The notes under the pieces were generated by a model. The model searched no databases, was not told the origin of the DNA, and worked only from the letters and a program-made list of their open reading frames with translations. DNA of 61,606 bases, counting the filler, from Circinaria calcarea (taxonomy: Eukaryota), in NCBI GenBank assembly GCA_051942165.1. It is 16 parts of 16 records of this genome, joined end to end, with 100 filler letters (N's around TTAATTAATTAA, not from the genome) between each part and the next. Parts side by side here need not be neighbours in the genome. Positions count along the whole stretch, not along the records: positions 23,229 to 26,992 come from JAVECS010002636.1; 15 more parts are not named here. One strand, given 5' to 3'. Positions within the stretch are counted from its first letter, which is position 1. Each line of letters opens with the position of its first letter. Shown one piece after another: positions 1 to 61,606 of the stretch. The translations under genes and the position numbers were made by a program.

Positions 1-96
1 AGAAGTAATGCATCCATGGTGGGTCTTGACATACCGGTATCCAGACACAATATACTCGTTGCCTCTACACAACTGTCAACTGGGTCCATCCCGGTA

Positions 97-761
97 TTAG
101 GGCCCAGTCGGGTCCCCATTACCTCTGCCAAATCGCTAAAATGAAGAGGCCCATTAGTAACGTTCTATTCCCCTCTGCCAAGATGTCCTTACAAAGCTGG
201 TTCCATACCAATAACTGGCGATCAATACTCTTGCGCATAACAATCTTCTGGTCAAAGTTTCTGCAAAACAGTCTCTCTTCTGCTCTGTCTCAAAACTGAT
301 AAAAGCAGAGCGGTGGCGTCTTGTACCACGCGAGTGATTCGGCTTCATTCGTTCCGGATTCATCATTATGACGAAATACGATGAATACCGGCTGTCATGT
401 AGCAAAAGAGAAATCGAACAACTCCGGATCTAATTTAAAATTGACGAGACTTGCCTCTCGTTTTGGTCTTTAAGAAAGTGGTGATGTCGCTACACCGGGG
501 CACAAATAGCGAATCTCGTACCATTCTCACCCTCTATATTCAACCGCGGATTCCTCTTTGCTTGGTTGCAGACTTACTACCATGTGGCAGTGATTCAATC
601 AGTCGTACCTCTTACCAGAAGAACACATTCGCTCTCAACGTAGATATTGCTACTGAATAGAATGAAGCACATTCAGGATACTGAGTCCAGCGAACCGAAA
701 ATCCGGAAACATTGCCGATGCGAACTTCGTGTATACGGAGTAGACTCGAGTAAGACGTCAT
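97..761 (-). CDS. Putative small divergent RRM-like protein, 3 exons (761-616, 391-193, 135-97), about 127 aa
   Basis: GT..AG introns 615-392 and 192-136 (the latter GTAAGG..TACTAAT..TAG) join track ORFs 612..815 and 154..405 in phase. The product has EVRIGNV (RNP2-like) and SAFISFETEQKRDCFAETLTRRLLCARVLIASY (RNP1 plus helix 2 plus strand 4-like). The intron 1 branch site is weak. Confidence 0.4.
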
Positions 762-1699
762 GTACTTCGGTAATTTAGTCGCGAGACTCTGTCGCAATAA
801 CAATATTCCGTACACAGCAGGCTATTCTACATATAGCAAAGCGTCTTTCCCCTTTCCAAACGCACGTGAGATCGCATACCCTCTCGCTCTCAGCGCCCGA
901 CCCCCACTCATTCCATAACCAACCACAGACGCCCCACACACCGATAAGGCCCCGGACTTTCCTCCGCATGAGAAGCTAAGGGGCGGTATATCTACGACTG
1001 AAATCAAACAATGAAAAGCAATCCCCACGTTTCGGACTCCTCGACATGGAACGCCCCCTTTCTCTCCACTTCCCTTGGGACTTTTCAACTGCTCCCCTCC
1101 AAACACTCCCGTACATTCACGACAGTTTGCTAAAAAGGCAACATATGTTTAATCTTATCATGAAGGACAGCTCTCAGCCTACCCATTCGCCCTTATCTTT
1201 CACTGTAACAGCACAACTCACCAACCACAATCGGACCAAAAGTCGAACTGCAGGATTAAGGTATGATTGGTCAGGGGTACTACTTCAAAAACAACCCCGA
1301 GGAGCGTAGGTACAGTACCTCGTATGAAAGGAAACACGAGGGGGCCCTTCCAATTGGGAAAAGACCCCGGTCACACAGCAGGCAGCCACGAGTACACTTC
1401 CCCCTTACTTGCATGTTTCACACTTCGGCCGGGACTCCGATACCCAGAGTCTGCATTCCCCGATAAGCTTGAATATTGTTCAGCTCGTGTCTCAGTCATT
1501 GAATTGCGTCTCAGTGTACCGCCTCGAATGGGAAGGTTATCATGGAGCCTCAAGCTAAAAATACAGTCCGCAGCAAAAGGTTCCCCCAGCGCGGCTGAAA
1601 GGTTCTCTCACCAAGAAGAAAGGTGAAAGCCCGCCCGACCGAAATCCTAACCCCATTAGGTCTCACCGCATCGGCTAAAGAATCAAAATCTATAATCAC

Positions 1700-3476
1700 T
1701 CAAATAGTCCCTGAGCTGGTCTGCAGAGCGGAGATGTTCCTGGCGCCACCAGACACGTCCAACATGTCATCCAAGTCATCGGCGGTGGTCGACGACAGAG
1801 AATCGGGGAAGTCTTCGCCCATGGAACAACCATTACGCTTGGCCTTTTTCGTTCGAGACGTTTTGGAGATGCCACGTTGAGTGCTCTCACGGCGCTTCTT
1901 GGGGGCTTCTAAAGATTTCGGGTATTTATGACACTGACATTGCATAAATCAGCAGCCGCTCAAGTACGAAATAATGCTGTGAATTTACCTTGTAAGCATG
2001 CCTAAACCAAGTCGTGCCTTTCTTCTTACTACTGATGAGCGCGATCCAACCGTCGCAGCCACCACATAAGCCTTCCCATACATCCGGATTCCCATTCATC
2101 CGCCTGGTTTCCTTTGGCCCGTCAAATGCCATTCCCGACGCAGCACTGATTCCGTGCGTAAAACTCTTGTCGTACCAGAAGGCCGAGTTCTTCAGTATAA
2201 GCCAGCGTCCAGGTTTGCAAATGCCACACCAGCCTTCACGCTTGTGGCCATGACCACGGACATACTTGGGCGTGTACATGTCGCCCTCGAATCGAAGCTC
2301 TTGTTCTCGCGGTGTAAGTTTGATGTCTTCCGGCGCCATGTCTTCGGGGTCTGGTTTCAACTGTTCTTCTTGTAGCGGTCCGAACAGATTAGGCACCTCG
2401 GTAGAGTCTACCAAGTTACTGTCGCATTTGCCTTGAGAAGAGCCGGGATTGCGGAAAACGGTGACATGTCCGGGTAAGGGAGGAAGAGCGGGCACTGTTT
2501 CGTAGGGTATAGAAGCGTCATACGACATTGATAGGTGGAAGTCGCTGCAGAGGTATTGATGGTTGGGTACATCAAAGAATTGGAGAGGGGAGTTGCCGAA
2601 TTTGGGAGTTGTGAAATCAGACATGTTGTCCGATAACGCAGTTAAAGTATCGTCAACGTGGTAGTCCAGATGATGAACCACAAAATCGTCACAGCAGTCG
2701 TCTGACGGCGAACAGCATTCCGTGCTTGGTAAGAAGTAAGATGCGGTGGATGCACTACTGCTTCGAGCATGTTCCAAAAAACCTGACCAGGGGGGAGAAG
2801 GACCTGGAGACAAGAAGCTTTCTAATTGACTAGTCGACTTTCCATGGTTGTTCTGAAAGTGATCGGGTAGAGCATTGTTTTCATCAAGACCAAGACAAGG
2901 GTAGGAATCCGGAGAAATGTTGGGGTGAGCGTTAATATCTGTGAAGCCTGTAAAGCTTGACAGTGCCTCCCTATTGGATGGAGGGAGAGATGACCAAGTC
3001 GTTCGGCCAGGAGGTATGGGCCCAAAGACCCAAGGTTCGATTTCGTCTATATTCACTGAATTCTCAAACCTCTCCGATGAGCCTCCAGAATACATGCTCT
3101 GAGTTAACCCTCCACTTTGCTTCTCAGGATGTAGTCCAGGGCCATGACGGTACTCTGACTTGTCCATGTATGTTCTGGTTTTAGGTGCTTCAGAGAAGTT
3201 AGCCAGTCAATACAAATAGCCTTTGACCCTATCGTGCATACCATCGTCCCATAGAGTGTAGACGTTTTGCTGTTTTGCTACAAAGCTAGACTGAGGGTAG
3301 ATATCCTCTAGGTCTAGGGTTTTTACCCGGCTGTCCTGCTGCATAACTGAACTGCGCTGCTGTTGCGGGATGGATCCGTTCTCTGAAGTTGCCAATGGCT
3401 CGTAAGGACGCTGATCTGTCCCGTGGGGAGGCGGTGCAGACCACGACTTCGGGGGAAACGTATGCGACGAGAACAT
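1700..3476 (-). CDS. Meu26/Rua1-C (DUF4451-type) domain protein, 3 exons (3476-3242, 3187-1989, 1933-1700)
   Basis: Conserved block YTPKYVRGHGHKREGWCGICKPGRWLILKNSAFWYDKSFTHGISA...WEGLCGGC...WFRHAYKCH. Introns 3241-3188 (GTATGC..GCTAAC..AAG) and 1988-1934 (GTAAAT..GCTGAT..CAG) keep the frame. Confidence 0.8.
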
Positions 3477-3776
3477 ATTTGCGTCCAGTAAAGGAGCGTT
3501 AACATGAAAGCGAGGATGACTGATAAGACCAGGATATCAAGGCGGTCTATAAGGGTTGAGTTTTATGCGAATGCTAGCAGATAACTGCAGCTGATAAGAA
3601 AGGTCAGCGTACTAGTGGGACTCGAGCGAATAGTATTATTGGACGTGCCATCGTGCTCTCGACGCGCCCATTCCCAAATAAGGTCCAAATACCGACCTAC
3701 ATGCATACAGGGTCAGCCACGTGCGTATACGAGGTTGGATTTGGAACAGCATCATGGTTATGGCTCCAGGTTGCGG

Positions 3777-3876
3777 NNNNNNNNNNNNNNNNNNNNNNNN
3801 NNNNNNNNNNNNNNNNNNNNTTAATTAATTAANNNNNNNNNNNNNNNNNNNNNNNNNNNNNNNNNNNNNNNNNNNN
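3777..3876. other. Artificial contig-joining linker (first of 15)
   Basis: 44 N + TTAATTAATTAA (stops in all six frames) + 44 N. The same linker occurs at 7649-7748, 11521-11620, 15392-15491, 19262-19361, 23129-23228, 26993-27092, 30849-30948, 34701-34800, 38552-38651, 42402-42501, 46246-46345, 50090-50189, 53932-54031 and 57770-57869. Segment lengths never increase (3776 down to 3737). Confidence 0.99.
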
Positions 3877-4974
3877 AAACGTGTCTGGCAGAGCAAGACC
3901 TCGATGGCCTTTTGATCATATCAACAAGAGCATTTCCCCAGACGCTGCATGGGGCTGATTGACCGCATGCTCCAGGTGGGTAGCCATTGATAGCACCGTT
4001 TACAGACGCCAGCACCACTGCACTTGCATCAACGGCAGGCGGTTTGGAAGAAGTCTGGCTCATCATTCGACGCCGACGTGAGCAGAGTCGAGCGTAGGCG
4101 CTGTGCGAAGTGCCTCCAGACTGTTCGCGCGGTTCTGGTTTTAGATTCGACGCTAAAACAAACGGCTACTGGACCGAAGTCGTTGATTGGTCCACCATCG
4201 CCTTCAGGGCTCGCGAGTGCGACCGGGGAATCACGAGCCTCCATTGCCAATCGTAGTCGGTGGAACACGATCCTCACGGCGTGCACATTGTATGGGCTGC
4301 TGTACACCCCGATCCCGGAGTTGGCTTTGCCTGATGGGCTGAAGCCACCGGGTACGTACCGTTAACGAGGGGTGAGAATGGCAGCGCACATAAGGCTGTG
4401 GGAGGTCCCGGCTTGGCGTTGTAGACGGAGCAAAGTCATCCAGGGCTGAGCATTCATGGAGATGCTTGAGTTGTATTCTGGCTAGAGTAAGAAATAGGCG
4501 GGGGATTATTTGGGGAAACGCCAGTTCTAATTTCGACCGCCAGCTCTCATATCCCTACGGGTCAAGGATCTTACTTGCTTGCAGTCGGCGACATATTCTT
4601 AGTTTGAGTTTAGCATACCAAGAAGAGTAGCATGGGAAAGACACGAAGTGGCTTGTGGCTGTAAGCGGTTTCTTGACTATTACTTTATCCACATGAAGGA
4701 CCAAAATACTTTGGCAAAAAGGCCCAGGCGTCGGCCCAAACAATCACCACAAGCCGCTTTAATAAACATGAAAGGCCCGCAACCCCGTGATCCAGCATCA
4801 TCCGTTATCGAACTCCCTTTAGACGATGTTGTTTGCGCTTCCAGAAATGCATAGGCAGCGGGGAACGGAGTTGATAGACACCGGTTGGGGGATTACAAGT
4901 CTTTGGGGTATCGAACAAACCAAGAGGCGTAATCCATAGGAAAACCATGTCGCAAGGGTAGGAAGATGTTGTCT

Positions 4975-5337
4975 CTAGTACTTGAGGATGATGTACCTAG
5001 ACGAAGATTAGCTTTCTCTAGAAGTGATATATCCACCAGGACCATCATGGATCACAGAGAGATGGACGGATACTGACAATGCATGAACGATTCCCGGAAT
5101 GTAACCCAAGACCGTGAGGAGGATGTTGATCAAGAGATCGCTACCTAATGAACTATTAGGGCACATTTCAAAGTACACATCATCGGGCCATCGTACCGCA
5201 ACCACGTTCCAGGAAGACACCAAGAGGTGGGAGGATGACAGCGAGGCTAAACAACATGTCAGCAACTAATCTATCGAGAGTGATGCAACGGGCGAGTTTG
5301 ACATGATTTTGCAGATGTCTGATGCAGTGAAGGCCAT
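4975..5337 (-). CDS. PMP3: Plasma membrane proteolipid 3 (Pmp3 family), 4 exons
   Basis: Spliced product MAFTASDICKII/LAVILPPLGVFLERGCG/SDLLINILLTVLGYIPGIVHAL/YIILKY* is the typical Pmp3 sequence. Confidence 0.93.
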
Positions 5338-7263
5338 TTTGAATGATGTTATCGACGAAAAGCTAGGTGGAGTATTGAGGGCTTGATGTCGTGAGGTGAA
5401 GGGTAAATGTGTGAAAGGTGTTGGTGGACGAAATATTGGAGGTTGGTGTTGTGGAAGGAGGAAACAATGCGACAGTCTCTTATGAGACCTCAGCGCCACA
5501 GCATGACTCGCTACGTCACCGTAGGAACCACAGCAGTTTTACGCTTTGCTTCGCTTTCGATTGCCTTGGCAGGGAAATTGCGACAGCGATTACGTAGGAT
5601 TCTCCAGCAAAGCAACCTTTCTGACCCCATGATCTACCGAGTACACGAATCCAGATGATCATTTCACCGATGAGAACACTTTGACTGCTCATCATGGTGG
5701 TGCAATCAACTGTCCGGGATGGCCCGATCCACTCATCCGATGCTAGATGTCGTTATTCTTAGAAAAGGGTCCAAGTGTGGCGTAATCTCTGTGGCTGTGC
5801 GACCGAAGGTTCTCTCCGTAGCTGGACCCTGTACCCATCAACAGGTGGCAATGCTGGGGAAAGTCGCGGGATAGATAATATGGCCGTGCGTGCTGTCGCT
5901 GCCTTGAAACCTATTCCCAACATGGGAGGAGGAGACTATATAAAGGGGCTCAAGACAGGAAGTTGTTGCTTACGGCTCCCATGATGCTATCCTTCTAGCT
6001 ACCGCATTGTGCCAATTGGTATTCTCTGCTCGCTAGTCATGCTGAGTGAAAAGCTTCTACACCTGGATTTCCTCACTCTGAGAACTCGTGCTGGGAGTGT
6101 AGTGGGTAAATGATTTGGTACTGTCTGCTTGGAAGACTCGATGGAATTACAGGGGCAAGAAAGATGTTCTCAAGCATCCAATAAGCCTCAAGAGCACAGC
6201 AAGCTTTTCATGGATCCTTGATACACGTCCGCCAGTCAACATCATAGAGGCATCGTCCTATCCCTCGAAACACCCAATAACAGCCTTTGTCGGAATCAAA
6301 ATATCTGCTTTTCTTGATGAACTATAGCTTACAACTCCCCCTATATGTATATAATCGTCCTGGGGCTTTTGCGATGATCGTACTTTTGAACCTTGCACGG
6401 TTGCTGAAGACATGATAGTGTCTCTTGCACAGTCTGCGTATCAACTTCAGCATTGGAGTTATCTCGATTACAATCCCACGAGATAATGATGCCGGGTATC
6501 CTGCTCGATAGCGTCTCGGGGTGAAGTCGGAGTAAAGAAAAAAGCCCTCATAACAAAAAGAAAGAAGGAGAACCATCATCGGGAAACTTCTAGGCGAAAG
6601 GTCAAGCAGAGGTGGCTTTTATGCTGTGGAGTCAAGTTCTGATGCTTTAGGAAGGGGTTACGAGAAACCCTCAAAACAGACATTGGTTTCGGTCATCACG
6701 AGTGCATATGACTGTTCAGATAAGCCCTGCAATAAGCTTCTCAAAAGCGACATGGACAAAAATAAGGTTGGCGACTGTCATCTGCACTCTGGAGGCGAGC
6801 GTATCGGATCTGAGCAATATAGCTGAGTGCAGAAGCATGTAAATGCAGTGTTGTGCGTGCGTCCAGCAGACTATGCTCCTTCATCTCATACATCCATTTC
6901 CATTCATAATACCATACACAGATTACGACTTCGCTTAATTCTCAAGTGACACTTTGTTCTGGCCGGATTCCACTCCACCACCTCCGACGGGGTGAAGAGT
7001 GGCGTCGACCGCAGATTCTGCTGCACCAACTAGCCAGCATGAACCTGCATTATCAGCATACAAGGATGCTGATCTGCAAAGGAGCGGCATAGGACCAACA
7101 ATCGGTGGGCCGCGTTTGCAACCCTGAACGTTTCCAGAGGCAGCCTACGACCAATTGGTTGCACCAAAAGGCTCAAACCCCAACCCATATCACCAGATCA
7201 ATACTTTGCACAGCGCTTTGACTAGAGTAGCTAGCAACGCACGAACGTACCGCCGTGAGCCAA

Positions 7264-7635
7264 TCAACTCTCTATCTTGTCTTTGCCTTGATCCGGGTCC
7301 AGGTACGTTTCTGTCTCTGCTTCCTCGTACTCTGCAATTAAGTCCATGACGACGGCCCGGGCTTCATCAAATTCACCCAGTCCATCAGCGAACGGCGCTT
7401 CTTTCTTGTAACCTTCGAGATAAGCATTCCTTTTCCGCATTTTGTCATATTGTACCACGATACGCTTGAAAAGGGTTGCGACTGAAGTATGGTTTGCAAG
7501 CATTAACCCCGAGACTCGATGGGTATTCGGGAGGTAGGGTGATTTCTTAGTCAATGCTACTTGTATTGATGCAGGGCCCCATGGTATAAAGGTTGCCAGG
7601 CCGCGTTCACGGATCCGAAGGAGAGATTTGTGCAC
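7264..7635 (-). CDS. mipA: Gamma-tubulin, last exon only (5' part off contig)
   Basis: [48 protein letters not shown] is the gamma-tubulin C-terminal signature; a TAG acceptor lies immediately upstream. Confidence 0.95.
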
Positions 7636-7748
7636 CTAGAGAGTCAGTNNNNNNNNNNNNNNNNNNNNNNNNNNNNNNNNNNNNNNNNNNNNTTAATTAA
7701 TTAANNNNNNNNNNNNNNNNNNNNNNNNNNNNNNNNNNNNNNNNNNNN

Positions 7749-9407
7749 TCAAGGGATTGGAAGAGGGGGAAGTAGCCACGTTCGTTGGGATCTGCATAGA
7801 GGAAGAACTGGGTCGAGGTATTCCAGAAAACTTGGTCAGGAGGGAACTGCAGGAAGATTTTGGTATAGGTGGCCATTGTGAAAGTCTCAATACCTTGTTG
7901 TTTCCAGGCGGGGAGGTCGGGGGAGAAAGTCACGACGTCGTTCTGAAGGACTCCAAGGGAGAACGTGCAAATGGCGTAGTCAGCCGACACACAGCTGCCG
8001 TCGTCATTGTACACCGTGACGCCAGTATCACTGTAGGAGATGTTGGTAACAATGGTGTTTAGAAGTAATCTCGGATCGTTGGCTGTCAGGAAGGTTGACG
8101 CTTCACCTTTAACAAAAGTGTTGAATCCTCTGGGGTCGTAAACATAATTGTTCTCATCAGAGAACTGGTAGAAGGTAGTATTCTGCGTTATTCTCGGTCA
8201 GTAGGGCCATGAAGTATTACCTGAGGATCATCTTGTATACGTAGTTGACGATGGCAAATTCCTGCGAACTCTCTTCCTACACATTGTTAGAGCAAGCCGG
8301 GGGCCATCAATAAAATAAGACTCGGATATGCTCTTACCGGACTGACTGCATATTCCCAGTCAAACTCCCACCAATCTACCGCTTGAGCTGCTTTGTTTTG
8401 ACCCGGCTTCCATCCTGCAAGCCTTAAGCCCGACCGGAAGCTTCTGTCTTGCAAGTTTTCGCTCAAAATGTATCCGGCATCCTGCTCAAGCGTTGAGTAA
8501 GCATCTTCATAGGTGTCCAGTAGATCTGTAAATTGAAGCGGGCCGGTCTCATTAAAGGTCTGAAGTGATGAGTAGTTCGAGTATCTGTCTTGATTACTCT
8601 CGTAATGTTCCTGAAGTGGTATATGCAGAGGCTGGGCCTACTTACGTATTCGTAAGATTATACTTCTTGGTCTGTTTTTCAATGTCAGCCGGCGCCCTCC
8701 CTCGCCACCAGGCTGACTTGAAAGAGATCAGGTGGTTTTTTTACCAGCGTCCATATAGGATTCTCCGGTCCTCCTGCCGACACTAGACCCTGAACCTAAA
8801 CCAAGCACAGTACAGTCAGACCTGGTCTCATATTCTCCCACTGATCACATGGACATCGCTTTCCATCGACATACCCAATTGGCTCCTAACTCAACAATGT
8901 ACGGCGTGCCGTCAGCCGGGTTCGCACCGAACGTGGTGTGCACCACCCGGCCGCCTTGTTGTGCAGTGCTCTCAGTACTTTCCACGTAGCTGTTGCGCAT
9001 CAAGGGGCGTCATGTACCAATGTCACCCAAATATTCGAGAATCAAAAAATCCGTCAGGCTGGCGTTACTCAAGGCTTGCTACGGAACTTCAGTTGACACA
9101 TACATTTCCTCGATCACAAGGTTTACGCCGTGCAGGTACTTACGGCAGCAGTGATGCCAGCAGTTCCGGCTCCGCTAAATCCGCCGGGAAGAAGGACATA
9201 GTCAGCAGGCAGCTTCCCGTGTCAAACGCCTGCATCAAACAGGCCAAGGGGAAGCGGAAACCCAGCGTACAGGATAGCGACGGTGGTGCGCTGGCAGGTG
9301 GAACTCCGACGATGCAGTAATGGCGAGGCCGTAGTAATGACGGGGGAGGTCGATAGGGCGAGTAGGACGGCAGAGCGGCCGATGGAGGAAAAGCTGGGGA
9401 TCTGCAT
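7749..9407 (-). CDS. Flavin-containing polyamine oxidase with N-terminal signal peptide, multi-exon, 3' truncated
   Basis: MQIPSFSSIGRSAVLLALSTSP..CQRTTVAIL/GAGTAGITAA (FAD-binding GxG motif); C-terminal part ADYAICTFSLGVLQNDVVTFSPDLPAWK..MATYTKIFLQFP..FFLYADPNERGY resembles plant and fungal PAO. Confidence 0.88.
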
Positions 9408-11620
9408 CCTTTAGTGCCAAGTCCGGTCATCGATCAGCACTTCGTCGAGAGTTTCAGACGAGAAGATCTCGAAGCTGAAACAATGGAAATGGAAAGAAGA
9501 CGACGGTGATGATGTTACACTTTCACTGACCTGTCCAGTGGACCGTGATTCCTCCTTCCCCTCTCGTCGTAGATGCCACTCATTCACTGCAGGAAATCCG
9601 GATTAACTCGGTTTCAAGCAGACGAGGCAACGTAACGTGACGTGACGGTTTTCGTGTGCGACCCAGACTCCGTCTACCATTGACCTACCAAAAGACTGCA
9701 GGGACGTGCAGGACGATAAGCCCCCCCCCAATCCTCGCTGGAGCTCGAGCCCGGCCTATGATCGCATTCTGGTACCTGAGAGTGAGAGCCGGGAGGAACA
9801 CGCAATAGGCTGCAATGAAAGTAAGTGCCTTCCCCCAAGCTCCAGTCACTTTCCACCCCCCGAAGCGCAAACTCCTTCGACCTGGTCAGCCCTATTCTCC
9901 CTACCTCCCCTCAATCCAAAGCAACCGGGAACATCGCAGTCGCCCGTCCTCAGCTTTCTATCTATAACATCCTTCACCGACCAACTGCTCTCTCAGCCAC
10001 CCCGAGGCTTTCACCTGAGGCTCTGCCAATCCCCAGCCCCAGCCCCACCCCTGCCGGCGCTAGTCACCCTTTCGCTTCCCTGCTTAGGGGAAAATAGATA
10101 CAATGCCCTTCCCAGCGCGGCTGCCGCTCCCGGCTCGCAACAGGGAATTCAAGCGCTGCGAAGATCCACAAAAAAGCAATTCCCTACGTGCCTACCTACA
10201 GTAACTGGGGGGAAAGGAAGCCAAAAAGAAACCGAAGCACAGCCCCGCGGTTCAGTCTTCCCTTTGTAATTTCCAGCTCTTTGGCCGTCATCTTTTCTGG
10301 GGACGGGGAACAAGGCTCATGGTATGTTGGACGGATATCCGGCATCTGGAGATTCCGTACATGTATTCTGCGGAGAAGAGAGTACTTGATTACAAAAGTC
10401 GCTTGGCACTTGTGCCCAATATCTCCTCTGACATGAGCAAGGTATGATGCCAAGCTGGTAGAATCCCCCTTCAGAGAAATGCTTCGCCGCCGGTTTCGGA
10501 TGTTAAAAGGACGGAAGCTCCGCCCTAGCTAGGCATCACTGGTATGGACGAGAGACGGACACCGTGATCAATTTCCGAGAGCGCGGAACGGCCCAAAGCT
10601 GAGTGAGTACATCTACTGCATGTAGGTTAGTGACAGGATCGGGGCTTGGGAGGATTACCCGGCTCGAGGGCGGATTCCATTGGCATCCTCGAGCGGCTAC
10701 AGTGCGGCCGAGGACTCATCATCAAAGATAACAAACAGGCGGGCTTGAGCCAGCTGGGGGAATGCTTGCGAGGCTACGGAGTACACGTGGTTATCATTCC
10801 ACCTTCGCCGTGGCCTGGTTTGACGTCGATTTCTGATAATCCTCTACGGCCCATTGCACTAGGCAATTTCTTATGTAGACAAAGATTCCCAATGCGCCCT
10901 GGCTATGCGAGAGTATCAACAACGCCATGTATCGAACAGCGTAAAGCGAGAAGCGCAGGAAACAGCGGACGAACCAACATGAAACAGATGCACCACCCAA
11001 ACAAAAGGAAATTTACTAGTACAGCAGACGAGAGATCTCAAAGAAAAGGATGCAGTCTTGTTGGAGCAAAACCGGGCCGTCAGAAGCGTGATAAATCCAG
11101 ATTTCATGCCCCAACCCCGGTAAATGCAGCTAGAGCCGGTCGTCTCTGGGACGACGGCGACAATCCCAACCGCGTTTTACTCCGGCCTCCCTTCTCGTGC
11201 AGCCTGAGTAGCCGGCAAGCTGCAGACGATAATACAATGGATCAGTCGATGTGAACCAGGCAGAACTGTTGCCCCTGCGGTTTGACGCCAGTTAATTATG
11301 ACAAGATGACAAGGGAAACTCATGAAACCTCGGAGGAGATTAGATCTCGGTCTTGGCCTATAGGCCGAGCGAATGTCTAGGGCTGTGGCTCAGTGATTCC
11401 ACTGGGCTGCAGTGTTCGGAGGCCCACGGGTCCTGTAGGAAATTTGGGTCTGATTGGAATGGTAGTCGCCCTGGATGCAGTTCATCCCACTTCCGTGCAC
11501 AGTACTTGGCTGGCCATCTTNNNNNNNNNNNNNNNNNNNNNNNNNNNNNNNNNNNNNNNNNNNNTTAATTAATTAANNNNNNNNNNNNNNNNNNNNNNNN
11601 NNNNNNNNNNNNNNNNNNNN

Positions 11621-12528
11621 ATGTAGCAGGCGTTCAAATGAAGAAAAGTAACAAGTCCTGGTCCGATTGCGACTGTATCAGATGGAGGGCCGAGCTGACT
11701 CCATTCTAACTGGGCGCAGTCTTTTATTGAAGGATTACCCAGACTTGCATCACATTCGTAGCTCACCTCATTCGAGGAACCGGTTTCATCCCACCAAGGT
11801 ATCCTACCACCGAGCTGCATGCGCCTGGTTCTAGCTTTCCATACTAACAAGCCAGCTTCGCCAAGCAGAGAGGTAATGGCGCCAGGCTGTCCATATCGTT
11901 TGAGCGTCGCCAATCTTACCAAAATATCTCCCGTGATTCCAGGGTCAAAGTTGCCTGGCTGGGTGTCCTTACCACTCGGCCCACTGACAGTGACTGTGAC
12001 AAAAGCAGTGCTGGGAGGGTATGGAGCCCCTCTTAGCATTACCGACCCTCTGGTAGGAAAGATCCAGTCCGCCAGGTTTTCATAACCAAGTACTTCGAAG
12101 CCTCCAGTATGGTCTTCCCCGAGGCACTGTTCGATGACTCTGGTGGCAGCCGCGCGGACATCTATTGGTATAATCCAAACGAATGGAGGAATATTTGGAC
12201 CGGCTGTCTCGACCGATATGTAGCAATCGCCTACTCGATACCGTATCATCAACACTGGGCCTTACACAAAAGATCTGGAAATTCAGTATTGTCACTTACC
12301 TACATTGACGCTAACCGGTAAATTAAACGGGCTCCCTTGTCTGGTCTCGCTGTTGGTCTCGTAAGGGACTGGCCTACCCACAGCAGCTCCCCTGGGCCCA
12401 GCCCGTGGCAGCCTTTCTACTGCTTCTAGGCACTGTGATACCACAAGGTCGGTGCCATAGAAATCGGAGCAAGAAATCCAACCTTGTTGCAACGCGTTGG
12501 AGGAACTGGCCATGGACGAACTGGCCAT
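11621..12528 (-). CDS. Cys-containing hypothetical protein with at least two related domains, 2 exons, 3' truncated
   Basis: Track ORFs 12292..12528 and 11569..12255 are joined by a GTAAGT..TAG intron (VG/DCYISV). Domain starts ISCSDFYG..SQCLEAVERLP and YECDASLGNPSIKDCAQLE are similar. Confidence 0.65.
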
Positions 12529-13227
12529 GAGTGTAGAATGAAAATTATATTATTCGCATAGCCAAAGATACCTGTGCATCAGAGGACAACAGGGTATCTC
12601 TCTGTTCAAAGGCCCACCGTATCCCCGTCAACACACCAGCATCCATTGTAGCGGATATAGCTCTGACCATCCTGGTTTCATCTATGGTTTGCAACAACAA
12701 TGGTTCGCGGGCGTCGCGCAGTATTCCTCTTATCGTAAGCGCTTCTAGTTGGAGATGTCATACTTTTTCAAACCTTCTTGCGGCAAGGTTGGCTTAATGA
12801 AAACCTAGGATTCCCCGGCTTTGTAATTGACTATAAGCATGAAACAGATCTATCCTAGGATACATGCGTGGTTCTTCCGATCGGGAATCGGACCAACCTT
12901 TAGAGTTGTATAAGGCGCTAAAGTGTATGGGAGCAAGTTTCGAAGATTGGAGTGAAATGAAAGCGCGCTTAGAAGCATTAGTAGATGATTGAATGGTTAA
13001 GACTGTCTATAGGAGCCAAACCCATTAATGCGGAGGAGTGGAAAGCGAAGGCGAGTTTGAGAGATAGGGGCTAGCACTGGTATTCGCATTAACTCTAATC
13101 CGATCCGCGGCAAATCACGTGAACTCAAACGAGATCTCCAACTTCCCCGTTCGGCTGCATTTCTTTACCAATCCTGAATCCTTCTAAAGGGTGCTGAAAC
13201 TACTCCGGCATGAAAAGCTCTATAAAT

Positions 13228-13921
13228 TTAAAGCAATCCTATCCTCCCCGTGCCCACCGCTTTCTCCTCGTACACAACCGTAAACGACGCTGTCATCTCT
13301 CCTGCTTTGACCATAAAGTCATACAGCTCTGTTATTGCGTCGCGGAGCACGGTTTTCAACAGCTCTTGCCCTTCCTCAACGTGAACCACCAGCATCATGC
13401 TTTCCCTCCCGAGCCAGGTGAAATGGTCCTCGATCGGTCCATCGTCGTTCAATTTAATGCTGTCGGTTAGAGTACCGTAGGCTTGGATGAGCATGCCAAT
13501 GACAGCGTGTGTCATGATGCGGTGGTTGGGGACAATATAGAGCACTGCGCCTGACAAGACGCGGAGGTTTTGCCAACGAACGCCAGGCGGTCTTCCCGGT
13601 CGGAGAGCGGGGTGGGTAGTACGAGAGCTAGAAAAGTCAGTGTAGTCTATCCTATGAATTTGCTTTTTTTTTTTTTTTTGAAGAGTGTAGATGTTTGGAT
13701 AGCTCCGTGTAAGTATCATGGTTCATGGGATATTGGTATTACCTCAGGATTAGGTTCTTTTTAGCATCGGTGTCCTGATTTTCAGAAGGCACTGAGAGCG
13801 GACGGTGAAGGGGGTTCGCTGAGACGAGTATAGTAATTTGGGATACCGCTATGATGACTGCTATACTGACGTAGGGTCGCATCTCTGCCAACAAGTTGTA
13901 AGCTGTATACAAGGAAACCAC
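13228..13921 (-). CDS. Small secreted hypothetical protein, spliced
   Basis: Signal peptide MRPYVSIAVIIAVSQITILVSANP in ORF 13739..13921; GTAATA donor near 13743; main exon within ORF 13228..13719 ends ..SFTVVYEEKAVGTGRIGLL. Exact splice junctions not fully resolved. Confidence 0.6.
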
Positions 13922-14566
13922 GAAACAGTCGGTGAAAAGGCACTAACGAACTCGGTAGAAAAGAGATGCAATGACAAGGTTAATAAGATCTCCGCAAGGA
14001 AAATGTGGGGTTACACACAGGGTCAGCATGAGGCCCACGGAAGACTTTCATATATTCAACAAGATTAGTGTGGAGTGCTTGTGGGGGGTGGGTGAATCCA
14101 TGTTTGATGTTGCAGGGGTTTCGTAAGCTTTGGCGAGCCACGCGTAGATCACCACAAGCCCTTAACGTCTCGACTTTGCTCCAACCACGAAAGGGGGTAG
14201 ACTAAATGATTGTGACTCGACCGAGTTACCTTTAGGACCCAGTAAGAAACGTGCGCTTGTGAAAGTTCTTTCACAGATCATACAACATCGAGTTGCGATG
14301 ATTCGTTGGAGAATTGATTGAAATTCGCGAGTGTGGTTGCACATAGACTTCAGCTGCAGACCGAACAAAGCAAGAAAATGATCATTAACTTATTCTCAGC
14401 CATGTCGAAGCTGGTTGTGACAAGAGTAGCCGTATATACAAACCAGAAAGCTGATATTGACGTCACTAGCTCTCATCTAAGCCCGATATAACCTTCGGAC
14501 GCCATGCAGGTAGCCATGAGAAACGTCCAGCGCCATCGCTATGCATTTCGAGATCCAGACAATTCC

Positions 14567-15391
14567 TCAAACTTCAACCGAATCAGGCACCGCGGGCCCC
14601 ACTCCCCTAAGTAGCACGACGGTGTTGCCACTCACGCACCCTTCTTCAACCTTCTCTCCGAATTCCAATAACCTTCCCCCCTCCACGTGAAAAAGTCGTA
14701 ATTTTTCTTCCTCTCCTCCACCTCGGTTATTCACATTCTGTACCTGTAGTCCTTTCGCTGCTTCATCGAGCACCCTCCCAACACTCCATTCCTTGTTGTA
14801 CCAGAAATCGCCCTTCGGAAATTTGGAAGTAGTACTCTCAGCTTCTGCTTCAACGTGCAAATATATCCTCTTCTCTGGCGGAACCTTTGTGTCACCCTTA
14901 GCAGTCTTCTTCAGAGCATTAAGCGCCAATATCCTTGCGGCAGGCGATGAAGCTTTAGGTTTGGGTTGTGGAAGTGAAATGGTGGAAGCAGCCGCCACTT
15001 TTTCCTTACCCCATAGGCGAAGGCGCGCAAAGCCGGATTTGGCAATGTCAAGATTCCTGGTTTGAAGACTGGAAGCAGGGCGGGCGCCGAGAGGTGTCAG
15101 AGTTGCACAAGAGTGCTCTTCTCGTAAACGGTGTTTGAGACAATATTGTCTATTGCAGGTTTGACAGCCGACGCCTACCGAAGTAAGAGTGTTGATGTAG
15201 GTCTTGCAAGATGGATGGGAGCATTGTGTTGCTGTGGCCAAGGTCGGTTTACCAGCGTTCGTCGAGGTCTGAGACGAGGCTGCGGCTTGTTTCCGCCGTG
15301 TAGCGGCCCATTCACCGGCGTGGGCACATTTATGACTCGATTCGGTGCGGTGATCGAGGCAGTAAGTCCCCTTGCAGGATTCACAGCGAAA
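14567..15391 (-). CDS. CUZ1: AN1-type zinc finger protein (Cuz1/ZFAND1-like), 5' truncated
   Basis: CSHPSC..CQTCNRQYCLKHRLREEHSC (AN1 finger) followed by the ubiquitin-like C-terminal region AKGDTKVPPEKRIYLHVE..WSVGRVLDEAA. Confidence 0.85.
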   Translation of the reverse strand, partial: FRCESCKGTYCLDHRTESSHKCAHAGEWAATRRKQAAASSQTSTNAGKPTLATATQCSHPSCKTYINTLTSVGVGCQTCNRQYCLKHRLREEHSCATLTPLGARPASSLQTRNLDIAKSGFARLRLWGKEKVAAASTISLPQPKPKASSPAARILALNALKKTAKGDTKVPPEKRIYLHVEAEAESTTSKFPKGDFWYNKEWSVGRVLDEAAKGLQVQNVNNRGGGEEEKLRLFHVEGGRLLEFGEKVEEGCVSGNTVVLLRGVGPAVPDSVEV

Positions 15392-15491
15392 NNNNNNNNN
15401 NNNNNNNNNNNNNNNNNNNNNNNNNNNNNNNNNNNTTAATTAATTAANNNNNNNNNNNNNNNNNNNNNNNNNNNNNNNNNNNNNNNNNNNN

Positions 15492-16094
15492 GTCTTCTGA
15501 TCCGCGCCCTTGCCAAATTGAAAAGCAGTACTTCATAGGCTCAATGGAGAGAGACAGCAATAACTTTGTACGTGTGGGTGTCGTCGAAGTCGACCCTAAT
15601 GTCGATGGGGTAATGATGGATGTCGACCTCAATGACGTTCCGGAGGAGAAAGACGAAGACTCATCGCCCACCTCACCCTCTCTTGCGTTGAGAAGGTGGG
15701 GTTGGGATTGGGGGTCGCGGCCTGCAAGAACTGCCGAGGAGCCAGAAGACGATGACATGGAAATTGGGGCGTAATTATGAATCTTGACTGTTGAATATCT
15801 GTGTTTAGCGGGAGTTGCTGTTTGTTGTTTGCTGTTATCTCGAGTACTATGAATGTAGTCTAGTGTCTGCTTAGCCAATGCTGCATGTTCTCTTTTCCCA
15901 CCGTTTATGTCCTTTCCATATACCAGTGCATATGTTTTGCTACGGAAACCCCTTGCGCACCGATCATCCCAAGAAGGATTCCTTTTGGACCAGGCTTTGA
16001 AAGCAGTAGGTAAGAAGTTGACCGGCAAGGGTATTCCGGAGCACAACATGTCTGATCTCAGTTGAACCGGCTCACTCTCATAACGTTGATACAA
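15492..16094 (-). CDS. Hypothetical protein, 3' truncated
   Basis: Open frame of about 200 codons running into the contig end, with a Ser/Thr-rich second half and no recognisable motif. Confidence 0.35.
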
Positions 16095-16482
16095 AATCGA
16101 TTGACTATTTCCATGCCCCGCCCGACTATGTAAACTATGTTTGCTAGTAGTGAGGAATCATCTAGGTTCAAATCGATACATCAAGGATACCGGTGTGTTC
16201 GCTCATTCGTTACCCTCGCCTTCAGGTCTCCCTGTGTCGCAAACGGGCCTAGAAGGCGAATATTGTGCCTCGCAACGCACCTGCTTGCTGCACCTCCGCC
16301 CCATGGTCCCAGAGGCCGCCCCTGCACGTCCATATAGGGCTCGCACAGGCGCATCATCAGTCGCCGCGTTGGCCCGCCCAGGTATCCTTCCACCGCGTAT
16401 TATCTATTTCGCTGCAGCTGACCGCGCGTCTCGCCGACGATAATAGTTCCTCGGGCGCAACGCTGGCGGAGGTCGTCGTAGG

Positions 16483-17001
16483 TTAGTTGAAGGCCTTGGG
16501 CCCCTGCCCTGGTGGTGGAGGCGGCTGCGGGGGTGGCGGAAGGGCCACCTGCCTTAGGTGCGTAGCCCCTAATGCCAAAGTGTCCCAGCCGCGATTTTCC
16601 CGAAGCTGTCTCGCTGCGAGACTGGCGACGGCCGCTTCCGCGTTCCAAGTACTTTCGTAGGTCATCCAGTAGTTCTCGTAGGCCAGATTGACGCGTTCCG
16701 GGTGACCGTGTCGAAGGTATTCGAAGGCGGCGAGGACATGGGTAAGCGTGGGCCAGACGGGAGCGGTGGGAAGTCCGGTCAAATGACGGAGATTCCTGTT
16801 GTAGCCAGCGACGATATCTCGCCGGGTAATATCGGGGTCGCAATCCAGGCAGAGGGCGTCGAAGACGTCAAAACGCACCCAAACGGGCATATGGGTGTTG
16901 CTCTCTACTAATTGGGGATGAGGGTAGCTTCGATTGGGCTCGTTCATAAGGAGCGGTGCTTGCATGGGCACCTGTTGGTGGGCATGTATATTTATAGCCA
17001 T
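16483..17001 (-). CDS. Hypothetical protein with J-domain-like region lacking HPD
   Basis: Intronless 172-aa ORF. FDVFDALCLDCDPDITRRDIVAGYNRNLRHL..LTHVLAAFEYL follows DnaJ helix I/II/III spacing; Pro-rich tail. Confidence 0.5.
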   Translation of the reverse strand: MAINIHAHQQVPMQAPLLMNEPNRSYPHPQLVESNTHMPVWVRFDVFDALCLDCDPDITRRDIVAGYNRNLRHLTGLPTAPVWPTLTHVLAAFEYLRHGHPERVNLAYENYWMTYESTWNAEAAVASLAARQLRENRGWDTLALGATHLRQVALPPPPQPPPPPGQGPKAFN

Positions 17002-18565
17002 GCTGGTGTAACGGAAGCTCTAGGGCTTCGAATGACTCACTCAATCGAGCTTTTAGAGACGAATATGGACTTTTACAGTCATGTATCCCTTTGGACACAT
17101 TCAAAAGTACGACATTGCCCTCGAGAAGCGTCTTTGTTCGCCATCCGCCGAATGCCTAATCCGGCGACTGGGCGAACGGTATACATGAAAGAATCGTTAT
17201 CCGATTGCTGCCATCGGTATCCTTAATGAGGCGTTGGTAGTTAAAGTAAAAAGCATAGCATATCACAAGACGCCAGAATCTCTGACTTTTGCGTTAGCTA
17301 CAAAATGGGAAGAAATAGAGTGTTGGGGACTTTCATGGCGCTCGTGAAGCTGAAGCGCAACCAGAAAGGTGCAAGGGAGCGAATCCTCCTCGGTGAATAG
17401 GTATAATGGTCAATCTCATCCGATGGACTCGGATACTAAAAGACATGGGTAAATAAAGAGATGTACCAGCTCTCGTACAGTACAACGTGGAAAAAATAGA
17501 AGATATCCGAAATTATAATATGATTAACAGTTCGATAACGGAAGCAGCTTCACATGGAATGAACCAGATCTTAACCCGCAAGTCATGTATATCCGTAGAA
17601 AGGTAAGTGATTACCACGTGGTGAATAGGGGTTTAGCTACCAGCTTCCGAGGCGGTGAAATGGGCTAGTACCCGTGACTGAAGCAAAGGCAAGTTACAGC
17701 CAGGACCTTGGTTTACTATCTTCAACCTTGGAGCTCCGATATTGATTCGGGCATGCATCATCCCTAATCGTAATAACAATGGGCATTCGAAACCACTTGG
17801 AGAACATGGAACAAACGGCAAAGAAAGGCATCATAGGAAGCTTAAAATAGACCAAATCGAAACGATTACTGTTGGAACATGATGAGATGATAATGGTATC
17901 TTTTAGGTGTTGGAAACACTCAATACTTCGAACGGCAGGAGAGAGGTGCTTCTTAGGGTTTCTGGAAGTCGGCGGGACCAGAAACCCCCCGACGCCAAGT
18001 TTGTTGATAGGGTTATTGGGCAGTTGACTTAATCAATTAATACCAGCTAATTATGAACGGTTCATTGTGACTTATACGATCATGAAACTGCTCGTGTCAG
18101 ATGAGAAGCATAAAAATACTTCCGTAAAAAGCAGACTTTTGCTGGCAGGCCGTTCAATGGATTGCACCCTTACCTCCGCACTAGGAGGGCTCAAACCGAA
18201 GAGGAAGACGCGCAGCCATGTCGCATCTACACGTTAGATGGACAGGATAATGCCAACAAACTATCGATGGTGACTGCGAATGGCTTCGGTAGTAGGAATC
18301 TGTGGTGTAGAGAAACGTTCTGCTTGAAGGAAACCTGTGGGTAACATGGACTGAAGAAATAGTAGCGATTGTTAGTCCTCCGAGCTTTTGAAGGATCTAT
18401 AGCTGATATACTTGGCCGGAAGCTGTCCACACACGCAAGATAATCAACCCGTTCTCGAGTCTCCATCGCATTATTTTGTTGCTGGCGCTACCCACCAATA
18501 CACATGCAACCTCTCTGCCAACCAAAAAACAAAAGAAACCATAACCCTAGGCCTCAGCTCCGAAA

Positions 18566-19261
18566 ATGACTTCCTGGCTCCTCGCCCACGACCCGCCCAG
18601 CTTCCACCGAGCCACCCATCCGCCCTTCCTCCGCGCCGCCGGCCAAGGCAAAGTCCCCAAGCTCCTTCTTTCCCAATACCTCAGTCAAGACCGCCTCTAC
18701 GGCCATGCCTATATCCGCTTTATCGGGCAGCTCCTGGGGAAAATAAGACTCGACTCCCCCGACCACAACAATCTAACCCGGCGAATCTCCGATATGTTGA
18801 TCGACGCTCTCGTGAACATCAGAAGGGAGCTAGCATTCTTCGACGACGTGGTGGAGCGGTATAAGCTCCAGCTGGAAGGCAGAAACAGCCACGGTAGCGA
18901 AATTCACTCGCTTCTTCGACCGTCTCCCATCACAAGGGCATACATCGACTTCTTCGCCAGCGTCTCCAACCCCGGCGCCTCCCTCCTCGAAGGCCTGGTC
19001 GCCCTCTGGGGAACGGAAAAATGCTACCACGAGGCCTGGCTGTACGCCAAAAGCTTCATCCCCAATCCTTCTACCACCGAAACCTACAGGGGCGACCCCG
19101 ACGCCGGCGCCCTACGCAACGACCTCGTGCCCAACTGGACGAGCGCGGAGTTTGGCCAGTTCGTGCAGGCGATTGGCGGCTTGGTGGATGAGCTCGCAGG
19201 GGCGGAGGAGAGGAGGGCAGGGGATGGGGAGTGGAAGGCTGTGAAGAGGAGATGTGAGGAG
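18566..19261 (+). CDS. TenA/THI-4/PqqC-family (heme-oxygenase-like helical) protein, 3' truncated
   Basis: ATHPPFLRAAGQG..LSQYLSQDRLY..NIRRELAFF..YIDFF..LVALWGTEKCYHEAW..VPNWTSAEF. Confidence 0.85.
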
Positions 19262-19361
19262 NNNNNNNNNNNNNNNNNNNNNNNNNNNNNNNNNNNNNNN
19301 NNNNNTTAATTAATTAANNNNNNNNNNNNNNNNNNNNNNNNNNNNNNNNNNNNNNNNNNNN

Positions 19362-19515
19362 GTTAGCTTAACGAGAAAGGTTTTTCTCGCGAAATATTAT
19401 ACGAGAATTTCTTAATAATAATTTATATATTAATACGAACCAATTGAGCTTATTATTACACAATTCATCGACCTTTATCGTAAGATTATTATATTATTCG
19501 TAAAGGATCTTTATA
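19362..19515 (+). mobile_element. RIP-decayed copy of a putative LTR (same family as 51536-51755), cut by contig start
   Basis: Aligns with 51602-51755 (GCTTA.CGAGAAAGGTTTT.CTCGCGAAATATTA..CGTAAGAT.ATTATATTATTCGTA.AGGATC.TTATA); differences are mostly C/T and G/A transitions; similarity ends at or within a few bases of the TTATA end. Confidence 0.7.
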
Positions 19516-19744
19516 TTTATTCTCTCGATTTTTTTTTATTCTGATATTATTTATTTAGAAGAGGCTTACGAATAGCAAGAGGTAGATTTATAAAGGTATT
19601 GAAAAAAGGAGCGGAGGAATATAGCACTACGAAGGGGCGCGGAATATAAAATATATTATAGATATTAAAATTAGCAAGAGGAAGCATCAATTCAATAATA
19701 TATCTGTTCATTTGGAGCCCACTACGCTATATCTATATAACTTA

Positions 19745-19842
19745 TGGCAGTCCGGACTGCCAGTCCCAGTCCACCCTTCAGACTGCCAAGCCAGTCACAG
19801 TCCAGCCTCTGGACTGGACTGTTTGGACTACTGGCGGCGCTG
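19745..19842 (+). mobile_element. Right part of CAG[C/G]GCCGCCAGTAGTCCA TIR element (copy A)
   Basis: CCAGTCCACCCTTCAGACTGCCAAG..TGTTTGGACTACTGGCGGCGCTG closely matches 23960-24041. Confidence 0.85.
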
Positions 19843-21162
19843 TTCGTGACTCCTCCGAAGCCACACTCTGATGCTCCAAATCGGTTTGGAAGCTGAAGTC
19901 GCTAATTTGAGGACACCCAAATGAGCGCTGGTGGTTAAGGTGCTGACCTTTAGTCTTGTTATCGGGGTAGACATTTCTCTTGGAAGATGGACTGGAATGG
20001 AATTTGCTAAAATGGCTTCGAATATATTCGATAGATTGAGGACGTAGGAGGGGTCGTATTGTTGGAATACAAGCCGCAATGATAGCGACGTTCTGTTCCA
20101 CTCTGGCAATCCGTTAGCTGGTCTTGTTATATATTCTCAGAACGAGGTGGGTGAGAGATACGTAGCCCAAATACTTAAGCGTATTATGTTATCTGACCAC
20201 AAATGATTAACATAGCACTTGGGAGTACGTTCTGCCAGAAGTTGGAGATGGGACATACAGGTGATATCCTTGGTTGGGAGGTGGATGAGAAATACAGTTC
20301 TAGCCAGGGCGAATGCGCCAGTACTGTGACCGAATTCTTAGAGTGCGTTTGATGGCTGCAATTAGGGCAAATACTCACACAACGCCTAGTCCCATGAGAC
20401 AGCATATTCCAGCTTTAATCCGGATGCTGATCTGAACATTCCACAAAAAGACAGCAGGCAAAGCTGCAAGCGCCCAATCACAGAACATTGACGCGGCTTC
20501 ATTCAGAAGTTAGTTACAATGTCAAGTTCACACAAAGGCGTGTAAGAAAGGGAGAATCATACCAGCCTGCGAAACGTTAATAACGGTTTGTATGATGGGA
20601 GCTCTGCAGCTGCCTGGAACGGCCGGGTTCCAATACTTCTCGGCCGGACGACAAGAATTTAGAACTGTAGTCGCTGCGATCAAGCTAGTAACAATATTGA
20701 AGCCAGTGATAAGATGAAGAGTCCATCTCCATGAGTTCCGTGTCGTGAAGAGACGGAGGAGGAAAACATAGATGGAGGCTCTCGTGAACATGGTTGAGAG
20801 AATGGAGAATACATCGGCTATCAGGTTCCACTTGATCGATTGTATGATATTTTCTGGTGGCACGTAGTACACATGTCTTCCGTTGCCTAAATGTACCAAA
20901 GCTATACTGATGCCCAACACAGTCAAGGCGCCGATCTAATGCCGTATATCAGCTTGGTTCTTATCAACAAACACTCATCTCATGGCCTTACCACTCCCAA
21001 TACTATGAGGAAGTCATCCCACCCTAAGCTGTTGCGAACTAGTTTCGTCCGGACAAAGAGTCTCAAGCAGACTAAACTGAAAGCTACGAAAAACGTAACT
21101 GCCGACACAGTAAGAAGAATGTAGCCTCGATTCTCATCGGGGGGAATAGTGGTGTCTGCCAT
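19778..21162 (-). CDS. PTH11-like rhodopsin-domain integral membrane protein (no CFEM), multi-exon
   Basis: LRLFVRTKLVRNSLGWDDFLI; GNGRH; RASIYVFLLRLF; SCRPAEKYWNPAVPGSC; EQNVAIIAACIPTIRPLL. Confidence 0.88.
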
Positions 21163-22316
21163 TGTTTGAACCCTACACCTGTTCGTATGAAAAGGTAATC
21201 AAGAGACAGAAGGATATTCTTAGAAAATCGTCGCATGGAAATTTTGCCCGTGGCTATGGGCATTAAACCAGCTTTAAACCAACGTGCATGCAGAGTGGGG
21301 CGATGTTACAGCCAAGATGGTGTGCATGGTAAGGAGGAGAGCCCAAGGACGTAGGTATATGGCGTAGAACACCGCCTCTGATAACCGTTGACTTAACATA
21401 TGTTACTGGCCTCCACTCTTCTTGGGCGAAAGAGGGAAGCTATATTGCAAGACCCCTTTGCAGCGACATGTATCAGATAGTGTAGATTCCGAGATTGATA
21501 CCTCCGAATGCCAGTGTACCCGCAGCAATCGCAAGGGCTGTCGCAATCCCTAAATCCGATGAACGACATGGCCCTGGACATCCGCGCGAGTCACACAGCC
21601 ACAGCTGCATCAATCTAGCTATTTTGGGCTTAGATGATTGACGAATCACGTATTTATCCGTCGTGAGGAAGCACGGGATTCGACGCATTTGCAAGCAATT
21701 GCACCCATTACTCCGCAGGGATGCAGCGCACCTGCAGTATCCCAATGTAACCATATATAGGTTTATGGCCCTTGAATGTTGCTACCTTGGAGTAGCCGCA
21801 GTCTGAGGCGCTCCACTAACCTCCGTATCAGAAGATTCGTTCTGTAGTGTGTTGCGCCGTGTATCTAAGAAGATTCTATCTAGAACACTTTCCTCATCCG
21901 TTCCTCGAAATCTCCCCTCCCTCTCCGTCTTCTTGTCTTCAGCCCTTTCGCCCTCCAACATACTGAGTACAATCCATGTCTTCCCTTTCCATTCACATCT
22001 CCATCTTACGCCGTTCCCTCCCCCCCCCAGGCCGAAAACTCCTTTGGGAAGCTTCACGCCTGTCCTTCTCTCTCTCTCCTTCTAGGCTTATCTCCCCTTT
22101 TCCTGATCGGTCTAACTCCCTCGTATAGCTGCCGTGGTTCCTTCGCTGGAAGCCCCGGCTATGACAGCACAGGCGTTGCGGGATGTCTTGTAGAAGGGTT
22201 TGGAGCTTCCCTAGAAAACCCCAAGCCGCTCTTCATGCTTCATATCGCAAGAACTCTTCAACAGGTTGGGGAGGTGCTGAAGGCGGCTGGGGTATGGAAA
22301 GCTTTACAAGCAATGT

Positions 22317-22573
22317 TTAGACGCCTAGATCCTCCTTGATCAAGTTAACAGCTCGTCACGCAACCGCGTAGACCGTTATTTGAGGATTACCCCGGGAGAT
22401 AATAGGTGTAATACTGGCGTCAACATCTCTCAAGCTCCTCGTCCCATATACCATTAGCCTCTTATTCACAAACCCTCCCATGACCTTTGGTATCATCGGA
22501 TATGTGCTCGTAGGGTGCCAGTCAGACGTGGCATATAATCTGACATCGTCGATATACTGGTGGATTCCGCCAT
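22317..22573 (-). pseudogene. Relic C-terminus of a GMC oxidoreductase
   Basis: Minus-strand translation IHQYIDD..DWHPTSTYPMIPKVMGGFVNKRLMVYGTRSLRDVDASITPIISRGNPQITVYAVA*RAVNLIKED matches the GMC C-terminal motif (WHP..GGVVD.RLRVYG..LRVVDAS..GN...VYAVAERA); internal stop; no intact upstream frame. Confidence 0.75.
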
Positions 22574-23432
22574 GCTAAACTTATAGTAGCAGCTTTAACT
22601 CCAATCGCGTCTCTTCACGAAAAAACAGCTGTCCGGACCAACCTTATCTTTATTTATTTCACCGCTGGTCCTGTTATTCAATCGCTGCTCTTACTCGGCA
22701 TCCGTTTCTGACATCAGCATTCAGTTCTAGCTCGAGCATTCATCTTTCGCTCCAGAATGCCTTCCTGATCCCTATTTCTATTTCTGGTTCGCGGGCCTGT
22801 CACGAATGAAGAAGATTTAACGTTACACAGCCCGAGCATTAGAAGGGCGGCTGATTGCTATTCGAATAATAAGAGAAACCTCTTTAGCACTAATATCGGC
22901 GCAACTCCTAGAATACAATTCAATTCCATACCAATCAAGCCATGAAAGAAAAAATGTTACGTGTTCCACGCAAAACCGTTCCGCGCACAACCAAAGGATT
23001 AATAGTTGCATATCCCTACTACTCTAAGCGACATAGCGCGCCGCAAAAATACTTTTAAAATCGTAATTTATTAATCTAGTTTATTATTATAAATAATTAA
23101 AATAATAAAAAACGGTAACAGCTAAATTNNNNNNNNNNNNNNNNNNNNNNNNNNNNNNNNNNNNNNNNNNNNTTAATTAATTAANNNNNNNNNNNNNNNN
23201 NNNNNNNNNNNNNNNNNNNNNNNNNNNNTTTTCCGTACCCCTTCCATTTCGTGTTCCCCTATATATCCGCCACAAAGACCTAGAGACAGATCCTCCCAAA
23301 CCGATATAAACCTGCAGCTGTCTAAATGCGACCCATAGAAATTCCCTTCCCCTAGATTAATACTTTCCAGCTCGGTTTGTGTTGCGCGTAGTGTACTGTG
23401 GTATTATGGACCCAAAAAAAGGGCCCCTTCCC

Positions 23433-23440
23433 AAAAAAAA
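23433..23440 (-). terminator. Pol III oligo-T terminator of the 5S gene
   Basis: Run of 8 T immediately after the 5S 3' end on the minus strand. Confidence 0.8.
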
Positions 23441-23562
23441 ACATACAACAGCTGAGTATTCGCCGGCGGTCACCCACCCAACTACTAATCAGCCGATCTC
23501 AACCTTATGGATGGCAGAGCGGGACGGGATGCCCAGTTCTTCTGGAGTCTGTGGTCGTATGT
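23441..23562 (-). rRNA. Dispersed 5S rRNA gene
   Basis: Reverse complement ACATACGACCACAGAC..GGCATCCCGTCCCGCTCTGCC..TTAGTAGTTGGGTGGGTGACCGCCGGCGAATACTCAGCTGTTGTATGT; termini pair (helix I); followed by a T-run; TATA-like ATATAT about 28 nt upstream. Confidence 0.93.
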
Positions 23563-23890
23563 GAGGAATAGATTCATATCAGGGGACATATATCAGTTAA
23601 TTTTCCTCCTGGATTTCGTGACGTGAGATAAGGGTCCGGGCTACGAGTAGGGATAAGAGTAAGATGGGTGGCTGGTTGGAGATTCTTGAGTTGATTAGCC
23701 TCTCTGGGTACATTTGCTAGGTGATTACCCAGTTGAAATACTTTAGGCTACTAAGTTTCGAAAGACCTGAGAGGATTTGAGGTTGACCATGGCATGGTAC
23801 TTCGTATACCGTATACGCCTGAGGGAATAGTGTCCTCGGCAAGATTCAGGCTGCACAGATAGGAAAAGGAGCAAAACTGGGACTCTCATC

Positions 23891-24041
23891 CAGGGCCGCC
23901 AGTAGTCCAGCAGTCCAAACTGAACTGGCAGTCCAGTACAGTATACTGGACCGAACTGGCAGTTCCAGTCCACCCTTCAGACTGCCAAGGCAGTTACAGT
24001 TCAGACGCTGAACTGCATTGTTTGGACTACTGGCGGCGCTG
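23891..24041. mobile_element. 151-bp MITE-like element with 19-bp TIRs (copy B, both ends present)
   Basis: Left CAGGGCCGCCAGTAGTCCA versus right TGGACTACTGGCGGCGCTG (1 mismatch); internal CAGTCCA/TGGAC/GAACTG mini-repeats; no 8-bp TSD seen. Confidence 0.8.
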
Positions 24042-24120
24042 GTGGTCACCCACCCAATTACTAGTTAGCCGATCTCAAGCTTATATATAGCAGAGCGGAC
24101 AGGATGCCCAGTGCTCTTAA
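24037..24120 (-). pseudogene. Partial, transition-mutated 5S rRNA copy fused to the MITE end
   Basis: GGTCACCCACCCAATTACTAGTTAGCCGATCTCAAGCTTATATATAGCAGAGCGGACAGGATGCCCAGT aligns with 23468-23537, mostly C>T/G>A changes; both 5S ends are missing. Confidence 0.85.
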
Positions 24121-24199
24121 CTTTTAATTTATGCTATTGGTTCTTTCCCTGCTTGTTATTGCTTATGTTATCATGGCGTTGCACGGGCTCAATATAATA

Positions 24200-25076
24200 T
24201 TATAGAAAGTATAAAACGGTATACCAAAACACAAAGATAAGAAAAATTCCATTCCAAGCCTTTAACCTGCTAGCAATGCTGGAAGACGCTGATGTAGTTA
24301 CAGTGACTGTTGCAATTGACTCCGCGGTTTTTGTAGGTGTAGATGTGACACTAGCTATGGGCGGCTGGGTAGTTGTTATTGATTTTGTAGGCAAATCGGT
24401 AGATGCTGTTGTAGATATATCAGCTTTACATTGATTTGATAGCGAAGGACGATAAACTACCTGCAAACTCGGACACTAGCACCGTGATGGTGGAAGCGCC
24501 TCCAGCGGTCGTGGAGGTGACAGAGGAAGCCGCTGATGACCCAGTATCGGAGATACAATTTCCCACGCAGAAGGGATTCTTGACATAATTGAAGGTCAAG
24601 ATACCATCGCTGGGACTGTTGCTACCCTCGTCCACAAAATGAATAGGAACACTGCCGCAGGTCGTACAGCCATGTTTCAGAACGGCGTCTGTCAGCGGAC
24701 GGATCTGCCCCAAGGTAAGAGCGGTGCCTTGCGGGAAAAGACAGATGCCGCCTTCCTTGATACTGCCGCTCAGGCTAAAGGTGACGCCCAAGCCACCGAT
24801 ATCGGGCCCTATCCCGATAGTGATGGGCTGCGACTGGGATACGCAGATGATATGATCGCCACTGTTGTAATTGGTAGTATTGGGAAATGTCGAGTTCCAG
24901 ACCGCGTCCCTGAGGACCTGGATCACGGATTCCGAGGCTGCGTTGTTCCACGTCGCACGTGGGCACAGGCCGGATCCACGACAGTTGATGCCGAGGGTGG
25001 AGACACGGCCAACATGAATGATGGTGATGGCAAGAATGCGGGACACGGGAGAACGAAAGAATAAACCTGTTATCAT
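24200..25076 (-). CDS. KP4 killer-toxin-like protein with Ser/Thr stalk and GPI-type C-terminus, 2 exons (25076-24461, 24405-24200), 273 aa
   Basis: Signal peptide then LGINCRGSGLC..HGCTTCGSVP..GILTFNYV (KP4 hallmarks, 8 Cys). Intron 24460-24406 (GTAGTT..GCTGAT..ACAG) joins in frame to STDLPTKSITTTQPP..SSSIASRLKAWNGIFLIFVFWYTVLYFL*. Confidence 0.85.
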
Positions 25077-25374
25077 TGCGGAATCTTGATTCTTGAATAG
25101 CTAAGATGCCGTGGGCTGTACCATGAATAATAAGAATATCGCTACAAGGCTACAGAATTGTATCAAAACAAATTATTATCGTCGGGTTATGGTACACTGC
25201 ATAAAAAGTCACAGTAATAATTCAATGGCGCGGAGCGACATGAATAGAGCGTGTGTTTTGCTCTATATCTCAGCGGAAATTTACAAATTTGTACCCCAAG
25301 GCAGAAATAGTGGCTTCACCAGCCTAAGAACAGTGATCTATATAGAAGCTTTTATCGCATATTCGCTGTAATAT

Positions 25375-25505
25375 GCCACTGTCGTATAGCAGGGCACTGG
25401 CGCAAGGGTATTGGCGCAAGGGCACTGTCGTGATGTTGTTGGCGTAATATGACCTTCCACGACAGCGAACCTTTACGACAGTGACCTTTTCACGACAGCG
25501 AGCAA
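25375..25505. repeat. Fold-back cluster of short direct and inverted repeats
   Basis: CACTGTCGT twice and TGGCGCAAGGG twice on the left; ACGACAG[C/T]G three times (inverse of CACTGTCGT) on the right. Confidence 0.6.
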
Positions 25506-25716
25506 TATGCGATACGGTATACAGCCATTAAGCTCGAGCCGAAGGCCCCCTGGCAATAGTGCTCTCGCTAGGCTATTCCCGAGGTGGGGTATAAATTTGT
25601 AAATTTCCGGTATCTCAGCCATCCCCTGATTGTTATCCCATATACACACAAGGCGTTTCCCTCTCTCGCTGGCGCTCATTCGGGAGGTAGGCTTCGCTAC
25701 CGCGTGGTATTATATA

Positions 25717-26066
25717 AAATCCCCAGCTTTAATTGCTCTTTCAATTTTCAACGAAATTTTAATAATAGAAGCTCAGATTGTAGTGCTGAATAGGTGCTTT
25801 CGAATGCCGTTTTGTTTGCTAAATTCGGTAGTGGAAATAAAATCATATTTCACTGCGAATATGACGGTGGAAAACATAATATACGTGCTTCCACTTTGCG
25901 AATACTACGCGAAAACTACATGGAATCCCCACCTTTAATTTTTCCATCGATTTTCAATAGAATTGCGTGTATAGAAGCTCATATTAATGCGCTGAATGAG
26001 CGCTTTCAAACGCCGTTTCATTTTCTAAAATCGGTAGCGTAGAAAAAATCATATTCAACTGCGAAA
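25717..26066. repeat. Diverged direct repeat, period 206 bp
   Basis: AATCCCC..CTTTAATT, GAAGCTCA (25768 and 25974) and AAATCATATT..ACTGCGAA each recur at 206-bp spacing. Confidence 0.75.
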
Positions 26067-26293
26067 ACTATTGTATGCGTGGCGGAATGATTCGCGAAAT
26101 CCACTGCAGCGCTGCCAGACATATTATTCCCCGGATCAAATTATTCTACGAATAACGCCTCAAAATGCGATATTGAAACGGTTATTTTATCGTTGCATTC
26201 AGCTCTATTTAATGCCGTTTTAATATTAAAAATCCGTCGGTGGCGCATGGAGTAATATCGCTGCGAAATGGTGGGTGATAGTAAATTGATTCT

Positions 26294-26835
26294 TCACGTG
26301 ATCTGGGGTTTTCAGCTGGACCCTTTAAAATTTTAATATACCCTTCCGTCTTGCTCCCACGCATACCTATATATTCAATGCGATATAAGTATTGCGCCTG
26401 CCTATGGATTTTTGATAATAAGGGCTCATATTAATCCTTAAATCAAGCCCTTTAACTTGGGTCTTCATTCTTTAAAAGTTATTGATTTTTGGTGAGTGCA
26501 TCGAGACTGTAAATGCGGATTGCCTTGGGGATCGAGTTTTGAAGTTCCTCACGTGATCTGTGTTTTCCAGCTGGACCCTTTAAAATTTTAACGTACCCTT
26601 CCGCCTTGCTCTCACGCATACCTATATATTCGATGCGACATGACTATTGCGCCTCCTGATAGATTCTTATAAATAAGGGCTTATTTTGATCGCTGAATCA
26701 AGCTCTTTAATTTGGGTCCCCATTTTTCAAAAGTTATTGATTTTTCGTGAGTGCATCGAAACTGTAAGTGCGGACTGCTTTGGGGATCGAGTTTTGAAGT
26801 TCCTCACGTGATCTGGGTTTTCCAGCTGGACCCTT
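26294..26835. repeat. Tandem repeat, 255-bp unit, about 2.1 copies
   Basis: TCACGTGATCTG..CAGCTGGACCCTTT starts at 26294, 26549 and 26804; units are collinear throughout with scattered substitutions. Confidence 0.92.
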
Positions 26836-27092
26836 TGTTACTCTTGGCACTTATTATTTTGTTACTTCTAATAGGAAGGAGGTGCATTACAAGGAGGGCG
26901 CTACGTCTTCAACAAACTGCACGGTATGAACCGGAATATATATATGGATAAGTGTTACTGAAATACTATGTTGATATTATGAAATACTATGTNNNNNNNN
27001 NNNNNNNNNNNNNNNNNNNNNNNNNNNNNNNNNNNNTTAATTAATTAANNNNNNNNNNNNNNNNNNNNNNNNNNNNNNNNNNNNNNNNNNNN

Positions 27093-28423
27093 AACGCTCG
27101 AGTGAATACTATACGCCTGAGTGACGTTAATGCCGTCGGGACTGGGGTTCTTGTCTTCTGATTCCTTTGGAGCCACATGCTCAGCATGCACCTGTGAGCT
27201 CGCCACCGCGTGACCTTCGACATGCGTGCCCAGCACGGATGAGAAGTTATCGTCGTGTAACCGGTGGAAATTCCGTGACTTTGTATTCTTCAAAGCCGGA
27301 CTCAAGCGCAGCGATTCTTCTTTCCGACATCCGGACCCGCTTCCTGAATTTCCCATAAGAGATTTGGCTCAGGAAAATACGGGCGAGTTGATTACCTGGG
27401 CGCCGGCTGGTCGCATGATTGGTAGGGAAGCGAGAACGATTCCCAGCAGCGGTTCCAGAGCGCTGAACAGATACAATAAACCAACGCTATAGGTGAAATC
27501 GTCACTTTCGAGACGTTGCCAGAAAGCGATGCGAAGGAGGGAAATCACGCAGATCCTTTAAATATATGTAAGCTCTATTGATTAAATTAGTGAACGTAGA
27601 ATCAGACTTACAATGTTCCGAGGCTAAATATGATAGATAACTCGATTTTCTTTCTCGTGGGCATTTGCAATCCCCAAAGAATGGGCATCGGTAAAATCGC
27701 CAGAGAAATATTGATTACAAAGGTGGCGGTATGGGCTACTATGTAGACAGATATTGTATTTCCACAACGACCTCCAGGAATGGTTTTATTCCAACTATAA
27801 CTCACAGGTTGGCAGATGAGAAATGCAACCAAGATATTATAGGCAAAGAAGAGGGCGCAGACCACCATGCCTCCATAGCAAACTTTGCGGAATTTGGGCG
27901 ATCGGAAGATGTTTATATAGAGATCGAGAATAGAAAGCTTCACCAAGGTGATTGATGAAATCCAAAGAGGTTGGATAGCCACAAAGGTCTGCACAACTAC
28001 TTAGCTCGATGATCTCAGGTAGACCATCACTCGGCCGGGCTCACTTTGCCGAAAACCATCAGCTTTCGAGGTTCGGTGATCACATCGAGGGTGTGCTGGC
28101 CGAGTCCTCCGGAAACCACCGCTGACGAGAAGGGACAGATTAGCCAGGTTCCAAATCTGAAGATATCAAGGCGACACTTACCTGTAATAATAATGGCAAC
28201 GAGAGCCGTTGAAACCGCCTACACGGTTGTCATTAAACAAGCATAGACTCGGCTTTCCTGATTCCCGTACCAATGCCAAGATAATGAGATAGTCGTTGGC
28301 AACGAGAGGCCGTTTCTTCAGGCGCAGAGACCATATCCGAAGTGCAACGGCGACCAATGCCAAAGCTTCGAATATAACACTGACTGTGACAAGCATGACT
28401 CCCTGGCCGTTGACTTGCTCCAA
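27093..28423 (-). CDS. Second PTH11-like rhodopsin-domain membrane protein, multi-exon, 3' truncated, start uncertain
   Basis: VALRIWSLRLKKRPLVANDYLII; GLGQH; VKLSILDLYINIF; LICQPVSYSWNKTIPGGRC; LPMPILWGLQMPTRKKIELSIIFSLG; LEPLLGIVLASLPIMRP. Confidence 0.85.
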
Positions 28424-29733
28424 CCAACCTCGCTTTTCCTAAATGTAGGAGCTTGAGTCAACGAGGCAGGAAAAAGTTCCATCATAAGCCATGGAAAATA
28501 AGGCTGCCCTGGTCGTAGTCGGAGATGGGGGGATACGGCAAATCTTGGGTCTCCCGAGCTGGACCCCACTTTTGCATGCATATACTATAGGCTATGTTGC
28601 ATTATATACACGAATCATATGTCGGATAAAGCTGCTGAGGAGGAGGAGGTTGATGCCTGCCAGAGTTAGGTGCAGGGAGCTGAACTAGTATTGGGTGGGT
28701 AAAAATCCGCAGCGTCTGCTCCGAATAAATTTGGGCGTCCCCGAGAGAGTGCGGGTGGGAACGGTAAACTCAAATCGTTCCCTGAGTTACACCTAGCAGT
28801 TTATGTGGTCGGTGCCGAGTATAAGGTATTGTGAATTGCTGGGGATACGGAGCTGAGCGTCGGCTTCAGTCTAGAAGTCGGATGGCCAAGGATGATGACT
28901 TACATAAGGGATAGTGGGCCAAACGAGATGGGGGTTTTGTGGCGGACAAAGATAGCAATAATAGTAAGCAGCCACCTACGCTGGTTGCTGAAGAGTCGCC
29001 ATCAGCTCACAGCAGGCCATCCAATGAGAAGGAGATGGCTTTGATACGCTGCAGTGGACCACATGGATGAACTCGGAACGGCCCATAGCTTTGCAACGGG
29101 GATCGTTAATCGGGCTTAATCGTGACCTTTTTGGGGAAAAGCAGAATTCGCCAAAGAATTTCTGGGAAATAATCACTACTACAAGGTACGGATAGGTCCG
29201 TCGACCTGCTTCCAAACTGTACAACAAAAAAACAGCAGTTTCGACGCTCTCGGTGAAGCTGCTGTAGCATCTCAACCTAACTAATACATCTGTACAACCA
29301 AATGGACGTCGCCCCTGATCGTCGGCCTTGCCTGAGCTGGAAGATGATGCGTTAGCAACTGGCCAGTAAGTCGGATTAGGCTGCTACACCTACCGAACAC
29401 GACCAAACACTGTGAGCTAAGGTAGGGAAGAGATACCGTTGTGACAAACTATCACATCTGCCAGGACCCCCATTGTCCGCTTTTCCCTCTCTTGTTGTTA
29501 TTGCACTCTATCGATCGGTCGTACTAGGTCATACGGTCTTTCTGTCGCCGCATTGAAGCCCTGCCCTTGCTTTGCAGTATACTGTCTCGCACATAAGCCC
29601 TGTAGTTTCCTTGCATTGCTTTTGCTTTTCTTCCCCTTCCTCAGACGGAGATTACTGCCTAGAATTCCTTATATCCGTTCTCAATCCTCCTCCATCCCTT
29701 CTCCATATCTCCACCCCTTTCATACACCTCGCC

Positions 29734-30653
29734 ATGTCTTCTCCCAGCCTCCCTACCATCTTCCTTATCCCTGATGCCTTTCTGCCGCCCTCCTGCTTCG
29801 ATACCTTCCTGCCTCACCTCTACTATGTAGGCTATACTACCTCTGTCGTCCTCCTACCGAGCCTCAACTCGTCAACTCCCACAACCGCCACTTGCGAGGA
29901 GGACATCTTGCAATCCGCAATACCGTCCTTATCCCCCTCATCGAAACCGAAGTTAAAAGAAGTTCTCCTCCTGTTGCACTCCTACGGCGACGTGCCTGGC
30001 GGAGTTGCAGCTGCAGGTTTTGGTAAGTTCACATGATTGATGCAGGGAAAGGAGGGGTGGTATCATCGATTCCGATCTACCTTACGGCAAAAATCTGTAC
30101 CCGAGAAATCTGGAAAGCCAATTCCCAACGTTGATCACAACAGATACCGTACGCAAGAGCTTTCCGTGTTTGCAGTTACGGCCTATGGTAATTCTTTTTT
30201 AAAGCGTAACCAGCACGGAAAGCTAGCACCGACTATTCTCCTTCCGTATTCTCTAGCCGTCTCTTGGCTTATCAACTATTGAACCTGCGATCCCTATCGT
30301 CTTCGAGTCTTTCACTTGCCACCCAACCCTAGCGGCTTCTTCTCTGCTACACGCATGCCATGCCCGCCTTCACATCTCCATCTTCAGCTCCCGCAAATGG
30401 GCGGAGCCTGCGTTCGAGGGTCGCGAGACGCTTTTATCCGGTGCAACAAGGACCAAGTGTCTCACCAGCAACTTTGCAAGACTCATCCATTGAAAGTAGC
30501 GAAGTCAAATGGGATGTACAAGACTGTGAAGGTAAGCCATGGGCGCGTTTAGACGTCGAGGGCGAGGAGGTTGCTGGGTTGCTGGTGGAATTCTTGCAAA
30601 AAGCAATGGGTAAACCCAAAGAAACAGAGACATTTATAAGGGAATGGAGATAG
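29734..30653 (+). pseudogene. Degenerate alpha/beta-hydrolase (Abhydrolase_6-like)
   Basis: MSSPSLPTIFLIPDAF..PSLN..TCEEDI..KEVLLLLHSYGDVPGG (nucleophile HSYGG altered to HSYGD); fragmented over several frames with stops; downstream MPAFTSP..ESSEVKWDV fragments. Confidence 0.7.
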
Positions 30654-30948
30654 TTGTTTGGGATTCGGTGATATCGCACGCTACTCGCTTCATATTTAAA
30701 GACTACCACTTTACGTGTTTGATTACGCCCGAAATAAATCCTCACATAGAGGTAGATCTCCATGTGGTTTTGGTCGCTACCCACACCAGCTTTGGAATCA
30801 ATATTGAATTTTATTTTGAAAATATTCCCACTTCATTTATCAATGGTANNNNNNNNNNNNNNNNNNNNNNNNNNNNNNNNNNNNNNNNNNNNTTAATTAA
30901 TTAANNNNNNNNNNNNNNNNNNNNNNNNNNNNNNNNNNNNNNNNNNNN

Positions 30949-31076
30949 GAAAGGTCCAATTGGGTGTCTGAGGCATCGTTTGTTGTTGTCACTAGGCTAT
31001 TAGCGAATGATGTAGGGGAGAAGTTTGGGTCGAGGAAAGTTTCATAGTCGATGTAGGAAGGCTCAGCCTCTGCCAT
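30949..31076 (-). CDS. COG5: Conserved oligomeric Golgi complex subunit 5, N-terminal fragment
   Basis: MAEAEPSYIDYETFLDPNFSPTSFANSLVTTTNDASDTQLDLS resembles the Pezizomycotina Cog5 N-terminus; truncated by contig edge. Confidence 0.75.
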
Positions 31077-31552
31077 GATTGCTTGTAGGTTCTCTGTCTA
31101 AGCTCTTTGTGTAGCTAGAGTTATATAAGTTGTTCATATGTTGAGCATGGGGATCATGGCACAAGATAAATGGGTATTTATTGAGCTTGGGTCTATTTTG
31201 GTCAACGGCCATATTAGGGCAACCAAATTACGAAGTATGGCCAATGAACATTTGATATGTGCTCTCATGTGATTTGCTAAATTGCCGTTATATTCCATGT
31301 GTTGGTCCAAGTTACTGGGAAAGATTCGGTACCGGAAGCAGTTTACATTCCTGATGACTGGAATGATGATTTTTCCTTACTTTAGTTGGATGAATTGAGC
31401 TTTGTCCCTCTATATAATATGCTATGACTCTGTTATCAATGATTTTTTGTGTTCAGAGGTCTGAAGAAGTAGTTTCACATCCTTTTTTGACATTTGCCTT
31501 CCAGTCGACTGGACGCAACCCCTGAAAAGGCCCAGACGACTGCCTCCTCGAA

Positions 31553-32193
31553 ATGTTCCTCTTACTACGGGTTCTCGCCGTTTTACTTATTGGCCTCCCT
31601 CAGCTCATAGCTCAGCCAACCAGCCATCCCAACCTCCACAAACGACATCGACATCACGCACGCGCACCCCTTCATGCGATGAGCGCGGATAAGACTTTAA
31701 CACAATTCCCAATAGGAGATCCCAAACCGGTAGCCTCGGTGCCAAGTTTCGTCAGATCAGATGCGCTGGTCAGCCTTTACTTCAGTTCCGTCCCAAAATG
31801 GCCGAAGAGCGGCGAGCAAGCAGACTTCATAACCATTCCCCTGGATACCTGGATCAAATCTGGTAAATGATACTCTGTATTCATCTCCGCCTCCATTACT
31901 AAACGGATAAAGGTAGTCACCCTGAGCTTCCCCGCCGGCCAATGAAAGCGCAGATCGTTGACGTCCACCATCAAATGAATTCCGACGGTGTTCAGAGACC
32001 CTATGAAGCCGCAAAGCATGTCATATGCCACGTATACACAATTCCAATTGATCTTGATTTGAATCCTTTAGGAGCCAGGTCTAGTCAGGTCTCGACATCT
32101 TTCCGAATCGAGGACCGACTGGTTAGTTTGGAAAGTCCGAGTACGCCATGGTCTATAGGCGGGAGATTGGTAGAGAAGCTTATATGCGCATGA
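31553..32193 (+). CDS. Small secreted hypothetical protein, 2 exons (intron 31863-31912)
   Basis: Signal peptide MFLLLRVLAVLLIGLPQLIA; Kex2-like HKR site; a GTAAAT..AAG intron joins ORFs 31553..31870 and 31942..32193 in frame; two Cys in the mature C-terminal half. Confidence 0.65.
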
Positions 32194-32303
32194 GTTTAAA
32201 TTATGTATCTCGTGGACTGGCAGACCAGTGCCACATTGAGAACATAAGAGCACCGAGTTTTCGAAAGGTTGCATGATGTTATATTTTGTCGGCCTTGCAT
32301 TTG

Positions 32304-33010
32304 TCATCCATGGCCATCATGAGATTCTTTCAACCTAACCATCTCATATTCTCCACCCCCATCTCGTCCTCTTCCCCCTCCTCTTCCTCTACCAAAGTCC
32401 ACCGGACCTGCTGAGTCTTCAACGTCCCCATCATTCTCCCCAACTAGCCCCGGTGTGGCTTTGGCCTTTCCGCCAAAGCTCATTGGACGCATCTCGCGCC
32501 ATTGACAGCTCCAAATTCCTAGGGATGTCATAAGGGCTGCGCTGCAAGCCTGGAGCGTCCACCATAGTAAATTTGTCGGGAGGCCGCGAGTGTACAGCGA
32601 AGTGACTATCAGATGGATGAAATGAATGGTAAGAGCAAAGTCAAGAACCAGCTTCGAACGTGCAACTAAAAGGAGTAGGAAGATGACACTAAAGGGAGGC
32701 GTCTGGTTAGCAGCTTAGAAATAGTCCATAGGAAAGAGCGAAGTAAAGTAAAGGTCCTTTACCCTATGAAGCTATTGAGCATCCAACAAAGCCCCAGTGT
32801 CCAGCCGACAGCGGTATCTCCTCTCAAACTTCGCCAACTTAGGATGAGGTCCGGGCTGAATCTTTTGCCAACTACCAGGGAAGTAAAAATTATCAGGACA
32901 GTGGCGCAAGCATAGTACGCTGCTTGTAAAGTAATAATCTGGGCCAGGATCTTCAAAGGGGAAAGGTCCGTAAGAGCTCCAGCTCGAGGAGGCCGCCGAC
33001 GCCTAACCAT
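32304..33010 (-). CDS. SYS1: Golgi integral membrane protein Sys1, 2 exons
   Basis: MVRRRRPPRAGALTDLSPLKILAQIITLQAAYY..VARSKLVLDFALTIHFIHL..WWTLQ..CQWREMRP. Confidence 0.9.
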
Positions 33011-33794
33011 TGTGACGCAAGGCGCTTTCGCGCAATTGTTATCGGAATAGCATAGCAAGGGCTCTCGGGTCTGTCTCTCTATCAGATCCAAGGACACTGA
33101 GCGTTACACTACTTGGATTCAGCTGTGGCTGACGCAATAAGATCTGGACACGTTTGTTCTTTGGTGCCTGACACGGCGAGTTTGATGTTTCGGGATTCGT
33201 GACAATGACCTCTTGGCAACTGGCAACTTACAAGACAGAAATCCGCTCTTAGCCCAGTCGGGACTCGCTTAAGGCTGCCGTTTTTAGCGGCCGAGAAACG
33301 GGGCTACCTCCGCTAACGCATCCATGTTTGAGATTCGATACTCTGTTTATCCCGGCATGACTCTGCTTTGAAGGTACCCCCCAGCCTACCGCGCAACAAA
33401 AGTCATAAGTTATTTACTTCAACTCAACCTGGTGGATGCTACGGAAGTATAGTAAAAAGCATTGTTTCCGATTCAATCGACAGGTCCCCCAGCGACCCAC
33501 CAGAACAATTGAGGGCATAGATATTGACAAATGAGCATCTTGAAAACGAATGTGCTGCAAGGATCTCGTGTTGACTGGCAGATGGACCTGAAAAGAGGAT
33601 ATCGAGGGTATTGATCTTGCACCCGATGAACTTCGACGATGAATCTGAGAACTCAAGACAAAAGAACAGGAGACGCATATTCTTAAAGACAAAGGGCGTC
33701 GAGGAACGAGATGTTCAGAGACCATAGGTTCTCGACGCAACAGATCTTGGATACGAGGGTAAGTCATGGCGAAAAGCCCGAGGTTCTCGATGTC

Positions 33795-33940
33795 CCGTAT
33801 TGTATCCGCCAGAGAGGAGCTGAAGATTGGATGACCACACGCGGCTGTGGCTGCTGAGCCTGGTTTCATTGAGCTGCGTCAATCTCAGAGAAGAAGACAG
33901 TATCCATATTGATGACTTCATCTGTCCCACTTGCAAGACC
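33795..33940 (+). pseudogene. Degenerate PHD finger (Spp1/Bye1-like) relic
   Basis: PYCIRQRGAEDWMTTRGCGC*AWFH, then a frameshift to SCVNLREEDSIHIDDFICPTCK; follows the YCIC..WMI.CD..C..WFH..CV......ID.YICP.C pattern with lost Cys, a stop and a frameshift. Confidence 0.55.
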
Positions 33941-34148
33941 AGGAACGATAGGGGCATAAAAGGCGGGGACAGGCGTGACCACAAACATCAAAATTTATAC
34001 GAAAGCTCAAAGGCTCGATCAAGGATTCTAGTAGTTACTTGCGTAGAGCGTTCACCCTGGCAACATTCTCTCAGTGGCGCGAGTCATGGCCTCCCATGCA
34101 GGGAATTCACCCTTGACGCACATTTTTTAAATTTCAAAGACATAGATA

Positions 34149-34700
<552 letters not shown>

Positions 34701-35640
34701 NNNNNNNNNNNNNNNNNNNNNNNNNNNNNNNNNNNNNNNNNNNNTTAATTAATTAANNNNNNNNNNNNNNNNNNNNNNNNNNNNNNNNNNNNNNNNNNNN
34801 GAAGGGGAGAGGACGGGGAGATGGAGGGGTTGGCAAGGGAGAGATGGGTCGAGGGATTGCAGAGAAGTTTGAGACTTGGCGTGCTAAGAATGAAATTCGG
34901 TATGTTAATCAGGCTTGATAAGGTACCCACACTGAGCAGAAGCAGGTATGAGAAACAGCCAAGCAAGTGTGAGGCGCATTAGAGATAACTTAAGGCACGA
35001 CACGTTTCCATGCCTGACTGGGTGAAACACCTCTGTCCTTTTCGAAGTTATCTAGTAGAAATGCCATGAAGTAGTCGAGGTGTATAGGAGCTGAAGTTTT
35101 GGATAGAGCCCATTTAGAAATCCGGAAAATGTTTTTTTTTTTTTTCAGATGCTACCCAAAGAGCGGTTGCCAAAAGACTTGACAGTGCTAATGGAAAGAC
35201 TAGAAAGGGTAGTGCGAGCGGGCGGTCCTTTGTGCATTTGGTTCGATATTGCCTTACCTCACACCAGTCTTCAAGTAGAGATCTGTCATCGATGCCAGTA
35301 GGGAGGGCCATTGTGTGCCTTGCGATAACGCCAGGAGCTGAATCGAATCATTTTGAGGCATCGGGGATTGTCCCGTTCGACCAGCTCTCCACTTTCAGGA
35401 CGTATCGCGTCTAAGCGGCAACTCTGATGCTAAAACTAACCCCAGCTAGCTCGCTAGAAATTTGCCGCCAATAAACTCAGATACGCTAAGGCTGAGATAG
35501 ATACGTGAGATTGTTGACACAGTCTGATCCCGATACAAGAAATGGCGTATCATAGATCGGTATGGAAATGATGGTCATACGAGTATGCGGTCATTTGCGG
35601 GAACATTGAAGTCTCATGACTCTATGCATGATCTCTAGGA

Positions 35641-36358
35641 ATGGGTTCATACTATGATATCGACGCGATCCTAACCGACGCTCAAAAGGTCCCATGTACC
35701 TTTGAGATCGACGTACCAGGCCTTGGTTACATTGGCGGCAATGCCGGTGGTGATGTGAATTTCCCTACACGTTATCCGAGACCATGAGTAATCTGATTCA
35801 GTTCCAGATGAAAAAAGGAAATCAGGTCTCTCTCCCTCTTTGGCTCGGCGGATTCCTGGCCCACCAACGCCTCGGATCTTCACAATGCGTGAACCTCGAT
35901 CTCCCTACGTCACTTTCTCCTCGCGTCCTTAATGCCTTGAAGGCGGACCCAAAGAGCGTGGACCTGCGGGCATTGGCATCTCATTTCTATGAGCTTGCCG
36001 CAAGAGTACTTGATTTGTTCGAGGAGGATGAGATCGTGGACGTTTTGAGCGAGGTATGCTATGCATAGCACCATACTCATCCATCCGGCTATGAAGGCGC
36101 TCTGATATATGTTGTAACGAGTTAGACGTTCAGGAAACGGGCGGCTGAGATAGCTGACCACGCTCACAACACACAAGGAGCGCTTGGGGAGGGTGTGGAG
36201 TTTTTGAGGGGCCTAGATGAAATGGAGAGACAGTGTGAGGACATCAGGGTATAGGTTTGGAAATCTGGGCTGATTTCCATATAATAGTGTTCCGATCTAC
36301 TCATGACAGCTCCAAAGCTATGCGAGTTTGGATGGGCGAATTGAAGAAGAAGTCATGA
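35641..36358 (+). CDS. PSF3: GINS complex subunit Psf3, 4 exons
   Basis: SYYDIDAILTDAQKVPCTFEIDVPGLGY..LPLWL..RVLNALKADPKSVDLR..TFRKRAAEIADHAHN..FLRGLDEMERQLFR; canonical introns. Confidence 0.93.
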
Positions 36359-36788
36359 AAGTGAACTGCGCAGATATTCGAACGGGATATCATGGGAATG
36401 GCCTCGCTGGGGTTTCTCAATGTACAAATGAATCAACACACAGTCGACAGGCGCAAAACATGTTCAGCTGAGCATCCCGGCGTCCCTTCAAGATTAATAT
36501 TGAGTCCGAGAGAAGAAAACCTCTCGCTCATACCGAACTTTATCTACGATACTTTTCAGCAAAAGCGGCCATAAGAGTTTTCCACGCTTCAGTGCGTATG
36601 ATAAAAATTAAAGTTGTGAGAGTAATCAAATTCACTATATCCTTCACCGATGGCCCCACGGAAACCTGACATACTGTCCATCCTACGTATTTCTAATCTA
36701 CTGCTCTCTATTTCTAATCTAGTTGGCGAAAACATCGGATCCATCAAGCAAAGTCCCCAAATAGGAAGAGGACATCAAGAAGGTCGTC

Positions 36789-38197
36789 ATGCTTGCCATG
36801 TATAACTTTAACTACATATCTATCCTCCTCCTTCCCGCCCTCATCGCTCAGACAGTATCCTTGAGTACTCCCACTCCGACCATCCAACCAGCCCTCCTCC
36901 AAACCTTCGACGGGGTAACCGCATCTCCTGACGAAGTACTTGACCTCCTTTATCCTCCGCATCCTTTACTTACTGATTGTGTTAGATATCCTCCGAACTT
37001 ATCGCATACAGCCGCCACATGACCCTTTTCGGTGCCTATGGCGCATTCACCCAGGACGTTGCTCATTTTGTAACCGGTCCTTGGCCCACCAACCCTCCAG
37101 CTGCTCTCTCCAGCCTCTACGCATCATGGACCGCCAACGATGAATACGTCCCGGATTTCTACACTGCCGCTGTTAGTTATTTTGAAAGTGTCACCAGGGT
37201 AAACGAGGCAATCAGTATGGGCTTGATCGGCCCGTCTCAGTTTTCCTTTGTTGTCTCTTACATATACACCCCTCCGCTACAACCCTCGAATTTTTTTCCG
37301 CCCGATGCTCTCCGAGAGAACATGGAAACTCCTACGACAGGCGCCGAAGGACCCATAAGCGAAGAAAGCGGTCTAGGTGTAACTGGTGTATTCACTACAA
37401 GTGGGTCGCCATTGTTTCCTACGAACGTACCCGACATCCTCACGTCCATCCCTGGGCTAGTACCAGTCTTTACGTCCGGGCAATCGCGGACCGGAGCCGA
37501 AGGAAGACATCCGACTGCACTCCCTGTTCTTGAGACTTGGGATCCCTTTGGCCATAATGAGCTTGATGTTAATGGCGGACAACCGTTGTCTCCTATCACG
37601 CCAGTCAGTACAGGGTCCGTTCCAGGGTTTGCATCTTTTACGACTGGGCAGGTGCAGACCAGAGGCGGAGAAGGAGATGTGAGTGCAATACCTGGAATTG
37701 GGGGTTCCCTTACCGGTACCGCCTTCACCATCATCGACGGGCCCTCGTCGTCCCCTATCGTCCAGCCTAGCACGATCGTAGAACCTGTACCCACTTTTAC
37801 TCCTGGCCAGGTGCAGACGCAAGGGCAGGAAGGAACTTCAAGCGGGGTTTTCTTCGTCGAAACCGGTGCAGGGTATACCATCTTTGATGCTCCTGACCTC
37901 ACGGCTCCGATTACGCTCTTGGACGGCACTAAGACTGAACGAACTCCTGGAGTACTAGTGACGCAGATGGTCACGGTTACGGTTAGTGTCTTAGCGAATA
38001 CGACGCAGACGACAGCCTCGTCTTCTGTCACCACCATCTCTTCAACTTTCACTTCTCCACTGGCCGCTACGACCTCCAGCTCAGCAGCAGGAGCACCGGC
38101 ACGAGGATTGAGACCGACGCATCCGAAGGTGATGTCGAGATTAAGGGCGGCGATAGTGGGATATACGGGGTTGATGCTTGGGTTTTGGATCGACTGA
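36789..38197 (+). CDS. Secreted Ser/Thr/Gly/Pro-rich, probably GPI-anchored cell-wall protein with internal repeats, 2 exons (intron 36936-36985)
   Basis: Signal peptide ..ISILLLPALIAQTVS; the intron keeps frame into ORF 37019..38197; FTxGQxxTxGxEG repeats; C-terminal SSAAGAPA..AAIVGYTGLMLGFWID. Confidence 0.75.
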
Positions 38198-38651
38198 TGG
38201 ATTTTGATGGGGGATTCTTTGGGAGATGTATGAAGGTGGGGGGGAAGAATTTGGGCATGTAGGATATTTATTGTCATTGGAGGAATGTAAGACATGGTTT
38301 ATTTGACGATGGGTAACGCCCCGTGCGTTGAATGCAACTTCTACTGGAACAAAAGCCGAAAAGAAGTAGAACGGGGATGGGGCAGTGGGAATATTCATGC
38401 ATGCATATATTATATCTTGTACAATTTTCCAATATAGCAAAAACTCCTAGTCTTTTCGTGACAAGAGGAAAAATAGGAGAGTTTTCTCGGATTTGTTTAA
38501 CTACAAAAACTTGCCGTAACTTTAACAATAGATATCGGCCTCTCTTTTTTTNNNNNNNNNNNNNNNNNNNNNNNNNNNNNNNNNNNNNNNNNNNNTTAAT
38601 TAATTAANNNNNNNNNNNNNNNNNNNNNNNNNNNNNNNNNNNNNNNNNNNN

Positions 38652-39476
38652 GTTCTCGATATTGCGGCACGAGAGGTCAAACCAGGAGTGACTACAGACT
38701 TCATAGATGAAGTGGTGCATAATGCGTGTATAGAAAGAGACGTAAGTCAGCAAAAGCGAAGTTTCAACCTGCGCATGAGCTAAGTCGAACCACCACAGTC
38801 ATACCCCTCGCCTTTAAACTACGCCCATTTTCCCAAATCTGTCTGTACTTCCGTAAATGAAGTCATCTGTCACGGCATACCCGACCAAAGAGTCCTTCTT
38901 GATGGCGACATCCTTAACATTGACGTAACGCTATATCATGGCGGATTTCACGGAGATATCAATGAGACTTACTATGTTGGGGCGAAGGCAGCAGCAAATC
39001 CAGAATCAGTACGAGTGGTGGAAACGTCACGCGAGTGTCTCGAGCAAGCAATACAAATAGTCAAGCCGGGTATGCTGTTCCGCGACCCAGGGACTGTAAT
39101 TGAGAAGCACGCAAAATCCAGAGGATGCAGTGTCGTGAAGACATACTGCGGCCACGGCATCAATCAGCTCTTCCACACGACACCCAACGTTCCACACTAT
39201 GCAAAGAATAAGGCTGTTGGGATTGCGAAGCCGGGCATGTGCTTCACCATCGAGCCCATGATTACTCTGGGAACGTACAGAGACAAGACCTGGCCTGATG
39301 ATTGGACGAGCGTCACTCAGGATGGCTCGAGGACGGCGCAATTCGAGCATACGTTGCTGGTGACCGAGGATGGGGTGGAGGTTCTCACGGCACGGCTCGA
39401 AGACTCACCGGGTGGCCCGATAGCAATGCCCGTTTGCAAGTCGGAAGAAGCCAGCGAGGTCAGTAAAAGCCAGTAG
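38652..39476 (+). CDS. MAP1: Methionine aminopeptidase type 1, 5' truncated
   Basis: [69 protein letters not shown]. Confidence 0.96.
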
Positions 39477-40015
39477 TCAAGGCTCGAGAATATGTGGTGA
39501 GGCTACCACATGGTCAAAGTTGCATTGAGCGCATGGAGTTGGCGGGTCTTGTAGCGGACTTGTTCCTTTTTCTTACAACACAATTTCATTAATAGCGAGC
39601 CTAGAGGCTTTTGCAAGTTCAAAGATGCCAGCTTTACCATGGCATGCCCAAAGGTAGAAATCCGGAGACCGTTTTCTGATAGTCACGTCCCCGTATTGCA
39701 GATCGCATCCTTGTTTGATACCCCTTGTTTGAGTACGAATTGAGGGCTGCCTGATAGTTGGTGCATCTAGGGATTCGTAAACCAAGCCTTATCGTGACCT
39801 ACCGAACTGGTTGAACGCCCGCGTATGTGCAGCTGTTTAATTCTCGTGCTGCTGGAAGTTGTCGTATTATGATATGAAAGGACTCATGTTTAGGACATAG
39901 TATTGTGAAGACGGTCTACACCAGTCTACGTTGTATCAAATTATTTACTAGAGTGCCCCCTAGGTAATCTCACATCCCAGTCTAAAAGGGTTTCTAACGC
40001 CACCATCTTTCTATT

Positions 40016-40967
40016 CTATCCAGCCTTTCCATTGGGTATCTCCCTGGGTACGCCCGCCTTGGGTTTCTCGAAACGCGACCTCACCGTGCGTATCATCCGG
40101 CCAAACCAATAAAAGTTCAGGGCGCTCAAAATGGTCACACTTGCCATGTATGCTACCGCGAGCCACGGAGGTACGGGGAGCTCTCCGGGATTCTGAATCG
40201 CCCTCCACACGTCCTGGTACATTCGGAAGGACTGGTAGTTTCCCCACACGAGTCGACAGCCGCCGAAAGACGCAATCAGCGCGATGCCGTTGTACAACTG
40301 GAGCTTACTGCCGGTCATGCCCACTTTGTCGAGGAACCAGTGGATGTTGACAAAGGGGGTCGACAGCTCGTAGAGAATGAAGTTGAGACCGTAGTAGTTG
40401 AGGAAAGGGCGCTATTGTCCATTAGCCGGTACATTCCCCCGAGGGCCCCTCGATAATGTTGCGATGAGAAGCTAGAAGGAGGCCTACAAAACCCAGAGAT
40501 GACACGGCCAACGCACAGGCAGCGTGAGCCAGCGCTCCTGGCCCATGCACATCAATGTCCTTTGCGCTGGTCAGGAGATCCCAGAGGAAATAGCCGGCGG
40601 AAAACGCCTGGACCATGCCTGTCGCGCCCGAGTAGCCCCATATCCTCTCTTTCCAGTCCATATTCCTCCTCTCCAGATCCACATACATGACCCATATCGC
40701 TGCGCTGTTGATGACACACGCTTGGATCATCGAAACAAAATGGACATCCCAGTTGATCTTGGCACGCTTCGACAGCTTCGTATAGGTATCTGGAAAGAGA
40801 TAACCGGAAACACGAGGGGCGACGACAGTCTTGATACACTGGTACGTACAAAAGGCGAAGAGGATCTCGTGGACGTGCAGGGGGAGGGTCCTCAGTGCTA
40901 AGGAATTTGCCAGGGTCTTTGTCGCCTGCACCAGAGGAGCCGGTGCGGCGAAGAAGGGGTCCCGCAT
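40016..40967 (-). CDS. TLC-domain membrane protein (Tda4/TMEM56-like), 2 exons
   Basis: INWDVHFVSMIQA..WKERIWGY..GYFLWDL..LAHA..RPFLNYYGLNFILYELSTPFVNIHWFLDK..LSALNFYWFGRMI. Confidence 0.88.
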
Positions 40968-42599
40968 TGTAGATGGCCGAAAGATAATAAGAAACGGTAA
41001 CCGCGAGGTGAAATATGCGGTTCGCAGACAAGAGAAAAGGGAAACAATAGTGGTGGGAGTATTGTTTGCGATATTTTTCGCGATCAATAGAACAATAACC
41101 GGGATGACTCGGGGGAGGCCTTACCCGATGCCGCCGAACCACCCCATCGCTTTATGATTCGAAGTTCTTTGTTGGGGTCGGCAATGGAAAGGACAATTTA
41201 CCGTCGGCGCTCTCTTTGTGCCACTCGAGTGAGTGATCGATCACCCACAGTCAACCCCATTGCATTTTCATCTGGATCGGGCTATAGACTTCTCAGGTTC
41301 GCTGGCAGTGGCCCACCACCTGTCACGGGCCATGGTAACACCCCGGAGGCCGAAGTACATCTCACCATCTTAGTTATGTGTGCCACGGATTGGATGGCAG
41401 CGTAAAGTATCAATAGAGAAGCAAACGGATGACAGCGACAGAAATCTATACGCCCAAGTACTGTGAAAGTAAAAACCAATATAAATCAGGATGATTAAAA
41501 GATTGGCGGGAGCCTCATATATAAATCCTTCTTCCTAGAATATCCTACTCCATGGCAATATGACGTCCATATGCCCTCATCTTCCCCCGTCCGACTTCCG
41601 ACCAATCGGAACGTATTTGGTCAGCAAACTTGGAGATCTAAATTCATGTACAGTCGCGAAATCAAGCGAGCCCCGGTAGTAGACCCTGGCCGCGTTATTC
41701 TGCCAGTTATTCGGTAAATCTACCTGATCTGGTTTAGATGCCCTGTATGATATGACTTTGTAACCTATATATATATATGATACGCAAGCATCACAGATTG
41801 ATTTCACCCCATTAGTGCCAACATTCCCCTTTTTCCACTGTCTAAAATCCACATAGCAATTTCTCGCCCTCCTTCACTGGTCTTGTGCTTTTTTTCACCA
41901 CGTTGTCCTTCCAGATTAAGTGATAATGGGTTTCGAGCAGTCCCGATGAAACATGTATACCATGCACTAGACGCTCCTGTTGCTAGAGGTTCCACTTGTA
42001 TCTCCAAGTTGATATCAAAATTGGTACAGTCAAGGTGCCATTCTCCTAGAGTCATCAATATTCCCGTGCAGTCACTATCAAAACACGTCTCGAAGATCAT
42101 GTTTGCCTATTCTATGTTCACCAGTCAATAGCCAAATTTGCCCGAACAGTCTGTGTTCTCATCCGTCGTGGCTAGTCAATATCAAAATATCCTCCCCTTA
42201 TATATTCACCCCGTCCTGCAGTAATCTCCCCATCATCCTTCAACACTTGTTAATTACAGCCAGTAACTAACAAGCTCATCAATACTCTCATATTCCAAAT
42301 CCTAATACTAATCCCACCCCTTGATCAGCACCAACCCAACCTACCTCTACCCACGAAAATGTCATCCATCCTAACCACCACCAAGTGCCACGACCCTCCC
42401 CNNNNNNNNNNNNNNNNNNNNNNNNNNNNNNNNNNNNNNNNNNNNTTAATTAATTAANNNNNNNNNNNNNNNNNNNNNNNNNNNNNNNNNNNNNNNNNNN
42501 NGGGTAAAGCTTTTATAATTATAAAATATATTATAAATATTATAATTAATAAAAAGAGAATACTTAATTTATAATATATTTATTTATTTAGAGTCTATT

Positions 42600-42953
42600 T
42601 GTTACGTCCCTATGCTTCTTAGGCAAAGGCAATACCTAGTTATTAATATAAGGCAGAGGCTCTGTAGATATGCACGAAGGTTCTATACCAATCACTTAGC
42701 AAGTAATTAAGTGATAATAGAAATGTATTGCTATATTTATAAAGTCTTGATCATAGAGGTCAAATATTACGGAAAAGACTGAGACTATATAGGTCCTTTC
42801 GAGGTTACACGAACCTTCCCAAAAGGGGTGGATGTAATGGACGTCGTGGACGTAGCCACGTCCAGCACGTCCAGTACGTCCAGTACCAGAGATACCCCTG
42901 GTACACGTACTGCCTATACCTCTTGGCACAGCCCTGCGGGTTGCGCCATTACA
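42600..42953. mobile_element. Solo LTR (354 bp) with 5-bp target-site duplication
   Basis: Starts TGTTA and ends TTACA; flanked on both sides by CTATT (42595-42599, 42954-42958); embedded in AT-rich DNA. Confidence 0.85.
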
Positions 42954-42974
42954 CTATTATATTATATTTATAAA

Positions 42975-43138
42975 AATTTTAATAATTCGAATTAAATTAA
43001 TAATTCAAACTGTAGTTTAAATTAGTAATTTAATTTAATATATTAAATTAAATTGTTAGTTCCAGTTTATTTTTCAAATTGCCAAGGCAGTTACAGTTCA
43101 GGCGCCAAACTACATTGTTTGAACTACTGGCGGCGCTG
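42975..43138 (+). mobile_element. RIP-decayed copy C of the CAG[C/G]GCCGCC TIR element
   Basis: TATATTAAATTAAATTGTTAGTTCCAGTTTATTTTTCAAATTGCCAAGGCAGTTACAG..ACTACTGGCGGCGCTG aligns with copy B TATACTGGACCGAACTGGCAGTTCCAGTCCACCCTTCAGACTGCCAAGG by almost only C>T and G>A changes. Confidence 0.85.
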
Positions 43139-43312
43139 CTCTGGGTAGGCATCTCGGGCGTAAATATCGGTGTCCCGCACTGAAAGATAGCCGTAGGATT
43201 CCGGGGAGGCCTCGCGAGCGTACAGAGCACCGTAAACGTTTCCCTGGGCGGAAACAAGAGTGTTGGTGGCGAGGGAGAGGACGGCAAGAATGGTGACTTT
43301 GGAAAAGAACAT
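43124..43312 (-). pseudogene. Small secreted protein with YARxA/R-D repeats, truncated by the TIR element
   Basis: MFFSKVTILAVLSLATNTLVSA (signal) ..LYAREASPESYGYLSVRDTDIYARDAYPE; the final QRRQ* is read directly from the element terminus CAGCGCCGCCAGTAG. Confidence 0.7.
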
Positions 43313-44357
43313 GGTGGTGGACAGATGGATAGTTAATAGTACGGGATGAGACGGCGACTGAGATATTTTGCCGTCGGGTTGGTTGTGGAAATTCTAGTAG
43401 GAAGATGAAGGTGAAAATTGCTGGATTGTATGAGCTGAGAGATGATACGGTGGATTGGGGTTTTATACTACTTCTTTACCCCTAGCCATAGTAGCAACAC
43501 ATATCTCTTCAGACAACTCTCAAGGGCTTTAGGGTAATTCTAGAAGATTAGCATAGGAGCAGGTTGGATAGTTGACTGCGCGCACATGAAGCTCAGCTGC
43601 TAGAGGTGTTGTTGTAGTTTCGAAGCGTTTCGAGCCCCTTCGGGGTACGCCGTGTCTACGCATGTTTTGGATGGTCGGCTACACCCTCTGGTATCGGGTA
43701 CACTGAGTTGATGTTCAATGGGAGTTGGCCAAATGCCTGATGATGTTGTTCATTTACTCCGGAACCTTATTTATGTTTAGGCTGTCAACAGTTCGGGTCA
43801 AGCCTAGCATTAATCAGGAAAACTTCAGGGTTATACCTCCTTGGCTAATTAAACGTTAAGCCACGGATCGGTCCGAGCCGTTTATCGGCCCGCAATAGCT
43901 CCCCTACCTCACACATGGCCAAAACACAGCCTTCTTCAGCGCCCTTGTGTTGGGTTTCGGGCCTACGATTGTACAAGTGATGCAGCCGAGCGGGTGATGA
44001 TGGACCTTAGGTTTAAAGGAGCTCAACAAGACCACACAGCCCTCTGCAGATAAACTAAAGACCGGTCAGGGTCGGAGTGGGTGTTCTCCAACAAATGTGG
44101 CTCACAGGATCGATGGAATGTGTGTTTTCTTCTTCATGTAAAGGTGCTTACGTTGAAGAGTAGCAAGTAAGCATAGGTGGTCCCTACCTAGAAAGCATCT
44201 TGCAAGCACCTATAAGTCGAACGTTCGGTGGCTTTCCCCTTCTTCTAGCTCCCCATTTTCACCTACCGCATACCCTGACCAGCCATAGTTCTATCTCACG
44301 TGCATCACCGCAATTCTCTATTACCTACAGTCGAGCCAATTCTGACCTTTCTTTACA

Positions 44358-45984
44358 ATGCCTGAGCCTCCACCTGCATGCAGATTCGAGGATCCGACCA
44401 TCACAGCGGTGGGAGAAACACTACTCTCCCATTCGTACTATAGCTAACGGCAGAGCAGGAAAGCGTGGAGGCTTACGTTCTCGGTGGCTTCCATCCCGTT
44501 CATTTTGGGGACATCTACAATGGTCGCTACGTTGTATTCCGGAAACTGGGATTTGCCACGGGAGCCACGGTGTGGCTTGCAAGAGATATAGTGTAAGCCA
44601 GCCTAATGGTCCTCACCATGTCTAGCTTGTGCTCAACCTCAATTAAGGCGAACCGCTATGTGGCGCTGAAAGTAGTAATGGCTCGCAAGTCAAACATCAA
44701 TGGTACCGAGGCGACCTTCTCAACAGCTTCGCTACCAGAACACCCCGGGAAAGAACATGTGAGAGGGAAACTCGATTCCTTCAACCACAAGGGCCCAAAC
44801 GGACTACATACCTGCGTCACATTCGAGCCGCTGGGTCGGTCTTTTGAGACACTCTTGCAACACGCAAGTCTTCTTCAAGACGAGCACCACTTCACCCCAA
44901 CAGCGTATCATCCCACGGTATGGTCTGCGACTCTCGTACGTGAAGTGTGCAGGCAAATGATCCTTGCGCTTGATTTTCTGCACTCGAATCGAATCATGCA
45001 TCGCGATATATAACCGGGCAACATGTTATTGGCATTGAACTATAATATCCATTCGATGACCGAGATCGAAATTCAACGAAGTTTGTGGGATGTTGACAAT
45101 GTTCCGCAAGATACAGAGGACAGGGGTTCAATCATCAAACATGAAGTTGTAAACGAATCACTCGATCCAGAAGGGCAAATGATGAATCTTAGAAGATCTC
45201 TATTTTCTCTTAACATGACCGTACGGCTCGATGGCGAGCCTTTGCACGAACGTGATCCGAAGTACACCGTTGGTGTAATTACTCTACCTGATAGGCTTAC
45301 CTTTGACCCACCCGCACATCCCAAGTGTGTCTTGATTGATCTTGGGAGTTCGTGCCGCTTTGAAGATTGTAACCACGGACAGATTCCTTACCCAATCGAC
45401 GTGCGTTCCCCGCAATTCATCTTGGCCTGCCGTATATTGAAAAGGCCGACATCTGGGCCTTGGGCGTCACATTGTGTCGCGTTGTTACATTGGTCCCACT
45501 TATCTTCGCTTATTCAACGTTTGGCGAAAGTGACGAGGAGGTCAAGCAAGAGACAGAAGACACCAACCTGGTGAATATCATTGAACGACTGGGACCATTA
45601 CCCCCCGACTTGCAATCCCACTGGCCCAATAGGGATAAATATATTAATGCGTTCGGTGAGTTACTTCATCCAGACCCTGTCGATCCAGAAGTGACGGCAA
45701 ATGGCGATATGCACCACGTTATCCAGCTCGCTCGGCCTCTTGATATGCCAGATCGGGAAGCAACAATCTTCGAGTCGATGATCAAAGACATGCTCCAATA
45801 CGATTTAGGTAAACGACCGTCTATAACCGAGCTGCTTCAACATCCATAGTTCAGCACATTGGATTTCTCGCACGAATGTCCTCGTGCTCCGCGAAGGCGT
45901 AAGTATAGGGTTCTCAGTGGTGGGTCGGATACGTCGTCGTCGGCATCGACATCCCCACCGGCGTCACCGGCCCTGCAGTCGTAG
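44358..45984 (+). pseudogene. SRPK/Sky1-like fungal protein kinase pseudogene
   Basis: ESVEAYVLGGFHPVHFGD..RYVVFRKLG..TVWLARD; YVALKV; GPNGLHTC; HRDI*PGN (TAA 45011-45013); IDLG; frameshift near 45430; ELLQHP*F (TAG 45847-45849). Confidence 0.85.
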
Positions 45985-46345
45985 GCGCTAGATGGCGGCC
46001 CATATTTACCTGCTTTGCTATGGCGTAGAGAGTTGGTTTTGTTAGCATGCCAGTGAGTCTTTAAGCCTTAATGAGGCAATGAATAGAATCAAGCAATTTC
46101 TATCACCTTTTTCCGATAATGCATGCACTTCCGTGATATATAACCCCTATAAAAAAAAAAGCCCCAAACAACATAACTTGATCTACCGGAGAAAAACCCC
46201 GGGGAGCTACCATCCCGCTACTCCCGCCACAAAAAGGGGGGGGGGNNNNNNNNNNNNNNNNNNNNNNNNNNNNNNNNNNNNNNNNNNNNTTAATTAATTA
46301 ANNNNNNNNNNNNNNNNNNNNNNNNNNNNNNNNNNNNNNNNNNNN

Positions 46346-49300
46346 TCTTCCTCTTCCTCTTCGTCGGATGAGTCTTCTGGCTCGGATCCAGGATCATCGG
46401 GAGGGTCATCATCGGCAGGCTGCTCAAGCGTTCGTTTTGACTTTTTGGCAAATGCTTTCTCTGCCGAGAGGAAAGTACTTGCAATAAGATCCTGTGCTTC
46501 TGACGGAACTTCTTGCACAAGATCTGCGCTAGAGGGACTGTCATTGGAGATGCCAGCTACTGGCTGCTTGAGGTGGCGGAAAGTGGCAAAAAGAGTATGT
46601 AGGTCGAGGAGAGTGCCAATGGCACAGAAACGAACATCGCCAAGCTTTGGTTCCGATTTAACGATCTCTAAAATGGAGGTAGAAAACCTTGTGTAGTCAG
46701 GAAGAGTCTCAATCTGCTCCCCGGCATCGAGCCTTGTTCTGAGCGAGCGCACTTTCCACATGTAGTAAAACAATAGAGACTTCATCGCACTTGTCAGTAG
46801 CAGCTGACTCTCTTGGCCCCAAGAACCAGAATACTTTTTCAAAAGTTCAAGTAACATATCGATCATATTCGTCCATGGAGGACCACCAATTATGGTGGCT
46901 CTCGCCCTCGAATGAGGCTCTGCTTCGAAAGTCTGCACACAGTCTGAAATGCTTGCCAGGTTCGAAATGCGCCGGACGGTATTGCAGAGATCTGTAAATT
47001 TATTCTCCATTTCCACCAGCATGAGCGACCTCAACGAGTATGTGGTTTCATCCCAGAGTTCTTGGACTTTGCTTTCAGTGACTTCTTCAAGCTCTTCAAA
47101 GCTACGTGCATGGAGCAAAGCCGTACTTGCTTCAGCAAGTACGTTATGATCGGCGTGCGTAAGGAATTGTTTGTTGATATCATCAAGGAGAGAAGCATAT
47201 TCGGTAGAGTCTTGTCGAAGTTCTTGAAAGATCTCTAGGTTCAGTACATGCTCTAAACGGAGTACTGCCGATGCTGTGACAGGATTCGCGCCGAATTTCC
47301 CAAGCAAACGAGGGATCGCTTGCGCGAGATGTAATGCCGTCGTCTCCTGGATTTCTCTAGATTCATCTTTTTTCGCCCTTGATTTTTTGCCTTTCTTGTC
47401 CATCTCCGATTCTACAGCGTCGGTTAATCGTAAGTTGACGGCTGTGTTGAGGATCTCGAGGAGGAGTCTCTCTTCTCTCTCGTTTGGTTGGCATCGTACC
47501 TTGAATGCCGTCAACGGGTCGTCTGGGGCATTGCTCTGTGTAGAACTTGAGTGGTCGTACAAAAGATAGCCGGCAAGAATCTCCCATTCCTTGATCTCGG
47601 GAACCCCTTCACAAATCGCTTGCGCGGCCATCGAATATCTTGAATCCACTCCCGATGCAACCAAAGTCCCTGTATCGGTTGTATCTTGCACATCACAATT
47701 ATCGTCACCACTTTCAGAGTCATAAGATCGCAAAACTTCCGCGAGGCACTTTAGTTTCAACCATGATTTCCGTGGGTTGTCATAGTCATCGTCGGCTTCT
47801 TCGCCAAGTGCTTCATCCAAAACATCCTCCCCACCGAGCTCTTCCGCCATGGCTTCAAACATGTCGTTTATATTCTCCGCAAAGAATCCTGCAACAGCTT
47901 TTCGTACACGAGGCTCGTTATCGAAGATGAGTTTGCCAACAGTATCTACATCATCCGGTTCAAGAAGTCCAACACTTCGAATCAGATCTAGTAATTCGAT
48001 AGCAGATGCTCTAATGGTGGACTCTGCATCCCGTGCCGCCATTTCAACCATTCTTGGGCGGAACCGCTCTGTGAAGGCGCGTAATCGTCCGACATTATCC
48101 TTATTCTTGTAGAGTTTCAGAAGTTGCTTGAGTACTTCTGCTCTAGTTTGTGACGAGGTATCTGAGAGCACCCAGCCCAGGTACCGGAGGTATTGACCCT
48201 CAAAGAATATGTCTGGACAAGTTGAAATCCAAGTACCAAGTGCAGCGGAACAATCTACTCGGATCCGCGGATCCACGTCTCGATAGCGATGGACGAATAC
48301 GGTGTCGAATACATCCCTCAGCCAACTCTCAACGAATTCTCGTTTTTTCTCGGTCTCTTTGATCTTCGCCTCGAGAATAGCCACGAGCTCTTTGTTTACG
48401 CGTTTCTTCTTCCGCTCACCATCCCTCTGCCTAATTGTCGTAGCTGTTTCGTTAGTAATGACCTTCATCACATCGCACAACGCACTAGCCATGGATAATG
48501 AAACCACAGTAGCAGTGTGTCTGAAAGGTCGTATTCCCGAAGATGACATTGTTGTAACCCATACTTGAATATTTTCAATCAAAGCCAAGTCTGCGTAGAG
48601 GATACCGGAGGCGTGAGCAGTTTCGACCAAGGAAGCGAAGAACGAGGTCATAATCGCCCGAGAAAAAGTGCTACTCCTGGCCTTCAAGATGAGTGGATAG
48701 TCTGTGATCTTCTGTGCTTGATATTCGTCTTGCAAATCCTGCAGTTTGCTGGTTACGTTATCAGGATCTTCAATGTCATGGATGGTAACTTGTAAATCGC
48801 ATCCAGTACATTTAAGGACGAAGTTGACTAGTTCGCACATGGCATTGGCGTTGTGGCCATCGTATCGCGAGATCCATTCTGCCGCTACGTTGTCTGTGGT
48901 ATGTCCTTGCGAGAAGATTTCCCCTGATTCCATTAGCCATTCCCTCGCCTCAGGCTTTACCATGTCAAGTCTAACCGTAGAGACCGCTGTCCTCGGATCC
49001 TTCATCCGCTGTATCAGTGTTTTGTCGCGCGCGTGGTTTCCTTGGCTTCGGAGTCTTCTTGACCCCGTTCGTTGCGGGGCGCATAGGCAATTTCATGGCG
49101 GTGTTCGTCACTGTTTTTGACCTTTTCGCGGCTGGCTTCTTTGGTGTCGGCTTCAACTTTGAGGCTTTCTTTCTCTTTTCTTTTAACTCCTCTTCGTCTG
49201 GATCTCCTTCACTTTCGTCCGGGCTGCTCTCTTCTACGTCCTCATCTTCCAGCTCGACCTCTACAGTCACAGCGCGTTTTCGTTTCCCATTACCATTGCT

Positions 49301-49435
49301 TCGAATTGCTATATTGGGATCTTGTTGATACAGTGCTGGCTTCTGCGTTGCGCGCCCAGATCTCCGTCGATTGGTCGCGTCCATTTCTGACGTGGCTGGA
49401 TCGGAGAGCTCCATACTCGACAGCCTGGCCGGCAT
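46346..49435 (-). CDS. SCC3: Cohesin subunit Scc3/Psc3 (STAG domain), 2 exons (intron 48975-48924), 3' truncated
   Basis: IRPFRHTAT..FDTVFVHRYRDVDPRIR..YLRYLGWVLSD..FTERFRPRMVEMAARD. Confidence 0.95.
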
Positions 49436-49477
49436 TAGTGACTATGCCAGTAGTACTTGAGAAATCGAAGCCGAGTC

Positions 49478-49488
49478 CACGCGCGAAA
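49478..49488. promoter_or_regulatory. MCB/SCB-like G1/S element (CACGCGCGAAA) in the SCC3-ureD divergent spacer
   Basis: Overlapping ACGCG and CGCGAAA about 45 nt upstream of the SCC3 ATG; cohesin genes are typical MBF targets in yeasts. Confidence 0.4.
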
Positions 49489-49816
49489 CTAGAAGGTTGT
49501 TATACTGCACGGTGGTGTAACACAAACTTCTAAAGGCAATACGTAGAGTACACCGAGTTACGTGACGAAAACCCCGATACCATTCGTTAGCGTGTCAAAC
49601 CGGAAGATCAATCTCGGGCCGTGCAGGGTGGAACTACTGGTATGCCTAATTCCCAACTCACCCATGACCGCGATAGGGACTTCCCCAACATCGGCCAATG
49701 GTATTGCTGAAATAGCTCCTTTGGTTTTTCAATTTCGTCATACCGTTGAGCCTTCATGAGCACATGACCTACACTGCCCTAATGCGCCAATCGTCCGCCC
49801 ACCACTACTCCCAATT

Positions 49817-50089
49817 ATGCCTGCTTCTCCTTTCGCCCTATCCAACTCGAAGCCTGGGCAAGGGGTAGTCCATCTTACTCTCCTCCCACCTGCTATCCCA
49901 ACCTTTAGCACTCTAGCCTATGCCTATCCCCTCAAACTCCTCCCCTCCGCTCCCCACATCCTCGCCCCCGTTGACTCTCCTTCGTCAACCCCCGCTTCCA
50001 CCAACACGACTTCTCACACACCCCTCCGCCCGACCCTAGTCCCCCTCCTCTTCCTCCTCTCCTACGGTGGCGGCCTCCTTCCCCCAGAT
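49817..50089 (+). CDS. ureD: Urease accessory protein UreD, N-terminal fragment
   Basis: MPASPF..KPGQGVVHLTLLPP..TLAYAYPLKLL..LLFLLSYGGGLLPPD resembles the fungal UreD N-terminus. Confidence 0.8.
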
Positions 50090-50189
50090 NNNNNNNNNNN
50101 NNNNNNNNNNNNNNNNNNNNNNNNNNNNNNNNNTTAATTAATTAANNNNNNNNNNNNNNNNNNNNNNNNNNNNNNNNNNNNNNNNNNNN

Positions 50190-51248
50190 TAGATGACGGA
50201 AAAGATATGGCATTGCAAGGTCGTGATCGATGGACTTTCTAACTCGCATGTCAGTAGCGTTTGACACCTACGGTAAAACCACCGGCCTGCGATGGTCGCA
50301 TCATTGCTGTCTACATCGGCCTTGGGCTCCGCATTCGCATTGCTCCGCGGTATAAAAGCGATACCGTATTGCATACATATAGCAAGGACGATGTCGACAA
50401 GAGCTGACGATTTGCGAGTTGTCCCGGATGATGCCCATAATGACTTGTAATGCTCCCTAAACTCGACGTCGTCAAGAATCTCCAAAGTGCAGTGATATGA
50501 TTGCCAAAACAGGCCCAGGAAGTAATCTTCCTGTATCCCTGTCAAGTAGTTCCCGGTGATTGGCGTTTCTGTTGGCATGAGGTTTTCTTCGAGATTGCCA
50601 CTCCTCGGGCTTGTAGGACTGGCGAAAGACCTACTTGCCGAATTGGGTTGTATGTGATGGTCCGAATGTGGCTGTTGGAGCACCGTACCTAGGTACGAAG
50701 TTATCCGGCCGATGAAGTAGAACGAAGATGACGAGCCGTAATATTGTGTTTGAGGTGACTGTGCAGTGCTCGTGTGGATACCTTCCCAGTACTTCCGATT
50801 TCCTCCATGCTCTCTTAATGGATCGAGATTTGAAAGCTGCGACGCTGCGGATAAGGCTGGCGGGGTTGGAAGTAAGGCCACGCTGTTTTGGATGGAGCGA
50901 TCATGATTCTCAAGCTGTTGCTCCAGTTTCTTGACCTGCAGTCTCAGTCTTTCAATCTCTCTGAGTAGACGTCAGTCAGTCTTCGCCCTATGTAAGGGTG
51001 CGGAAGACAGACCTGATTGCGTGGGGAAGTGCCCGCACTTCACCCGTCCCCTTGTTGCTACACTCTCCACCTCTACTCTGGCAGTTGGAGCACGGGTGAT
51101 TGCTGTCACATTTGATGCGATGTACACGGCACCACTCGCAAGCTCTGGCGACCTGGTTGCGCTTCGGCCTTGCCGGCGTTGTTGGTGGGGCCCTAGGCTG
51201 GTCAGGACGAGGCGAACGGGACGGGGTGCTAACGAAGCTTGTAAACAT
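50190..51248 (-). CDS. Zn(II)2Cys6 transcription factor with fungal-specific TF middle domain, 3' truncated
   Basis: RACEWCRVHRIKCDSNHPCSNCQSRGGEC; downstream YYGSSSSFYF..FLGLFWQSYH..ALVDIVLAI..ESPSITTLQC. Confidence 0.92.
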
Positions 51249-51535
51249 GCTGATACTAACGTATAAAGTATTAGCCGTAAACAAGGACTGTTTTAAGGGC
51301 CGTTGAAATCTTATACCACGAGATTCAAAATTAGTTTAAATTATGAATATGTAATTAAAAAGAAGCTATAAACAAAACCTCTGCTATCTAAATGCTGTGG
51401 GGCTTACCATATTTAGCTTCTCGTCGCTAATAAGGCTATCCGGCGTATTAAACTACCAGAAATCCCTAAGCTATACCATATCCGGTTAAATGCCGCAATA
51501 TGTCCCCGCCCCTTATTTTTAATAATTAGTTAATT

Positions 51536-51755
51536 TGTAAGGGCTCTACCCAAGAACCCCTACGAACCCTACGGGTGAACGATACACCGAGGTCACGAGG
51601 TATTTGCTTAGCGAGAAAGGTTTTCCTCGCGAAATATTACACCAGAATTCTTTAGCAATAATTCATACGCTATGCGAACCAATTGAACACATTATCACAC
51701 AGTTTACCGACCCTTATTCGTAAGATCATTATATTATTCGTAGAGGATCCTTATA
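51536..51755. mobile_element. Putative solo LTR (220 bp), second family
   Basis: Begins TGTAAGG and ends CCTTATA (CCTTACA, the inverse of TGTAAGG, with one C>T change); a second copy at 19362-19515 ends at about the same point; TSD not confirmed. Confidence 0.55.
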
Positions 51756-51868
51756 CTCAGGCACGCCGGACCGTGCGTTTTTTAGATACAAGATTAGAAT
51801 TGGCCAGCTAGGCTGGCACGGACTAGAAGCTGGTGGGTGCAAAAAACGCACGGTCCGGCGTGCCTGAG
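51756..51868. mobile_element. 113-bp MITE with perfect 28-bp TIRs and TA flanks (Tc1/mariner-like)
   Basis: CTCAGGCACGCCGGACCGTGCGTTTTTT (51756-51783) and AAAAAACGCACGGTCCGGCGTGCCTGAG (51841-51868); TA at 51754-51755 and 51869-51870. Confidence 0.85.
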
Positions 51869-52407
51869 TAACGGTTTAAGGGAGAATTTGAGAATAACTC
51901 GAATAAATGCTTAATTGAAAAACGAATAATATTTATAAGCCGAGGAACTACGCTAGACGGAAGGAGCTTCGGAGTGTGCTCCTCCATATGGTAATGTGGT
52001 ACATGGAATAACACACAACGTTGGGGAAGGCCTTTCAAACAATGGAGAAGGCGGCAACATCACTTTCCTTTGGTCTGCGCATTATTTGCAATGCGCTTGC
52101 AAGGTAACTCCCGTCACATAGAGCGCCAGAAACATGTGCATCCGGTTTTTAAAATTTGCGTGCTTATGGTAAGTGGTCGTCGCCTTTCCTAAAGGAGTTA
52201 TGTGTTTTGTTTCCTAATTCGGACTCCATGGGGGTATATCTGCTATATCACTTCCACCAATATGCTGGTCTACGCTTGACGTTGATATACCAAGCCAGCT
52301 TCTTGCTTGGAGCATTGTTTTCCTATTGTCTTGAGCAATCAACGTGTGGACCAAGGCGTTCCTGGTAATTGCACTGAAATTTATCGTGATCCACTTCCGC
52401 ATGCATA

Positions 52408-53931
52408 ATGGCCGATACTACTACTTCTACACCAATATCTACCTTAGCCAGCCAACTCGACGTCGAGAAATTTCCCAATGAAATCGGTCCCGCTGAAGTC
52501 TGTTCTGCTGAAAATGGCTCCGCTGAAACCGGCTCAAGCCGGGAGGAGAAACAGCTCTCGACCATCCATGCTGAGGCCGAACCGAGGCGTGAAGTCACTG
52601 GATTTCGCTGGTTCCTAGTCTGCGTGGCCATCTTCTCCTCCAACGTCCTCTACGGCCTCGACACCACCATTGCGGCTGACATTCAAGCCTCTGTCTCCGA
52701 GACCTTTGGCAATGTCACCCAGCTGGGTTGGCTTGGTGTCGGGTTTACCCTGGGCTCCACTGTGGCCATACTGCCGCTGGGCAAAGCGTACACGATATTC
52801 GACACGAAATGGATATTCATCGGCTGCCTTACCATGTTTGCTGCTGGAAGTGCGCTGTGTGGTGCTGCGCCGTCTATGAATGCGATCATTATTGGCCGAG
52901 TGTGGGCCGGCGCTGGAGGTGCGGGGATGTACCTTGGGTAATGTTTTAAGAAGTGTGGTTTTAGACTGTTGAATACTGATAGTGGAAAAAGCACCTTGAA
53001 TCTTGTCACTATCATAAGTACTCCGAAGGAGCAGCCGTTTTACATAGGCATTACGGGATTCGTTTATGGCAGCGGATGTATTTTGGGGCCTATTGTGGGA
53101 GGTTCCTTGGCCGATAGTGCTGCTACATGGCGATGGGTGAGTTACGCGTGTGGATTGACTATCGTCCCCGCCGGTAATTCTGCTAATGCTTGTCAATCAG
53201 GCTTTCTACATTAACCTGGTAATCTTCGGGGCCATGACTCCCATCTACCTGTTTTTGCTCCCGTCACTCCCGCGTCAACCGAGTACGACTTTTATGCAAA
53301 AGATAAAAGCCCTCGACTGGCTAGGGACGGTTCTAACCGCTGGCTTATATGTTTCTTTTACAGTGGCTTTCTCCTTTGGAGGGGCTATCTGGGCTTGGAA
53401 TAATAGTCGTGTCATTGCCCTAATCGTGGTTTTTGGCATCCTTACCGTCGCTTTCGGCGTGACCCAGCATTATTCGGTGTTCACTAACAAGAAGGATCGG
53501 CTGTTCCCATGTGAATTCCTTCGCAGCCCACAGCTTATACTGCTCTACGTTTGTATGGCTTGCGGTGGTGCTGCTTTATTCGTCTCCGTTTACTATATTC
53601 CGCTTTACTTTCTATTCGTCCACGGCGATAGTGGTACTCAAGCAGCTGTCCGCCTCCTCCCGTTTATCTGCTTTTACGTCGCCACCATCCTACTCTGTGG
53701 AGCTGCGATGGGACGGATTGGCTATCATATGGTATGGTACCTCATCAGCGGCATTTTTCTAACATGTGGTGGCGTTACGATGTACACAGTGCGCAGAGAC
53801 ACGCCGGCCGCGAATATTTACGGGTATGCAATCCTCTTGGGCCTGGGGATGACGACCACTCAGGCAGGATATGCGGTAGGGCCCCTCCTGGTGAAGCCAG
53901 ACCGGGTCGCCGAGGTCATCCAATTCTTGAA
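52408..53931 (+). CDS. MFS efflux transporter (DHA2/14-TM type), multi-exon, 3' truncated
   Basis: LYGLDTTIAADIQ..QLGWLGVGF..GSALCGAAPSMNAIIIGRVWAGAGGAG..GPIVGGSLADSAATWRWAFYINL..LDWLG. Confidence 0.93.
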
Positions 53932-56900
53932 NNNNNNNNNNNNNNNNNNNNNNNNNNNNNNNNNNNNNNNNNNNNTTAATTAATTAANNNNNNNNNNNNN
54001 NNNNNNNNNNNNNNNNNNNNNNNNNNNNNNNTGTCGTGAGTGGTGCTTGGTGGATCATCATATGATTCAAAAAGGATATTATCGACTTCCTTTCTCGGAG
54101 GCTATACGTTTATTAGAGCAATTTCCTGCGACAATCCTAGAAAATCAGAATGGGCAGGGCATTGCAGGAGTACTGGGATTATGCTGTTGCAATCTTGTGG
54201 CGATTATATTGGGCATTGATAGGAGTAGGCAGCGGCAAAGGTAGGGTACTCAGCAATTGAAGGCTTCCTTGTATAGTACGTATTGTCCAACGTTCATGGA
54301 TCTGATTTGAACAATTCTATCTTTCTCTGAAAATGCATTGTATTATCTGCTGCTTCTGGTCCTCTATGCTCATTTCCTCATATCACGCTTCTAGTGGAAC
54401 CACTATTGTCACGTCTGCCCGTTATACTCCTAAGGCGGGAAGGCCCTCTAAACGTTCCTAGATCGACCGAACTACAGGGAAGCAACGTGTCATGAATGAG
54501 CAGATCCATCCCCATATTTGCGCCATTACTGATGCGCTGACATGCTGGTAAACGGGTGGCAGGGATAGGAGAATCAAAATAAGCTATGTAGGTTATCTAG
54601 TCGAGCTGCTATTCACAGGACGACCAAGAATGCTTTGGGATGTAAGGGACTGGTCATCCTCTTTTCTCCAAAAAGCATGGAGGTTTTCTCCAAGCTAAGA
54701 ACAACCCTGAAACGGGTTGACTAGCACCATCTGATCCACACCTATTCCGGAACCTCAATGCCTTTCTCGCCTCCTTTCTCTTCATATTCTGCCGTGGAGC
54801 TTGTAACTTTTCAGTTGAGACGTTACCACCAACCGAGAAGCCTTTTCTGTCGGCATTGTGCTCTAAACTTCCCTAACTTCCTACGGTGTATATATGAGTT
54901 TACAAAAGAAACGTTATATATATCTTATGTAGGACATGGTCTAAAGCTTGGCCGACTACACGGTACAAGATAGCTAAGAATTAAGCTTACGAGGGTCGGC
55001 CTTCCCAACTAACGTCTGAGACGAGTAATTATCGAGGCGGGAAGGATGCCCCTAAGCATGGACAACACTGAAGTCTCGGGAAGAAATTCGAAACGCCAAA
55101 TAATTTATACAGCGCGGTTCACTCACGGGAAAAGCTTTATATATGATTACCAAACCCCTTTGAAATCCGGGTGCGACAAACCTGCTCGGCCATAGCCTCT
55201 CCTCCATGATCGATACAACTTTCCCTCGAAAACCATGCCTGCCTGTATTATGTTTTCCTTCTCACATAAGCATGCGATAGCAGCACCACAGAGATGGGAT
55301 TGCCAGTAGACAGTTAGAAATTAGATAGAAGGTCTTCCTAAATCGCAATAGGACTTGTCCCACTATATAGATATGTTGAAATGCTGACGTTCACACCACA
55401 GTTTTTGGCTGGTACTTCTATTGATACGAAAACCATTGATACCCTTCTTCCCGTTTTTTATTGACGGTGTTCGCAAGTTCCACTTATTGGGTCTGTCCAC
55501 AAACTGCTTAAAGAAGGACTCGATCAGCAAGGCGTTAATTCTGATAATACCGTTATATCTCTTTTATTTCGAGATGAACTTTCGCCTTATTATCGTTTTT
55601 AGTCTTACTAAATTTATCTCTTAATAATGCTCTTATTGTTTAGAGCCGCATAATATTATCAACAATGCTTTTTGATATAAGGAAATATACCATGTGCTTG
55701 ACTGTTTGCAATGGGTAGGACTAACGTGTGCATATGTAGATGCCTCCAAAAAGGAAGGTTGCCGGTGACCTCGCCGATCTCGCGCCAAGGCGTCACTTAT
55801 AGAAACCATACCCGTATTTGAAACTGTAGGTTACCTAGGTCAGCGAGGCTCTGTTGAGGAAAAGAAAGGGGATGTTAAAGTTTTGTCCGTCAAGGTCGAG
55901 GAGAGGCGCAACGAGGCGCTTTTGGAAATGTGGAGAGAGGAGATGGGCATCGAGGCCCGAATAACCGGGCCCTAACCTTAGCTAATTAAGAAAATCAAGG
56001 CCTAGCTTTTATGAAATAAGGCCCGCGGAAAGATTTTCAAGAGTCTTCAAGTTGCAACTCTGTTCGCCGACATATATAAAAGGAGCCCCTTCAGGACTTG
56101 ACCCGGAAAAGAGCCTGCATAGCAGACGACAGAAATGGGACTACGAAATCGGAACACCTCTTCAACTGGTCAACTAGATATGCGATATCTTTAACGAGAG
56201 GCAACAACCCAGTGGTGACATCACCACAGGATAAAACGGAATGAACCGATAGGGTTATTAAACCCATAGCCTATACGTTATAGTACGTCTTAGGAGTAAA
56301 GACCGACTCGCGTTGAGAATGTTGGAGACTGGCCAGGTAGCTGCGGAGCAAACTTTAAAAACGCCAATAAGGCTAAACACATTTTTGAGCTGATGAGATC
56401 CGGCTGTGGTCTCCATGTAAGGCTTCCTATTGCACGATCCAATGTGCGAGATTTTCTTATTATTCATTACCGGTACTTTTAGTCTGTTCCCGTGCTAACG
56501 AATACATGCTCAATTTATATCAAATGGTTCACGTGGTATCAGAACTGAAATTATACGAGCAGGAATCGAAAATGAGCGTCTTATTTCTTAGCTTCTTTAA
56601 TCCCGGTTTGCCTCGCGGTCGTTTTCGACGGACAGGGGAGATGGTAGTAAGTAGAATAATAATGGATCGTTTCAAGATAAGGGAAAAAGTAATATATTGC
56701 TACAAAAGAAAACGCATATTGAAGACTCTATCAGTAAATATCGGGGAGAGGTATTAAACACTTTGGAAATTTGACCTCGGATTGCCGCCGACCAATACCT
56801 CGACGGGAAGACTGATGGGGATCTTTTGTGCCGGGCAGAATACGACGGGCAGGGGTAGCAAAAAAAGGGAAGAGAGCGTCCAAATTATCTATAGGAGGGA

Positions 56901-57869
56901 TGAAAAAGATTAGGGGTATTTTGCAAGAATAAAGCAATTCCATCCCAAAACGCTAGCAAGACTTTGCAATAAGCATGCGCGGAGAGACCCATCTATATAT
57001 CGAATAATTAGAGAAGCTAATACACTCCGAGTACCTCTCGGCGAGAGCAGAGCTCAACTCCCGCACGAGCACTATATAGCCGTCGGAGCATTCAGCAAGG
57101 ACTCATAATAGAAATTATTCGAGATACCTCCTTGCTACAGCCATTCCTCCAAACCAGCTCCAGTATGCTTCCTATATCGGCAACCGATTGCTCTTCTCCC
57201 AACACTCACACTCTACGTTACCGCGGTCTTGGTTCTCGCAGATGCATGTCTATCTTTCCACTCCGCAGACGACTCCCTCAATCTCAGACGATTAGGGAAT
57301 CAAATGAGGTTATCGGCCTATTGCCTTTTCAGGGGTTGAATTGGAGAGAAAGTCACGAATGTAAGTCGGGTTACGAGAAAGAGCCTGCGTGGCAAGCTGC
57401 CAGCTTAAGCGATATGGGAAAATCCGTTTTCAAAGGACTCTAATAGAGTTTTTCTGACAACCAAGACCGAAGCCCGAAATGGGCGGTTTGTGTTATACTC
57501 GCCAAAACCCAGCAGGAAACCTGTCGTACAAGAGATTAGTCCAATTTGAGAAGGCAGAGAAAGAGAAAAGAAAAACGCAGAAACTTAATAGACGCAACAC
57601 AATCAGCGAGTCTTAAAAATAGCCCGGCAGGCTTAACAAGTATAGTCGGGGAAGCTCATGGCTTAGATGCTGAAGAAAAGTGTGAAAGTGGTAGATATTT
57701 ATCCTTCCTCCTCTTCTTGATAACGTGGAGCACTTCATCGGGTCTATAAGAGGTGGGAGACAGATTCATNNNNNNNNNNNNNNNNNNNNNNNNNNNNNNN
57801 NNNNNNNNNNNNNTTAATTAATTAANNNNNNNNNNNNNNNNNNNNNNNNNNNNNNNNNNNNNNNNNNNN

Positions 57870-58652
57870 GTGTTGTGCGAATTGATGTTTCCGCCGAGCT
57901 TAATCAGGAGTTCGAACGCTTGTGGTGCGCCTTGGGCGAGAGTGGAAAGATGGGTGATGGAGGGTAGAAGGGTGGAGAGAGTTTGCCCGATGGTAGATGT
58001 AGGCAGGCGAGATGGCAGAGAATCGGCGAGGCGGTGGAGATCGAAGTTCAGCATCGTCATCTTGCGCTCGAGTTGATTGGAAAAGGTGCTGGCTGCGATA
58101 GGGCTTGTAGCCATGGTCAAGGCGAGACGCGGCGTAAGGTCTTTGATAGCATGTCAGCTGGCGCATTCGAGGAGCGGAAGAAATCACGATGTACTTACCG
58201 GGTCGCAGGCCCCGTTTGTCGATCCACGCATGCATGTCGGCGCGCTCATCTTCCAACTGCTGCACTTGAAGGTTGGCGTCTTCGAGGTCGGATTTCAGGA
58301 GCTCGATTTGTTCGACATAAGGTTTGATGGCCTCGTTGAAAGCTCGGGTCAATGGATCAGGAGTACTGGCTAAGTTTAAGGGGGCCGTATGCATTGTCGC
58401 ATCGCTCGAGGTGCCTGCTGGTCGCGGAGGCGACGAGAGAATCTGCTCTTGAGGCGCTGATCGTCGGTACGACTGTAACATATCCTGCGAGTTGTGCGTG
58501 CTCGGGTACTGGGTGTCCTTGAAAGCCGAGGTGGGACTGTTGTCGTTGTAGGAAGTAGATGGACGGAAGTTAGGCATCGAGTTCGCGTTCTGGAAGTCTT
58601 GTTCGCCTTTGGATGATCGGTCTCGAGATAATCGTCGGAAGAAGGATGTCAT
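57870..58652 (-). CDS. Conserved-looking hypothetical fungal coiled-coil protein, spliced, 3' truncated
   Basis: MTSFFRRLSR..LTRAFNEAIKPYVEQIELLK..ADMHAWIDKRGLRP, then a GTAAGT..GCTGAC..AG intron into ORF 57818..58120 (QLERKMTMLNFDLHRL). Confidence 0.7.
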
Positions 58653-59340
58653 AATCTTTGGGATTGAGACTCTCGTACTTCGGACAGTGCGAGTCAAATA
58701 TAGAGTCGGAGATTACGATGAGGTTGGTTCAATTGATGTGGCTGGCCGTTCAACGACGGTTTAAGTATCGGTAGGATTGGGCTTGGTGATGGTGGAGAAA
58801 GGGGGAGAGGGGGGGGTTGGGTTGGTAAACACTAAGGATGGAGAACCCTGCGAGCAGGCATCCCTCGATCGTGTAATTACATGACCGGTTGGGCACACCA
58901 GGCACACGGGAACATACACCTGCATGGCAGCTTAAGCTTCTACCTATCACCGTCTTGCCATTGTCTTTAGTCGCTCACGATGACACGTAAGATGGAGACA
59001 TGGGTTGAGAAGACCATTCGATGGAGAACGCAAAAAGTGGTGGGCTCCTCGGCATTCGGGAGCTATGGCGACGCCTCAGCACCTGTACGGAGAGTAGCCT
59101 TCTAATCTGCCGAACAGGATCTACACAATGCAAGGCCACCACCCTCCTGTCCCGCGAGCAGTTGATTGACTTCATCGTCTACAATCCGTCCCCGTTCAAG
59201 TCAACTCCGTAGATGTTACGGGCAGCTCGACGAGGGGGACTGTTCAGGGGAGTGATTTGACTTCCTTCTCAAGATGCTGTTACGGATTAATCCGAGCTTC
59301 TTTGCCTTCTAGCGCCGGCAGCTAAGATTGGCTGATTCCC

Positions 59341-59368
59341 CCGGCTCCGGCTCCGGCTCCGGCTCCGG
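59341..59368. repeat. (CCGGCT)n hexanucleotide microsatellite in a divergent promoter
   Basis: CCGGCT x4 plus CCGG. Confidence 0.7.
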
Positions 59369-59596
59369 TTCTCGCTCGGCCGAACTCCGCTCAGAAACAA
59401 CGGAAAATGAGGCTTGCATAAGAGCATCATCCGCTTTTGTGATAACGCGTATAAAACTTTTTTAATTCTCCCGAAAAGCCGCCAAGACCGATTCAACCCC
59501 CAAGCACATATCTCCCACCAGACTTCTGTACTCTACCAGATCCACTTATCGATACAACAAACCAGTCAAAACAGCATCGATTCGTCCTCAACCAAC

Positions 59597-60837
59597 ATGG
59601 CACCTGCCGTGGTGGAGGCGGTTGCCCAGTCCGCCGCGAAGGACTACAAGAAAGAATCTGCTGCGGCACGATTACTTGGTTCTGGTAGGATGGCATTGTC
59701 TGGTATACAATAGCTGTAACCTAACTCAAATAGGCTCCGCTGGCATTGCAGAGCTTGCAATATTCCATCCCGTACTATCTTCACCCTCCGCCCCGAATAC
59801 CGTTACTGACCCTTACTTAGGTTGACACGATAGCGAAGCGATTGATGAGCAACCAAGGCAAAGTACAACTGTCCTCCATACTCCTTCCTTCCAGGCTTTG
59901 ACATAGTGTAGATCACTTCCGTATCCAAGCTCAACACGGTCATCTTCAAAGAGTACTCCGGCGCAAAGATTGGGCGCAAGTTTACGTCACTTTTCCCTGG
60001 TCTTGGCTACGCTGCCGGATACAAGGTGAGAAGTTGAGAAGTGGGACTGATAGACCAATGGCTGACAGTTGCAATTGCCTAGATTCTACAAAGAATATAC
60101 AAATATGGCGGTCAACCGTTTGCTCGTGATTACCTTGCCCTACACCACGGTGATAAGTTTGACAGGACCTTTGGCAAGGGAACAGGGAAGGCGATCATGC
60201 ACGCGACTGCTGGAAGGTAGGTAACGGCCGTGGAATAAGGTTACGAAATACTGATCATGCCGAGAATAGCCTCATTGGCATTGGCGAGATAATACTACTT
60301 CCTTTAGATGTCCTCAAGATCAAACGACAAACAAATCCAGAAGCTTTCCGAGGTCGAGGAGTCTTTCGAATCGTGGCCGATGAAGGGATGGGTCTTTACC
60401 GGGGTGCCGGCTGGACAGCGGCCAGAAACGCACCTGGCTCATTTGCTGTACGAATCATGTTTTACCTTCCGAGGACTGGCGTGGTGCTAATTGTTTCTCA
60501 GCTCTTCGGCGGCTCTGCCTTTGCAAAAGAGAAGATATTCAAACTCAAAGATTATAATTCCGCGTCCTGGTACCAAAACTTCATCGCCTCCATAGCAGGC
60601 GCCTCCGCATCTCTCATCGTCTCGGCGCCTCTAGATGTCATTAAAACGAGGATACAAAACCGGAATTTTGACAACCCCGAGAGCGGATTCAGAATCGTGA
60701 GCAGTATGATGAAGAACGAGGGGTTTACCAGTTTCTTCAAGGGATTAACGCCAAAGCTGCTGATGACGGGGCCGAAGCTAGTCTTTAGCTTTTGGCTGGC
60801 ACAAACACTGATACCGGCGTTTAACAAAGTGGTTTAA
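59597..60837 (+). CDS. GGC1: Mitochondrial GTP/GDP carrier, multi-exon
   Basis: ARLLGSGSAGIAELAIFHPVDTIAKRLMSN..LFPGLGYAAGYKILQRIYKYGGQP..LPLDVLKIKRQTNPE..PKLLMTGPKLVFSF. Confidence 0.95.
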
Positions 60838-61237
60838 GGTGGTGGATATGATGAGAGATAAGTATTACGTTGATGGTCCAGCATTAACTCTGCCGTGGTA
60901 AGGATAATGGAAAAGCTGGACTTGTAAATATGGCATAGATGAGAGGTTACCTTGGCGAGATACTCCACTTCGGCCAGATGTACTCCTTGTACGAGTAGGA
61001 GTTCTCGTGTAAATACTTAGAATGTATATCAGACCGTTTTAATTCGAAGCCAAACCCAAACCATCGCTATGCAACTGCACCGCAATCCAGAAGCTCTAGC
61101 AATACCTCAATAAGGTGTTTCGAGTAACCTCTTTCGCCCCAGGATCTTCCGTCCTTCACCTAGTTCTCTTTTTCTCTACCACATAGTCCCTCTACTGGCA
61201 CCTATCCTCCCCCCTCCCCTCAATCATCCCCTCCGAT

Positions 61238-61548
61238 TCACAAATCCCCCCGAACTCCCCGTCTCCACGTGCTTTTCCCGCAATTCCCCCAAGATCCCTT
61301 GCCTCTGATCACCGCTTAAAATCCCTAACCGACTAGATCCAATCCTCACCAATTCATCAGCCCCTTTCCCCGCATGCCTCAATTCCAAGCACCAACATGA
61401 GAGGGAGAAGAAAATGAAGGCTCACCGGGCCCCCGTCCGCCCCATCTCGACCCAACCGTTCCAAGTCCCTCGTTCCCGCTCCTCGCGCCGGATCCGCACG
61501 CCGGCGGCCAGGAGGCCGATTGTCAGGGCGAAGACGGGGTCGGCGTAT
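61238..61548 (-). CDS. NCE101: Non-classical export protein 1 family, last two exons
   Basis: YADPVFALTIGLLAAGVRIRREERERG.., then a GTGAGC..GCTGAT..TAG intron to RRLGILSG..*; first exon lies beyond the window end. Confidence 0.7.
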
Positions 61549-61606
61549 CTGTTTGTGGAAAGAAGGGGGGGTGTTATTTGGTTTGTGGGGAATAAGGGGG
61601 AATGGG

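What the first reader, a model, noticed from the sequence alone, without database searches (positions are those of the whole stretch)
24200..25076. KP4 killer-toxin-like domain on a Ser/Thr stalk with a GPI-type anchor: a candidate surface-tethered KP4
Seen: signal peptide, KP4 motifs (LGINCRGS..C, HGC..CGS.P, G.LT.NYV, 8 Cys) and a canonical 55-nt intron that the ORF track misses. Splicing adds a ~75-aa Ser/Thr-rich stalk and a hydrophobic tail (SSSIAS..WNGIFLIFVFWYTVLYFL). Known: Ustilago maydis virus KP4 is a small diffusible antifungal toxin acting on Ca2+ uptake, and fungal KP4-like genes are mostly small secreted proteins or fusions to other secreted domains. Inference: a wall- or membrane-displayed version could act in contact-dependent antagonism, or as a decoy, adhesin or partner-signalling protein. 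The gene lies between a MITE/5S relic and a repeat array, as effector loci often do. I cannot confirm novelty without a search.
Basis: partly seen in the sequence, partly recalled or inferred. Interest (0 to 1): 0.8.

Follow-up and report, generated by a model that had tools for sequence, protein, structure and literature searches.

The report
Surface-anchored KP4-like protein, lichen fungus
A lichen-forming fungus carries a real, spliced gene that puts a domain shaped like the antifungal killer toxin KP4 on a short sugar-coated stalk with a cell-surface anchor signal, a design shared by a branch of fungal relatives and whose job is still untested.

Summary
Confirmed. The minus-strand gene has two exons (25076-24461, 24405-24200) and encodes 273 aa. 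It scores Pfam Kp4 E 7e-23 and models on KP4 1kpt at Z 14.7, rmsd 1.8. One RNA contig from a relative skips exactly the 55-nt intron. The exon-2 tail fits a published GPI consensus; the unspliced ORF does not. No GPI or signal-peptide predictor was available.

The design is not unique: 16 of 116 classified close homologues have it. In a domain-only tree, 18 anchored-type rows form a clade (96/92) covering lichen fungi, Xylariales and Penicillium. Public names say only 'killer toxin' or 'hypothetical', and my paper searches found no anchored KP4.

New here: the subfamily carries a 25-70-residue Gly/Ser/Thr-rich, alternating hairpin insert absent from KP4, and lacks KP4's basic patch.

Function is untested. 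Most likely it is a wall-displayed contact or binding protein; a shed toxin is the main rival. Two mobile elements lie just upstream, and a 94%-identical second copy is frameshifted. Verdict: new variant of a known family.

The parts
24461..25076 (-). Exon 1: putative signal peptide (aa 1-27), KP4 domain (aa 28-174), first 31 aa of S/T stalk
24996..25076 (-). Putative signal peptide; ends just before LGINCRGS, which aligns to residue 1 of mature KP4
   Evidence: alignment; hydropathy; no predictor run
24555..24995 (-). KP4-fold domain, 8 Cys, net charge -2
   Evidence: Pfam E 7e-23; 1kpt Z 14.7, rmsd 1.8 over 103 residues
24744..24842 (-). 33-residue loop between C78 and C112: Gly/Ser/Thr-rich insert with alternating hydrophobic residues (4-10 residues in 8 ordinary paralogues; 6 in KP4)
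   Evidence: low pLDDT at 85-104
24406..24460 (-). 55-nt GT-AG intron, phase 1
   Evidence: sequence; RNA contig of a relative skips it; 55 of 55 nt identical in the second copy
24200..24405 (-). Exon 2: ~40 more S/T stalk residues, candidate omega sites 26-30 residues from the end, short basic spacer, hydrophobic tail reaching the stop
25274..25609 (.). MITE-like insertion ~200 bp upstream of the ATG; 37-nt terminal inverted repeats, 8-nt flanking duplication; absent from the second copy
   Evidence: only one other partial match found in the genome
25649..26870 (.). ~1.2-kb multi-copy repeat insertion containing the 255-nt tandem unit; absent from the second copy
24037..24115 (-). 5S rRNA fragment (85% to the intact copy over 80 nt) directly downstream of the gene
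23890..24042 (.). Small inverted-repeat element (20-nt arms), multi-copy, abutting the 5S fragment
23440..23562 (-). Intact dispersed 5S rRNA gene
   Evidence: Rfam RF00001, 58.6 bits

Best explanation
The gene encodes a GPI-type surface protein. SHOWN: spliced two-exon structure (in a relative), KP4 fold (model), S/T stalk, tail matching the GPI consensus, conservation of this design in one clade. INFERRED (about 0.85): it enters the ER, swaps its tail for a GPI anchor, is O-glycosylated on the stalk and ends in the wall rather than the membrane (S/T-rich, no basic residue just before the candidate omega sites, Val at omega-4/-5). INFERRED, weaker (about 0.4 overall): the KP4 domain works in place as a binding head, in the manner of a short adhesin or lectin, that grips wall components of cells the hypha touches (photobiont, rival fungi, own hyphae), rather than as a diffusible calcium-uptake toxin. 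The hairpin insert would form part of the binding or self-association surface.
For: Head-stalk-anchor order with 33 of 71 stalk residues S/T. Four omega candidates under the consensus quoted in bioRxiv 10.1101/132464 (passage; test); wall-versus-membrane rules from PMC4454578 (passage). The consensus is met by 11 of 16 and 8 of 10 tailed homologues versus 7 of 104 others. After KP4 and Zt-KP4 the nearest folds are glycan binders or their relatives: Y3 Z 5.0, DUF26 4.7, LDL 4.3, Gnk2 3.4; PMC13211469 section 37 says Y3, LDL and Gnk-2 bind carbohydrate. Stalks carry Val/Thr-rich segments, repeated in Penicillium and Xylariales members; RNA contigs of the relative step back about 81 nt at the same segment, suggesting a tandem repeat. 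No dibasic site in 12 of 13 stalks printed. KP4's Arg-Arg-x-Lys stretch is replaced by GDHIIC-type sequence; only 2 of 117 have K/R there.
Against: No ligand, location or activity was tested. The lectin Z-scores are all in the range the tool calls uninformative. All KP4-Pfam proteins with reported activity in the passages read act on growth or calcium. The stalk is short for an adhesin (recalled). Soluble relatives share the same acidic domain (median pI 4.5 against 4.6), the same insert and the same loss of the basic patch, so the head does not look specially adapted to tethering. The signal peptide is atypical. The tailed set was chosen for hydrophobic ends, so its consensus match is partly circular. 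RNA support is one low-depth contig from a relative, with no matching DNA run.
Confidence: 0.4

Rival explanations
1. Wall-stored toxin or effector: the anchor keeps a KP4-type growth inhibitor at the hyphal surface, and it acts at contact zones or after shedding by phospholipase, protease or wall turnover, disturbing calcium balance in a competitor or the alga.
For: Clear KP4 fold. KP4-like genes are induced on contact: Fusarium (PMC9506348 passage), Podospora non-self 42.8-fold (PMC3689799 table), Cladonia with its alga about 150-fold (PMC6652019 table and supplement 10); Xanthoria has 47 KP4-like-cluster proteins, 18 up in thalli (bioRxiv 2024.08.16.608140 passage). The genome has 17 Kp4 matches.
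Against: None of those genes is known to be anchored. Basic patch lost (its importance for KP4, K42, is recalled and my search for it found nothing). No dibasic release site in 12 of 13 stalks. A ~70-residue stalk (roughly 15-20 nm, recalled rule of thumb) cannot reach through a neighbour's wall unless shed.
Confidence: 0.3
2. Membrane-inserting variant: the long insert is a pre-stem hairpin that, after oligomerisation, forms a beta-barrel pore; anchored members concentrate it at the interface.
For: Insert 25-70 aa (median 34), 45% Gly+Ser+Thr, almost no K/R; period-2 alternation p<=0.05 in 83 of 117 homologues against 0 of 116 in each of two flanking control windows; poorly ordered in both monomer models. 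PMC12691639 describes the aerolysin-type insertion loop as 25 aa, alternating, S/T-rich (passage); related alpha/beta-sandwich toxins VVA2 and Cyt are thought to form beta-barrel pores.
Against: Any exposed beta-hairpin alternates, and the control windows are largely helical, so the test is lenient; the 117 sequences are related. Insert length varies widely. A wall tether would hinder ring assembly on a target membrane. No oligomer model could be obtained.
Confidence: 0.12
3. Self-directed role: a decoy or immunity factor against incoming KP4-type proteins, or a modulator of the fungus's own tip calcium and wall growth.
For: An anchored protein can reach its own cell surface. KP4 immunity is said to be genome-encoded (PMC12691639 passage); moss KP4 alters its own calcium gradients (PMC12382754 passage). 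Only this gene and its copy, of 13 own-genome KP4 loci examined, have an anchor frame.
Against: No data link it to immunity; patchy distribution argues against a core growth role.
Confidence: 0.1
4. The family design is real but this copy is silent or decaying.
For: Two insertions about 200 and 570 bp upstream of the ATG; the second copy is frameshifted in exon 1; no RNA run holds near-identical sequence (best word share 0.09).
Against: Frame, Cys, splice sites and tail are intact; relatives' RNA contigs lie on 24 of 30 bins in run X1; absence of a matching run reflects sampling.
Confidence: 0.08

Closest known systems
UmV-KP4 killer toxin (PDB 1kpt) and fungal KP4-like proteins, Pfam PF09044 (structural Group 1 of de Guillen et al., PMC12382754)
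   Same: Pfam match above cut-off; same fold over 103 of 105 residues; same mature N-terminus and C-terminal motifs.
   Different: 273 aa with stalk and anchor signal; 33-residue loop where KP4 has 6; no Arg-Arg-x-Lys patch; acidic domain; an extra C-terminal Cys pair.
Soluble long-loop KP4-like proteins of lichen fungi and Xylariales (most hits); possibly Cladonia grayi CLAGR_010764
   Same: Same domain and insert, 44-66% identity in alignment A1. The Cladonia protein is 192 aa, the typical size of this group; its sequence was not seen, so membership is inferred from length only.
   Different: End shortly after the domain or in a basic tail (33 short and 51 basic of 116 classified).
GPI-anchored fungal wall proteins with a Cys-rich head (CFEM proteins, Epa/Flo/Als adhesins; architecture recalled)
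   Same: Head, S/T stalk, omega site, hydrophobic tail.
   Different: Unrelated head fold; much shorter stalk than classical adhesins (recalled).
Y3, LDL and ginkbilobin-2 lectins; DUF26 receptor ectodomains
   Same: Distantly similar alpha/beta sandwich (Z 3.4-5.0); DUF26 proteins display this fold on a cell surface.
   Different: 7-15% identity; binding pocket not tested.

Membership tests
KP4 family (PF09044) | Pfam Kp4 score above curated cut-off | tested here: met
   81.5 bits vs 27.8
KP4 family (PF09044) | KP4 alpha/beta sandwich fold | tested here: met
   Model vs 1kpt: Foldseek E 5.7e-7; Z 14.7, rmsd 1.8, 103 aligned
KP4 family (PF09044) | Pattern of four Cys, three Gly, two aromatic motifs (as worded in PMC12382754 section 13) | tested here: inconclusive
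   Invariant C112, C137, C140, C170, G109, G110, G141, G158, F114, Y164 in 61 rows fit in kind; positions could not be mapped to the original definition (Brown 2011 not read)
KP4 killer toxins (functional class) | Small, freely secreted protein | tested here: not met
   Spliced product 273 aa with anchor-type tail
KP4 killer toxins (functional class) | Basic stretch around K42 (role recalled, not found in print) | tested here: not met
   KP4 GERRAKVC corresponds to GDHIIC; K/R in 2 of 117
KP4 killer toxins (functional class) | Calcium-reversible growth inhibition | not testable with these tools
   Needs assay
Fungal GPI-anchored proteins | N-terminal signal peptide | tested here: inconclusive
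   Hydrophobic stretch 1.84, several basic residues; cleavage before LGINC inferred from KP4; no predictor
Fungal GPI-anchored proteins | C-terminal omega consensus and hydrophobic tail with no cytosolic extension | tested here: met
   Four candidate sites, 26-30 from the end; unspliced ORF has none
Fungal GPI-anchored proteins | S/T-rich region before omega (wall type) | tested here: met
   33 of 71; rule
Fungal GPI-anchored proteins | No internal transmembrane helix | not tested
   No topology predictor; model shows a compact KP4 domain
Fungal GPI-anchored proteins | Covalent GPI attachment and surface location | not testable with these tools
   Needs PI-PLC or HF-pyridine release
Fungal adhesins/lectins | Tandem repeats in the stalk | tested here: inconclusive
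   None in this copy; seen in homologues and hinted in a relative's RNA contigs
Fungal adhesins/lectins | Ligand binding by the head | not testable with these tools
   Fold likeness to lectins is weak
Aerolysin-type beta pore-forming toxins | Alternating, S/T-rich insertion loop between two strands | tested here: met
   description
Aerolysin-type beta pore-forming toxins | Five-strand aerolysin core | tested here: inconclusive
   Both models match KP4 first; the core is accounted for by the KP4 fold
Aerolysin-type beta pore-forming toxins | Ring oligomer and pore | not tested

The most novel reading that the evidence does not exclude
A long-loop KP4 subfamily, expanded in lichen fungi and Xylariales, has gained a membrane-inserting hairpin, and an old anchored branch of it displays this head on the hyphal wall to act only on cells it touches: a contact-restricted weapon against rivals, or a tool to control or tap the algal partner at the lichen interface.
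Probability: 0.12. Interest if true: 0.85.

Novelty: new variant of a known kind. Interest (0 to 1): 0.52.

Why it matters
KP4-like proteins are treated as diffusible antifungal effectors, and secretome pipelines may drop GPI-anchored proteins (as PMC3320895 did), so an anchored branch would be overlooked. KP4-like genes are among the most strongly induced lichen genes on algal contact with no known mechanism. An anchored member and its soluble sisters share one head, which gives a direct way to test whether that head binds, poisons or perforates the partner. KP4's own molecular target is still unresolved.

Tried and rejected
Chance ORF or mis-called intron: rejected; of three frame-keeping GT-AG options with a branch-like site (52, 55, 151 nt) only 55 matches the RNA joint. 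Uniqueness to this genome: rejected. Single origin of all anchored forms: rejected, p-AU 0.0026 for 21 against 28 rows, with long branches in play. Neighbouring genes as context: the rhodopsin-domain ORFs near 20500 and 27700 lie on other contigs. Metagenome contig search for intron comparison gave 1 distant locus (30%) from 147 candidates and was no use. RNA runs: all 8 listed had word shares of 0.05-0.09, so no habitat is claimed; runs X2, X4 and X6 showed no joint at the intron and no cover of exon 2, which proves nothing. No pore-forming toxin appeared in the fold searches; the loop was poorly modelled, so this is not exclusion. The second model (soluble homologue P0104) was weak, pLDDT 63. 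The Atlas search gave only Kp4 clusters under 0.9. A search for K42 in print found three unrelated papers. Earlier scan notes: two unrelated GPI-protein notes, nothing by sequence or place.

Full report
**1. Observation.** The gene is on the minus strand. Exon 1 (25076-24461) gives 205 codons plus one base. A 55-nt GT-AG intron follows, and exon 2 (24405-24200) gives a split codon plus 67 residues: 273 aa in all. Exon 1 matches Pfam Kp4 at E 7.1e-23, residues 16-166. In 1 of 4 RNA runs laid at 80% likeness, one contig of depth 2.9 joins 24405 to 24461, skipping 55 nt with CT..AC ends and 41 letters on the short side. It comes from a relative (16 differences over 118 nt) and there is no DNA control, so it supports the intron but does not show expression of this copy. 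Other contigs of that run cover the stop and 3' end (24116-24271, 4 differences) and the 5' side to 25245. The exon-2 tail matches the GPI consensus quoted in bioRxiv 10.1101/132464 (passage) at four sites; the unspliced 216-aa ORF does not. No signal-peptide or GPI predictor was available.

**2. Organism and context.** The window is a chain of ~3.8-kb contigs joined by spacers; the gene's contig spans 23229-26992. A cohesin gene on another contig of the window has its best hit at 98% to Circinaria calcarea, with Xylographa and Trapelia at 67-70%, so the source is most likely a crustose lichen fungus of that group. The genome has 17 Kp4 matches. Of 13 of these loci examined, only this gene and one copy have an anchor-type frame downstream. 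That copy (contig C3061) is 94.0% identical over 2001 columns, keeps the intron (55 of 55) and tail, and is frameshifted in exon 1 near window 24910. It lacks two elements found upstream of the window copy: a 336-bp MITE with 37-nt inverted ends and an 8-nt flanking duplication, and a ~1.2-kb multi-copy repeat. Whether it is a paralogue or another strain's allele is open.

**3. Relatives.** The homologue search found 183 proteins and listed 120. Four could not be classified; of the other 116, 16 have a long S/T tail with a hydrophobic end, 7 an S/T tail without it, 51 a basic tail, 33 a short tail and 9 other. Named tailed members are from Trapelia, several Xylariales and Penicillium. A profile search added 10 tailed proteins among 136 new representatives, including Ramalina, Elasticomyces, Bisporella and Peltaster. 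The nearest relatives P0003 and P0004 stop just after the residue where this gene's intron begins, like unspliced calls, and Trapelia P0005 continues into a similar tail; intron conservation is inferred from that, not seen in DNA.

Trees used the domain only, so tails could not drive them. The quick tree of 108 rows put all 13 included tailed rows and 7 of 8 S/T-only rows in one 22-row group (SH-aLRT 92; three tailed proteins lacked the N-terminal motif and were left out). A careful tree of 49 hand-picked rows gave a clade of 18 anchored-type rows at 96/92 with none of 28 soluble rows inside. Three divergent tailed proteins fell outside, P0136 was dropped, and one origin for all was rejected (p-AU 0.0026, long branches). 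So anchoring is an old, maintained trait of one branch and probably arose more than once.

**4. The head.** The model (pLDDT 73) matches KP4 1kpt (Foldseek E 5.7e-7; Z 14.7, rmsd 1.8 over 103 residues). Next come Zt-KP4 (6.0), Y3 (5.0), DUF26 (4.7), LDL (4.3) and Gnk2 (3.4), all weak. Two departures from KP4 are shared by anchored and soluble members. First, the loop after C78 is 33 residues, against 6 in KP4 and 4-10 in eight ordinary paralogues. Across 117 homologues the insert is 25-70 aa, 45% Gly/Ser/Thr, and alternates hydrophobic and small residues (p<=0.05 in 83 of 117; 0 of 116 in each flanking control). The controls are lenient and the sequences related. Second, KP4's Arg-Arg-Ala-Lys stretch is absent (2 of 117 have K/R there) and the domains are acidic.

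**5. Mechanism.** Secretion, GPI addition and wall display are inferred with fair confidence; the S/T content and omega-proximal residues fit the wall-type rules in PMC4454578 (passage). What the head does is open. I favour a binding role in place (0.4): the stalk is short, has no dibasic release site in 12 of 13 members printed, carries Val/Thr-rich segments that are repeated in some members, and the fold's relatives include lectins. A stored or shed toxin is close behind (0.3), since every tested KP4-Pfam protein in the passages read affects growth or calcium, and such genes are induced on contact. A pore-forming hairpin (0.12), a self-directed role (0.1) and a silent copy (0.08) remain.

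**6. Literature.** Searches for KP4 with GPI, KP4-like families, lichens, K42 (46) and hairpin or pore (52) showed no anchored or long-loop KP4 in their listings. Passages read: PMC12382754 (term search with no 'GPI' or 'anchor', plus section 13), PMC9506348 (no 'GPI' or 'anchor'), PMC12018790 (no 'GPI'), PMC13211469 (passages and section 37), PMC3320895, PMC12691639, PMC3689799, PMC6652019 (table and supplement 10; file 13 not searched), bioRxiv 2024.08.16.608140 (its supplements are closed). Brown 2011, Lu and Faris 2019 and Gage 2001 were seen only as references, and the supplements of PMC12382754 were not opened; any of these could mention tailed forms. Public names seen are 'killer toxin', 'Kp4 domain-containing' or 'hypothetical'.

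**7. Verdict.** A real gene, a member of the KP4 sequence and fold family, but not a classical soluble killer toxin. It belongs to an apparently undescribed anchored branch of an apparently undescribed long-loop subfamily. Putting a Cys-rich head on a GPI stalk is a common fungal design (own knowledge), which limits the surprise. New variant of a known kind; interest 0.52.

Noticed in passing
whole window, e.g. 23129-23228, 26993-27092: The window is separate ~3.8-kb contigs joined by N44-TTAATTAATTAA-N44 spacers; adjacency across spacers is artificial.
   Followed up: yes
L007 (G000:C597), ORF 850-1854 +: A KP4 paralogue with the reverse layout: a long S/T-rich stretch before the domain, which ends the protein.
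   Followed up: no
L001/L016/L017 (G000:C867), L003, L004, L005, L012, L013: KP4 family expansion with close pairs and decayed copies: L005 and L016 have in-frame stops; C867 holds more than one match; L003/L004/L005 and L012/L013 are near-duplicates.
   Followed up: partly
P0101: A long-loop KP4 homologue at 57% identity is recorded from the amoeba Planoprotostelium fungivorum, on a long branch among fungal rows: gene transfer from prey or contamination.
   Followed up: no
soluble homologues: 36 of 120 end in a recurring RRSAK/SAKF-type basic motif, possibly a Kex2-type processing site (the protease link is recalled).
   Followed up: partly
window 24459-24539, run X1: Contigs of a relative step back 81 nt (and 76 nt plus 5 letters) at the end of exon 1, in frame: probably a tandem repeat of a 27-residue stalk unit in that relative.
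   Followed up: partly
window 23890-24115: A 5S rRNA fragment directly abuts a small multi-copy inverted-repeat element; many 5S-like copies are dispersed in the genome.
   Followed up: partly
window 25649-26870: Multi-copy ~1.2-kb repeat with internal 255-nt and 149-nt direct repeats and no long ORF; class not determined.
   Followed up: partly
window 36986-38197 +: 403-residue open frame rich in Ser/Thr/Pro/Gly ending in a hydrophobic tail, another likely GPI surface protein, with a long open antisense frame.
   Followed up: no
window 20528-21162 - and 27608-28396 -: Two fungal rhodopsin-domain (PF20684) membrane-protein genes on neighbouring but unlinked contigs.
   Followed up: partly
window 46294-49092 -: Cohesin subunit (stromalin/Scc3) gene fragment, used for taxonomic placement.
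   Followed up: yes
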